Origin: Negaprion brevirostris
Taxonomy: Eukaryota
Assembly (NCBI GenBank): GCA_030324005.1
Contig: JARDVH010000031.1
Location: 38,473,784 to 38,537,679, forward strand
Length of the DNA stretch: 63,896 nt
Direction of reading: 5' to 3'
Below are positions 1 to 63,896 of the stretch, piece after piece; positions within the stretch are counted from its first letter, which is position 1; each line of letters opens with the position of its first letter. Position numbers and translations under genes: made by a program. The notes under the pieces are model-generated. The model had not been told where the DNA came from and searched no databases. It was given only the letters and a program-made list of their open reading frames with translations.

Positions 1-100
1 GAGTGTCAAGAGCAACATTTATAGTATCACTTTCTCCATTTTCAGTGTCACTGTCTGTATTTTGTGTCTTCAATGAACGATTAAGTATTTCATGATGGAC
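1..100. repeat. ~100-bp intronic segment duplicated at 1372-1471
   Basis: gagtgtcaagagcaac...catgatggac identical except one c/t. Confidence 0.95.
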
Positions 101-204
101 TTTGAAGTAGCTTTCTCAGTTTTGGCACAAATCCCCAGGTGCTGCTGAGGAAGATTTTGCAGTGTCAAATTGAGAGGCTGTCTCCTTGATGTTTCCAGTG
201 CTTA

Positions 205-324
205 GAGCCAAAATTCTCCTGTTTCGCCCACTACGGAAATTGTAGCAGGCGAGACAGAAAATTCAGTGGACCATCCAACAGGAATTTCTGTTCTTGGGAT
301 GCACGCGGCCAGAGAATCCTGCCC
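205..324. mobile_element. ~120-bp MITE-like insertion in a LINE remnant
   Basis: Degenerate inverted ends gagccaaaattctc / gagaatcctgccc; interrupts gtgcttag|tcaatgcc, which is contiguous in sister copies. Confidence 0.5.
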
Positions 325-513
325 AACATCAATGCCGTGTTGTCCATCTTGGTTTGCTTTAACCACTTTATCTCCCTGTATGTGTACACAAGTGTGCATA
401 ATGTCGCCTTGGGTTAAACTTCTCTGCCAGATATACTTGTATTATTTTAATTTGTTGCTTAGAAATTTTAATGATGAAAGCTTTGTATCTTAACATTAAA
501 CTGTTTCTTAAAG

Positions 514-585
514 TGCCGGAAGTTCCTAAGAAGCCAGTTCCAGAACCATTGAAACCAAAGAAAGAAGCTGTTACTCCAGAAAAAG
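514..585 (+). CDS. TTN: Titin PEVK exon, 72 nt (VPEVPKKPVPEPLKPKKEAVTPEK)
   Basis: cttaaag|TG...AAAG|gtacat, phase 1-1. Confidence 0.93.
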
Positions 586-3500
586 GTACATATCTTTTCA
601 AACATGCTGGTCGACACATCCTGTTTCCAGGAAATGAAGGGATCAAAGTAAAACAAAAGCTTTGAAATAATAAGAGAAATAACATGTTTTTTTGTGAAGT
701 CATAGGCCGAAATATTACCCCTATGGGCAGATGGACTAAATGTTCAACAGATTGCATTCAATAATGCACTAATTATCTTCTTTTGTAATTACTTTAATCA
801 CCAATTTTAATTCCATAAATATGAAACATAGATGCCCAAGTTCAAAGTATTACATGACAACAAAATACAATTAATTTACTCTGATTTGTTTTACTTAACT
901 AGATTCTCATTTTAATAGATTTACAATTTTACAAATATTTTTATAAATCATTCTTTGCATTCTCGGTTGTTGTTGTTTCTCTTCCCACAATCCTTCATCT
1001 GTTCCCATAGCAAGGCTTTGTCTGGAACAGGTTGCTAACCTGTCGTCAGAGGCTCATAGCTTGAGGGGCGCCACTCTGCATCAATCATGGCTGACTAGAA
1101 TCTCTCCCACTCTTGCCATCTGTCATTGGCATGTTGGAAGGATTTCACAGATTGACAGTCAATCTTTTGGCTGCATTAGAAATGTACCCCTGTTGCCCAT
1201 CAAGTCCAAGGCCATTGATTGGGACTTGAACCCACAGCTTCTGGCACAGAGACAGAGATGCACTCAGTGTATCACAAGACCTCCCTCTACATTCTCAGTG
1301 CCACACTCAATATCTTCAGACTCAAAAGCCATATCCTCACCTATTTCTTAATACTCTGGATATTTCATCATGAGTGTCAAGAGCAACATTTATAGTATCA
1401 CTTTCTCCATTTTCAGTGTCACTGTCTGTATTTTGTGTCTTCAATGAATGATTAAGTATTTCATGATGGACCAATTAGATGTTCTTTTTCGTTGAGCCAA
1501 AATAAAGAGATTTCTGGGTGATCCTGTTCAGCTTTTACATTTTATGATGTTTTCCAAGAGTGTTTTCATTTTGTTTTTCTCATAAGACAAACATTCAGTG
1601 GGTCAGGTTGCTAACCTAAGGGTGACAATCGTACTTTACCATCATTTACCACTGATGTTCTGCCAGTATCACATTCTGGGTTGACTCATTTTTATGATGG
1701 ATATTATAGATAAAAGCTTCCTTAAGGAGTCTTCTCTCTTATTTGCAACACTGGTTCATGCATTCTGTTGCTGTTTGTCAACTTACAATTCACACCTTTA
1801 CATCTTCTGTGCTGTGGTGTGGCATCTGCCATTTTTGCCTTGCCAAGTGATATGTAGGTCTCAGAACATTACTGGCACAAAATAAATAAATTATGAGAGA
1901 AAAATAAGCAGATGAAATAGGAAAAATAGTGAGAGATGCATGGTGTAATTTGTTGCATTCTTTCTTGAAAAGTATGGGTAAGGTTGTTTGAAGCATGCCT
2001 GACTTATAATGTCAGTGGGGACACCTCGTAGAATCCTCTGCTAGGAGGCCAGTGCCCCTCAGGTAGGGATGGTGTGATGTCAACTCCCATATGACATGTT
2101 TTTTGGTCTAGGAATGCATCTCACTGGTTGAGATTGGCCTAACGACCTCAGAATGTTCCAACAAGCAGGCACATTTCTTATGTACAGATATTCGGTTTTA
2201 TTTTGCAACCCTCAATGCTTCTTCCAAATAGTATTCAACATGTAGGATTAGGAACTCATAACTGAGGGAGGGCAGTGGGTGTTAATAAGTAGGAAGTTTC
2301 CTTAGCCTTGTTTGATTTGATACCATGGGAATTTATGACAACTGGAAGCAAGGTTGAGTGTTCCCAGGATCATAACAGCCTGTAGAACCTTTCTGGTGGG
2401 TCTATCCTGCTGGTGACACAGGGCATAGCCAGGATAATGATGCAGGAGTCTGGAATAGTGGCCCTTTGTTGGGGATCAGGCTGTTGCTTGACTGGTTTGT
2501 AAGACAGCTGTCCCAACTTTGGCACATCTCCCCAGCTTTTAATGAGGAGGATCTTTCAGGGTTAGGGTTAGGATTGAATGTCTCTTTGTTGTTTCCTATA
2601 CTTAGGTCAATGCCAGCTGATCCTTCTAGTTTTATTTTAACTAGGTTCTTCTCTGATGTATGTGTACATGACATTAGGTAATATTGCCGTGGGTTGAATT
2701 TCTCTGCCAGCTATGTTTGTGTTATTTTAATGTGATACTTTGATCACTTATTGATAAAATGATTACATATTTAGTATCTTAACATTATGTTTCTTAAAGT
2801 ACCAGAGGTTCCTAAGAAGCCTGTCCCTGAACCATTGAAACCAAAGAAAGAGGCAGTTACTCCAGGAAAAGGTATTTCTTTGTGTTATTTAGATGCTGGA
2901 AATGCCATGTTGCTGTTTAAATATTAAAATGTGATTTGATTTATTGATTATGCTTTAATACTTTTATAAGTATTGTTATTGTAGCTGCAAATTCCAACAA
3001 ACCCAACTACCTTCCTTTGTGTTAGTTATTTCCCTTTATTTCCATTGGCATAAAATTGGTTTGGGTTCCTTAATGCCATAGCCAGTCACATGCTGGCTTG
3101 AGCTCAAGAGCTATCACTCTCTCATCTGACCTCTTCAAATCATCCTTTTTGGGGTCCATATTTGGAATGAAGCTAAAATGAGGCCTGAAGCCGGGTGCAA
3201 CCCAAACTAAGTGGCTCTATGTAGGTTATTGCTGAATCAGTGTCACTTGATTGCACTGTTAATGACTCCTTTCATCACTTTGCAAATGATTGAGTGTAGA
3301 ATGTTGGGTTGGTAATTGGTTTGGATTGGATTTTTCCTCCTTTTTGTAGACAGATGCCTGGATACTTTTGCACGTTGTCAGGTAAATGCCAGTGTTGTAG
3401 CCATACTGGAACAGCCATCTGGAGCACAAGACTTTGTCACTACAACCAGGATTTTGTTCAGTCCCTTCAGCTTTGCTCTACCTAAAGCCAGAGATTTCTT

Positions 3501-6500
3501 GATATTATGTGGAATGAATAGAATTGGCTCAGTACTGTCTTCTGTGATGCTAGGACCCCAAGAGAAGGTCAAGACGAATCAGACATTTGACCCCATGTTC
3601 ATGGGGCCTCCCCATCTCTGTAGTTGTTTCATTTTTAGTCACTATTCATGTCTGAATGCGGCAGGACTATAGGTTTGATCAAACATATTGGTTTTGGAAT
3701 TCCCTAATTTTTTCGATAGCAAGCTCCTTCAGGCGTTTCTCATGCATGTCACTGGGATAGCACTTAATTTTTAAGTCTGTGTACTGCTCCTAACATGCTC
3801 TTGCACTCTTTATCGAACCAGATCTCCTAGCTCAGTGGAAATGGTAGAATAAGGGATATGACAGTCCGTTAATTTATTGATTGCAGTTGAACACAAATAC
3901 TGCTGCTGTTGATAGCCCATGTGGTTTGAGGGCATCCAGTTATGAGATGCTAAATCTGTTTTGAATCTATTCTATTTAGTATTGTGTTAGTGCCACACAT
4001 CACTGACAGAGATACATGGCCAGTTTGGTATTAGCTATATCTCTCAGGATCTAGCCAACTTGATCAGCAATGATGCTACCAAGCCACACTTGCTGATAGG
4101 CATTAACATCTCCCTCCTAGAATGCCATCTGTGCCCTTGCTAACCTCAGAATTTCTTTCAAATGGTGATCTACATGCAAGATAACTGTTACGTCATCTGA
4201 GGGAGGGTAGTAGGGAATGGTCATTGAGAGATTTTCTTGATCATGTTTGACCTGAAACCATGAGACTTTATAGGGTCCGGAGCCAATTTCGAAACCTCCT
4301 AGTGTCGCTCCATCCTTACTGCTTACTGTTAAGCTACCACCTCTGGTAGATGTACCCTGCTAATAGGAGAAGTTATAGCCAGGGATGGTGATGGAGGAGC
4401 ATGGAACGTTGTGATTCTCTGAGTAGTTCTATATAAAGTTATTGCTTGCTTATTCTGTGGGGCAGCTCTCCAAATTCAGGCACAAGTCACCAGATGTTTG
4501 TGCAGGGGATTTTGCAGGTTGACTGGGCAGGATATATCTTGCTTGTTTCCAGTGCTAAGGTCAATGCCAGGTGGTCCATTTGGTTTCATTTTAACCAGTT
4601 TCTTTCCCAATTTGTCTAAATGTGGATTATAGTGACAGTGTTACCTTGAGTTAAGTTTCTCTGCCAAATATGTTATTGTTACATTAACTTATTCTTAGAT
4701 ATTCTAATGATGAAAGCATTAAATCCTAATCATCTTACCATTAAACTATTTTTAAAGTGCCAGAAGTTCCTAAGAAGCCAGTTCCTGAACCATTGAAACC
4801 AAAGAAAGAAGCAGAAGAAGGTATTTTTAATTTTATTATTTTAAGTGCTGGAAATATTTGTGTGAAGCAGATAACTTGATGCTGTTTAAATATTAATATT
4901 TTATTTTTGTTTCGTGCTTTAATATAGTTAGGTTTATTGTTAATACCATCTCCAGCAACCACAACTATTTTCATTTGTGCTAGTTATATTCCAACCCATA
5001 GCAAGCTCTTCCCTGATTCCCATTGACTTCAAACTTGCAAGGGCTCCTTGATGCCACACACTATCAAATGTAGCCTTGAGGTCAAGAGCACTCGCTCTGA
5101 CCACATCTTGAAATCAATATTTTTGACTATGTTTGGACGAGAGCTGAAATGAAGCTTGGAGCCAAGTGACTCTCGCAGAACTCAAACTGAGCATCAATAA
5201 GCAAGTTATTGTTGAGTGAATGTTGCTTGACACTTGACAGCACTTTGCAAATGACTGAGAGTAGACTGTTGTGAGGAGGACTGTGGGTGTAATTGGCTTA
5301 TTGAATTTTTCCTGCTATTTGTGATACGGCACACCTGGAAATTTTGTACATTGTCCAGTAGACACGGGGCAGGGTAGGTGTAGGAAAATGCTTTGTTGAA
5401 ATGGCGGCGTGGGCTCGTTGGGCCGAAGGGCCTGTTTCCCCTGCTGGGTTGTTCTTTGTTCTTCTTTGTTCTTTGTAGATGCCCAGGTTCTAGCTTTACT
5501 AGAACAGCTTGGGTAGAGTTATAGATAGATCTGAAACAAAAAAACTTCACTGCTAAAACCAGGATGTTGTTAAGGCCTGTATCAAGTGGCTCAACTTGTT
5601 TCTTGATATTATGTGGAATTAATCAAATTGACTGAAGATTGGCATCTGTGCTGCTGAGACTTCCAGGAGAAGGCTAAGATAGATAATCCATGTGATACTT
5701 CTGGCTGAAGGTTGTTGCAAATGTTCCAGACTTGGCTTCTACCCTGAAGTGCTGAGCTCTGCCATTGTTGAGGATGGGAATGTTTCTCCTCCTCCTCTTT
5801 GCTGTTTTAATGTCCACAACCGCCACGACTGAATATGGCAGCACTGCAGAGCTTTTGATCTGATCCATTGGTTGGGGAATTGTTTAACTGCCTATCATGA
5901 GCTGCTTCCACTTTAGCGTGGATATAGTCCTGTTGAAACTTCACAGCATTGGCACCGCATTTTTAGCTATGTTTGATGCTGCTCTGGGCTGCCTTTCTGC
6001 GTTCCTCATTGAACCAATTTTGATCCTCCTGGCTTGATGACAGTTAGGAAATGAGGGCTATGGTGGGCCATGAAGGGTGGAATTCTCCCATGGTGAGTGC
6101 CCAGAGACACTTGCCCTTGAGTGATAATCAAGCAAAAAATGGGTTTCATGGTAAAGGGAGCACTTGAAGGCATTGCGTGCTGGCATGGGCGAGGGGCCAG
6201 AGCCCGACATGCACCATCACACCCCATGACAGCCAGAGGCACATCGTTCACCACAGTGCCCTGGTCTCTGGTGAGGGTGGCCGTGCTGCAGGTATCTTCC
6301 ACAGGCATCTACGTTCAGACCATGACCAGGCTTTGGAGAGGGCAGGCACAATGTGCAGCAGTTGGCCGTGGCTGATTTGGTGGTGGACGAGCATGGTGAA
6401 TCTGTTGGGAACCTAAAAGTTGGAAACCAGCCAGCATAAAATTCTCCCAAAGGCAGATTAATGGCAGATCGCTGGTAGGTGGCACAAACACTATTTACAT

Positions 6501-9500
6501 TCATTTACATCTCATGATTGCTCACTAAAACTACTGCCCATTGACATCCCATCAGGCCTTTCAATGGGAATTTACATCAGTCTAAAACCTGATTGCTAAT
6601 GAGTGACATGCGTAAGTCAGTCCTCAGCTCACCAAAGAGTTCAGGGTGAAGGCAACCACAGTGGTGTGCTGCTCCTGAAGCATTGCACACCACTCTGGCA
6701 GGACAGACTGGTTCCTGTCTTCATCTCCAAGCTGAGGCTGGTTCTCATGGACAACACTGTACTGCTGGACCCATTGACTCTTCTTTGTCATCATGTTGGA
6801 TCAGTACTGTGTCTGGGCATAGGGAGTACAGGAGTCTCCTTCCCCCTGGTGACACCCAGCAGTGTCTATCTGGATAGCACTATGCTGCTGGACACATGCA
6901 GCCACCACAACAAAGGTCCAAAGTACAAGTGGGGGTGGAGTATGAGGTGAGGACGTCGGGTTGTGATGTATTGAAGACAAGGAGGGCAATGTGGCAGGAG
7001 GGTAGTACAAGGGGTGTGGGAATGGAGTGGGCTCATGATAACTTGTACCAAGAAGGTGGATGAAGAAGATGAACATTGGAAGGCAGAGGGAAGACCAAGG
7101 GGAGAGAGGACAGACCCCAACAAGGCTGTGTGAAAAACTCACAAGCAATGGCGTCAAGAGGATACCACATTGTTTACTGGATGGGAATGCGTAAAGACTC
7201 CACATGTGATGGGGAGAGGTCCCAGTGCGACATGGATGCCTCGCAGGTGATGGACTCCAGGAAGGTGGAGGCGTGGTGGGGGTGGGCGGGCAGGCAGGCA
7301 GGGAATGGTGATTGAATCAAGGAACAGAATTCTTCTTGAGTTTGTTAGCCTTTTTCCTCCAGGTTGCTGACATCCTGCATGGTTTGGTGAAGACAGGTGG
7401 CCTGGAGGGAGTGATATGAGTGAGCTTGACTGGGATTTAAATATGGCACCAGGACCTTTAAAACAGCCAGCTGAGGGCAGACAGATGAATCAGCTGCCTG
7501 CACATTAGGAGATTTGGAGGTGAACTTCCCACGCAAAATTAATGACATTCCAAGTACTGAATCTTGGGTTGGGATCCCAGTATTCTGGCCGGTGGGACAA
7601 TTGCTGCCAGAACCACTCACCACCTCAGAGTCGCAAAATGGGAGGATTCCACCAGAGTTACTGTTTGCTGTTGAATACATTCAGTCAATAGTGATGCTCC
7701 TGAACCACTATTGAAGATAGACACTGAAAGCTCCCTCCTAGAATTCAACCTGTGTTCTTGCTACCCTTTGTACTTCTTTGAAATGGTTAATGAAAGAGTA
7801 CTACTCCATCAGCTGAGAGAAGTTGGTTGGTGGTAATCAGCAAGAAGTTCCTTGACTATGTTTGGCCTGATAACATGAAACTTCATAGGATGTGGAGTCA
7901 ATGTTGAGGATTCTCAGTGTAGCTCCCTCCCCATTGTACACCACCACACCAACATGTCTGATGAGGCTGACCTGCTGAAGGGACTGTACATAGCCAGAGA
8001 TGGTGATGCTGGATTCTGGTACATTGATTGAAAGATATAATTTGGTGAGTGTGATTATTATATCAGACTGTTGCTTGATTAATCTGTAGACAGCTCTAGC
8101 AATTTTGGCACAAATTCCCAGATGTTAGCAAGGACAAATTTGCAGTGTCAGTTTGGCTGGATGTGTCTTTATCATTATTCTTGCTTAGGTCAATGCCAAA
8201 TGATCCATCACATTTTATTTTAAACAATTTCTCCTGCAATATGTGTACATGAGAATAGACAGTACCATTTTGGGTTAAATTTCTCTGCCAGGTAGTGTTA
8301 CTTTAATTTGTTGTTTAGGTGTATTAATGATGAAAGCATTGTACCATAACCAACTTAATATTGTACTGTTTATTAAAGTGCCACAAGTGCCCAAGAAGCC
8401 TACTCCTGAACCATTGAAACCTAAGAAGGAGGGGGTTCCTGAAAAAGGTACATTACTTTTTGTTGTTTTTCACACTAGAAATGCTTGTACGAGGCAAAAT
8501 CTTTGTTCCTATTAAAGGATTAATATATAATTTGATGTTTTAATTGTTGTTATTGCTGCTACACCTCACTTGGACAGTTGAGAATCTAACTTCAAGTCCC
8601 CAGAGAGGAAAATATATGCCAGAATTATTGCATCAGCTCATTGAAAGGATGACTGACATTGAAGAACTTATGAAAATTATTCAGATTGGACGGCATTGAG
8701 ACTGACCCAGATTCATTACTTGCATCTTTACTAATTATAGTATCAGTATTATTTCATATTAACTGTGTTGTGTGTGTGTCAAATGTGAGTTTCTTTTTGT
8801 ATAAATGTTCTTTGGTACTTATTTTAAAAATAATTGTTTTTAAAAGTGCCCGAGATTCCTAAGAAGCCAGTTGCTGAAGCGGAACCGGCAACTGTTCCGG
8901 AAAAAGTTGAGATTCCTGCACCAGAAGAAGGTAAAACAAAGATTTAATAGAGTGGGGGGAAATGCTTCTTTGGCAGGGGTACATTATGGGTGTTAATGGA
9001 TTGGACATCCATTACTTCAGCACTCAATTTCATTTTGTGACCCTGCCAAAATTAAATTCTCTTCCATGTTTTATATAGGCGCCTCTCAGAAGAAATACTT
9101 CTTTATTCTTCAAAGTTTCTTTATTTTTACTTTTGGATATTTCTGTCATTTTTTTGAAACGATTTTCTTTTGTTGGAGAAATGTTCATTGGTGTGTGATG
9201 TCTTTCAATCGTCATTCCCTTTTCATTACTTTTCAAAGGCTTGCCATGTTTTCTGTTAAAACATACACTGTCCACATTGTAGATCTCAAAACATGCAAGC
9301 AGAATTTATATTGTAATTATCTAGTAAATGGAAAATATAAACAATGCCTTATGTTTATTACATGGAAAATAGGAATAAGTGTAATAATTTTATCCTCAAA
9401 TTTCTTCTTATGACAGTTTTAAAGGTTGTTTGGCATTTTAAAGGTGGTTTGAGGGGAGAAATGTTTGTGCAATGAAATGGAATATTGTCCATTTCAAACA

Positions 9501-12500
9501 CTCATAATTAGCATCAAGCACTCAGATAGAACCCCACCGACAATGCCCCTTAGGGATCAAGTTTAAAAGAAAGCACTCTGCCACACTTTTTTTTCAAACT
9601 TCTCTGAATTATTTTGATGGCTCAAAGTTAAATTGCCAATTTCATTTCACTAAGGAGAGTTCTGTGCTGTGGGCTGGCGCTCACCAAGAAATGTAGCTGC
9701 AGAACTTGCATACAAACAGCAGTTTTTCACTAATTCAGTCTGGGACTCAGTTTGAATCTATGTCTAATTGGCTATATCGTTCAACTTTGATTGTCAGATT
9801 TTCTAAATTATATTAAAACATAAAAGACACCTAGGGTAGTTTGATTATTTTTCCAAGTAAAATGCCTTGTAAGTTTAAGAAATTATAGCATTCCCTTCAA
9901 CCTTCCAATTGTATATGAAAAAAACAGCTGTATTGTAAATGATAGTAAACAACATAATTTTGTTTATTCCTTTATTCTGTTTTCTGTGTTTTGTGTCACT
10001 GTACTTACGTTATCTCTATCTTACCAAATACTTAATTTGTCTTAAAAATAATATTTGAAGTGCTTCAAGTTGACAAGAGAGAAAAACGTGTACCCATCAC
10101 TGTTTCAAGAAAAGTCTTACCCACTTCAGAAAAAGATAGCAAAGGTACAAACCAGCCTATGAATGATAGTATTTGAAAAAGTGTGCTAGTGTGAGCATTT
10201 TTTTTTTAACTGAATGTTACCAGTGCTTAGCTGGTTCATCAGAATTTTTCTTGTGTCACAGTGGTGTCCTTTGTTTCAATGTCAGTAATGTAATTCAGTT
10301 ATGTCTCAGTGTGTAGTCTTGAAATGTTTGTTCTGTTTTAGAGTCATAGAGGCATTGTAACACCAAAGGGGGCCATTGTGTCCATGCTGGCTTGCTGTAG
10401 AGCAATCCAGTCAGTCCTATCTTCCACTTTATCCGTGTAACTCTGTGAGGTTATTTCCCTCTATCCAATTATCTTTTGAAATCATTCATCATCTCCACGA
10501 CTGCCACCCTCATAGGTAGTGAGCTTCATGTCATTACCACTTGCTGCATAAACATGTTCTTCCTCATATCCCCCTTTGTCTCTTACTCCAAACCTTAAAT
10601 CTGCCTCCCCTAGTCCTTGTACCATCAGCTAATGGGGATAGCTTTTCTTTATCTACTTTACTTAAACCAGTCATAATCTTATACACCACAATCAGATCTT
10701 CCCTCAAGCTTATTGCTCCTAGAATAACCCCAGCTTCTCCAATCTAACCTCTTTTAATTAGAACCTTTCTGGTAATCATCTTTCTACCTTTTCAAGGGTC
10801 CTTCACAACCATCTTAAAGAGTGGTGACCAGAATTTAACACAATTCTCTAGTTGTGGCCTAACCACATAATTCATCATATTTCCTTGCTTTTGTATTCAG
10901 TATCTCTATTTATGAAGTCCCTAATCCTAAATGCTGCACTAACTACTCTTTCAATATGTTCCACCACCTACACAGATCTATACACATGAACCATTATTTA
11001 TAAAGCCCTTTCACACTTAACACAAACTATATAGTAGCTGCCAGGGGAAATAATTATAATTAATTACAATTAATGTATCTAGTTGCTTTGAAGAACCCTT
11101 TTGACAACATACATGTGAATATATGTCTAAAGTCTCAGATGAATACCATAGCATCCAGCACCTTGCATATTCTGATTGGATTGAAGTGCAGCCGAGAGAT
11201 AGCATGGCTGTTTGCACATATTCTGCATTGTTCTGCTCAGCAGCATGAAACATAAGTACATTCCACATAGCAGATTGTGCTATTTAAAGTCATCCAACAT
11301 GTGAATAGTGTTAATTAATACCTTGGGGATTTTCTGGCAGAAACCTTGGCAGAAACTGGATGAGGGGGGTCAGTTAAAAATAAGGAAACCAACTTATTCC
11401 TAGGGTGCCACAGCATTATGCAGAAATGCATTTTAACCTAAGGTTTGTCAACCAGATGGCATTGGCCTCTGGCTTTAACTTGCAGACCTTGCCCTGACAT
11501 GCAGTTGCTCCTCTGGGCCTCACAAGAAAACCCTACATCTTGCCCCAAACTTTGCCCCAGTCAGTATGCTTTCCCCATTCCCCAACTGTCTCCTGATCAA
11601 CCTTCCCCAGTGCTGTGCACTATCCTCATTGGTGGCCTCCTGTCACACAAACTGCCACCTGTGCCAGCCAGCTAGCTAGCTGGATCAGCCTGGAGGCTGG
11701 CAAATTGCATATAAACAAGACGTAGAAGTGAAATTTATTGACTGATGACATTCTGTTCACTCGAAACATGTGCTGGTTAGGTTGATTGGCCATGCTAAAT
11801 TGACCCTTAGTGTCAGAAGGATTGGCAGAATAAATGCGTGGGATTGCGTGGATAGGGCATAATTGTTGTTGGTGCAGGGTCGATGAGCTGAATGGCCTCC
11901 TTCTGCATTGTATGGATTCTATGATTCTATATTCACAAGCATCATGTCAAACAAAAATTGGCTTTAACTGCCAATACTGTTTATCTTTAATATTCTGTAT
12001 TAGCAACTTATTTACCATCTAAAGTATCTATTATTATTAAAGTCCCTGAGGTTATGAAAAGTCATATACGCGAAGAAATTACAGAAGTTCGGATTGAAGC
12101 AAGAGAAAAAATTTCTTCTCCTAAAGGTATATCAAAATCTTTATGTCTGTGGATTGCTGTCCTCTTAATTCTTTTTGTGTTCCAGTGCCATGCTGGTTCT
12201 TCTACCTAAATATCTTTGATCCCTGTTGTTGTGTATTTTATGTCTTGATCTGCCTGTTGCTATGTTATTGTACAGTTGTGTTTTGGAGAATATTTTGATG
12301 TGTTGTAAGTGTCTGTAATATTCACTAAATTAACTTGAATGTATAATTTTGAGCCATAACAAGCATCTGCAAGACATCTTTAAAGTTCTGAAATGTCCCA
12401 AGCCACATTTCAAATAGGAATCAGGAAAATAACCGGAAAAGAAGGAGTGGAAGGGAACAAACGAAAAGTTGGCTGAAGTGATGGGATTCTCAGTTTTCAT

Positions 12501-15500
12501 GGGAAGAGATAGAATGTAAGAGGAGGGAATTCCAGACAATAGGATTTGAGTGGCTGAACATTCAGGAACTGGCTGGGTCAGAGGAGAAATGGACGTAAAA
12601 AAAAAATTCTATAATCAGAGGAATTGGGCACTAAGGTCGGGAGAGTAGAGAGCTGAAAGGGATTAGAGAGATGGGATTGAGATCATGATGAGCTTTGGAG
12701 ACAATCATGTGGGAGTTGTATCTCCTTAGAGTATTTTTTCATCAGCTGCCATTACAGTGACAGGCATTCAGCTGAAACTTCAAGATGTACAGAGCAGGAG
12801 AAATTCTAAAGACATTTTCCCAATTAGATTTTAAATTAAACACTTTGCAATTGGAAAAGAATGTAAACATAGGGACATATGTACTGGATAAGTGAGAATT
12901 TGTATGAGCAGGATATTTGCAGCATAGTTTTGTACAATTAGCAGCAGTAGAGGGTGGAGAAAGGAAAGTCCGTAAAGAGAACTTTGGAGTAGTTGAGTGT
13001 GTTGAGTGGAGAAGATGTGTATTTGAAATTCAACTGAAAGTAAAATCAGCCTGAATCTATGTGAAATATATTGTTTTAACAAGAGACAGTCACTTCATTG
13101 CAATTTTATTTTTGGACACTTGGTTGTTCGAGAAAATACTTGAAAATCTCAGCAGGTCTGACAGCATCTGTGAAGAGAGATGTAGAAGTAATAATTCGAG
13201 TCCTTGCTGTTATGGATTCTAAACATTAACTCTGGGCTGAATTTTCTTGCCCTCTAACAGCAGGTGAGGGAAACAGTGCAGTGGCAATTTCCCACCAGCG
13301 TAAAATGACGGTGGGATCTTCTGCACGTCATGGTGGGTTAAAATTTCCACCAGAAATTGGCGTAAAACTGATTTACATTATGCTAATGGAATCCAGATGA
13401 AGCCACAATTGGAATTGCTCTCCCTGCCTGATCTGTGGTGCTGCCAATGAGAAATCTCGCCGATATACAGAACACATCTGGACCAACATGGTGTACATGT
13501 CAGCATTTACCTGAAGGCAGTCTGGGGCAGCTCACTGTGACCTGAAGAGGAGACAAAGGCCTCTAGCAACCAGACCCCAGAACACCAGGTGCAGCAGTGG
13601 AAGGGGTGGGGAATATCAACCATGTGAATCTTATCCATATAGCAGCTTCCAGGAAGTGGTTGTCCTCAGTGAAGCAACTCCTTCCTGGATTTGAATCTAC
13701 AAGCTGCAGGTGAAAGGCTGCAGGAGGTACTGGTCTGTGCTAAGAATGGGAGACATTAGACAGGGAGGAAAGGAGTGAAGTGGTGGAGTGGTGGCTAGTA
13801 TTAGGGGAAAAGGAGAGATTCTGCAACGGTTCTGGAATGGGTGAACTGGTATGGAACAGGAGAGTGGGAAAGGTCCTGCTGGAGTGCAGGTGGGGGAGCA
13901 TGTTGTGCATATATGAAAGGGCAGGGAGGTGGTGTAGAGGTGTGAACGGACTTGGGAGAGAAGAAAGAGACGGTTTTAAAGGGAGAGGTCAGTAGAGTCA
14001 ATGGGGAATTCCTGGAGGGCACATGAGGGTATCAATGATAAGATGGAATGATGACATTTAAAGGGGCACTAGAAGCCAATAGGATAAGGATGCGGTGAAA
14101 TTGAATGAAGGGGTGCTGAGGATTGTTGGAAGGAATGGGGAAAGTGATGCGGATTTTGGGGTTGGCAAGATAAGGGAGCATGTCACTCATAACAGAGGGG
14201 ATTTTCAAGAAGGTAGAGAACTTTTACATTGACCTATACAGACTGGAAGTCAATAGGGGAGGGATGACCATGGGGTGATCAAAAGTGAATCCTGGAAAGT
14301 CAGTTGCAATGGGAGGAAAGATATGGGTGATGAGGGAAGGGGAAAAGGTCTTAGACTCAACTTTGAAGCCATCGACAATCATGGCTGCCAACTATTATTC
14401 AGATCCTCGTGACAGAGACCTCATGATGCTGCATGAGGGTTGTCAGGTCAGGGGTGAGCGGAGCTACTGGTCAGCTCAACTGTACAACTGAAGGTGAACC
14501 CCAGCACATAGTGCTTACAATGCTAGGGCCTCAAGGCAGATAAGAGTGTGAAGGTAAAAAGCTCAATATGAATGGGAGACTTCTTACATATGACTCACAA
14601 GGATCCTGGCAAAGACTTTTTTGTCTCCCTGCTTGATTCTGGAAAATGTTGGGTATTTCGCTCGCAAGTTTAAGGACTATCACTCTCAAACCATGTCAGC
14701 CATGATTAAAATGCAAGTAAACTAAATTTTTAAAAAGTACACTGAGCGTAACATCACAGTCACCCGTGCAACACTTGTGAACTCTGAACTTCTTAATTAC
14801 TCTTTCCCCAATACTTCTATTTACTCCCTCAACATCTGCAGCAGGGGTGGCTCTGTTGTCTTGGATGGCTTTGTCACTTTTTGGGCCTTGCCCTCTTTCT
14901 GACACCTGTAAGTGAAAGAGGTGAAAATGGGTGACTGCATGAGCTACCTCCAACCTGGAAGCACTCTTGACCCTGAGCTTTTTATAACACATATTGATCA
15001 TTATCCAATGGAGGCCGCAAGCCAGTCTCTCCATCTCAAATTGATCTAACCTGTCTGGCCCTGCCAGTTGGGTTGCCTACTCCTTGATGTTGATCAATTA
15101 ATTTGTGGCTGACCCAAAAGGAAAAGTTCCACCCTGTTTCTCTCTCCATATGTGCTGCCAGACCTGCTGAGTTTTTCCTGTATTTTGTTTTATTTTCAGA
15201 TTTCTAACACCTACTGTATTTTGCTTTGATTTTATATTAATTACTGGCCTAGATAATCTGCCTGTAGCTATTAAAAATTTGAATGTAGCAATAAGAAAAT
15301 AATTATTAGTTAGTCGGGAACAGTGCCTGAAGCCATAAAAATACAAACAATTCCTTTTCTGAAGGAATTGAATTGAAAAACATTTTATGCTAAACTTGCA
15401 TTGAACTTTGCTCAAATACCCATGGAGTACTGTGCACAGTTCTAGTCTCCAAATTACTAAATAAATACCAAGCATGATACCAGAACTGAGAGGTCATATG

Positions 15501-18500
15501 TATCCAAAAAAAACTGAACAGGTCAGACTCTTTTCCCTAGAAAACAGAAAGTCGAGCGATGACCTGATGGAGGATTTTATAATTATGAAGTGAATTGATG
15601 GGGTAAATAAAGTGAAACATTTTTCACTTATGGGAGAGTCAAAAACCAAAGGAAACAAATAAGACAGTTATTAATAAATCCAGTGGGGAATTTAGGAGAA
15701 ATGTCTTTATTCATAGAATGATTAGAATGTGGAATTTGCCACCACAAGGAATAGATCAATAGCGTAAGATATTGAAAAGGGCAGCAAGTTAAGTACCTGA
15801 AGAAGAAAGATATAGAAATTTATGCAGGTGGAATTAGATGAAACAGAGTGGGAAGTGGCTGAGACATAAATAGCAGCTGAATGGCTTGTTTCGCTATTGT
15901 TGTTTTGTTACGTGAAAATTGCTTTTATCATTATCAAAAACTGTAGGTTCTTGTTTTGCTCTTCAAGAAAAATTTTTTTAATGTGGCTTATAACAGTTTT
16001 AATAATGTCTTTAAAGTGCCTGAGATTGCCAAGAAACTTGTGCCTGAAAAAGTTACTCCAATCACACTTACAGAAAGCAAGGAAATCGCTTCAGTAAAAG
16101 GTACAGAAGTGAGAGTACTTTCACCTGTATGGTTTTCTCATATATGTTACTAATGGTAACTTTAATGTTCCATGGGCTTTTTCCAATCACAAATAATATC
16201 GTCTCTGTTTTTTGTTTTTTCATTGTTTTATATGGTTTGTTCTGGTGATAATCTTGTGGTTTTGTCTTTACATTCTGATTTTTGTACCAGTCTTTGTAGT
16301 GGTGTTTTTGTATTTTATGTCTTAATATTTGTGTCATCTTATTCATCTTATTCTACACTCTTTTTAAACTTAAACTTATATGTTTTTGACCTTTATCTAA
16401 AATTCTAAAACTTTTTCTTCAACCTCTGAAGCTTTCAAGAAGATTTTACATGAAGAGACTATTGAAGTTGACAAGACTGTTCCGTATGAGAAAATTATTG
16501 AGCACGATGAGATGATCTTACCTGAAGAAACAATTCAAACTGATGAGACAATTTTACCTGAGGAAATTGAGCATGATGAGATATTATATGAGGAAAGTGC
16601 TGAGTACGATGAGGTGATATCTGAAGAAACTGTGCAGGATGCTGATAGAATTTTACCTGAGGAAATTGTTGAGGCAGATGAGGAGATTTTAGATAAAGAA
16701 ATTGTTGAACCTGACGAGGTGACTTCATACGAACAAAGTGTTGAGTTCTATGATATGGGTTTACCTGAGGACACTGCTCAGCTTGAGGAGATTATTTTAC
16801 CCAAGAAAATTATTGAGGCTGGTGAGAAGACTTTACATGAAGAAATTGTTGAAGCAACACTTCCAGAAAAAAAGAAATTTATTTCAGAGAAAGGTATAGA
16901 ACTATTTATTGGAGGATTATATTTTAAATCAGCTGCAACATCTCATAACCAATGGAAATGTCTGTGATTTTTAAAATTTTATTTATATTCTCTGTGGGCC
17001 CTCTGTTTACTCACAGTACTGCTGTCTACAATGTTGACACCTACATTTCAGATGTTCTCTAGTTACACTGGCTCTATTATTTCCTGTCTTTTATTTTTAA
17101 TACCGTATTGTAATAGTTATTGAGTAGTGAAAGAGTTTGTGAGTTCAGTCATTTTTACAAATTCCCCAGCAAACCTAAACTTTGCCTAACTAGCTAACTA
17201 AAAATTCACATAAGTAACAGTTTAATATTTGCCAGATGAAGCAAACAGTCTCTTCCAGTAGGGACATCCTCCCATTATCTGAGCTTGGAGAATTTAAACC
17301 CTGACTTCCAAGAGCCAAAATTGGAGACTAATCAACTAAAACTGTGCAGTGTAACGTAAAGAAGTATTAGGAATCGTCTACCCGCTCTGAGATCATTTCA
17401 CATGGTACAGTATTGACTCTGAGTACAAATAAAAAAATTCCATGGAGTAACTAGCACTCAAAGGTTATTTGTTTAACATTTTTTGAATAAAGTTAAAGAA
17501 ATATGTTTACTGTTTCTTAAGTATCTCACATGTTCAGTTGCCTGTTTTTAATAATATTAGAAATTTTGTATACATTCACTAAATATTTAAACAAAATGTT
17601 TTTTGAAGTGGCTCCAATTACTGAGAAGATTGAACCTAAAGGTGATGTTCTAGTCACTGCTCCAGTGAAACAAGATTTGGAACCAGTAGAAGGTATACAA
17701 ATCAATGTCACTCATTGGCTTGTGTCATTGGTGCAAAATCCATGAAACTTTCAACATTTCAATGTCTTTCACTTCCATTACATCTCTTCACCTGCATTTC
17801 ATCTTTCTTGTGGTTCATTATTTCATTGCTTAATTGTCTATGCTTGCTTTCAACTGTTCTTCATTTTAATTTTGTCACTCAAGCCTTGTTCTTACAATCT
17901 AATTAGTAAAGGAGCATTTGTACTGAAAGAAAAATTTTCTGGCCACATACAAGATACAACTATGAAAAATGAAGTTCAAACCCCCAACCTATCCAATTAC
18001 TTATTTTGGCTTGTTTGTCATGAACAATAGTTAGCATGTTACGCAATTTTAATGTGAGTAATATTTCCTCCACGACAGCAAAGAATAAACAAGAATTTTA
18101 ACTGTCCAAGGACTCTATCAAGACCATTGCACAATTGACCAATCATGTGGCATGCTTAAACCCTAAGGAAAAGTGTACTTCCCAAGTTTTTCATCCCTCT
18201 GACCTGGGTAAACTGGCAAAATTCAGCATCAAGTGGAAAGTTGGGAAACAAATGCTTGTCAAAATTAGACAGATGCTGAACTCTAATAGTTTGATGCACT
18301 CTAGCTGTTGAACCAGGGAATAATTTGGGATAATATTCCATGTAATTATGCTTTTCAAGAGTTGACTTTAATGGTAATAAAATCTTTGAATTGTTTTTAA
18401 AGTGCCTGAAACTGAAGAGGTACCTGCTACAACACTTCCTATTTCTGCTCCAGGACCAGTCAAGAAACCGCTTAAAGGTACAATTTATCAAAAGCTTGAA

Positions 18501-21500
18501 CCTTAATTTACAATGGCAAATTTTAAAATACCTAACTACATAATATGTTGATATACAGTTTAGTATTTTTTTTCCTGAATGCTAAATGGTAAAGTTATGC
18601 AGAATTTAATTGCACAGATTTCTAAATGTTGTGTATTGGTTGTATCAAATTGTCTTCAGTCTATTTAAAAAGTTACAATTCATGTATCTTGTCTCTTGTG
18701 ATCCCTTCTGTTAATGTGTTTATTTGGAAATTTTGCTGTCTATGGGTATGTTTTACAGTGTGTTTAATTTGGTGAACTCACCAATTTAGTTTGGAGATGA
18801 TGACATTGTTTGGTTTTGTTTAAATGTTAGACTGTTCTTTTACGGAATTGCAAAAAAAGTCCTTTTTGATGTATCACTAAATTATATATGAAACCTTTAT
18901 AGCTGCAGAACAATTCAAGCCATCTTTGAAACTAAAACCTACAGTCAAAGTTCCAAAGGAAGTAGAAGATATAGAAATTTCAGTACTGAAGAAAATTAGT
19001 AAGCTTCCCAAGGAAGAGAAAGATGAAGATGAGGGCATTATATCAAAAAAGGTGGATAGCTCCCCTAAAGAAGAAGACAAGTACATAGGGGTAGAACTTA
19101 GGAAACCAATTAAAGGTCCTGAGGAAGTGGAAGATGAAGAACATGTATCACGAAAGAAACCAGATGTAATCTTAAAAGAGAAAGAAACAGAAAGAGAAAT
19201 AATATTGCAGTTGGTTGATGAGATTCCTAAAATAGATAAAGATTATGGAAAAGGTGTATCAATAAAGAAATTAGATAAAATTTCTATTGAACAAGATGAT
19301 GCATACAAAATGTTACCAAGGAAAGGTACCAAAGTACAATCCAAAGAAATGGAGGAGGAGCCGGGTACACCACCGAAGAAACCTGATAAGATCACTAAAC
19401 AAAAGGAAGAAGCGGAAAAGATATCACTAAAAAAGCGTGACACAGTCCCTAAAAAAGAAACATTAAAAGAAAAACACATAATATCAAAGAAACTACCCAG
19501 TGATGAAGAAGATAGAAAAAAGCAAATAATATTGGAAACAGTTGGTGAAGTGCCTAAAATTGAAAGAGGCATAGAAAAGACTGTGCATTTAACCAGAACA
19601 GAACCAGTTCCTATGAAGGTAGAAGACAGAGAAAAGATATCTGTGAAGCGTACCCTAGTTGCTGATACAGAGAAGGATAAGGAGAAGATAATTCCATTGA
19701 AGGAACCTAGTCAAAGCCCTATAGAACAGAAAGATGAAGACAAACATTTGGCACTGGGAAAAGATAGGACATCGCCTCAGCTTGTGGAGGAAAAGGAACA
19801 CCCTAGTCTGAAGAAAGTTGACCTTCCTAAAATTATTCATGAAAAGACCAGGATTGCACCATCTCTTGAAAAAGAGGCACCCAAAAGTATAGAAATTTAT
19901 CCAGTTGATAGGATACCCAGGAAGACTGCTCCTGAAGAGCCTGCATCAAAATTGGTACGAGAGGTTACTGCAGAAGAGGCTGCCGATATTACCAAGACAA
20001 CATATGAAAAGAAAATGGTACCCTCCAAAGAAAAACCTCATGAAACACCTTTAAAGGTTGGAAAAGGGAAAGTTCTGGTTTCAAAAGAGCTGGAAACAGC
20101 TTTACTGAAAAAAATTCCCTCAAAAGGAAGTGCATTTGATGCAAAAGAACCACAAAAGATTCACAAATTACCTGAAAAGGCTGTGGCAGCTTATAAAGAG
20201 AAAACACAAATTATCCCTACTAAAATGGATAAAGGGAAAGTATCTGACGAACAGGAACCAGTGCAGTTAGAACAATTCCCCTTGAAAGAAATTCTGTTTG
20301 AAGATAAGGAATTAGAGAAAATAAAGAAAGTTCCTGAAAAGACATCAGTGATCCCTACAGCGAAAGTTGATGAAACACATTTTAAAATTGCAAAAGGAAA
20401 AATTCCTGTTTTGGAAGAACAGAAAGATCACATAGAGCTGAAGAAAGTTCCTTCAAAGGAAGTTGTAATAGAAGAAAAGCCACAGAAAGTACCAGTAAAG
20501 AAAGTACTGACACCCAGGGATATATCTGATATTGCACATCCTAAAATTGGAAAGGGAAAAGTACCAGTGTCAGAAGAAAGAGATCAAGCACAGGTGAAGA
20601 AGATTCCTTCAAAAGAAGCTGCGGTAGAAGAAAAGCCACAGAAAGTACCAATAAAGAAAGTACTGACACCCAGGGATATACCTGATACTGCACATCTTAA
20701 AATTGGGAAGGGAAAAGTACCAGTATCAGAAGAAGAAAAAGATCAAGCACAGATAAAGAAAATTCCTTCAAAAGAACCTGCAGTGGAAGAAAAGCCACAG
20801 AAAATACCAATAAAGAAAGTCCTGACACCCAGGGATATACCTGATGCTGCACATCTTAAAATTGGAAAAGGAAAAGTACCAGTGTCAGAAGAAGAAAAAG
20901 ATCATGTACAACTGAAAAAGATTCCTTCAAAAGAACTTGTGATGGAAGAAAAGCCACAGAAAATACCAGTAAAGAAAGTACTGACACCCAGGGATATACC
21001 TGATACTGCACTTCCTAAAATTGGAAAGGGAAAAGTACCAGTGTCAGAAGAAGAAAAAGATCAAATACAGCTAAAAAAGATTCCTTCAAAAGAACTTGTG
21101 ATGGAAGAAAAGCCACAGAAAATACCAGTAAAGAAAGTACTGACCCCTAGAGATGTGGCACACCTTAAAGCAGGCAAAGGGATTCCATCAGCTGTTGAAA
21201 AAGAATTGGAACTAACACAAATTAAAAAAGTTCCCTCTGAAAGCATCTCCACAGAAGATGACTACGAAGTAGAATCAGAAGAAATGTCAATAGAAGAATT
21301 ACGGGACAAAGGAGACTGGGAATGGGAATTAACTGAAGAAGAGGAGGAATATGGCTCATCTGTTGACTGGGAGCATGAAGATGATGAAGAGTTTGAGGGT
21401 GCAGTTGAGACTCCTTCAAAGCCTTACAAACAACGAGGTGAGATGGCTGCTGCACATCTACCAAACTGATTGTTCATATCTTGTGCTTTGGAAAATGGAT

Positions 21501-24500
21501 CAGTGTTCTTTGTTTTTGTTTGTGTTCATCTTTTGTCAAACATCTTTGTTTGTCCTCGCAATGCAGCTTGTGTTTATGTGCATGATGTATCATGGTTGTC
21601 AAAAGTCTGTCAAAAGGTTGTTAAAATTCATGTCTGTTTCTTGTGTTTGGTCCATGTGGTCCTATGCTTCCCAAAGAAAAATTGTCTTAATTTGCTTTGT
21701 CATTTGCTATTAACAGAGCTATGGGTGAATTAAAATCATTTTTCATTTACATCATTGAAGGCACAGGCTTCAGCAGACCTTTCAAATTGTCTGGTTTCAC
21801 ATTTTTCATTCAAAACTAATTATGTCTTTTTCTTCATTTTACATCTCCTCTGGCCGCATGAGTAAACCTTTGTTTAGTGTATTAAACAAGTGGTAGTGCC
21901 ATTTTTGATTTTTCTTTTGCCTGTATTACAGATTATCAATATATAAATATATTTTTCCATCTAAATACAATACACTTTCTGAGCCTCATTGTTTCCACCC
22001 TAAGGTTATAACAGAAGCATCTTAACATATAATAATTTGGAAGGATAGTCTTGACATGCCGATAATTATGTTACTATCTCACTACAGATGCTAAGACACC
22101 AGCAGATGAAGCCGGCAGGGGTAGAGGCTTCCTCAGAGGTGAGAGGGGATATCAAGCACTTAGTCACAACTAAGGATCCATGCATGATTGTACACATATA
22201 TTTGTTTCACAAGCACTACCAAACATTAAGTTGCAAACACATGCAATAATATTCCAACATAACATGCCAATTTAAGACAAATCATTGAATTATACTGCTG
22301 TTAAACAGAACTTTATTTAAATTTAATTCATGTATTAGTAAAAAGAAATCCATTAAGTGTTATGGTACATTTCAGTTATTTTAGAACTTAATTTGTCATA
22401 TCAATTTGCATGCTCTTCCGATTACAAAAATGATTGTGGCTGCGTAGACTCGATAGCAGACCCTAGATTAATATTGCATTGCTTACTTTTGCATGAACTG
22501 TCCTCTCTTTATATGCTTGCAGCTCCAAAGAGTAATAATTGAAGTTTAAATATACCTATTTACCAAGCATGAGTAATCAGTTTGTATACTGCACCTGATT
22601 ATTGGCCAGAACTGATGTTGGTGGAGGAGAACTTAGCATGAAAGCTAAATGAAGAAACATACACAATGTTTCAATGTCCTGATTGCCTTACTAGAATCTA
22701 AAACTTTAATGCATGCATTTCATTTTCTATTTGCGTGAAAACTTGTGTTTCTGGCTGTATTGAGTAGTTCCTACTTGAATAAAATTGTGCTGCCTGAAGA
22801 CTGATTATGAATCATTGGTGCTCCTTGGCAAATAGCAAATATACCAGTGCTGAAATTATATTGGCTGTATATTATGCAAATCTTACAACCTGAAAGCATG
22901 ATGAAATGCGTAGACTTTGAAGGATGAGCTTCAATGCACCAATTTACCTCAGAAAACCAAGTTTACAGAGTTTGATCTCTTAGTCAGTCACATTGCTCTG
23001 CTTGCATCACTGTCTTTTCTTTTCCAACTGAAAATGGCACATGGCATCTAAATGTCTGGTTCGCATCAAACCATCTTCAGAAGCATGCAAAAAAAAGCAA
23101 CAAATAAAACTGAATATATTTATGTTCAACTCTAAATTTTAGCGAAAAAGACACCATCGCCTGGAGAGGGAGACAAGAAGCCACTTAAACCGGGTGGAGG
23201 AAGGCCACCCTCAGAGGAACCACCTTTTGCAGGATTCCAGCTCAAAGCAGTCCCACTGANNNNNNNNNNAATTTGTCAAAGAGTTGAAAGATATTGTGCT
23301 GGAGGAAGCTGAGTCTATAGGGTCTTCTGCCGTCTTTGAATGCCAGATCTCCCCATCTACAGCGTTAACATCATGGATGAAGGATGGAAGCACTGTGAGA
23401 GAAAGTCCTAAATACAAATTTACCTCCGATGGCAAAGATAGAAAGTTACACATTATTGACGTGCAGCTTTCAGATACTGGTGAATATTGCTGTGTTGGTC
23501 GCCTCGGCAAACAAGAAAAGACATCCACAGCAAAACTAATTGTTGAAGGTACTGAGCATTGCTGTTTGAGATATTTCACAGCATAAATCATGAGCAAGAC
23601 TGTGCAATGTATTAAAGTTGTGCAACTTAGGAACCCTGCTGAATAGTTACTTTCAGTCTAATTTCTAAGGTCAAATGGTCATACACATTGTTACCATGTT
23701 ATTTCACAAGATTCATCAATTCAGTGTGATCCAAGTTCTAGATTTGGATCTTTTAGGTGTTATGAAAAGCTTTTGCCATTTTGTACAATATGAATACTTC
23801 GGTTTTTTTATCGAAAATTAATTGATATTTTCCCAAAACATTTTAGAATTGCCAGTGGCATTCTTTAAAACATTGGATGAGGAAGTAACTGTCTTCAAAG
23901 GACAGCCCCTGTATTTGACCTGTGAGCTGACCAAAGAAAAACCAGTGGTTTGGAAGAAGGATGGTGAACCTCTTGAACCCACATCTGACAGATACACAAT
24001 TAGCGTCATTGGGCTGCAGCATTCGGTTACCATTCCAAGTTCAGATTTTGAGGATGCTGGAGTGTATTCTGTTGAGACTGCTAACATAAGATGTGAGGGA
24101 AAAGTTAATGTACAAGGTTAGTATGTACGTCTTCATATATTTGAAGCAGCAGTAAAGGGATTTGAGGATTTGGTTTTAGCTTACATATTTTTGTCCATTG
24201 TAGAGATTGTGAGGAAGTGGTTTGTTAAACCTGTTCGGGACCAGCGGGTCAAACAGAAAGAAAATGCCGTTTTTCAATGCGAAATTGCAAAAGACACACC
24301 AAATATTAAGTGGTTCAAAGGAGATGAGGAGATTCCAATGGAACCAAATGCAAAAACTGAAATTAAGAAAGTTGGGAAAATTCTTACTCTCACTGTGAAA
24401 AATGCAACACCTGAAGATATGGCTGAATACACAGTGGAGGTGGAAGGACAAGCTTCTACTGCCAACCTGTTTGTTGATGGTAGGTATTCTATTACTTGGA

Positions 24501-27500
24501 GAAATGTGCACTCCTTTGCCCTACCAGCACTGATGGTCAGTATTAGCAATAATTTTAGGTGGGGCACACACCACTTGTTCATATGTTTAATCTCTACTGT
24601 CATAATGTTTAGTCACCATTGTAAATCTCTGTCAGGATTTTCTGTTCTTTTCCTACATGGACTAAAGAAATGTAGCAGCAGGCTTTAGTCACAAGTGGCC
24701 TTTTGAGCTAGATCCTGAACTTCATAGGTACTGACTTGTAGGTAACACTACAGTCAAGTTACTAGTTTAATAAAATGTTTCCTATGTTGCTTATCATCAT
24801 GAAATAGAAATCTCTGATAATATTTTGACATACCAATTCTAAAATTAAGTAATTTTACAATCAATGGAAAATTTCAACCTTTACTTACACAATTAAACCG
24901 AATCCTATCTACCCTAGTCCAGCCTTTTTCCAGCAATATCCATGACTCTTTCAATGCCCACAGTCACTTTAACAGTCTCCAATTTTCTAGTGCTAACCAT
25001 CTTCCCTTCACCATGGACATATATTCTCGCAATATCTCCATCCTCCACCAGAGTAGCTTACATTAACACTGCAATGAAGTTGCTGTGAAAATCCCCACAC
25101 TCTGTTCAGACCAATGCACCTAATCAGCATGTCTTTCAAACTGTGGGAAGAAACCAGAGCATCAGGAGGAAACCCACGCAGACACAGGGAGAACACACAA
25201 ACTCCACGTGGACAGTGACCCAGGCCAGGCAAATCTGGGATCCTGGCGCTGTGGGGCAGCAGTGTTAACCAGTGTGCCACCATGCCACCCCCTGAAACCC
25301 ATTGGATCTCACAGCTACCTTGGTCATACTGCCTCATTCCCTGTTTCGATAAGGACAGCACTCTATTTCCCAAGATTCCCTGTCTCAGTTGCACCTGATG
25401 ATGCAACTTGACATGGTACCACTTCTATGCTATCAACCTTCATATTCAGTGGATCATCCGCTGCCATTTGCACTACCTCCACTCACCAAACACCTCTATC
25501 CTCCTCTCAGCTTTCACCACTTTGCAGGAACCCTATCCTTCATTACATTCCTAATTCTGATTGCAGATTGTTGTTGCTATGTCTGGTATATGTTTTGCAA
25601 AACAAGTGGAAATCATACAAATCAGAAATTCACAATCAAGAAAACTTGTGTAGACTTTTCAAGTCTGCTTTTGATGATATTACTTGTGATTGGATATTTT
25701 CAGCCTGCTATTCTAATGGGAAAATGACATTGAATGTTCTATTTTAGAACGGGAGATAGACATACTTTCAGAATTGCAAAGCGTGGAAGTGTATGAGAAA
25801 GAGACAGCCACTTTTGAAACTGAGATCTCTCAAGATGTTCCAGTTGAGTGGAAGCTCAAGGGAGAAATCCTCCGCCCATCACCTGTAAGCTTTTCTTCAA
25901 AGCTGGAATCTTTGTCATTAAAAAAGTGGAATTCAAGATTGTAATACTGTTTTGTAAAAATGTACCTAAATTATGATGTTTTTAAAAATTTCAGACCTGT
26001 GAAATGAAAGCAGATGGTGCAAAACGTTTCTTGATCCTTCACGATGTCAAACTGGACCAAGCTGGTGAAGTTGTCTTCAAGGCACGCAATGCCACATCCA
26101 TTGCTTACCTAAGAGTTAAAGGTAACTAATAATCCTTAAAGAAAATGTCAGTGCAGTTTTATTTATGATGAAAAAAGATGAGAAATTTTAAAGTAGTTTG
26201 TTTTTTGTTTGATTAAAATGTAATTTTGCTTGCAGAAATTGAACTTGACTTTGAGGCACCACTAAAAGATGTGACTGTTCCTGAAAAGCACCAGGCACGA
26301 TTTGAGTGTGTGCTTAACAAGGAGGTTCCCAAAATTCTGTGGTCGAAAGGTACCGACATTCTTAAGGCTGGTGATAAGTATGATTTAGTTGCTGATGGAA
26401 AGAAACACATCCTTGTTATCAATAAGTCAACCTTTGATGACGAAGGAGATTATAGCGCTGAAATTGTGGACAAGAAATCAACTGCAAAGCTCACTGTAAC
26501 TGGTGAGTCCTTTTAATTAATTACATTTCATAGTTAAACAATTTGCTGATTTAATGTGTTGGTAATATTTAATTGATCTGACTTCAGTTTGGCTTATGGT
26601 TTGGTAATGTGATAATATATTTGTGAAGTCTTACTTAAATATTCTGTTGATTTTTACATTGTCTCTAGCTGACTCAACTTTTGTTTTTCTGAAGCAGTGA
26701 GAAACCTGTATAATTAAAGATGGAGATCCATCATTCAGAATATCACATACGTAGTATCCTTCTAGTGCAACATGAGGCCATTGAGTTTGCACTGACCCTC
26801 CAACAGGGCATCTTACCCAGGCCAACCCCTGTAACCCTGCATATTTAGCATGGCTAATCCACCTAACCTGCACATCTTGGGACTGTGGAAGGGAACTAGA
26901 GCACCCAGAGGAAACTCATGAGGAAAATATGCAACATGCAAACTACATGCATATAGTGACCCAAGGCCAAAATCAAACACGGGTCCCTGGTGCTGTGAGG
27001 CAGTAGTGCTAACCACTGCACCACAGTGCTGCCATATTAGATCAAAGCCCAGGACTGATCTGGGTTTGGGGAGTTCCCTTACCCTAATGCCAGGCTAGTT
27101 AGGCCACTTAAAAAGTATTATATTAAAGAAAGAACTTGTATTTATTTCATCGCTTTCTTCACAGTTTAGATGTACCAAAGCTCAATGAAATAGCAGGGTA
27201 TAAAAATGTCAATTTCAGTTGATTTATTAGTTACACGATTTTGAACTGTACAGTAACCGATCCATGCATTACTTCGTATTTCAGGCATGAGGTTGAAAAT
27301 CATTACACCACTAAAAGATCAGACAGTCAAAGAAGGTAACACAGCTCACTTTGAATTTGAGCTTTCGCATGAAAATCTCCCAGTGACCTGGTACCGGAAT
27401 GAAGACAAAATTCACCCAAGCAGAACGGTTCTGATCTCCACTGATGGGAAGAAGCATGTATTAGAAATTAAAGAAGCAACTCTTGATGATACATGTCAGA

Positions 27501-30500
27501 TACGAGCAGAAGTTGCTCAACTATCCACAAAAGGACAACTGAATGTCATTGGTAAGAATTTAGTAAAACAATGGTTTGGAATTCTGTTGTGCAGAATGCA
27601 ATACTAACTGAGGGTGCAGAGAATAAGGCTGAGGGGGCTCGGGCATTGACATGAACAGGAAATTCATGTCTGACCTCCAGCATTGGGATCAAAGGTCCAA
27701 ATTATTCTGGCAGTTGAGGGAAGCAAGCAAGCAAAACTGACACCAAACAGCAAGAGGGTAATTTTACTGGTTTAGCACATCCTTATAACTCATTAACATG
27801 GACATTTTTGTGATTGAATAGTAGCTTTAAAATTAACTGTGAACCACATGGGATCACGGGTCTTCAGTTGCCCGATTGTTTAAACTTGAAAGTGAGCAGG
27901 CAGTTTAGTCTATGAGAGGAAGGTGAGCCACTTAGACCCGCCTGCCATTTTCAGAACAAAGAGGAGGCTATGATGCATCACAGAGAAGATGCAGTCATTA
28001 TAGAGAAGGTGAGAATCTTTGCAAGAATCTGAAGGTCTTTCGAGGAGTTTGAGAATCATTGTGGGGAGGTGAAAGGACATCTCAGGAAGGGAGAAGAGTC
28101 ACTGTGGGAGGACAAGGGCCATCTCTTGGTGGTGGGGGAGGGAACAAGAGCAGATTAAATTGCCCGCAGGACCTTGGTGACACATTTCAAACACAGGTAC
28201 CAGGTGTTTCCTAAAGACTAGGGACACAATGAAGGACATATCTTTGTCAGGGCAGCGTTGCAACATTTGTGGAGTTTTTAGACCTTACCATGGTCTTGGC
28301 CTCTCGGTGTTCCTGGAACCCTTAGTGAAGAAGTAGCAGTAGTCTGAAACTTCAAAGGAACAAATGGTAGGAGGCCATTGTAAAGTGACTCAGCCTGTGG
28401 TTGGATCAAACAGTAAGAACTGTTAACAGGAAGCCCAAAGTGATGCAGTCAGGTGACGATCATTGCTGCGTTTCACAGTATACAGGCCTTGCCTGAATTA
28501 TCTTCAAATATCAGAGGAATGATGCCAACAAAAGTTCTGAATGTCTTGGGAGGCCATTATGTACCAGTGCGTCCTGCTACGGAATGATCTGCAGCACCTG
28601 GAACTTCGAGGAGACCCAATGCCTGTGACTTTGATGGGCTGGTATCATTAAACTTCTACGCCAATGGCTGTTTCCAGGGTGTCACTGGAGATGTGAGGCA
28701 TTTATGAGGCAGCCGCTCACCACTGTGTCATCAAAGTGATCAGTTCCCTGCTGAAGAGAGCCAGAGAGTTAGTGCAATATGCGACTGACAAAGAGAGCCA
28801 TGCCAACAATCTGTGGGCTTCAGGACCAGTGCAGGATGTTATCCATTGAATCCATATGGCAATTAGGGCTCCCTGGGAGCAGCCTGTGCTATTTATCACC
28901 AGAAGTGGTCCAGCCCATTCACTTGCAATTGGTGTGGGACCCAGAGGAAACAAATCTTCAGCTTTGTGCTTCAGGTTTCCAGAAATTTCACAAGATGCAT
29001 ACATTCCACACCCCACCCAGATGCCACAGATCTTCAAGATCACTACATGCCTACACACATATATAATCACAGAAACAATGCACCATTCCAACCAAGGAGC
29101 ATTATAATGAATGCCATTGATCAACAAGGGCAATGGTTGAGTAGACCATTGGCTTGTTAAAATTAAAGTATCTAGACTGCTCTTGCAGGGCTCTACAATT
29201 GGTATCTCAGTGTGTCTCTGGGATTAATGGCACCTGTGTGCATTGCATAACCTTGCAGCAAAGGGAGGAGGCCTTTGCTGATTCAGGAGCTTGGGGAAAT
29301 CACACTCCTCATCTGATGATTAAGATGGGGAACAGGGAGCAGAACAGGCAGATCATCAGATTGAAGCTCCTACACCAGGTGCAAAGGCAATGAAAAGACC
29401 CACAAGAGAAATCCGTGAGCTCCACACTGACACCAGATTCCAGCAGGCAAAATGCTTTGACAAGCCTTCTGCTTTAGATCTTATGCTCATGCGACCTCCA
29501 AATGTCCCTCCAACAGCAACCATTATCCATCAAGAAGTTACGCCATTCTTGTCACTCCAACTATGGAGAAGTCAATACTCTGCTTTCACTGATATATACA
29601 TGCAATTTATTCTGCAAGTACCCATATGGCTAACCAGGGGACAACATTAGCATCATCCAAAATACAGAAATAAAGGAAATAAGAATATTTAATCACATGC
29701 TACTATAAGCTATCAACATGGTGCATCTACATGTGGTCTCTCATGCTATCATGGGTGTTCTGACTTGGTATCACTTCAATGTCAACAGCTGAGGTGGAGA
29801 GAGAATGGTTGTGCTCATTCTTGTTGCTCTCTCTGCTTGTTTCTGCCAAGTTCTGAATTCTCCATAGTGATTCCACTGTGCGATGCCCCATGCCTGCGAT
29901 GACCTTGGTGACCATCCTTTGATTGCCCGAGCCTAGAAGATCCTGGCAAGCTGAGGGACTCCTGCCTGGATGCTGATGTTTCTTTCATTGCCATGGTTAC
30001 TGGAGGCGCTAGAGTCAGTGATTGAGGAGCGGCTGCTCACCTTCTGAGAGCCCTGAGAAGAGCTTCTAGGAGAGGGAGCCTGGTGCTTCTCCTTCATCTC
30101 TCTGCTTGACAGCAGCTCCCTATCCACTTGAGGAAGAGGGAGACCTCGAGGAATGTCCAGTCATCTCATCCCCCTCTTGCCTGGTCCCTGTTGCAAAGAG
30201 CTTATGGCCAATGCAGCAATGACCAGGTCCTGCAATGTCTGCCGGTCCAAGTACGTACCCAGCAGCAACTGAATGGTCTGCTGAATCTGACTCTGCCTGA
30301 TGGTCACAGCCTCTCTATGGAGAAAATCATGCCTGAGACATGGGCAGAATGCTTGGTCAGAATAGACTCCTCCATCATCTGCATATGCCTATACATGGCA
30401 GTTCTACTAGATGTTCCTCTGTCTGTTTCTCCATCACCAGAAGGTTTTTATTGCCTGTCACCAGAGACCCATCATCTGCTAGATGCCCGGTTTNNNNNNN

Positions 30501-33500
30501 NNNCTGTTAAAGCTTCTATCAGCTGTTCGAGCATGTCTGGTATGTTCATTCAGTCCGATTCTGAATGGTTATCACATTTATTGAGGTGATTGTATCTGCA
30601 CTGAACATGCACCCCTGAGTCTTCAAAGTTATCCTCCTCAAAACTGAAGGAACATGAATGACAGAGCAGTTCCCTCCAGAATGCAAAGAACTCCAGTGGA
30701 GAACACAAAGAATTAGATTCACATTTTGTTCAGGTGTGAAGGGCCAAATGACCTACTCCTGCTCTAAATTTCTGTGTTTTTTATAATCTCTCTTCTCATC
30801 CCTTTCTGATACATGTCTCCTTTCTGTCCATTGATGGACACCAACTGGAGACTTCTTCACTCTCTTCAGTCCCATTTCACTGTCTTCTATTGCTCAGCTG
30901 CCCTGCTCTCTGTCCAGGCTCATTGTCTCCTCCTGTGCTGATATGTGATCTAATGTTAGCCACTGCTCCACCCACCTTTTTTTGTTCTTTGCTGTGTGTA
31001 CTATGTTTTCCTGAGGACAGAAGGGGAACAAATCTCTGCCTAATGGACATCTGACCCCCGATCATCACGCATTCCTCTGGCAAGGTAATGGGGCCTGCTG
31101 GTTGTCCATTCTCATGACATTTGGACAACAGTGGAAGCATGAGCCTTAAACTTGGTGGCCACAGGCATTCAAGCCTCATCTTGTATCTGATGCTGGGCCT
31201 TACACTTCTTTCACCTGTCTTCCTACTCCTTCCTCTCACTGGGGCACATTGCATGTTGCACTCATGAGAGCGATTTTGTTCCAGACATTCAGTTATGCTC
31301 ACCCTGGAAACATGGAAGAGGTAGTTGACCCTCTTTCTTCGTTCACCTTTGTTCATGTGAGCCATGTGCCGTCCCTGCATGATGCTGACCGCTGATGAGG
31401 CTGGAAGTCTGAAGCATGAACTTGAGATGCTGTTGCAAGAGAGAAAGTTGAAGCTGAAGGCATTGTCAGGATTCTCCTTTGCCTCTGCTACATTGAAGCT
31501 TCTGCCTTGTAGTCACTGTCACTCAGAAACAGTTCCTGGACCTCTGACTCTATCAGCTGGTTGGCGTCTTCCTTCCAGCTCCCATTGCAGAATTGGCTGG
31601 GCCTGGACACCATCGCTTTTATTATCCAAAGCCACCATGTAATTATAGTTGGCCAGTTATCCCTGCCAGTAATGACAATGTCACCCACTCCAGGTCTGTC
31701 GCTGGTTGGCACACTACGATGACTAAATTCTGCCTGATATGTTGTGTACAATCCTCTGTGTAACAGAACAGATAAAGAAATGATTTTAAAAAAGAGGGCA
31801 TCAGGTATTCCTGATGATTCACTTCTTGAAATGTTTTAACTGTTAACAGGTGTGAGACTCTTTCTCTTCAGGCAGTAAATTAGCTGTTTGTCTGTCATCC
31901 ACAGAGGCTGATCCTTATTTCACTGTGAAACTCCAAGATTATACAGCTATCGAGAAAGATGAAGTAATTCTCGAATGTGAACTCAGCAAGGATGTGCCTG
32001 TAAAATGGATGAAGGATGGCAAGGACATCATAGCTTCAAAGACAGTTTCAATGAAGGCTGTTGATAAACGCCGTATTTTGACGATCAAAAAAGTTGACAA
32101 TAAAGACAAGGGTGAATATGAATGTGACTGTGGAACGGACAAGACAAAAGCCACTTTGAATATTGAAGGTATCGAACTTCTGACTGAGTACAAGTAGATT
32201 CTTCAACAATTATAAAGTAACATTCTTTCCAAATGTTCAGTTTAAACATCCATTTTTAATTTTGTCTGCAGCTCGCATCATCAAGATAGTGCATCCATTG
32301 CATGGTGTAGAAATCTTTGAAGGTGAAACTGCGCACTTTGAAGTGGAGATCTCAGAAACAGATGTGCATCCTCAATGGAAGCTGAAGGGCGAAAGTTTGT
32401 TTATGTCACCTGTAAGTTGTTTCCTTCATTTATCTCAAAGTTAAGCATTCCTACCTGTATGTTGGAATTATTTGGTAATAAATGATTTCACTTCAGAATT
32501 ATGTTAATTTAATTAAACATTATAAAATCAACTTCCTAATAATGTTCAGTAGAACTCAAGGCCCTGAATATTTGTTCCTCAAGAAAGTTTTGGGGTAAAT
32601 TTTCTACAAATAAACATCAACCTAAAATATCTTGGGTGATTTTGTATTGGCAGCAATGTGAGATTATCGAGGATGGCAAGAAACATCTCCTTACCCTCTA
32701 CAATTGCAAGCTAAGTGATTCTGGAGAAGTTTTCTTCCAGGCTGCTAATGCTAAGTGCGCAGCTAATCTGAAAGTCAAAGGTAATTTTTAATACATTTGG
32801 AAGAATTTGTTACCTTTTTCTGAAGTTTGAATAATTGTAATTCAGGCTCGTCATGTAGTACTATTGTTCCATTAATTGTATGTGTGATTTGCATATGTTA
32901 TATCAGCATATTAAAATATATATATAAGTATGTAATACATATTGTATATGTCTATTTGAATAATTGGTCATTTTTTACTTCCTACACTCCCATTCAGAAA
33001 TTCCACTCACTTTCATTGTACCGCTTAATGATGTGAAAGTATATGAGAAAGATGAAGCAAAGTTTGAGTGTGAAGTGTCCAGAGTGCCCAAGACTTTCCG
33101 TTGGCTAAAAGGAATTGAGGAGCTTAAACCTAATGAGAAATTTGAAATTCTATCAGATGGGACAAAACATACATTGACTGTTAAACAGGCTGCATATGAT
33201 GATGAGGCAAAATATATGTTTGAAGCAGAGGACAAGAGGACAAGTGGCAAACTGATTATCCAAGGCAAGTGAATGGAGCAAAAACAATGTATGAATTCCT
33301 TAGTTAGTTTTCTTGGTGAGGCGGCTTGCATTTGATTAAAAATTCCTTTCTTCATAGGCATTCGACTTGAATTTACCAAACCTCTTGAAGACCAGACTGT
33401 GAAAGAGCGTGAAAGTGCAGAATTTGTCACTGAACTTTCTCATGACAACATACCGGTTGTGTGGTACAAAAATGACAAACGACTGCATCCAAGTAGGTCC

Positions 33501-36500
33501 GTGACTATGAAAGATGAGGATAAAGTCCACTCCATTACATTCAAAGATGTGACTATTGATGATACTTCCCTCATCAAAGTCGAAGCTATGGCTAAAAGTT
33601 CGGAGGCCAAGCTTACTGTAATCGGTAGGTATTGCATATGGAAACGTGTGAATGAATTTTGCTCACCGAACTTTGACACATTACGTTCGTTGTTTGACTG
33701 TTTTTCTAATTTGCTTATTTTTCTGGTTTTCTTAGAGGGTGACCCATACTTTATAAACAAACTGCAGGATTATACAGCTGTAGAAAAGGATGATGTTATC
33801 TTCCAGTGTGAGATCAGTAAATCTGCTGCTCCAGTTAAGTGGTTTAAGGATGGAAAAGAACTGATTCCTTCAAAGAAGATTCAGATTAAAACGGATGGGA
33901 AGAAGCGTATACTGATTATTAAACGGGCTCAGAAGAGTGACCAGGGACAATATTCATGTGACTGTGGCACTGATAACACAACAGCCAAACTAAACATTGA
34001 GGGTAAGAGTTTATTGATAGCATTTAGATACCCAATATCCTTTGCCCTTTGTATCTGTTTATTGTGGTGAGTGAACTTGCATTTTTAGCAAATTAGATGA
34101 AATTATTTTTAGTTATTAGTAATGTACTTTTCCAGGAAAATAACATTTGCACATTATTTTGCTTCAGAACGTGATATTAAGATATTACGTCCACTGTACA
34201 GTGTTGAAGTCACAGAAACAGAAACTGCTCGTTTCGAGACTGAAATTTCTGAAGAAGATGTACATGGCAATTGGATGTTGAAGGGGGAGAAATTGCATCC
34301 ATCTCCTGTAAGTTTTAAACATTAGACAAGCGCTGAGATTTCTCTTGTCTTCTTTCTCTCTTTCTTTCTTGCTGTCTTCCTTCCTTAAAGGTTTTTCTTT
34401 TTTTTCCTTAATTTAGGATGTTGAGATTAAAAAGGAAGGCACAAAACATTTTCTTACACTGTACAATGTGCACATGGATCAAGCTGGTCAAGTTGAATTC
34501 CAGGCTGCCAATGCCAAAACCGATGCCCATTTGAGAGTTAAAGGTAAACCTGCTGAATATCATAGATTAAGAATGTTAATAGCCAAGAAATATACACTTC
34601 TGAAATTCTTAAGACATTTTGGCATTTTATGAGGGATCTATATTTCTCTGCATGTTATGAATATCCAGAGCAATCTACAATGATGTTTTCCATTATAAAC
34701 CACTACAGGTTTCCAAAATTATTGACCACCTCAATAAACCCTTGATAAAGGGTTACATTGTTGGCAGCTTAAAGCAGAGAGCTGCCATATTTATTGTTTT
34801 GTTATTGAATAATCCCCTTTTTGGCAGCTGCTAAACTGCTGGTGGATGGAATTGGGCAATTGCCAAGCACACAGCTGTTTAACTAAACAGATCTGCCAGT
34901 ACTCTTGGATGGGTTGTTCCTCAAGTAGAAATGGGGGAGAACGACCATGGTAAGCAGTTTGAATGTGATGTAGGTCAGGTTTACTGTAAAATTCTTCAGA
35001 AAGTAAAATGTTGAGATACAGATTTCGAATTCACCCGTTGTTTTTATGGCCAGGCCTTGGTCATCTGGGTGGTTGAATAGTCACATTCTGTTGGGATATC
35101 TGAAATGAATCTTTCATTTTCTTGAGACTAATGGGCACACCCATCTCTTTTGCATTTAAAGCTCGGGTGGTTGGTTTACTTCGGCCCCTCAAGGATGTGA
35201 CTGTAACCGCTGGAGATTCAGCTACTTTTGAATGTGAACTCTCATACGAAGGAATTGAAGTGCAATGGTTCTTGAAGAACAAGTTACTTGAGCCCAGTGA
35301 AAAGGTATGATGAAAAATACTAAAACAAAAATAATATCCATGAGTTACCGTGTGAATGTGCATGGTTGGCTACACTGTGCAAAGCAACCTTTGTTTTAGA
35401 GTTTAGAAAAAAAACTTGAACTATTAATTCCTGACTACCAAAACCATGATTTTGCAAACCAAATATCCTTAACGTAAATATCCATGACAAACTTATTCCA
35501 CTTTCAATTATCTGAACTTTATATTATCTAGAAAAAAAAGGCAAGGCTGTACTATAGTTGAAATAAAGCATTAGAAATTTAAACGATGTTAAATTGATTA
35601 TAATTTCTTAGTATTTTGCAACAGTTGAATTACATCAATATCTTTTCAGGTGTCTGATAATNNNNNNNNNNTTGAAAGTTGGAAAAGATAGTTTGTATGA
35701 AAACGTGATTGTTAATTGAACTGGACAGTTGCCTACTTTAAACATGACTTGAATAATCATAAAGTGAATCTATTAATTATATAAAATTCTTATTTTGGAT
35801 CAGGTTGTTACACGTGCTGAAGGCAGAGTGCACACTTTCACCCTCAGAGACGTCCAATTGGAGGAGGCTGGTCAAGTCAAACTCACTGCTAAGGACTTCG
35901 CAACGTCCGCTAAACTTATTGTTAAAGGTGTGTAATGCCAATTATTTTCTTTCCAAAACAATATACTCGGCAATGTACTTTAAGACTGATGTGCTGAATT
36001 TTCATTTACATCTTTTGCAGAGCCACCAGTTGAATTCACTAAACCTCTGGAGGACCAGACAGTTGAAGAAGAAGCCACTGCTATATTGGAATGTGAGGTC
36101 TCCAGAGAGAATGCCAATGTTATATGGCTTAAGGATGGAAAAGAAATTCATAAAGGCAAGAAGTATGATATAATTGCTGATGGAAAAGTTAGAAAGCTTA
36201 TTATCCACGACTGCAAGCCTGAAGATGCCAAAACATATACATGTGATGCCAAAGACTTCAAAACTTCCTGCTTCCTCACTGTGGAACGTAAGTAGAATAG
36301 TGTCCAACGTTCATCCTCTCACATTCAGAGTTACATTAATGAAAATGTGTATGTGGCTATTTCTCGACCAATAAGACTTTGTTTCTTTCACAGCTCCTCA
36401 TGTTGAATTTATAAAGCCTCTCACTGATCTTGAGGTGAAAGAAAAAGAAGTGGCCAAATTTGTATGTGAAGTCTCACGTGAAAATGCAAAGGTTTGCTTT

Positions 36501-39500
36501 TCGCTTATGTCATTCTATCGGTATTTATTTTTTAAGTTTACNNNNNNNNNNNNNNNNNNNNNNNNNNNNNNNNNNNNNNNNNNNNNNNNNNNNNNNNNNN
36601 NNNNNNNNNNNNNNNNNNNNNNNNNNNNNNNNNNNNNNNNNNNNNNNNNNNNNNNNNNNNNNNNNNNNNNNNNNNNNNNNNNNNNNNNNNNNNNNNNNNN
36701 NNNNNNNNNNNNNNNNNNNNNNNNNNNNNNNNNNNNNNNNNNNNNNNNNNNNNNNNNNNNNNNNNNNNNNNNNNNNNNNNNNNNNNNNNNNNNNNNNNNN
36801 NNNNNNNNNNNNNNNNNNNNNNNNNNNNNNNNNNNNNNNNNNNNNNNNNNNNNNNNNNNNNNNNNNNNNNNNNNNNNNNNNNNNNNNNNNNNNNNNNNNN
36901 NNNNNNNNNNNNNNNNNNNNNNNNNNNNNNNNNNNNNAGTCCAGGCCTTCTTTGCCAGCTGCATCCCGTATACTAACCCCACTCCCATACTGCCTCATCC
37001 CAGTACCCCAAGTGTCAATTTGCATGTTATATTGCATTTTCAGTACCTTTATAGGAGCCTGGGAATTCCAGGCTCCCCCAAGAATACAGGATATAATTTC
37101 CCTGCTCTTGTAACTACAAGACACTCAGATTCGAATGTGCCTTGCAACGCTGTCCATCAGTAGCCTGACAAACAGCACAACCTCAGATTTCTTAGGCCTT
37201 TTACGCAAATTTAACATTCTGGAATATGTCTCCAAATGTAACTAACCAACCAGAAACCTTCCTTTTTAAGCATATTCTGTCACCAGAATTGCATGATTGT
37301 TTCCAGGAGTTTAATCAATCAACATTCATGAAAATGAGAATTTCTATTAGAACTTCTAGTCATATTTGTAAAATTGAGTGTTCACTTTACTCCATGCATT
37401 TATAGGTAGATATAAAAAAAAGAACCAGTTCAGTAAAGCCATTCAGAGGTGAAAACCAATTTTCCTATTCCACTCTCACAAAATGATGTTAATTCTTAAT
37501 ACTCTCTGAAATGACCTTGCAAGCTTTTTAGCTATAAAACAACCACAATGAAGCAGACCAATAAGGGACAAACAAGAAATATTTGCCTGGACCCAGTCAG
37601 TAGGTTAGGCCAAAGCTCAGACAACCCAAGCCATTCAACCCTAGGAAAAGAAAACATTTTGCTGATCTCTGGGAACTGAGTGTTCCTGGGTATGTCTTAT
37701 CACATTTATTGAAGAGATCTATGGAATAGAGACTACTGGGAGCAGAGGCATAGTTGTAATACTTCTGGATTGGTAATCCACAGTCTTGGACTGATGTTCC
37801 AGAGATATGGGGCTGGATTTCCCAAATAGTACATGGTCCCATTTCTGGGACAGGAAACAGTTTCCAAGCCCATGCATCAACCGAGCCACCAGAAACAAGA
37901 AACGCACACCCCCTTCCCAGTCCTCCTCAATAACATCTGACAACTTAAGAATTGGAAGAGCTATCTCAATGACTGACCTATGCCACAGAAAGAGGAAATT
38001 CAGCTCATCAAGCCCGCATGCCAACAACAATCCCACCCAAACGCTATCCCCATAACCCCACGTATTTACCCTGCTAATCCCCCTGACACTCAGGGTAATT
38101 TAGCATGGCCAATCGACATAACCCACACATCTTTGTACTCTGGGAGGAAACTAGAGCACCCAGAGGAAACCCACGCAGACACAGGGAAAACGTGCAAAAT
38201 CCACACAGTCATCCAAGACTGGAATTGAACCCAGGCCCTTTGCACTATGAAGCAGCAACGCTAACCATCGTGCCACCATGCCACCCATGGTCATTCTCAG
38301 AGAATCATACCTTACAGCCAATGTCCGAGACTCCTCCACCATCATCCATGGGCATGTCCTGCCCCACCAACAGAACAGACCCATCAGAGATAACAGCACA
38401 GTGGTTTAGAGTCAGGAGGGAGCAGCCCTCAGATCCTCAATATTGACTCCAGACTGAAAGACATCATGGACAAGGAAACATCTTGCTGATTACCACCTAG
38501 TGCCCTCCCTCAGCTGAGAGATCAATGCTCCTTGATGTTGAAGATCAATTCAAAGAAGCATTGGGGTTGCAAGTGTACAGGATAAACCTAAATATGTAAC
38601 CTAGCCCATATTGTATTTCTTTTCAAATTATATAGCAGCTGATGATTTCCTCAGGGCATGGTGTAGAATTACACAGAATCTACAGTACAGAAACGATCTT
38701 ACACTGGCATTCATATTCCATACAAACCTCCTCTCACCCTGTTTAGTCTATCTAATCCTCATCTCACTAGATCATATCCTACTGTCCTCTTCACCCTAAT
38801 AAACTTATCTAGTCTCCCTTTAATTGCATCTGCGCCATTCAAGTACTTCACTGTATAGACAGAAAAAGTATCTTCCACACACTGAAGTAGACATATAGGC
38901 TTGTGGGTTGTCAGATACGACCACTAATAGTACTACTCCAGATCAATGATTACATTCCACAGGACCTGTCTGGAAATATTTAGCACCTGGCCACATTCAT
39001 CTCTGTAACTGCAACAATCTGTGCTCAATGAAAAAATTAACATGATATCTGAGGCGGAATTTTCCCATCCCACCTACCATGGGAATTGGAGTGGGCAGAA
39101 TAGGACCGTGCAAAGGATATTGGGCAGGATGTTCTGGTCTTGGGGTGGACATGGATGGAAAATCCCACCCTTGCTGTTATTTTGTTAAGGAAATTACAGG
39201 GATTTGTGTACTTCTGTGTGCACCTGTGTCTCTTTCAGGATCAATAATTCATATAGTACCAGCATGTTAGATTCTAACTTCCCATGATTAGATTTGCCAA
39301 ATGATTCTCTAGTAAATAATCTGTATTTTGAAAACAGTGCTTTAAATATTTTGAAAATGTTTCACATGGTGTTTTAAATAAAGGATTTGTTAAATTATCC
39401 TGAATAAAGCATTGTGGATTTTCTTTCATTTTAGGTTCATTGGTTTAAGGACGGTGTTGAAGTGAGAAAAGGCAAAAAGTATGACATTGTTGCTAAAGGC

Positions 39501-42500
39501 AAGGAGAGGATGCTTATCATTCACAAAAGCAGCTTTGATGATGAAGCTGAATATGAATGTGATGCAAGGACAGCTAAAACCTCAGGATTGCTTACAGTTT
39601 TAGGTAATCAATCAGATCAGAGCGGTACATAGTTTTATTTTTCAGGAACATGTTTTAGACATTATTGATCCATTTGTACTGACATATGATGCCATGTTTT
39701 GCAGAAGAGGACGCTGTCTTCACAAAGAACCTTACAGATGCAGATGTTACCGAGACAGATAGCATTAAATTAATTTGTGAAGTTTCGAAACCAAATGCTG
39801 ATGTAAGATGGTATAAGGGAGACACAGAGTTGCCTGAAATTGGTCAATATGAACAACTTACAGATGGCAAAAAGCGCATTTTAGTAATTCAGAACACCAA
39901 CCTAGATAATTCTGGGGAATATAATTGCAGACTTCCAACTGCTCGGACTTCATGTGAACTGAAAGTTCATGGTATGTACGGTGGTCTATTCTGTTATGAG
40001 TTTGTTTTATACGGCCATGTCGTAACTTTATCCAATGTTAATTATCCTCTTGTCTTTATTACAGAATTGGCAGCAGAGTTTATTTCTCGACCACAGAATC
40101 TGGAGGTAGTAGAAGGAGACAAAGCAGAGTTTGTCTGTTCGGTATCAAAGGAGACCTACGAAGTGAAATGGCTTAAAGGTGGCAAAGAGCTTGTATCAGA
40201 TGATAAATATGAAATCGCATCTGATGGCAAAAAGCGAATGCTCATTATCAAGGACTCCATACCAAAAGATGAAGGAACTTATGTTGCCATGATTGGTACC
40301 TCAAAAGCACCAGCAGAACTGACAGTTATTGGTAGGTCATGTGAACTAAATTGTATACGTACAAACAGGTTCACAGGAAATAGAAGCATTGCATGTGCAC
40401 TGTCAAATTACATTGAATGTTGCTGAAAAGACAGACAAGTTACTGAAGCATTTTGTTCATCAAGAATAAATGCAAAAATGACAAATTTCAAAAAGTCATT
40501 TGAAATTTGGCATTCTTGTGTTTGTTCTGATGAGTGCAAAACAAAATGCTTCAGCATTATGTTTCTCTTTTCAGCAATATTCACGTTCTGTACTATCAAA
40601 CAATATATCAAATTATATTACTTTAAATATATAATTAAAAAGAAAAACCTATAAACAGGTATGTTAACTCCCATCATCTTGCAAAAGCAGGAGCAGTAAT
40701 GGATTAGGGTGGTGCATGTAATGCTCCATTTGCATGCTGTATCACCTCACACACCCCCCACCCCTCTCCCCCCAAGCTTCCTGCTGGGTGGCTGAGGCAT
40801 ATTGTCTAAATCAAACAGAAGCCACGTTTGTTTTACTAAATCTGCACACTATTTCTTACAGGGGCTGATTAGCCCAGTTGGCTAGATGGCTAATGTGTGA
40901 TTCAGAATAATGCCAGTGGCACTGGCTTGATTTTCATTCTGCCCGAGGTTGATTTGGGGGACCTGTCTCCTTGTTCCACTCCTGAGAGTGGAAAGCAAAC
41001 CATGATTGGCAAAAAGTACCAAGAAAATGGGTCAGGTGAAGCATCAGCAGACATGAGCCAATGACTTGCCTTTGGGCAGAGCATACATCTTGACAATTTC
41101 CTCTGTAGGACACTGATGCCATTTTAACTGCCTGCTGACAGAGCAATGGATGCTCTATTTGACTTCACTTTGACTTGACAAGCTGCATCGAGATGGCAAT
41201 TTAAAGCTTGCAAGTCACTGCATGCATCTTGGTGAAATCAAGCCCTGGAAATGGGCACTATCAGATGCTCAGACAATAGTCAGCTACCAGATTTTTAAAA
41301 GCAGCCCTTGATGTAAAATTCCTGGTGTGTTTCTTGCATTATTTCAGATGTTATTTTCCTGACGGAACTTAAATAATTCAAGAATGTGAAAATATCAGGT
41401 CAAAGGAAGTTAATTTTGAGTTTGAAATGCAATTAAGGGTGATATTAATGCTACATATCCAGGCATTCTTGGTTCCCTGTCTGAGATTTTTAAGGCGCTG
41501 GAATTAGAGGCTAAGGTCAGCAGGGGATTGATTATTAGCACAGTGCTTTTTTTTTTGTCTTTCTTGGAGTAGTATGTTTAATTTCAAGCTTATGAACGTT
41601 GTAAGTCACCGAGACTAGCCCAAGGCCCCAAGTTAGGAAATGTCACTTCAATTATTGGTGTATCCCACCCTTAATAATAATGTTGAGGGAAAACTTGCTT
41701 TCCCCAAATAGACAACTTCATGCAAAAGTATGTAGACTTCAACTATTTTATTGTTTTGAATAAACTTGTTTCCTTTCTCAGAACGTCTTAGGATAATAAC
41801 TCCGATCAAAGACCAGCTCGTCACAGAAGGACAAGAAATTGTGTTTAATTGTGAAGTTAACACGGAAGGTGCCAGAGCAAAATGGTTCAGAAATGACGAA
41901 ACTATCTTTGATAGTCCAAAATATATCATGGTCCAGAAAGACTTGGTCTTTACTCTCAGAGTCAGGGATTCACAAAAGGAGGATCAAGGAACGTACTTAA
42001 TTGCACTAACAAATAATAGAGCTGAACATGCAAAATGTTCAGCAACATTAGAAGTACAAGGTAAGAGCAATTTCTTGGATGTTAAACAGTTGCACGTACA
42101 TTATGTTAAGTAAAGTGGCACAAATATTACATAACTCTTTTTCATCTTTGCAGAGGAGGAACTGAAAATCATTGAACCTCTTGAGGATTGTGAAACAATG
42201 GAGAAGAAGTCTGTAACTTTCTGCTGCAAAGTGAACCGTGAAAATGCGACACTAAAATGGATGAAAAATGGAGAGGAAATCACACTTGACAAACAATTTG
42301 TGTACAAAATTGACAAGAAAAAGCATTCTCTTACAATTAGAAATTGTGCATTCAAAGATGAAGGTGAATACACTGTAATTGCCGGACATGACAAATCAGT
42401 TGCTGAACTTCTTATCACAGAAGCACCAGCAGATTTCGTAGAGCATATTCAAGATCAGACTGTCATTGAGTTTGAAGATGCCATCTTTTCATGTCAACTG

Positions 42501-45500
42501 TCTAAGGAAAAAGCTGCAGTAAAATGGTACAGGAATGGCAGAGAGCTCAGGGAAAGCAAGAAGTATGTTTTGTTTCTTTTTACTTTCATTCATAAGAGTT
42601 TCATATATGATATATGCATAATATATAACATATGTATCATTCATAATCTTGTCATGTTGCCAGGTATCAGTTTGAAAAGGATGGTAGTTTGCGCAGACTT
42701 ATTATAAGGGAATGTCGACCAGAAGATGAATGTGAATATTCCTGTGGTGTTGAAGACAGACGTTCAAGGGCTAGATTGTTTGTTGAAGGCAAGTGCTGAT
42801 TTAGAAAAACAAGCATACTATGATTTTAATAATTCAGGAAATGTGAGCTAATTATTATTTTTCTCTTTCCAGAAATCCCAGTTGAGATCATTAGGCCGCC
42901 ATTGGATGTCTTTGAAGCTCCAGAATCAGATGTTATTTTTGAAGCTGAATTGAACAAAGACAAAGTTGAAGTCAAATGGCTCAGGAACAATATGATAATT
43001 GTTCAGGGTGATAAACATCAAATGATGAGTGAAGGAAAGATACACCGATTGCAGGTTTGTGACATCAGACCACGTGACCAGGGTGAATACAGATTCATTG
43101 CCAAGGATAAAGATGCAAGAGCTAAACTGGAACTTGCAGGTAAGTCAGTTTAAATTCTTTGAGCATTGTTGAGACATATTTCCTATCACTAGGAGCTGTG
43201 CTGAGAATTTGACATATTCGCAACTTGTGAATCTTTTCATTGTAGCGGTACCAGTAATCAAGCTGACAGATCTGAACCTCGTGATCGATGCTGGAAAGCC
43301 GTTCACGATGACACTGCCATATGATGCTTACCCACGTGGTGAAGCTGAATGGTTCAAGGAAGACACTGCTACTGCTGAGTATGTCAGTCTGCCCAAACGG
43401 AACATTGACACAACTGCAGAAATCACAAATTATAGACTTTTTGATCCAAAGAGAACTGACAGAGGAAGATACAAGATTGTGATTCAGAATAAACATGGAA
43501 AGGGTGAAGCATTTATAAATTTGGATGTTATTGGTAAGTATCCTTTGTTACACATATGTTTTATAACTGTGTTATTGTGAAAACTGTTCTTAAATTTTTT
43601 TCTAAAATGTGCTTCCTGAAACAATATCACCTTTCCGAATTTACAGATGTGCCTGGCCCAATCAAGAATTTGAATGTAGTAGACACTTGCGATGGTGAGG
43701 TCAGCCTTGCTTGGGATGAACCTGACACTGATGGTGGTAGCAAAATCCTTGGCTATGTAGTAGAACGACGTGATGTGTTGCGCAAAACATGGACCTTAGT
43801 TACTGATCGTGCTGACAATACTGAATTCACCGTGACTGGTCTCCAAAAAGGAGTAGAGTATCTATTCCGTGTCAGTGCAAGGAACAGAATAGGCACAGGT
43901 GAACCTGTGGAAACTGATAAACCTGTTGAAGCTAAGAATAAGTTTAGTAAGTATCAGATTGTCTTCATTCACTAATTTAAGCTCTGAAATCCAATTCATT
44001 GCTATGGGTCAGTGTCAGAAAATAAGAATATTACTTCCTTTTTCCACCAGGTGTACCTGATGCACCACTGAACGTCCAAGTAAAAAACGTGAACAAATTT
44101 GGTGCCACCATTACATGGGAACCACCAGAATATGATGGTGGATCAGAAATCACAAACTATGTTATTGAGTTACGTGACAGAACCTCTGTCAAATGGGAAC
44201 CAGCTATGACAACCAGAGCAGATGAACTCACCGCTCAGCTGAATGATGTAGTAGAAAACAGAGAGTATATATTCCGTGTCAGAGCAGAAAACAAAGCCGG
44301 CGTAGGAAAGCCCAGCGCAGTTTCACATCCTGTGAAGATCATGGATCCAATATGTTAGTATCGGATCAAAAATATGTGTATTTGTAGTAAATGTTCTTCA
44401 ATGTTTATGTTTGTACGTTCCCTCATACGATTTCTCCTTTTTTCAGACAAGCCAAGTCCACCTATTGAATTTGCTCATTCAAAGCAAACCAAAGAATCTG
44501 TGCAGTTGAAATGGGAACCTCCTCTAAAGGATGGAGGAAGTCCAATACAGGGCTACATTGTTGAATTATGTGAAGAGGGCACAGATAAATGGAAACCCTG
44601 CAATATAAGACTTATTCCTGAAACAACTTTCAAGGTTATTATCTCTTGTGTAATTAATTTGTTAAGAATACCCCTGATGACCTAATAAGAGCTAGAGGCA
44701 ACTGCTTTCCTAATGGTTACTTTAGAGGTGCAATTCACCCACAATCCATCACCAAGTCACAGTTTAATTGTCAGCTGATGGTAATAGTCCCTGGGCAGCT
44801 GATTTTCCTGGACCTGTGATGTGCTCGGTGAGATTCATGAAATAGTGTTTCAAGTAGGAGGTGTTAATCAGCATTAAGTTTCATTCACAACTTCAGTGCA
44901 GATTTTTTGTGAATGGATTTGCAAATTTGGTACATGGTATCTGTACCATTCAGTGCAGCATTGGACTAACTGATGGGTCACATGTTTAGGGGACATCAAG
45001 GACATGCTTTCTCTTCACATGATTGTGCATAGGAACTCAGCCAGAGAATATGTGCTTTGTTGCTAGGTCATATGGAGAGTTTAAAAATCAATGGTTTTAA
45101 GTTTATTTATCATTGTCACAAGTAGGCTTACATCAATACTGCAATGAAGTTACTGTGAAAATTCCCCATTTGCTACACTCCAGCATCTGTTTGGGTACAC
45201 TGAGGGAGAGCTAGCATGGCCAATGCACTTAACCAGCATGTCTTTCGGACTGCGGGAAGAAACTGGAGCACCCAGAAACGCATGCAGACACAAGGAGAAT
45301 GTGCAGGCTCCACACAGACAGTGACCCAAGCTGGGAATCGAACCTGGGTCCCTGGCGCCGTGAGGCAGTAGTGCTAACCACTGGTTCTTGAGTTCTGAAC
45401 AATACTGTTGATAATCTTGAATCAACCACATGGTACAGGACTGGATTGACAGAAGCCAGACTAGGTAGGGTTGCAGGTTCACAAATATTTGAAGATGAGA

Positions 45501-48500
45501 TTTCTTTGAAATCATTTCTTCAGGAATAAAGATTTACAGGATTTTATGTAGGATAGGATGTAGGTCAGAAAATTCTGAAAGAACTGAGGTTTGTCAAGGA
45601 TGGACTTCAGGGAATTAGTGAAGAAAGCATTAGAGAAATGAAGGCTTGAGGTGTTGAAGGATTTCACAATAATTTTATTACTGATATGGATGATAAGATA
45701 GACAAGATAGAAATTAGACTCTATACTCTAACTGGGAGTGAGTGGATGAAGAGACAGACAGAGAACTGGATATTGATAACTTCTGAAGAGAAAATGGAGA
45801 TAGATGATGGAGAAAGTTCAGAGGAATCAAGATAGGTTGAGTTTTGATAGATATTTATTGTTTTAACTCTAAAATATTTGTGACCTTATACTTGCTGATG
45901 GTTGAAAAAATGTGCTCAGAATACTTGTACTGTTTTATATTACACAGCTTTTCATTTTTGTCATTCCAGGTTACTGGTCTGAAACCAGGAGTGAAATATT
46001 ATTATCGGGTATCGGCAGAAAATGCAGCAGGTGTTTCAGATCCAGCTGATGCCCTTGGCCCACTAACAGCTGATGATCCTCATGGTAATGGAAGTCCTTT
46101 TCTAAATACAAATATATTAAAGGCTACAAAATTGAGCTTTTTAAAAAAATTATGATATTTATAGCTTTTGAAGACTGATTGCACTTATCTCTTTCAGTGG
46201 CTCCTACCCTTGACCTGAGCGCATTCAAAGATGGTCTTGAGGTCATTGTTCCAGAACCACTTAAGATTCGCGTTCCTATCACTGGCTACCCTATACCCAC
46301 TGCAAAGTGGGCTAAGGATGAAACACCTATTGAAAGTAGTGATCGTGCGAAGATGCAAACAACTGCTGCATATACACTATTGGTCATTTCTCGCAGTGAG
46401 CGCCCTGATAAGGGACTATACAGCTTGACACTGGAAAACGATGTGTCGTCTGTCTCAGGAGAAATTAAAGTGAATGTAATTGGTAAGTATCTGAATATTT
46501 TCAAAAAAATAAACATTTTAATTAATTGTTCCAAGAGAATTTCACGATAGTTTGTATTTATGTATCACCTTTAACACTGAAAACATCTCAAGACTCTTAA
46601 CAAAGACAGGAAGAAAATAAATACATTATGTGGGCATGTGCCATGCCTTCAACCTGCAAGTTAGGAGAAGTAATTGAAAACGTAATTAAAAGGACGGGTT
46701 TTGAAAAGGTTTTTAAGGATTGGGAAAAAAAGCAAAGACGAGAAAAGATTTAAGGAAAGCATTTCAGAAAGTGGGGTTAAACCACCTGAAGGTGCTGAAA
46801 GTAATGATGAACTAAAGGGACTTCAAAAAAAGGAGAAAGCGAGATACAAATGGTCAGCGAGAACGACTGACTGATAAAGAAAGAGTTCTAATCCTTGGAG
46901 AAATTGCAGAATAGGACATGCAAAGCTGTGGAAGAATTTGAAAAATGGGATCGTTATTTTAAATTGCATGCATAATACAATCATGGAATCAGAGTTTGTC
47001 AGAAATGCTGTGGATGATGGAAGAGTGCAGTTGATTACTGGATAGGAAGTTGTTTTTCACAAGTTGGATGGTACAGAGGGTGAGGAGTGGAAGATTGGCA
47101 TAAAGAGATCATCAAAAGAGTGAGCCTAGAAGTATGGCGAAGGAGTTCAACAGGAGTAAATAGACGTGGAGATAAGCAATGTTGAATCAAGTGGTCTTGC
47201 TGGCATTGTAAGAATGGATACTAGTATGAAGCTCAGCTCCAGATCAAATGTGATGGTGGCTTTTCACAGCCAAGGTGCCTTGAGAGGAGAAAGGAATCAG
47301 TAACAAGGGCGTTTATGACATGGCTATAAAACAACAAAATTATAAGACATTTAATTCTTCACTGTTTTAACTTCACAGAACGCCCAAGTGCACCAAAAGA
47401 CTTGAAAGTGTCAGAAATTGGTCGAAATACAGTACATTTGATGTGGGAGATACCAGATAATGATGGTGGAAGTCCATTGACTGGATATCTTGTTGAAAAA
47501 CGTGAAGTTAACCGCAAGACTTGGACCAAAGTAAGTCATGAACCACACTGGTCTAATTTTACATTTGGTACAAACCCACAAATGTTGAACTTGCAGTTCA
47601 AAATTGTCACCCACTATCATTAAAGTTGCTAATTTAGACTGGAAACAAAGTAATTGCTGCCTATTTGGAAAAATGATTTTTGTAAGTTATAAGTTCAGAG
47701 ACTGAGATACTGAAGGAAACAAACAAGAATAGAGCTGTTCAGATGTCAGTACAACTGCTGCTCCATTATTACTAAGAACAAATAACAATACAGCACAAGA
47801 ACGGCCCACCAAACCTGCACCGATTCCTAGTCCTTACATAGACATTATTGCCCATATTGCTATGTAGTATATGTAACTAAACATAGACGTCAATCCTATG
47901 TCCGTACCATTCTGCACAGTAAATGTTCACTATAGATTTAAGCCGTTCCTTCAAATTCTTATGCAGAATTTTCTGTTTTCTTTGAGTCCTTGTATTACGT
48001 TTCTCCAGTCAAATCAGTTTTCAAAACTCCTTGGGAGCACTAATTTCCCCAGTGATGTGGGAAGGAGAGGACAGGCAAGTCAGGCTTTTGCCCTTTCAGT
48101 TTGTTTTGGAATGTCTCAGGTTCTTCATACAGGCAATGCTAAGCCTATACTTACTATCATCAGAGGATCAGATCAAGCCACGGCAATGAGGTGGGTGCTA
48201 ACAGCCCACTTACCTCATTTTTTTCTAAAAAGAAAATCAGTTTTATACTGGTGTGAATTTCCCATGGAATCTTCCACTGCTGCCCACCGTGGCAGATCGG
48301 GAAGCCTGCTGGTGGCTGGCATGAAACGGATTTGTGTCCTGCTAATGGGATGTATATGAAGCCCTGACCAGAGTCTTCTCGCCCACTCTCGACTCTCTGT
48401 GAAGCTAATGGGAAAGCAGGCCGGTTTAGAACATGACTGAAATAATGTGGAGTGCAGAAGTTGGGAATTACCTGAAAAATGATTGGTGTTATCCCTGGAG

Positions 48501-51500
48501 TTTGGGGTGGAGACCATCAGCGACCCTGGACCCTGAAGTACCACAGCAGTGGGTAGGAGGAAGCATCTATTAGGGGGATCATCCAGCTTCAGTGTTATTG
48601 AGAAGGTCCATCTTCTCGCCTCAGCATCTTCCTGAAGATCCATCTTCATTCTCAGGAGGTCCATCTTCTTTGTTCAATGATGGGTCAGTGCTTTTGGATG
48701 TCTTTTAAATATNNNNNNNNNNTCCAGGTATAATAGCGGGACACGTACAATCAAGCACATTCAGCCATGGACTATGGTGCAAAACGTTGGATGCATATGT
48801 AATGAGATCAGGGCTGAAAGGTTTCCCACCAGCCTTTGCAATGGGAATCACTCCCTATCCCCGCCTCCACCATGGAACTTAGTCCCAGATTGGAGAATTC
48901 TCCCTTTGTCTTCACCAGCCTCTCACTGCCTGGAACCCTTCTCATGGCTGTTCCCCAATGGCCTCTCCAGGGGCTAATGCGAGATCTGCAGTTAAGATAT
49001 GTGATGAAGCTGCTTGTCAAACAAGTTCTTCAAACTTTTATACATAATTGATGATAGGAAAAAGAGGATTTTGCTGTGTTTAAGAAAGAGGTGGCAGTAT
49101 TTTTATGTTTTCGATTTATTAACATTAATGGATCATCATATTCTCCCATTTCTAGGTTATTGAGGGAGTGCAAGATTTGGAATTTACTGTCCCTGACCTC
49201 TTCCAAGGAAGAGACTACCTATTTAGAGTTTCTGCCTGTAACAAATGTGGTCCAGGGGAACCTGCATATATTGATGAACCTGTTAATGTGTCTGCACCAG
49301 CAAGTAAGTATTTAGCTATGTTAATCATCCAGCTGGAATGGTAGCTTATTTCCTTTGTAAATAAAGCCAAATAGATCTATTTGATTCATTTTTAAATGTA
49401 TGCAGTATAGTCACTCTTTAAATATTTCATAGTGTTTCATTAGTCACATACTAAAATATATCATGTTAAAACATTTGTATTGAAAGAAGTTGCATTGCAA
49501 GCTCAGATCTTTCCAAAAATGACTTAGCAAGCATTTTCATAGAACAGCTGTATAAAGTTGAGATGTAATTTAAGCTAAGCATGTTTCCTTCTCCACTCTC
49601 TTAATGGATGAATTTTTCTGGTTTTTTTCCAATATTGTCTCAGGTGAGAAAATCAGTATGCATCCTGTCAGCTGCATTGCTGGTTTTTCCTGCCAAACTT
49701 TTAAATATTTGGGGAACAAAAATGTTAGTGGCATATCCCATGCCATCATGCTGGTGGAGCAGGCTCTGAATGAACCCACAGTGTCTCCCCAATCTAAAAA
49801 AACAATAAGGAAAGGATCCCCTTAATGCACATGGGACCCCCGTCCACAGACACATTCCCCCCCCACACCTCTGGGAACACTCCCTCCTGAACCTCCCCAA
49901 TGGAAGCACTTCTGGGCACTGCCCCTGCATTCATGGGCAGTCCCAGGGTACTGCCCAAGCATGACCCTCTCCCCACTGGGGACACTACTCACCTGAGTGC
50001 CCCTAGCAGAGACTATTTGCCAGGATCCTGTTTTACAAAAGCTGTGGTAAACATTGGCATGAGGGGAGTCCTAATTTGGGGGATAATAGAGCAGGGAAGC
50101 CTGCTAATGGTATTAAAATGTATGGTAATGGGTTTCCCATCATTGCATGACGGGAACTTTGTTACATTGTTGGTGGGGAGGCAGGGACAGTCCAGTTAGG
50201 AAATCCATTTTGGGGTTCCTGCTGGATTTTCTGACCCACCAAGATTCCTGCCTGCAGAAAACAGGGGAAGAAAATCCCAGGTGATGTTTTCCCATCTGGA
50301 TCATCTGTGGATTTCCTTTGGCTGGCATCAATTATTCTTTCAGTCAGGTACCTTCCCCTATTTTGGGGAAGATGCCTGTGCAAACACAAAGTTTTTCAAT
50401 GATGGGCATTCAACTACTTGACTTCTCTTTTTCACCTCCCTTCCCTTTCCCTTCTCGTGTAGATCTCAGTCACAGCTGAGGTCTAACAGGGTGCCAATCT
50501 TCTACCTTCTTTAGCAGCCTCTTGGGCTGTGGCAGTAGCCCTACCATGAGCCTGCCATAATTTGACTTGTGAAATCACTTTGGTGGTGATGATGGCTGGA
50601 GCTTAAGTCATGTCCTACTGCAACATTGACTGGAAGGAAAATCCCACCTTTTGAACAGGATTTGCCAGCCCTGCCTGCCTCCACGATTGTCTGCCAAACC
50701 TTTTGGCTAGGCCACTGAATCTCCTGCAGATGCCTCCCCCACAACGAAGCGGGAAAGTCCCAGCCTATTGTGACTCACATTCATTAATCCTACCAATCCC
50801 CATATATTTCACAAAATTATCATTCAGAGAATCGAACATCATTTGCATTGAACCATTTGAGCTGTATTAGCATCAAACATAAACTGATTTAGACCCTTTG
50901 AGGAAATTTGTCTTAAGTATGTTTGATGAGTTTTTTTTAAAATTTTTGGACTGTAGGTTTTAATTTGTAATTCTGCATTTCACAGCTGTTCCAGATCCTC
51001 CAGAAAATGTCAGATGGAGGAACCCATCTTCCAAAGGAATCTTCCTTACATGGGAGCCACCGAAATATGATGGAGGCTCCAGAATTAAAGGATATATGGT
51101 AGAAAAATGCCAACGTGGTGCTGAGAAGTGGGAGCTCTGTGGAGACTCAGTCAATGAATTGAAGTGAGTTTTGTATTTAATTTTCTGATGTTTTCTATGT
51201 CTTCAATAGTACACAGTAAATACTTAAACTGCTGATATGTTAAACAGGATGGAAGTGACCGGTCTCAATGAAGGGGAATGGTATTCATACCGTGTTAAAG
51301 CTTTGAACAAACAAGGGGCCAGCAAACCAAGTAAACCCACAGATGATATACAAGCAATTGATCCAAAAGGTGCATTGTTATTGATATAAATGTATTGTTC
51401 CAAAGCTGTATCATTTTAACAAGCTTTATTCAAATATTTCAGACCTATTGAAAATGTTGATAGATTTATTTCACAAATATGCTCATTATGTTAAACTTTG

Positions 51501-54500
51501 TCACTGCTGCAAGTTTAATTGCTTTATAAGGAAATAGAATGTTAGTTTTTCAGTAACTTGCTATAATGCATTTATAGCCGAGATATATTAATAAATTCAG
51601 TGAGCTTGTGCAACAAACAATTCTAATTTCCCCATTAATTCTTATTAATATTTGGGAGCCACAAATCAGGCATGCAGTTTTCAATGCCTGATTCTCCAAT
51701 CAGTAATCTGTCAAATGTGGCTTTACAGTGGAAGCAGAGCCTTACTGAATTGAAACTATATTTTCTATTTTAATTACACAACTTTTTGACTAAAATTATA
51801 ACATTTCCCCCCCAACCCCCCAACAGAGGCCCCAGAGATTCATCTTGATGTTAAGCTATTGGCCGGCATTACTGTGAAGGCTGGGACAAAGATTGAGCTC
51901 CCAGCTTTTATCTCTGGCAAACCTACTCCAAAAATTACGTGGACAAAAGCTGAGCACTTGCTGAAGCCTGATGACAGACTAACTATCGAGACAAAGCCTG
52001 ATAGTTCCACTGTGACAGTCGTAAACACCAAAAGGAGTGACAGCGGTCCTTATCTTATTGAAGCAGTAAACACCAGTGGCCGTGCCACTGCTGTTGTTGA
52101 AGTCAATATTCTAGGTAATTCAAATGTTAAGATTCCTTTTATCAACTTAAGTAAAGCTTGAAATAAATTAATTCTCTTAAACATGTACTGACTGGTTCCT
52201 TTGTTTACAGACAAACCTGGACCACCAGCTGCATTTGATATCACTGATATTACAAATGAAACCTGCACCTTGACATGGAATCCACCCAGAGATGATGGTG
52301 GTTCACGCATTACAAACTATATCATGGAATGTAAAGCAGGAACTAGTGAAATATGGAATAAGCTCTCATCCACCATCAAAGAAACAAAATTCAAGGCAAC
52401 AAACCTTACACCATTGAAAGAATATACATTTAGAGTTAGTGCTGAAAACATGTATGGTGTTGGAGAACCATCTCAGCATGCTCCAATTATAGCTAAATAT
52501 AGTTTTGGTAAGGAAAATATAATTTTCTGTATTATAATTGTAACATTTGTTACATAATTTGTACATAGTATGTCATTTTGATTTTTTAAATTCCTGGGAA
52601 ATGTGATTGTCTGTTAGATCCACCTGGTCCTCCAACGCGTCTACAAGGTTCAGATATTGCCAAGGATTCTCTTACATTGACATGGTATGAACCAGATGAT
52701 GATGGTGGCAGCCCAATCACTGGATATTTTGTTGAAAGATTTGATCCAGAGACTGACAAATGGATTAGATGTAATAAGGTTCCTGTCAAAGATACAACTT
52801 TCAGGTATTTATGACAATGATGATTTACACATGAACCAAATTTTATAAAGCTCAATAATAGGTTATGATAACTGTCATATTATAATAATGATTTGATTAG
52901 AGGTAGTTAATCTCCCATGGCAGTTCTCTTGGTGAAACTTAAAAAAAACTTCCTCTATAAAGGGCTTCTTGTTTCACATGTTAAAGTCTCTCTTTTTCTC
53001 TTCACTTTGATACATGCTTATTGCCTTGTCTACCACCCCTAATTCAAAGTGGAGGCCCCTACTTGGAATCTTAATGGCTGAGCTACTCATATGATCTGAC
53101 AGGTGTTAATTGTTGCACAAACCGAATCCCATAGGAAAACTTGGCTCTGGTAATAAGATGATAAATTTACTGAATTCAGAAGCCACAAATTCCAGTTACC
53201 CTTTCCGAATTTAAAATATCTTATCAACAGAAGAAAAAGAAAACTTAACACTCAAGATTACTTTTACACGGTTACAATTATTTGTATAAAACATTCTCCC
53301 AAAAAGACTTCTGACTTGGTCAGGCTCACAAGTAAACACTCTTTGCATAACAATCTGTTTTAACTATAAACATTTCAGTCGTATTACCATAAACCAAACC
53401 CGCAATTACTGTAGGAAATATATATCTCAGGGCTTCTCACTCACTCACACTCTACTGTGGAAATCCAAGAAACTTCAAAACAAAGCCCTGCTTTCTGAGA
53501 AACAGGCACTGGCTGGAATGGTTCCTTTAGCTCTTTTCCCAACACAGAGCAGCACCCCAGTACGTCTCATACAGCCACTTCAGTTATGCTCTCAAAACGT
53601 CTATTCAAATATTCCTTTTTCTTCTTTCATCTTTGATGCCCTGTTAATGCACCTTGGGACATTTTACTTTATTAAATACATTATACAAATATAAACTGTT
53701 TCTAAGTGATCTTCTGATTAATTGCTGAACTTATGAATGGTGACTTATGATTGATTAGTTTTATTAAGGCATGAAAGGAAGGAAGGTTTAGTTGAAATGT
53801 GACTGATCAGAATTGTTTGCGCAGCGGTGGAATGTAATTGCTGAAAGCTGCCAACAATTAACCAATTAGCAAGAACAAAGACAATCTTGCCATTATGGTC
53901 ATTGCAGATGTCAAAGAATTAGATAGATGCTGTCAGACAAACTAATGTGTGCCCGTACATTTTTGCAATCAACAGAGTGAAAGGACTAACTCCGAAGAAG
54001 AAGTATAAGTTCCGTGTTTTGGCAGAGAACCTAGCAGGCACTGGCAAACCTAGCAATGAAACAGACCCAATCCTAGTGAAGGATCCTATAGGTATGTATA
54101 CAATTGGCTCATCAAATGAAGCTTCATAACATTTTATGTTAGGGTAAATTTTGCCGGACTCTTCGCCAGCAACATGCAACCAGCCAAATCAGAAATTCAC
54201 ATAGTTTTTCACTATGCACTGGCTCTGTGTAAGGCCTGATAGAATTGACCAATATTTTTCCTGTAAATTCACTTATAGACCCACCATGGCCCCCTGGAAA
54301 GCCTAATGTTAAAGATGTCATGAAGACTTCAGCGTTCTTAACTTGGAATAGGCCAGAACATGATGGAGGGGCAAAGATTGAGTCTTACATTGTTGAATTG
54401 CTGAAGAGTGGAACAGACGAATGGGTGAGAGTAGCTGACGGCATTCCCAGCACTGAATATTTCTTGAAAGGGCTTATGGAAAAACAAGAATACTCATTCC

Positions 54501-57500
54501 GTGTTAGAGCTGTTAACAAAGTTGGGGAAAGCGAACCCAGTGAACCCAGCGATCCTGTGCTGTGCAAGGACAGATTGAGTAAGTTGCACTCAATTTATGT
54601 ATTTTGTATATCACATAGCAGCCTTCAATTACCAAATTAATGCAAAAAGTCATAATCTTTTGAGTATGAGGATTGTTTTCTTCTCCACAGATCCTCCTTC
54701 GCCTCCACGCTGGCTTCAAGTTGTTAATATCACAAAAAGTACTGCGGATCTTAAATGGACAGCTCCAGAAAAGGATGGTGGTTCTCCAATAACGAACTAT
54801 ATTGTGGAAAAAAGAGATGTAAGAAGAAAGGGTTGGCAGACTGTTGACACAACAATAAAAGACACCAACGCTACAGTGACACCTCTTTCAGAAGGTTCTC
54901 TGTATGTATTCAGGGTCGCTGCAGAAAATGCAGTTGGACAGAGTGAATACTGCGAACTGGAAGATTCAGTACTTGCCAAAGATACCTTCAGTAAGCTAAT
55001 TTATGCATATTATTTCCCTGTGTATAATAATTTATTTCTTTGAATTATTTTTATCTTACATATACATTTTGATTTTTCTCAAGCAACACCTGGACCACCT
55101 TATGCTCTTACGGTTGTTGATGTAACCAAGAGGCACGTTGAACTGAAATGGGAAGCTCCCAAAAATGATGGTGGAAGACCAATACAGAGGTCAATATCGT
55201 TATTTTTTTATCCAGTGCATTTTCTGAAAATCTCTTTCTTTCTGATAATGTGCATTAATGAATGCTATTGAATGTTCATATAGGTATGTAATTGAAAAGA
55301 AAGAGAAGTTAGGAACTCGCTGGGTTAAAGCTGGGAGGACTCCAGGACCAGAATGCAACTTTAGAGTCACTGATGTTATTGAGGGCACTGAAGTACAATT
55401 CCAAGTCCGTGCTGAAAATGAAGCTGGCTGTGGACATCCAAGTGAACCAACTGATATGCTTACAATTGAAGACCCAACTAGTGAGTAGAAAGTGATATTA
55501 AGAATGTTATAATATGAGTCCCCTTAGTTTGAAAACAAATAGCAGATAACATTTAATTTTTATTTTGTGTCTAGGTCCTCCATCTCCGCCTCTTGAATTA
55601 CATGTTACAGATGCAAGCAGAGAACACATATCAATTGAATGGAAGCCACCAGATAAAAATGGTGGCAGCCCTATTATTGGTTATCATGTTGAAATTTGCG
55701 AAGCAGGAACAGAGAAGTGGATGAGAATTAATTCTCGCCCAGTAAAGGAACTGAAATACAAAGCAGTAGAAGGCATTATCCCTGAAAAGGAATATGTCTT
55801 GAGAGTTAGAGCTGTTAATGCCATTGGAGCAAGTGATCCATCAGAAATTTCAGAAAATGTCATAGCAAAGGATTCTGACTGTAAGTACAGCTTTCTTTTG
55901 AAATTATCCCTTTTTTGGTCTTAAACTGTTGTTTTTCCATAAATAGAATTAACTTTTCCAATAGACTTAAAAATATACTTATTTTAATAGGTAATCCAAG
56001 TATCGAACTACAGACTCAAGATATAACTGTTGTGGAGGGTGAGAAATTGAACATCCATGTACCTTTTAGAGCTGTACCAACACCAACAATTTCATGGTTT
56101 AAGGATGGAAAGGAATTCAAAACAGATGACAGAATGACCATGAAGAGTGCCTATACTCTTGCATCCCTTGAGATTACAAAGAGTGTTCATGCTGATGCTG
56201 GTGTCTATACTGTTACTTTGGAGAACAAACTGGGTTCAACGACAGGAACCATTCATGTTAAAGTCATCGGTAATAATCTGAAGTGAAATGGAGGGAAACT
56301 TCCTTATTTATTACCTGGTCTGAAAAGTTTATTTTTAGATTAAAATATGTTTTCCTTTGTTTTAATTCAGGATTGCCTGGTCAGTGTAAAGATATCAAAG
56401 CAAGTGATGTCACCAAGAGTTCTTGCAAAATCACTTGGGATCCTCCAGACTATGATGGCGGCAGTCCAATTTTGCACTATGTTCTACAACGTCGGGAGGC
56501 TGGTAGAAGAACATATACACCAGTAATGTCGGGTGAGAATAAACTGAGCTGGCCAGTAAAGGACCTTATTCCAAATAGTGAATACTATTTCCGTGTAAAG
56601 GCTGTTAACAAAATTGGTGGTGGTGAATACACTGAGCTTCGCAACCCAGTAATTGCAGAGGATCAAAAGCGTAAGTATTTTGGGGAAAAAAGTCATCGCT
56701 TAACAACATGTATCTATTTAGCCTGCAGTCATTGTCACATTTTGAATCTGATTAATTGATGCTTTAAATTTTCCACAGAACGCCCTGATCCACCAATTGA
56801 TCTTGAGGTCCAGGATCCAACATCAAAATCAGCAACATTGACTTGGAAACCACCTCTTTATGATGGTGGCTGTAAGATCACGGGCTATATCATAGAAAAG
56901 ATAGCTAAAGGAGGTGAAAAATGGGAGAGATGCAATGAGTACTTGGTTCCAGTTCTGTCATATACTGTAAAAAATCTTGAGAAAGGAAATGAATATCAGT
57001 TCCGTGTGCGTGCTGAGAATATTGCTGGAATTAGTGATCCTTCAAGAATTACACCAGGAATCAAAGCTGTAGATCCGGTTGGTGAGTATTTTTTTTCATG
57101 TGAAGCTTTGGAAAATCATTAACTGGATCAAAATTTGACTCCTTCATTTTTATAAATGACCGGCTGAGAAAACAATGTGCACCAATTTCAAGGCTGAACA
57201 ATTAAATAATGGGAAATCAATATTATTTACAATTATTCTGCTTTTCTGTACAGATCCACCAAAGGTCTTCCTCGTTGGAAACCTTCAGTTTGGATTAAAT
57301 GTCAGAAGGGGTGATGAGATTAATCTTCTAGCCCGTATATCTGGTTCTCCTTATCCAACTGTGACATGGCTTCGAAATGATATAGAAATCAGACCTGAAG
57401 AAATCAAAAAGAGAGTAACAAAAATACTTCCAGCTAAGAAGAAGGCAGATGTCGTAGAGGAGGAGGTCTTTTCTCTCAGTTTACCAGAACGTTTAACTGT

Positions 57501-60500
57501 TGATAACAGCAGAACAGGAGAGTCTGAAATTATGGTTCGGGATTCCATCAGGAAAGACTATGGAAAGTTTACAGTCAAAGTAGAAAATGATCATGGTGTT
57601 GCCCATGCTAGTTGTGATGTTAATGTCCTCGGTAAGACCTTACACAAATTCTTTCATGGACGTAACAATATTATTTTTACAAGATGTTGAAAAGGTGCAA
57701 ACATTTACTGCTGTTACTACGAATGTAATTTATGAATTTTGTATTTGGCGTTCTAGACACACCTGGCCCACCAGTCAACTTCATATTTGAGGAAGTCAGA
57801 AAAGATTCAGTCATCTGTAAATGGGAGCCTCCTTTGGACAATGGTGGCAGTGAGATTCTTAACTATATCTTGGAGAAGAAAGATAATTCCAAACCTGGAA
57901 TCAGCTGGATTACTGCAACAACAACTCTTAGACACTGCATGTATCACGTAACAAAACTTATTGAAGGGAAAGAGTACCTTTTCCGTGTGGCAGCTGAAAA
58001 TAAATATGGTCCTGGTCCATTTTGTGTTACAAAGCCTCTTTTGGCCAAAAATCCATTTGGTAAGCTTTTCCTGTTATTTGTCAAAATCAACATAGTATAA
58101 GATGCAATACTTAAATGCTACGTTAAAATTTTATTTGTCACAAACTTTGTTTAAAAAATGACCTTATTAATATAATATAGTTTACAACTACATTGCCAAT
58201 GATATTTGATGTTGGATTGTTAATACCTGTACAGCAGTATACATATCCTTGTCATTCCTTATTTAGAACCTCCTGAAGCACCTGATAAACCTGAAGTAGT
58301 GGATACTACTAGAAATAGTATGGTTGTTACATGGAAAGAACCAAAAGATAACGGTAGTCCGATTATAGGCTACTGGATTGAAAAAAGAGAAATTAACAGC
58401 ACACATTGGACTCGTGTTAACAAAAACTTGATAAATGCTCTAGAAGCAAAGGCAGAAGGCCTCATGGAGGGGTTAACGTATCTATTCAGAGTCTGTGCAG
58501 AAAATGCAGCTGGTCCTGGAAAATTCAGTTTACCTTCAGATCCCAAGATAGCACGGGACCCGATTTGTAAGTATTGGTTCAACAATAGCTGATAAACTAA
58601 AAAGCACATTTTAATGCATCTCTTATTTATTTTACAATTAATAATTTTTTTTCACTTTTAAGTGCCACCTGGGCCACCAATACCAAGTATCCTAGATACA
58701 AGCGCAACATCAATAGATGTAACCTGGGTTCCTCCTACCTATGATGGTGGTGGTGACATCATTGGTTATTTCGTCGACAAGCAACTTGTTGGATCAAAGG
58801 AATGGTCACGCTGCACAGAAAGACCAGTTAAAGATTGCAAGTTTACAGTCTTTGGGGTTAGAGAAGATGCAGATTATATTATTCGCGTGACAGCAGTCAA
58901 TAATGCTGGGGAAGGAGCTCCTGGCCTCACTCAACCTATAACTGTAATGGATCCAAAAGGTATTAAAAATTAAGCAATTATCTAGTAACTAGTTTATATC
59001 TTTTGGTTTTCTCTCTGTTTTTAATAAAACACATCTTGTTTTAATAGAGCCTCCAGTGGTAGAGTTTGATGAAAGCGTAAGAGCAGGCGTCCTAAAACAA
59101 GCTGGAGAAGTACTCAGACTTCCTGCCACTGTAACAGGCCGACCAACTCCAGAAATTAAGTGGACCAAGGACGAAGTAAAAGTTGATGAAAATCATGTTG
59201 TTATTGAAACAGTTGGTACCAGGACAGAGTTAATTATAAAAAATGCACAAAGAAGCGATTTTGGCAGATATGTGGTCAGTGGAACAAATAGTAGTGGCTC
59301 CAAATCTGCATGGACTCGAGTGGATATCGTAGGTAAGTCACGTGCTGAAGAAATAGACATAAAATAGATTGGAATTCTATGTAGATACCTTCATTAAATC
59401 TAAATGTTATCCCACTTTTTTCTTTCAGATGTGCCTGGCCCTATACTGGATCTAAAACCTGTTGTTGTTACAAGAAAGATGATGTTACTTAACTGGTCTG
59501 AACCTATTGATGATGGTGGTAGTGATATCATTGGCTATGTTATTGAGAAAAAGGATGCTAAAATGCACTCTTGGAGACAACCAATGGAGACAGAGAAATC
59601 CAAATGCGATATTGTTGGTCTTCTTGAAGGACAGGAATATATGTTCCGTATTTGTGCTAAAAATAAATATGGCTGTGGTCCTGCTTCTATACTTGGACCT
59701 ATTGCTGCAGTTGATCCCCTAAGTAAGATATAAGGAAAGTAGGAAAATTAAATAATTTTTGTTCATTAATGTCACATGTTTGAATTGAAAATGTATTTTG
59801 ATTATAGGTCCACCAACGTCTCCTGAGAAATTTACATACACAGACAGGACAAAGTCAACAGTCACACTTCAGTGGAAGCCTCCAAGAAATGATGGTGGCC
59901 GACCTGTTTTAGGGTACTACGTTGAAAAGAAAAGACATGACCAGCCTAAATTTGAGAGAGTTAACCAAATAGCTTGCCCTGATACAAATTTTGTGGTTGA
60001 AGATCTAGAGGATCTAAACATGTATGATTTCCGTGTCAGAGCTATCAATGAAATTGGAGAAAGTGAACCATCAATTACTATTAATGTAATTGTGCAAGAT
60101 GATGAAAGTACGTGCATTTAGTTGTTATGTCTTGTGCTATTGACCTTTTCATGTATGATTTTCTTCCAAATTTTAATACTTTTGTAACATTTTTGTTCAT
60201 ATTTGATTTGCTTAACAGTGCCGCCAATTGTGAGACTGCAACTGAAAGTTAAGAAAACCGTTATAGCTGTGAAAGCTGGTGAACCAATTGACATTCCAGC
60301 TGAAGTGGAAGGCCTTCCTTTACCCAAAATTGAATGGAGTAAAGCAGAGGCTGTAATAGAGAAACCAACTGACCGACAGAAGATAGAAACTAAAGTAGTA
60401 TCAAGAACGAATGCGCTGACCAAGTTTAGTATTCCTGCAACTGATCGAAAGGATACAGCTACTTACACTATTACAGCCTCCAACCGCCTAGGAACAGCAT

Positions 60501-61955
60501 CCCAGTCTGTGGATGTTAATATTCTAGGTGAGAAAGCAAAGCAATTGCAACAAAGAACTTGAGAAAATATTATGAAGCTTGTATAATAAATTCCCCAAAA
60601 TGTACTACTTTGTTTAAATATTGATTTACTTGGCACTTTTCTTAACTTTAGATAAACCTACACCACCAAGAAACCTTAAAGTTTCGGATATCAAAGCAGA
60701 ATCCTGCCATCTGACCTGGGATGCCCCTGAGGACAATGGTGGTAGTGAAATAACTAACTACATTGTTGACAAGCGTGATGCAAGCAAGAAGAAATCTGAA
60801 TGGGAGGAGATCACAAACTATATTATTGAAAGACGATATGGGGTAATGTTTCTTTTTCATATTACTGCATTAAACCAACATTTTAATAAGCTTCTTAATT
60901 GAATTTGGTGAATTTTATATGTGTAACCAAAGTTTTCTTCTATTTAGGTATGGAAACTGACTACAGATGGAGAATATCAGTTCAGAGTTAGGGCAGAGAA
61001 CAAATATGGAATTAGTGATGGTTGTATGTCTGATAAAGTGACAATAAAAGATCCATTTGGCCTCCCAGGACCACCAAGTAAACCAAAAGTGTCTGATGTT
61101 ACAAGAACCTCGATGCTTGTATCTTGGGATCCTCCAATGGACAATGGTGGTTCTCCAATCACAGGTTACTACATTGAGAAGAGAGAGATCGGTGGCGTGT
61201 ATTGGTCACGCGTCAACAGAGCTCCTCTGACAAAACCAGCTGTAAAAGGCCTAAACTTCAATGTCCTTCGTTTGATTGAAGATGTTGAGTATCAGTTTAG
61301 AGTCATGGCAATAAATGCTGCTGGAATTGGACCTCCAAGTGAACCTTCTGATCCTGTTTTGGCAAGTGATCCTAAAAGTAAGTTTCACTCTGAGATATGT
61401 GTGTCTGTGTGTCTCAGTTAAAGAAATAGCTGTTGACCAAAACTTTGGTTGAAACAAAACTATCCTAAAATAATCCATATACAGTAATAAATATTTTAAT
61501 AAATTTAAACAAGATGAATCTGTAACATGGTAAGATATATTTGACATTTTGTTACACTGCTTAAAGCAAGCAAGTAGCTCAAAGGCATATTCAAACATAC
61601 TAAAGAAAATAGATCAACCCAAGTATGATTTTGTTTTTCTTTGAAGATCCACCAAGTGCTCCATCCTGTCCTGAAGTCACTGACAAAACCAAGGATACCA
61701 TATCGCTTAAATGGAATAGCCCAGCTAAAGATGGTCATAGCCCAATTCAAGGTTACGTTGTTGAGATGCAGGAGGAGGGTTCACCTGATTGGACAAGAGC
61801 ATCAGATCCTGATAAATTAGTTCCCAATTGTGAATATGTGGTACCCAATCTAAAGGCTCTGAAGAAGTACAGGTTCCGTATTAAAGCTGTTAATGCTGCT
61901 GGGGAATCTGAACCAAGCTTACCAACTTCAGAAATAATTATGAAGGAAATTCTAG
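514..61955 (+). CDS. TTN: Titin, internal multi-exon portion (distal PEVK, distal tandem Ig I84-I105, I/A junction, D-zone A1-A14); partial at both ends
   Basis: About 70 in-frame GT/GC-AG exons; translations match titin motifs (QLKAVPLKFVKE..., I27-like Ig, PGPP...W.PP.DGGS.I..Y Fn3) in the human domain order. Confidence 0.99.
1090..1285 (-). mobile_element. tRNA-derived SINE remnant
   Basis: Reverse strand ggaggtcttgtg...gggttcaagtccca (B-box-like). Confidence 0.5.
2060..2640 (-). mobile_element. Degenerate non-LTR retrotransposon (CR1/L2-type, endonuclease region) fragment
   Basis: Homologous to 4050-4590 and 7700-8215 (gacagctgtcccaactttggcac...). Confidence 0.65.
2800..2871 (+). CDS. 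TTN: Titin PEVK exon, 72 nt (VPEVPKKPVPEPLKPKKEAVTPGK)
   Basis: cttaaag|TA...AAAG|gtattt; paralog of 514-585. Confidence 0.93.
3040..4590 (-). mobile_element. Degenerate non-LTR retrotransposon fragment
   Basis: Colinear with 5000-6074 plus 7654-8215; decayed endonuclease-like frame on the minus strand. Confidence 0.7.
4758..4820 (+). CDS. TTN: Titin PEVK exon, 63 nt (VPEVPKKPVPEPLKPKKEAEE)
   Basis: tttaaag|TG...GAAG|gtattt. Confidence 0.92.
5363..5474 (+). mobile_element. 5'-truncated CR1-type 3' tail insertion
   Basis: gggccgaagggcctgtttcc...(ttgttct)n tail; flanked by a gtaga direct repeat. Confidence 0.55.
6076..7653. mobile_element. TIR-bounded non-autonomous DNA transposon (possibly Harbinger-derived)
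   Basis: ggtggaattctccca (6076-6090) and tgggaggattccacc (7639-7653), 14/15 inverted match; higher GC; splits the LINE. Confidence 0.65.
8379..8447 (+). CDS. TTN: Titin PEVK exon, 69 nt (VPQVPKKPTPEPLKPKKEGVPEK)
   Basis: attaaag|TG...AAAG|gtacat. Confidence 0.92.
8847..8930 (+). CDS. TTN: Titin PEVK PPAK-type exon, 84 nt (VPEIPKKPVAEAEPATVPEKVEIPAPEE)
   Basis: taaaag|TG...GAAG|gtaaaa; 28 codons. Confidence 0.92.
10061..10144 (+). CDS. TTN: Titin PEVK exon, 84 nt (VLQVDKREKRVPITVSRKVLPTSEKDSK)
   Basis: tttgaag|TG...AAAG|gtacaa; open 28-codon phase 1-1 unit. Confidence 0.82.
10340..10990 (-). mobile_element. CR1 LINE 3' fragment
   Basis: agagtcatagag tail, ggccatt..., tacaccacaatcagatcttccctc (reverse of the RLRGDLI-type ORF2 end). 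Confidence 0.65.
11762..11930 (+). mobile_element. V-SINE 3' fragment
   Basis: ggttaggttgattggccatgctaaattgaccc...gaatggcctccttctg...(gattctat)n tail. Confidence 0.7.
12043..12126 (+). CDS. TTN: Titin PEVK exon, 84 nt (VPEVMKSHIREEITEVRIEAREKISSPK)
   Basis: attaaag|TC...AAAG|gtatat. Confidence 0.87.
13234..14660. mobile_element. Degenerate DNA-transposon-like insertion
   Basis: Starts gggctgaattttc like the other TIR ends in the window; purine-skewed interior; boundaries uncertain. Confidence 0.35.
15400..15900 (+). mobile_element. CR1 LINE ORF2 3' end fragment
   Basis: Decayed LFSLE.R..SDDLME.FIIMK...RMWNLP motif followed by gaatggcttgttt. Confidence 0.75.
16017..16100 (+). CDS. TTN: Titin PEVK exon, 84 nt (VPEIAKKLVPEKVTPITLTESKEIASVK)
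   Basis: tttaaag|TG...AAAG|gtacag. Confidence 0.9.
16432..16893 (+). CDS. TTN: Titin E-rich PEVK exon, 462 nt, with ~12-aa internal repeats
   Basis: ctgaag|CT TTC AAG...GAG AAA G|gtatag; open frame, overlaps ORF 16512-16967. Confidence 0.85.
17609..17692 (+). CDS. TTN: Titin PEVK exon, 84 nt (VAPITEKIEPKGDVLVTAPVKQDLEPVE)
   Basis: tttgaag|TG...GAAG|gtatac. Confidence 0.88.
18403..18477 (+). CDS. TTN: Titin PEVK exon, 75 nt (VPETEEVPATTLPISAPGPVKKPLK)
   Basis: tttaaag|TG...AAAG|gtacaa. Confidence 0.88.
18903..21437 (+). CDS. TTN: Titin giant K/E/P/I-rich PEVK exon, 2,535 nt (845 codons)
   Basis: Stop-free frame (ORF 18926-21469); acceptor tttatag|CT, donor CGAG|gtgaga; phase 1-1. Confidence 0.9.
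20053..21240 (+). repeat. Coding tandem repeat, ~159 nt / 53 aa unit, about 7 copies
   Basis: KIGKGKVPVSEEEKD...KKIPSKE...EEKPQKIPVKKVLTPRDIPD.AHL recurs; KxGKG anchors at ~20384, 20543, 20699, 20858, 21017, 21167. Confidence 0.95.
22088..22138 (+). CDS. TTN: Titin 51-nt exon (DAKTPADEAGRGRGFLR)
   Basis: ctacag|AT...AGAG|gtgaga; phase 1-1; GC-rich island in an AT-rich intron. Confidence 0.75.
22181..23087 (+). promoter_or_regulatory. Cluster of RBFOX-type (U)GCAUG intronic splicing motifs
   Basis: TGCATG at 22181, 22407, 22490, 22710; GCATG at 22567, 22636, 22896, 23083. Confidence 0.6.
23143..23259 (+). CDS. TTN: Titin last PEVK exon (AKKTPSPGEGDKKPLKPGGGRPPSEEPPFAGFQLKAVPL)
   Basis: ttttag|CG; resembles human KKTPSP...QLKAVPL; 3' end abuts a 10-N gap. 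Confidence 0.93.
   Translation, partial: RKRHHRLERETRSHLNRVEEGHPQRNHLLQDSSSKQSH
23270..23548 (+). CDS. TTN: Titin Ig I84
   Basis: KFVKELKDIVLEEAESIGSSAVFEC...TSTAKLIVE; donor GAAG|gtact. Confidence 0.96.
23847..24116 (+). CDS. TTN: Titin Ig I85
   Basis: ELPVAFFKTLDEEVTVFKGQPLYLTCEL...; AG/GT bounded. Confidence 0.96.
24204..24479 (+). CDS. TTN: Titin Ig I86
   Basis: EIVRKWFVKPVRDQ...AKDTPNIKWFKG. Confidence 0.96.
25050..25292 (-). mobile_element. V-SINE-family SINE inside a Penelope-like remnant
   Basis: Reverse ggtggcatggtggcacactggttaacactgctgcc...gtgtctgcgtgggtttcctcc (V domain). Confidence 0.85.
25748..25884 (+). CDS. TTN: Titin Ig I87, 5' part
   Basis: EREIDILSEL...WKLKGEILRPSP|gtaagc. 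Confidence 0.94.
25995..26121 (+). CDS. TTN: Titin Ig I87, 3' part
   Basis: TCEMKADGAKRFLILHDVKLDQAGEV...LRVK. Confidence 0.94.
26236..26502 (+). CDS. TTN: Titin Ig I88
   Basis: EIELDFEAPLKDVTVPEKHQARFECVL; 267 nt. Confidence 0.96.
26755..27033 (-). mobile_element. V-SINE (HE1-like)
   Basis: Reverse ggcagcactgtggtgcagtggttagcactactgcctcacagc...gtgcaggttaggtggattagccatgctaaat. Confidence 0.88.
27285..27551 (+). CDS. TTN: Titin Ig I89
   Basis: GMRLKIITPLKDQTVKEG; 267 nt. Confidence 0.96.
27620..31720. mobile_element. Decayed PIF/Harbinger transposon (HARBI-like transposase on +, Myb/SANT-like remnant on -)
   Basis: Fragments LNFYANGCFQG, HMAIRAP...FITRSG..HSL...RFPE..QD, TIGLLK...ALQ...LHNL at 28620-29260; RKRVNYL on minus near 31320; stops and frameshifts; ends approximate. 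Confidence 0.7.
31905..32168 (+). CDS. TTN: Titin Ig I90
   Basis: EADPYFTVKLQDYTAIEKDE...CDCGTDKTKA. Confidence 0.96.
32272..32411 (+). CDS. TTN: Titin Ig I91 (I27), 5' part
   Basis: ARIIKIVHPLHGVEIFEGETAHFEVEISETDVHPQWKLKGESLFMSP|gtaagt. Confidence 0.96.
32654..32780 (+). CDS. TTN: Titin Ig I91 (I27), 3' part
   Basis: QCEIIEDGKKHLLTLYNCKLSDSGEVFFQAANAKCAANLKVK. Confidence 0.96.
32998..33264 (+). CDS. TTN: Titin Ig I92 (GC donor)
   Basis: EIPLTFIVPLNDVKVYEKDEAKFECEVSR; 267 nt; donor CAAG|gcaagt. Confidence 0.95.
33358..33624 (+). CDS. TTN: Titin Ig I93
   Basis: GIRLEFTKPLEDQTVKE; 267 nt. Confidence 0.96.
33736..34002 (+). CDS. TTN: Titin Ig I94
   Basis: EGDPYFINKLQDYTAVEKD; 267 nt. Confidence 0.96.
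34168..34307 (+). CDS. TTN: Titin Ig I95, 5' part
   Basis: ERDIKILRPLYSVEVTETETARFETEISE...HPSP|gtaagt. Confidence 0.95.
34417..34543 (+). CDS. TTN: Titin Ig I95, 3' part
   Basis: DVEIKKEGTKHFLTLYNV...AHLRVK; donor AAAG|gtaaac. Confidence 0.95.
34544..35161 (+). promoter_or_regulatory. Candidate internal (Cronos-type) titin promoter and alternative start region
   Basis: No recognisable TE in the intron; TGATAA 34743, CAGCTG 34825 and 34872, NFI-like TTGGGCAATTGCCAA 34852; in-frame ATG at 35131 running into the I96 exon. Confidence 0.65.
35131..35304 (+). CDS. TTN: Putative first coding segment of a Cronos-like titin isoform (MGTPISFAFK-ARVVGLLRPLKDV...)
   Basis: ATG GGC ACA CCC ATC TCT TTT GCA TTT AAA GCT CGG is continuous with the I96 frame; +4 G. 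Confidence 0.6.
35162..35304 (+). CDS. TTN: Titin Ig I96, 5' part
   Basis: tttaaag|CT CGG GTG (ARVVGLLRPLKDVTVTAG); donor AAG|gtatga. Confidence 0.96.
35804..35927 (+). CDS. TTN: Titin Ig I96, 3' part
   Basis: VVTRAEGRVHTFTLRDVQLEEAG; two parts sum to 267 nt. Confidence 0.95.
36021..36287 (+). CDS. TTN: Titin Ig I97
   Basis: EPPVEFTKPLEDQTVEE; 267 nt. Confidence 0.96.
36394..36491 (+). CDS. TTN: Titin Ig I98, 5' part
   Basis: PPHVEFIKPLTDLEVKEKE...RENAK. Confidence 0.94.
36542..36937. other. Assembly gap (others at 23260-23269, 30494-30503, 35662-35671, 48713-48722, 61999-62147, 62727-62847)
   Basis: N runs. Confidence 1.
37590..38580 (+). mobile_element. Same LINE family as 2-8 kb, plus orientation, interrupted by other repeats
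   Basis: gaatcataccttacag...aatattgactcc...gattaccacc...ccctcagctga is the reverse complement of motifs in the 5' copies. Confidence 0.6.
38015..38287 (-). mobile_element. V-SINE
   Basis: aatttagcatggccaatc...ggaaacccacgcagacacaggg...gtgccaccatgccaccc. Confidence 0.88.
39051..39170. mobile_element. ~120-bp MITE
   Basis: gaggcggaattttcc...ggaaaatcccaccc inverted ends. Confidence 0.6.
39435..39603 (+). CDS. TTN: Titin Ig I98, 3' part
   Basis: VHWFKDGVEVRKGKKYDIV...SGLLTVL; two parts sum to 267 nt. Confidence 0.95.
39705..39971 (+). CDS. TTN: Titin Ig I99
   Basis: EEDAVFTKNL; 267 nt. Confidence 0.96.
40065..40331 (+). CDS. TTN: Titin Ig I100
   Basis: ELAAEFISRPQNLEV; 267 nt. Confidence 0.96.
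40861..41090 (+). mobile_element. Possible old tRNA-derived SINE
   Basis: ggggctgattagcccagttggctag A-box-like head; remainder not assignable. Confidence 0.35.
41782..42060 (+). CDS. TTN: Titin Ig I101
   Basis: ERLRIITPIKDQ...FNCEVNTEGA. Confidence 0.96.
42154..42562 (+). CDS. TTN: Titin Ig I102 plus 5' part of I103
   Basis: EEELKIIEPLEDCETMEKKSVTF...EAPADFVEH. Confidence 0.96.
42664..42788 (+). CDS. TTN: Titin Ig I103, 3' part (GC donor)
   Basis: YQFEKDGSLRRLII...RARLFVE; donor GAAG|gcaagt. Confidence 0.94.
42873..43139 (+). CDS. TTN: Titin Ig I104
   Basis: EIPVEIIRPP...QGDKHQMMSEGKIHRLQ; 267 nt. Confidence 0.97.
43246..43533 (+). CDS. TTN: Titin Ig I105
   Basis: AVPVIK...PYDAYP...QNKHGK. 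Confidence 0.96.
43647..43946 (+). CDS. TTN: Titin Fn3 I106
   Basis: DVPGPIKNL...DGGSKILGYVVERRD. Confidence 0.96.
44051..44353 (+). CDS. TTN: Titin Fn3 I107
   Basis: VPDAPLNV...WEPPEYDGGSEITNY. Confidence 0.95.
44447..44634 (+). CDS. TTN: Titin Fn3 I108, 5' part
   Basis: KPSPPIEF...WEPPLKDGGSPIQGY. Confidence 0.94.
45098..45382 (-). mobile_element. V-SINE-family SINE (same subfamily as 25050)
   Basis: ctgcaatgaagttactgtgaaaattcccc...gggaatcgaacctgggtccctggcgccgtgaggcagtagtgctaaccac. Confidence 0.88.
45970..46084 (+). CDS. TTN: Titin Fn3 I108, 3' part
   Basis: VTGLKPGVKYYYRVSAENAAG. Confidence 0.94.
46198..46482 (+). CDS. TTN: Titin Ig I109
   Basis: VAPTLDLSAFKDGLEVIVP. Confidence 0.96.
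46550..47320 (-). mobile_element. Probable L2-type LINE 3' remnant
   Basis: ttgtatttatgtatcaccttt tail-like motif followed by purine-rich decayed sequence. Confidence 0.4.
47379..47530 (+). CDS. TTN: Titin Fn3 I110, 5' part
   Basis: RPSAPKDLKVSEI...RKTWTK|gtaagt. Confidence 0.94.
49156..49303 (+). CDS. TTN: Titin Fn3 I110, 3' part
   Basis: VIEGVQDLEFTVPDL...NKCGPGEPAYIDEPVN. Confidence 0.94.
50986..51163 (+). CDS. TTN: Titin Fn3 I111, 5' part
   Basis: VPDPPENVRWRN...WEPPKYDGGSRIKGY. Confidence 0.94.
51248..51369 (+). CDS. TTN: Titin Fn3 I111, 3' part
   Basis: MEVTGLNEGEWYSYRVKALN. Confidence 0.93.
51827..52114 (+). CDS. TTN: Titin Ig I112
   Basis: EAPEIHLDVKLLAGITVKAGTKIELPA. Confidence 0.96.
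52211..52507 (+). CDS. TTN: Titin Fn3 I113
   Basis: DKPGPPAAFDITDITNE. Confidence 0.96.
52618..52804 (+). CDS. TTN: Titin Fn3 I114, 5' part
   Basis: DPPGPPTRL...WYEPDDDGGSPITGY. Confidence 0.95.
53976..54091 (+). CDS. TTN: Titin Fn3 I114, 3' part
   Basis: VKGLTPKKKYKFRVLAENLAG. Confidence 0.95.
54279..54578 (+). CDS. TTN: Titin Fn3 I115
   Basis: DPPWPPGKPNVKDV. Confidence 0.96.
54691..54990 (+). CDS. TTN: Titin Fn3 I116
   Basis: PPSPPRWLQVVNITK. Confidence 0.96.
55084..55189 (+). CDS. TTN: Titin Fn3 I117, 5' part
   Basis: TTPGPPYALTVVDVTKRHV. Confidence 0.93.
55284..55480 (+). CDS. TTN: Titin Fn3 I117, 3' part
   Basis: YVIEKKEKLGTRWVKAG. Confidence 0.95.
55575..55880 (+). CDS. TTN: Titin Fn3 I118
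   Basis: PPSPPLELHVTDASREH. Confidence 0.96.
55991..56269 (+). CDS. TTN: Titin Ig A1 (start of D-zone super-repeat 1)
   Basis: NPSIELQTQDITVVEGEKL...PFRAVPTP. Confidence 0.95.
56371..56670 (+). CDS. TTN: Titin Fn3 A2
   Basis: GLPGQCKDIKASDVTKSSC. Confidence 0.96.
56779..57081 (+). CDS. TTN: Titin Fn3 A3
   Basis: RPDPPIDLEV...WKPPLYDGG. Confidence 0.96.
57254..57631 (+). CDS. TTN: Titin Ig A4 (with charged loop insertion)
   Basis: DPPKVFL...ISGSPYPTVTW...VENDHG; 378 nt. Confidence 0.96.
57757..58059 (+). CDS. TTN: Titin Fn3 A5
   Basis: DTPGPPVNFIFEEVRKDSV. Confidence 0.96.
58267..58566 (+). CDS. TTN: Titin Fn3 A6
   Basis: EPPEAPDKP...WKEPKDNGSPIIGYW. Confidence 0.96.
58663..58959 (+). 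CDS. TTN: Titin Fn3 A7
   Basis: PPGPPIPSILDTS. Confidence 0.95.
59048..59332 (+). CDS. TTN: Titin Ig A8
   Basis: EPPVVEFDESVR...LPATVTGRP. Confidence 0.96.
59429..59722 (+). CDS. TTN: Titin Fn3 A9
   Basis: DVPGPILDLKPVVVTRK. Confidence 0.96.
59808..60107 (+). CDS. TTN: Titin Fn3 A10
   Basis: PPTSPEKFTYTDRTKST. Confidence 0.96.
60219..60527 (+). CDS. TTN: Titin Ig A11
   Basis: PPIVRLQL...VKAGEPIDIPAEVEGLPLPKIEWSK. Confidence 0.96.
60652..60842 (+). CDS. TTN: Titin Fn3 A12, 5' part
   Basis: DKPTPPRNLKVSDIKAESC. Confidence 0.95.
60948..61377 (+). CDS. TTN: Titin Fn3 A12 3' part plus Fn3 A13
   Basis: VWKLTTDGEYQFRVRAENKYG...DPFGLPGPP. Confidence 0.95.
61647..61955 (+). CDS. TTN: Titin Fn3 A14
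   Basis: PPSAPSCPEVTDKTKD; donor CTAG|gtatgt. Confidence 0.95.
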
Positions 61956-62445
61956 GTATGTACCTCTACATTTAGAATTTCAGAATACATTTTGTAAGNN
62001 NNNNNNNNNNNNNNNNNNNNNNNNNNNNNNNNNNNNNNNNNNNNNNNNNNNNNNNNNNNNNNNNNNNNNNNNNNNNNNNNNNNNNNNNNNNNNNNNNNNN
62101 NNNNNNNNNNNNNNNNNNNNNNNNNNNNNNNNNNNNNNNNNNNNNNNATTACTTGGGAGTTTGAAGGACTAGCTAAGACAGTGATGAAGGTATGAAGTAT
62201 CCTAATTATATTTAGATATGTATGTCTGTTCCAGGAAGAATTTTTTTCAAAAATTTACTTATTGGATGTGGGCATCGCTGGCTGGGCCAGCAGCTATTAC
62301 TCATCCCTAATTGCCCTCTAAGCTATCCAAATTTAAAATGCCTTGGACATGTGGGGCTGATGATGATCATACTTGGTGAATGTGCTCTGGAAGGTTACAA
62401 TAGAGAATTGCATTTCAAAGCTCTGGTATGACTAAGTAATAATTG

Positions 62446-62726
62446 GCTGGCATGGTGGCACAGTGGTTAGCACTGCTGCCTCACAGCACCAAGGAGCCGG
62501 GTTCAATTCCAGCCTTGGGTGACTGTGTGGAGTTTGCATGTTTTCCCCAAATATGGGTTTCTTCTGGGTGCTCCAGTTTCCTCCCACAGTCCAAAAATGT
62601 GCAGGTTAGGTTAACTGGTCATGCTCAATTGCCCCTTGGTGTCAGGGGGATTAGCTGGGTAAATACATGGGGTTATGGCCTGGGTGGACTTGTTGGTGCA
62701 GGATTGATATGGGCCAAAAGGCCTCT
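62446..62726 (+). mobile_element. V-SINE
   Basis: ggcatggtggcacagtggttagcactgctgcctcacagc...ggttcaattcc...gtgcaggttagg; truncated by a gap. Confidence 0.9.
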
Positions 62727-63896
62727 NNNNNNNNNNNNNNNNNNNNNNNNNNNNNNNNNNNNNNNNNNNNNNNNNNNNNNNNNNNNNNNNNNNNNNNNNN
62801 NNNNNNNNNNNNNNNNNNNNNNNNNNNNNNNNNNNNNNNNNNNNNNNTTTGATTTTTGCTCCATCTGGCTTGCACTTATAAGACTGCTATGAGTGGCATG
62901 AGAGCTTCTCGACCTACTGATGCTTCCCGTGGAAGTGTTTTGTTCACAAACTCTGTACCAAAACATGAAGAATTGTGCCAATTCATACAAAACCTTGAGT
63001 GACCAGTAAAGAATATCCTTAGGGTAGATTTCATCAGTACCACCAAGTTGTGAACCATCCCAGGTGCAGGAAGGCAAATATGTGTAATACAGTTTACCTT
63101 AATTTTTCTTCCAACTAAATTAAAGGAGAAAAATTAGACAGACTCCATCTATTAGGTGTTCAATCCCCCCAGCTCAGTTCTTCTCCCTGAAAGAACATCC
63201 TAATCTCCACATGTACCCCAAAGTTCATTGAGCAACATTTACCCATCTCAGTTATACAGTTGCAGACTGACCGGATCTAAGTAGATGCCTTTCTAATGGC
63301 TGTTTTTGTCACTAATTACCACTAATATAGTATCAGATATTGGTTCACAGAAATGCAACAATACATTATGTTACATATATCAAATATTAGAATATGATAC
63401 TATCTTGCATACAACACTGCTCCCCATATTTTTGGTTCTGCTCACACTGTAAACTACTGCAAGAGCTATTCTAATTACTCCATTTACTAATTTTGGAAGT
63501 CAAGTGGAAAGTTAACTAAAGGTTTTCAATGTAACAATTGAACATGTCAAATTTAAAGTTAATTGAAATGTACAAATTAGCGTACATAATTCAAATGAAA
63601 ATTCCTAATTTTGAAAGATTTCAGGTATCAGAGATGATTAAGTGCATTCACAATTGGCAGAAATTGAGGGATATTACTCCAGTTATTTAAGGTGATACCA
63701 GATGAAATGATTTCTATGATTGTTTGCCCTATTGTACAGAGAATTATCTCCAACAAAGGACTCTGAAATGCAGGTGTGCCTGATAGTTCACTTCTTCTTT
63801 TGGTGTTCATGTGCAATCATGTACGAAACAAAAGGGAAAATGTCAACAATTATATTGCATTAGGTTTAGGTGATGTGCCCGCTGTGAATATCTGGA

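Follow-up and report, generated by a model that had tools for sequence, protein, structure and literature searches.

The 618-nt intron at 34544-35161 of a titin gene of the lemon shark Negaprion brevirostris is the orthologue of the intron from which Cronos titin starts in zebrafish, mouse and human. The 3′ end of this intron is likely to be the first exon of a Cronos-type mRNA of cartilaginous fishes, made from an internal promoter and translated from the ATG at 35131, a reading to which we assign a probability of about 0.7. In the mechanism that we propose, a muscle promoter inside the gene would fire about 100-260 nt upstream of the I96 exon, the end of the intron would serve as the first exon of the Cronos-type mRNA, and translation from ATG 35131 would yield a titin devoid of the Z-disc, proximal I-band and PEVK parts. 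The last 31 nt of the intron would act as branch point, pyrimidine tract and acceptor in the full-length pre-mRNA, and as start codon and leader in the Cronos mRNA, with an AAG acceptor by which either isoform would have a Lys in front of I96. The comparisons reported here establish that the intron is orthologous and the frame open, and, in part, that the leader has counterparts among other jawed vertebrates, Callorhinchus included; by analogy with zebrafish and mammals we presume an active promoter and its start site, translation, and a part played in assembling the sarcomere. It is the comparative leader data, and not the in-frame ATG alone, that carry the case for Cronos.

Orthology of the intron

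The window, that is, the whole stretch of 63,896 nt that was analysed, contains a portion of a titin gene running from PEVK exons through the distal I-band to the A-band. The features around the intron are as follows.

34417..34543, + strand: exon, second half of titin Ig domain I95 (RNA joints; primer translations; tblastn to bird, teleost, frog and Callorhinchus titin)
34544..35161, + strand: phase-1 intron, 618 nt, GT..AG, orthologue of the Cronos-promoter intron (RNA joints; primer mapping)
35162..35304, + strand: exon, first half of Ig domain I96 (match of guide e116 at 35230; RNA joints)
35804..35928, + strand: exon, second half of I96 (RNA joints; follows the leader and the first I96 exon in the Callorhinchus model A0A4W3IPV7)

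The I95 exon, whose peptide ends in HLRVK and whose last six nucleotides are TTAAAG, corresponds to zebrafish e115 and human e239, and the exon at 35162..35304 to zebrafish e116, mouse e223 and human e240. Splicing removes exactly the 618 nt at 34544-35161 in contigs of four RNA runs. The assignment to I96 is supported by a domain count from the exon at 32271-32411, which matches PDB 1TIT (titin I27) with an E value of 4e-16 and which we take to be I91, assuming that I27 and I91 are the same domain. In a DNA search of its own genome the intron had a single match, consistent with a repeat-free intron and with the first-pass annotation, which had seen no recognisable transposable element in it; an Rfam search of the window gave no match. 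A six-row tree of 131 residues groups the titin of the window with that of Callorhinchus milii (81% identity), with a support of 92/91 that is below the starred threshold, in line with a cartilaginous fish.

Zebrafish Cronos starts 110 bp upstream of e116, in the intron between e115 and e116, and its Met lies 7 residues upstream of the exon (Zou et al. 2015, PMC4720518). In human and mouse, Cronos starts 256-257 bp upstream of e240 and e223, respectively, and the Met lies 12 residues upstream; the human start falls between e239 and e240, in intron 239 (PMC4720518). The placement of this intron before the I96 exon, stated in the first-pass annotation, is borne out by the published reagents. The zebrafish guides of the PMC4720518 supplement map to 33767 (e113; 14/20, tied best), 34184 (e114; 17/20, best) and 35230 (e116; 14/20, tied second), in the published exon order. 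Moreover, the zebrafish junction primer translates to QLRVKAR where the window reads HLRVK-AR, and the exons on either side match titin of bird, teleost, frog and Callorhinchus. The Cronos starts of zebrafish, mouse and human map to this same intron and not to another one. These comparisons identify 34544-35161 as orthologous to the intron that holds the Cronos start in the three species.

The human/mouse e239 primer was rejected as a locus anchor. It fits a paralogous exon at 26097 (17/23) better than 34519 (15/23), and the case for orthology is therefore built on the order of the exons and on peptides. Neither the human nor the zebrafish primer for the alternative promoter had its best match within 34544-35161.

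The ATG at 35131

Three overlapping or adjacent features lie at the 3′ end of the intron.

35105..35125, + strand: out-of-frame upstream ORF of 6 codons, ending 5 nt before the candidate start ATG 35131
35128..35132, + strand: predicted branch point CTAAT, the sole yUnAy match in the last 40 nt of the intron
35131..35161, + strand: candidate Cronos start codon and 10-residue leader MGTPISFAFK (frame, leader profile, AAG acceptor), doubling as polypyrimidine tract

As first described, ATG 35131 is situated 31 nt, or 10 codons, upstream of the I96 exon, and the frame is open across the acceptor (MGTPISFAFK-ARVVGLL); the coordinates and the frame both hold. Of the 57 control titin acceptors elsewhere in the window (curated by hand, and RNA-verified only where RNA contig joints cover them), 7 have an in-frame Met no more than 10 codons upstream and 10 have one no more than 15 codons upstream, so that ATG 35131 by itself is near chance and weak evidence. 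Its Kozak -3 base is a C. The upstream ATG at 35105, 26 nt away and out of frame, has a purine at -3; in organism E it falls within a deletion and ATG 35131 is retained. Organisms D and E show no differences over 35117-35169, which is uninformative at a divergence of only 2-3%.

Leaders in other jawed vertebrates

Used as a query, the 59-residue read-through ORF retrieved 73 homologous ORF clusters, mostly unnamed, non-independent and biased to ORFs that have a start codon, in which the nearest upstream Met is at -7 in 40, at -12 in 12 and at -6 in 8 (60/73 together). The search of longer proteins returned 55 sequences, 52 of them anchorable, with the nearest Met at -7 in 17, at -12 in 16 and at -6 in 9. 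The position of the Met in the window, -10, is that of the nearest Met in none of the 73 clusters, and its alignment requires a gap of three codons. Published Cronos-specific primers translate to MSSPES in zebrafish, RHFVSS in mouse and AKLFLP in human (the last taken from PMC11827849). Six of the retrieved proteins contain MSSPES and one, P0024, contains RHFVSS; AKLFLP is matched over its first five residues in two.

The Callorhinchus protein UniRef100_A0A4W3IPV7 begins MFSPTSK-ARVIG, with its Met at -7, and is then spliced to the second I96 exon. Its leader, to be compared with MSSPESK of zebrafish, has five of seven residues identical to 29 of the 52 leaders compared. A profile was made from 24 distinct bony-vertebrate leaders of the -7 type, and 242 positions from other acceptor ends of the same gene were taken as the null. 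MFSPTSK scores 7.1 bits on this profile, a value reached by none of the null positions, and MGTPISFAFK scores 2.1 bits with one free gap, reached by 4/242. The leader of the window also exceeds all nine scorable Met-led control leaders, the best of which scores -2.3. These scores indicate that the ancestral leader was likely M-x-S-P-x-S-K with the Met at -7, and that the lineage of the lemon shark window has three extra codons. The earlier proposal that the internal promoter may predate the split of bony and cartilaginous fishes is supported in part: the intron is the Cronos intron, and bony vertebrates and Callorhinchus are likely to have a homologue of its in-frame Met. The promoter motifs on which the proposal also drew are considered below.

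No elasmobranch ORF carrying MGTPISFAFK was returned by the ORF and protein searches with the ORF of the window, and the exact ORF had no match in the protein collection searched. Two orthologous fish-like loci were found among the four of a metagenome scan. A search with the I91-exon ORF, tried as a control, gave one match, versus 73 for I96, but it was set aside as confounded, since no more than 0-5 five-residue words are common to that query and its named orthologues from bony vertebrates, and each I96 match shares at least nine.

Two further groups of leaders were observed. A second fish-like ORF group (P0047, P0050, P0072 and similar; L008:93-260) begins the exon with AR-SIG or AR-TIG, and here too a Met lies in frame, at -6 to -9, the leader of L008 being, for example, MSSTSPP; if these are a second teleost titin paralogue, as we infer, the Cronos start may be retained there too. 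P0004, P0005 and P0083, presumably bird- or reptile-like, have two Mets, one at -11 to -12 (M-T/A-N-L-K) and one at -6/-7, and are possible intermediates between the fish start at -7 and the mammalian one at -12.

Proposed dual use of the intron 3′ end

According to the prediction, the branch A of CTAAT, at -31, is the A of ATG 35131. In the teleost locus L007 the order is GACTAAC-A-ATG, with CTAAC adjoining the ATG, and the acceptor is the same AAAG. The zebrafish promoter primer ends in GACTAAC (PMC4720518), and GACTAA just upstream of the ATG is common to the window and L007. Of 115 unspliced orthologous ORFs (128 less 13 that were unanchored, without upstream residues or spliced), 88 have a K, Q or E just before the junction, which implies an AAG acceptor; an AAG acceptor is used at 3 of the 57 other acceptors in the window. 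Both the I95 exon and the intron end in TTAAAG, so that both isoforms would enter I96 via Lys-Ala. These shared features fit a constraint on a protein leader, and they also lend themselves to the alternative view in which splice signals give the appearance of one. The balance tips slightly towards a broader proposal, in which Cronos would be ancestral in jawed-vertebrate titin and active in sharks and chimaeras, with the start codon tied to the branch point throughout, one A serving as branch nucleotide and first base of the start codon, and the weak AAG acceptor kept for Lys-Ala entry in both isoforms.

Promoter motifs and transcripts

34663..34937, + strand: candidate promoter core, possibly constrained block, with CAGCTG E-boxes at 34825 and 34872 and an NFI-like site at 34852-34866

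The first-pass annotation had listed promoter motifs in the intron. The GATA, CArG-like and NFI-like sites and the CAGCTG pair are indeed present, and neither of the forkhead-like elements, TGTTTAAC and TAAACA, conforms to the consensus patterns used. In 2000 dinucleotide shuffles of the intron, GATA (34743) was reached 1678 times and the CArG-like site with one mismatch (34815) 693 times, both at chance level, whereas the NFI-like site with one mismatch (34852) was reached in 56 shuffles and the two CAGCTG in 15; four other CAGCTG pairs within 60 bp occur elsewhere in the window. No strict MEF2 or CArG site was found by a consensus pattern scan of 34544-35161. An alignment of the intron with those of human, mouse and zebrafish had been suggested as a check; compared with L007, the one teleost locus used, the upstream part scored no better than shuffles, 249 of 300 of which were as high. 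Given motifs that are mostly at chance level and an upstream intron that does not align with its teleost orthologue, the motif list is not support for a promoter. A one-mismatch NFI-like site does occur in both introns at a similar distance (-310 in the window and -344 in the teleost). The parts of the Cronos literature available to us yielded no defined promoter motif set.

Within the block at 34663-34937, organism D has 1 difference in 275 nt, and the next intron has 10 in 345 nt (Fisher p=0.015, for a block chosen after seeing the data); over the whole covered intron the comparison is not significant (p=0.27).

Four of six runs of known or presumed RNA were analysed. The full-length I95-I96 splice was seen in all four of these RNA assemblies of relatives and the intron was uncovered in them, in shallow contigs (depth about 2.5-37, tissue not given) with rare variants dropped, which can show presence and not absence, and in which neither transcript starts nor a coverage step at I96 are visible. 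The search for transcripts starting in the intron, proposed earlier, found only the spliced form, in contigs that are blind to starts. Regarding tissue, neither soleus nor diaphragm of the mouse has detectable Cronos (PMC7478974), and Cronos of the zebrafish embryo is mainly skeletal (PMC12854356). The Cronos protein has a size of about 2.3 MDa (PMC7478974).

Alternative explanations

Cronos could be ancestral and have survived in Callorhinchus while it decayed in the lineage of the window, where the ATG at -10 would be out of use, either as a remnant or as something newly created by the branch point, in which a G comes after CTAAT. Decay would agree with the shift of the Met to -10, where its A coincides with the predicted branch A, with the low score of the leader relative to Callorhinchus (2.1 vs 7.1 bits), with the uncovered intron in the four shallow assemblies and with the competing upstream ATG at 35105. 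However, the P at +4, the S at +6, the K at -1 and the open frame have all been retained, and organism E has lost the upstream ATG while the stretch from ATG to acceptor is unchanged in D and E, a weak argument at 2-3% divergence; the possible constraint on 34663-34937 points the same way. We regard decay as unlikely.

Slightly less probable still is that cartilaginous fishes have no internal promoter, and that the likeness of the leaders comes from constraint on splice signals, a CTAAY and a pyrimidine tract being read through as an S/P/F-rich peptide, with the Met arising by chance. The null distribution was drawn from real acceptor ends of the same gene, and 0/242 of its positions reach the score of Callorhinchus, whose Met is exactly at -7 and whose leader shares five of seven residues with 29/52 others; nor would splice signals favour the rare AAG acceptor. 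This reading is favoured by the 10 of 57 control acceptors that have an in-frame Met no more than 15 codons away, by a branch-point motif that adjoins the ATG in L007 and overlaps it in the window, by promoter motifs without conservation, and by the status of Callorhinchus A0A4W3IPV7, which is a gene model and not a transcript demonstration. A Cronos start in use in the shark is the reading that we prefer to both.

Relation to known Cronos titins

The window resembles zebrafish ttna/ttn.2 Cronos (PMC4720518) in the intron used, the in-frame intronic Met, the leader pattern M-x-S/T-P-x-S...K, the AAG acceptor and the GACTAA before the ATG. It differs in having a leader of 10 residues instead of 7 and an ATG that overlaps the predicted branch point, and its start and promoter activity are putative; its upstream intron does not align with the teleost locus. 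Mouse and human TTN Cronos (intron 239) share the intron and a short in-frame leader that mostly ends in K before I96, whereas their Met is 12 residues upstream, their start about 256 bp upstream, and their leader sequence different. The Callorhinchus milii Ig-domain protein model A0A4W3IPV7 is from a cartilaginous fish and has two exons with the intronic Met of MFSPTSK before I96; it carries no Cronos label, is known as a gene model, and has its Met at -7 instead of -10.

The reports of Cronos that we found concern zebrafish, mouse and human only, and in Callorhinchus the start is already part of an unnamed gene model. Our literature search, to which most subscription papers were inaccessible, found none on Cronos titin in sharks. 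A 2025 paper on elephant-shark connectin, which cites Zou, describes N2BA and N2A isoforms and does not use the word Cronos in its main text (PMC12241362). A Cronos start in cartilaginous fishes extends a known mechanism and is not a new one. If true, it would date Cronos before the bony-vertebrate split, to the ancestor of all jawed vertebrates, and argue for a basic role in building the sarcomere; the divergence of bony and cartilaginous fishes is placed at about 450 million years (PMC12241362). Titin truncations beyond the Cronos start are enriched in dilated cardiomyopathy (PMC4720518, PMC5068190). Cronos bears on this enrichment, and may explain part of the T2 band. The window provides exact primers, a test peptide and a deep outgroup for promoter footprinting.

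Other features of the window

The 111-nt intron at 33625-33735, which separates the I93 and I94 exons, keeps the frame and has no stop, and its retention would add 37 residues; this is probably due to chance. In the PEVK region, an open frame of 862 codons at 18881-21469 corresponds to a large exon with a 53-residue repeat, and its 159-nt unit is present in 4.9 copies at 20376-21144 with 88% matches. The PEVK exons at 510, 2796, 4754 and 8375 are near-identical duplicates of the KVPEVPKKPVPEPLKPKKE type; together with an intronic piece that is present twice (16-63 and 1387-1434), they point to recent tandem exon duplication.
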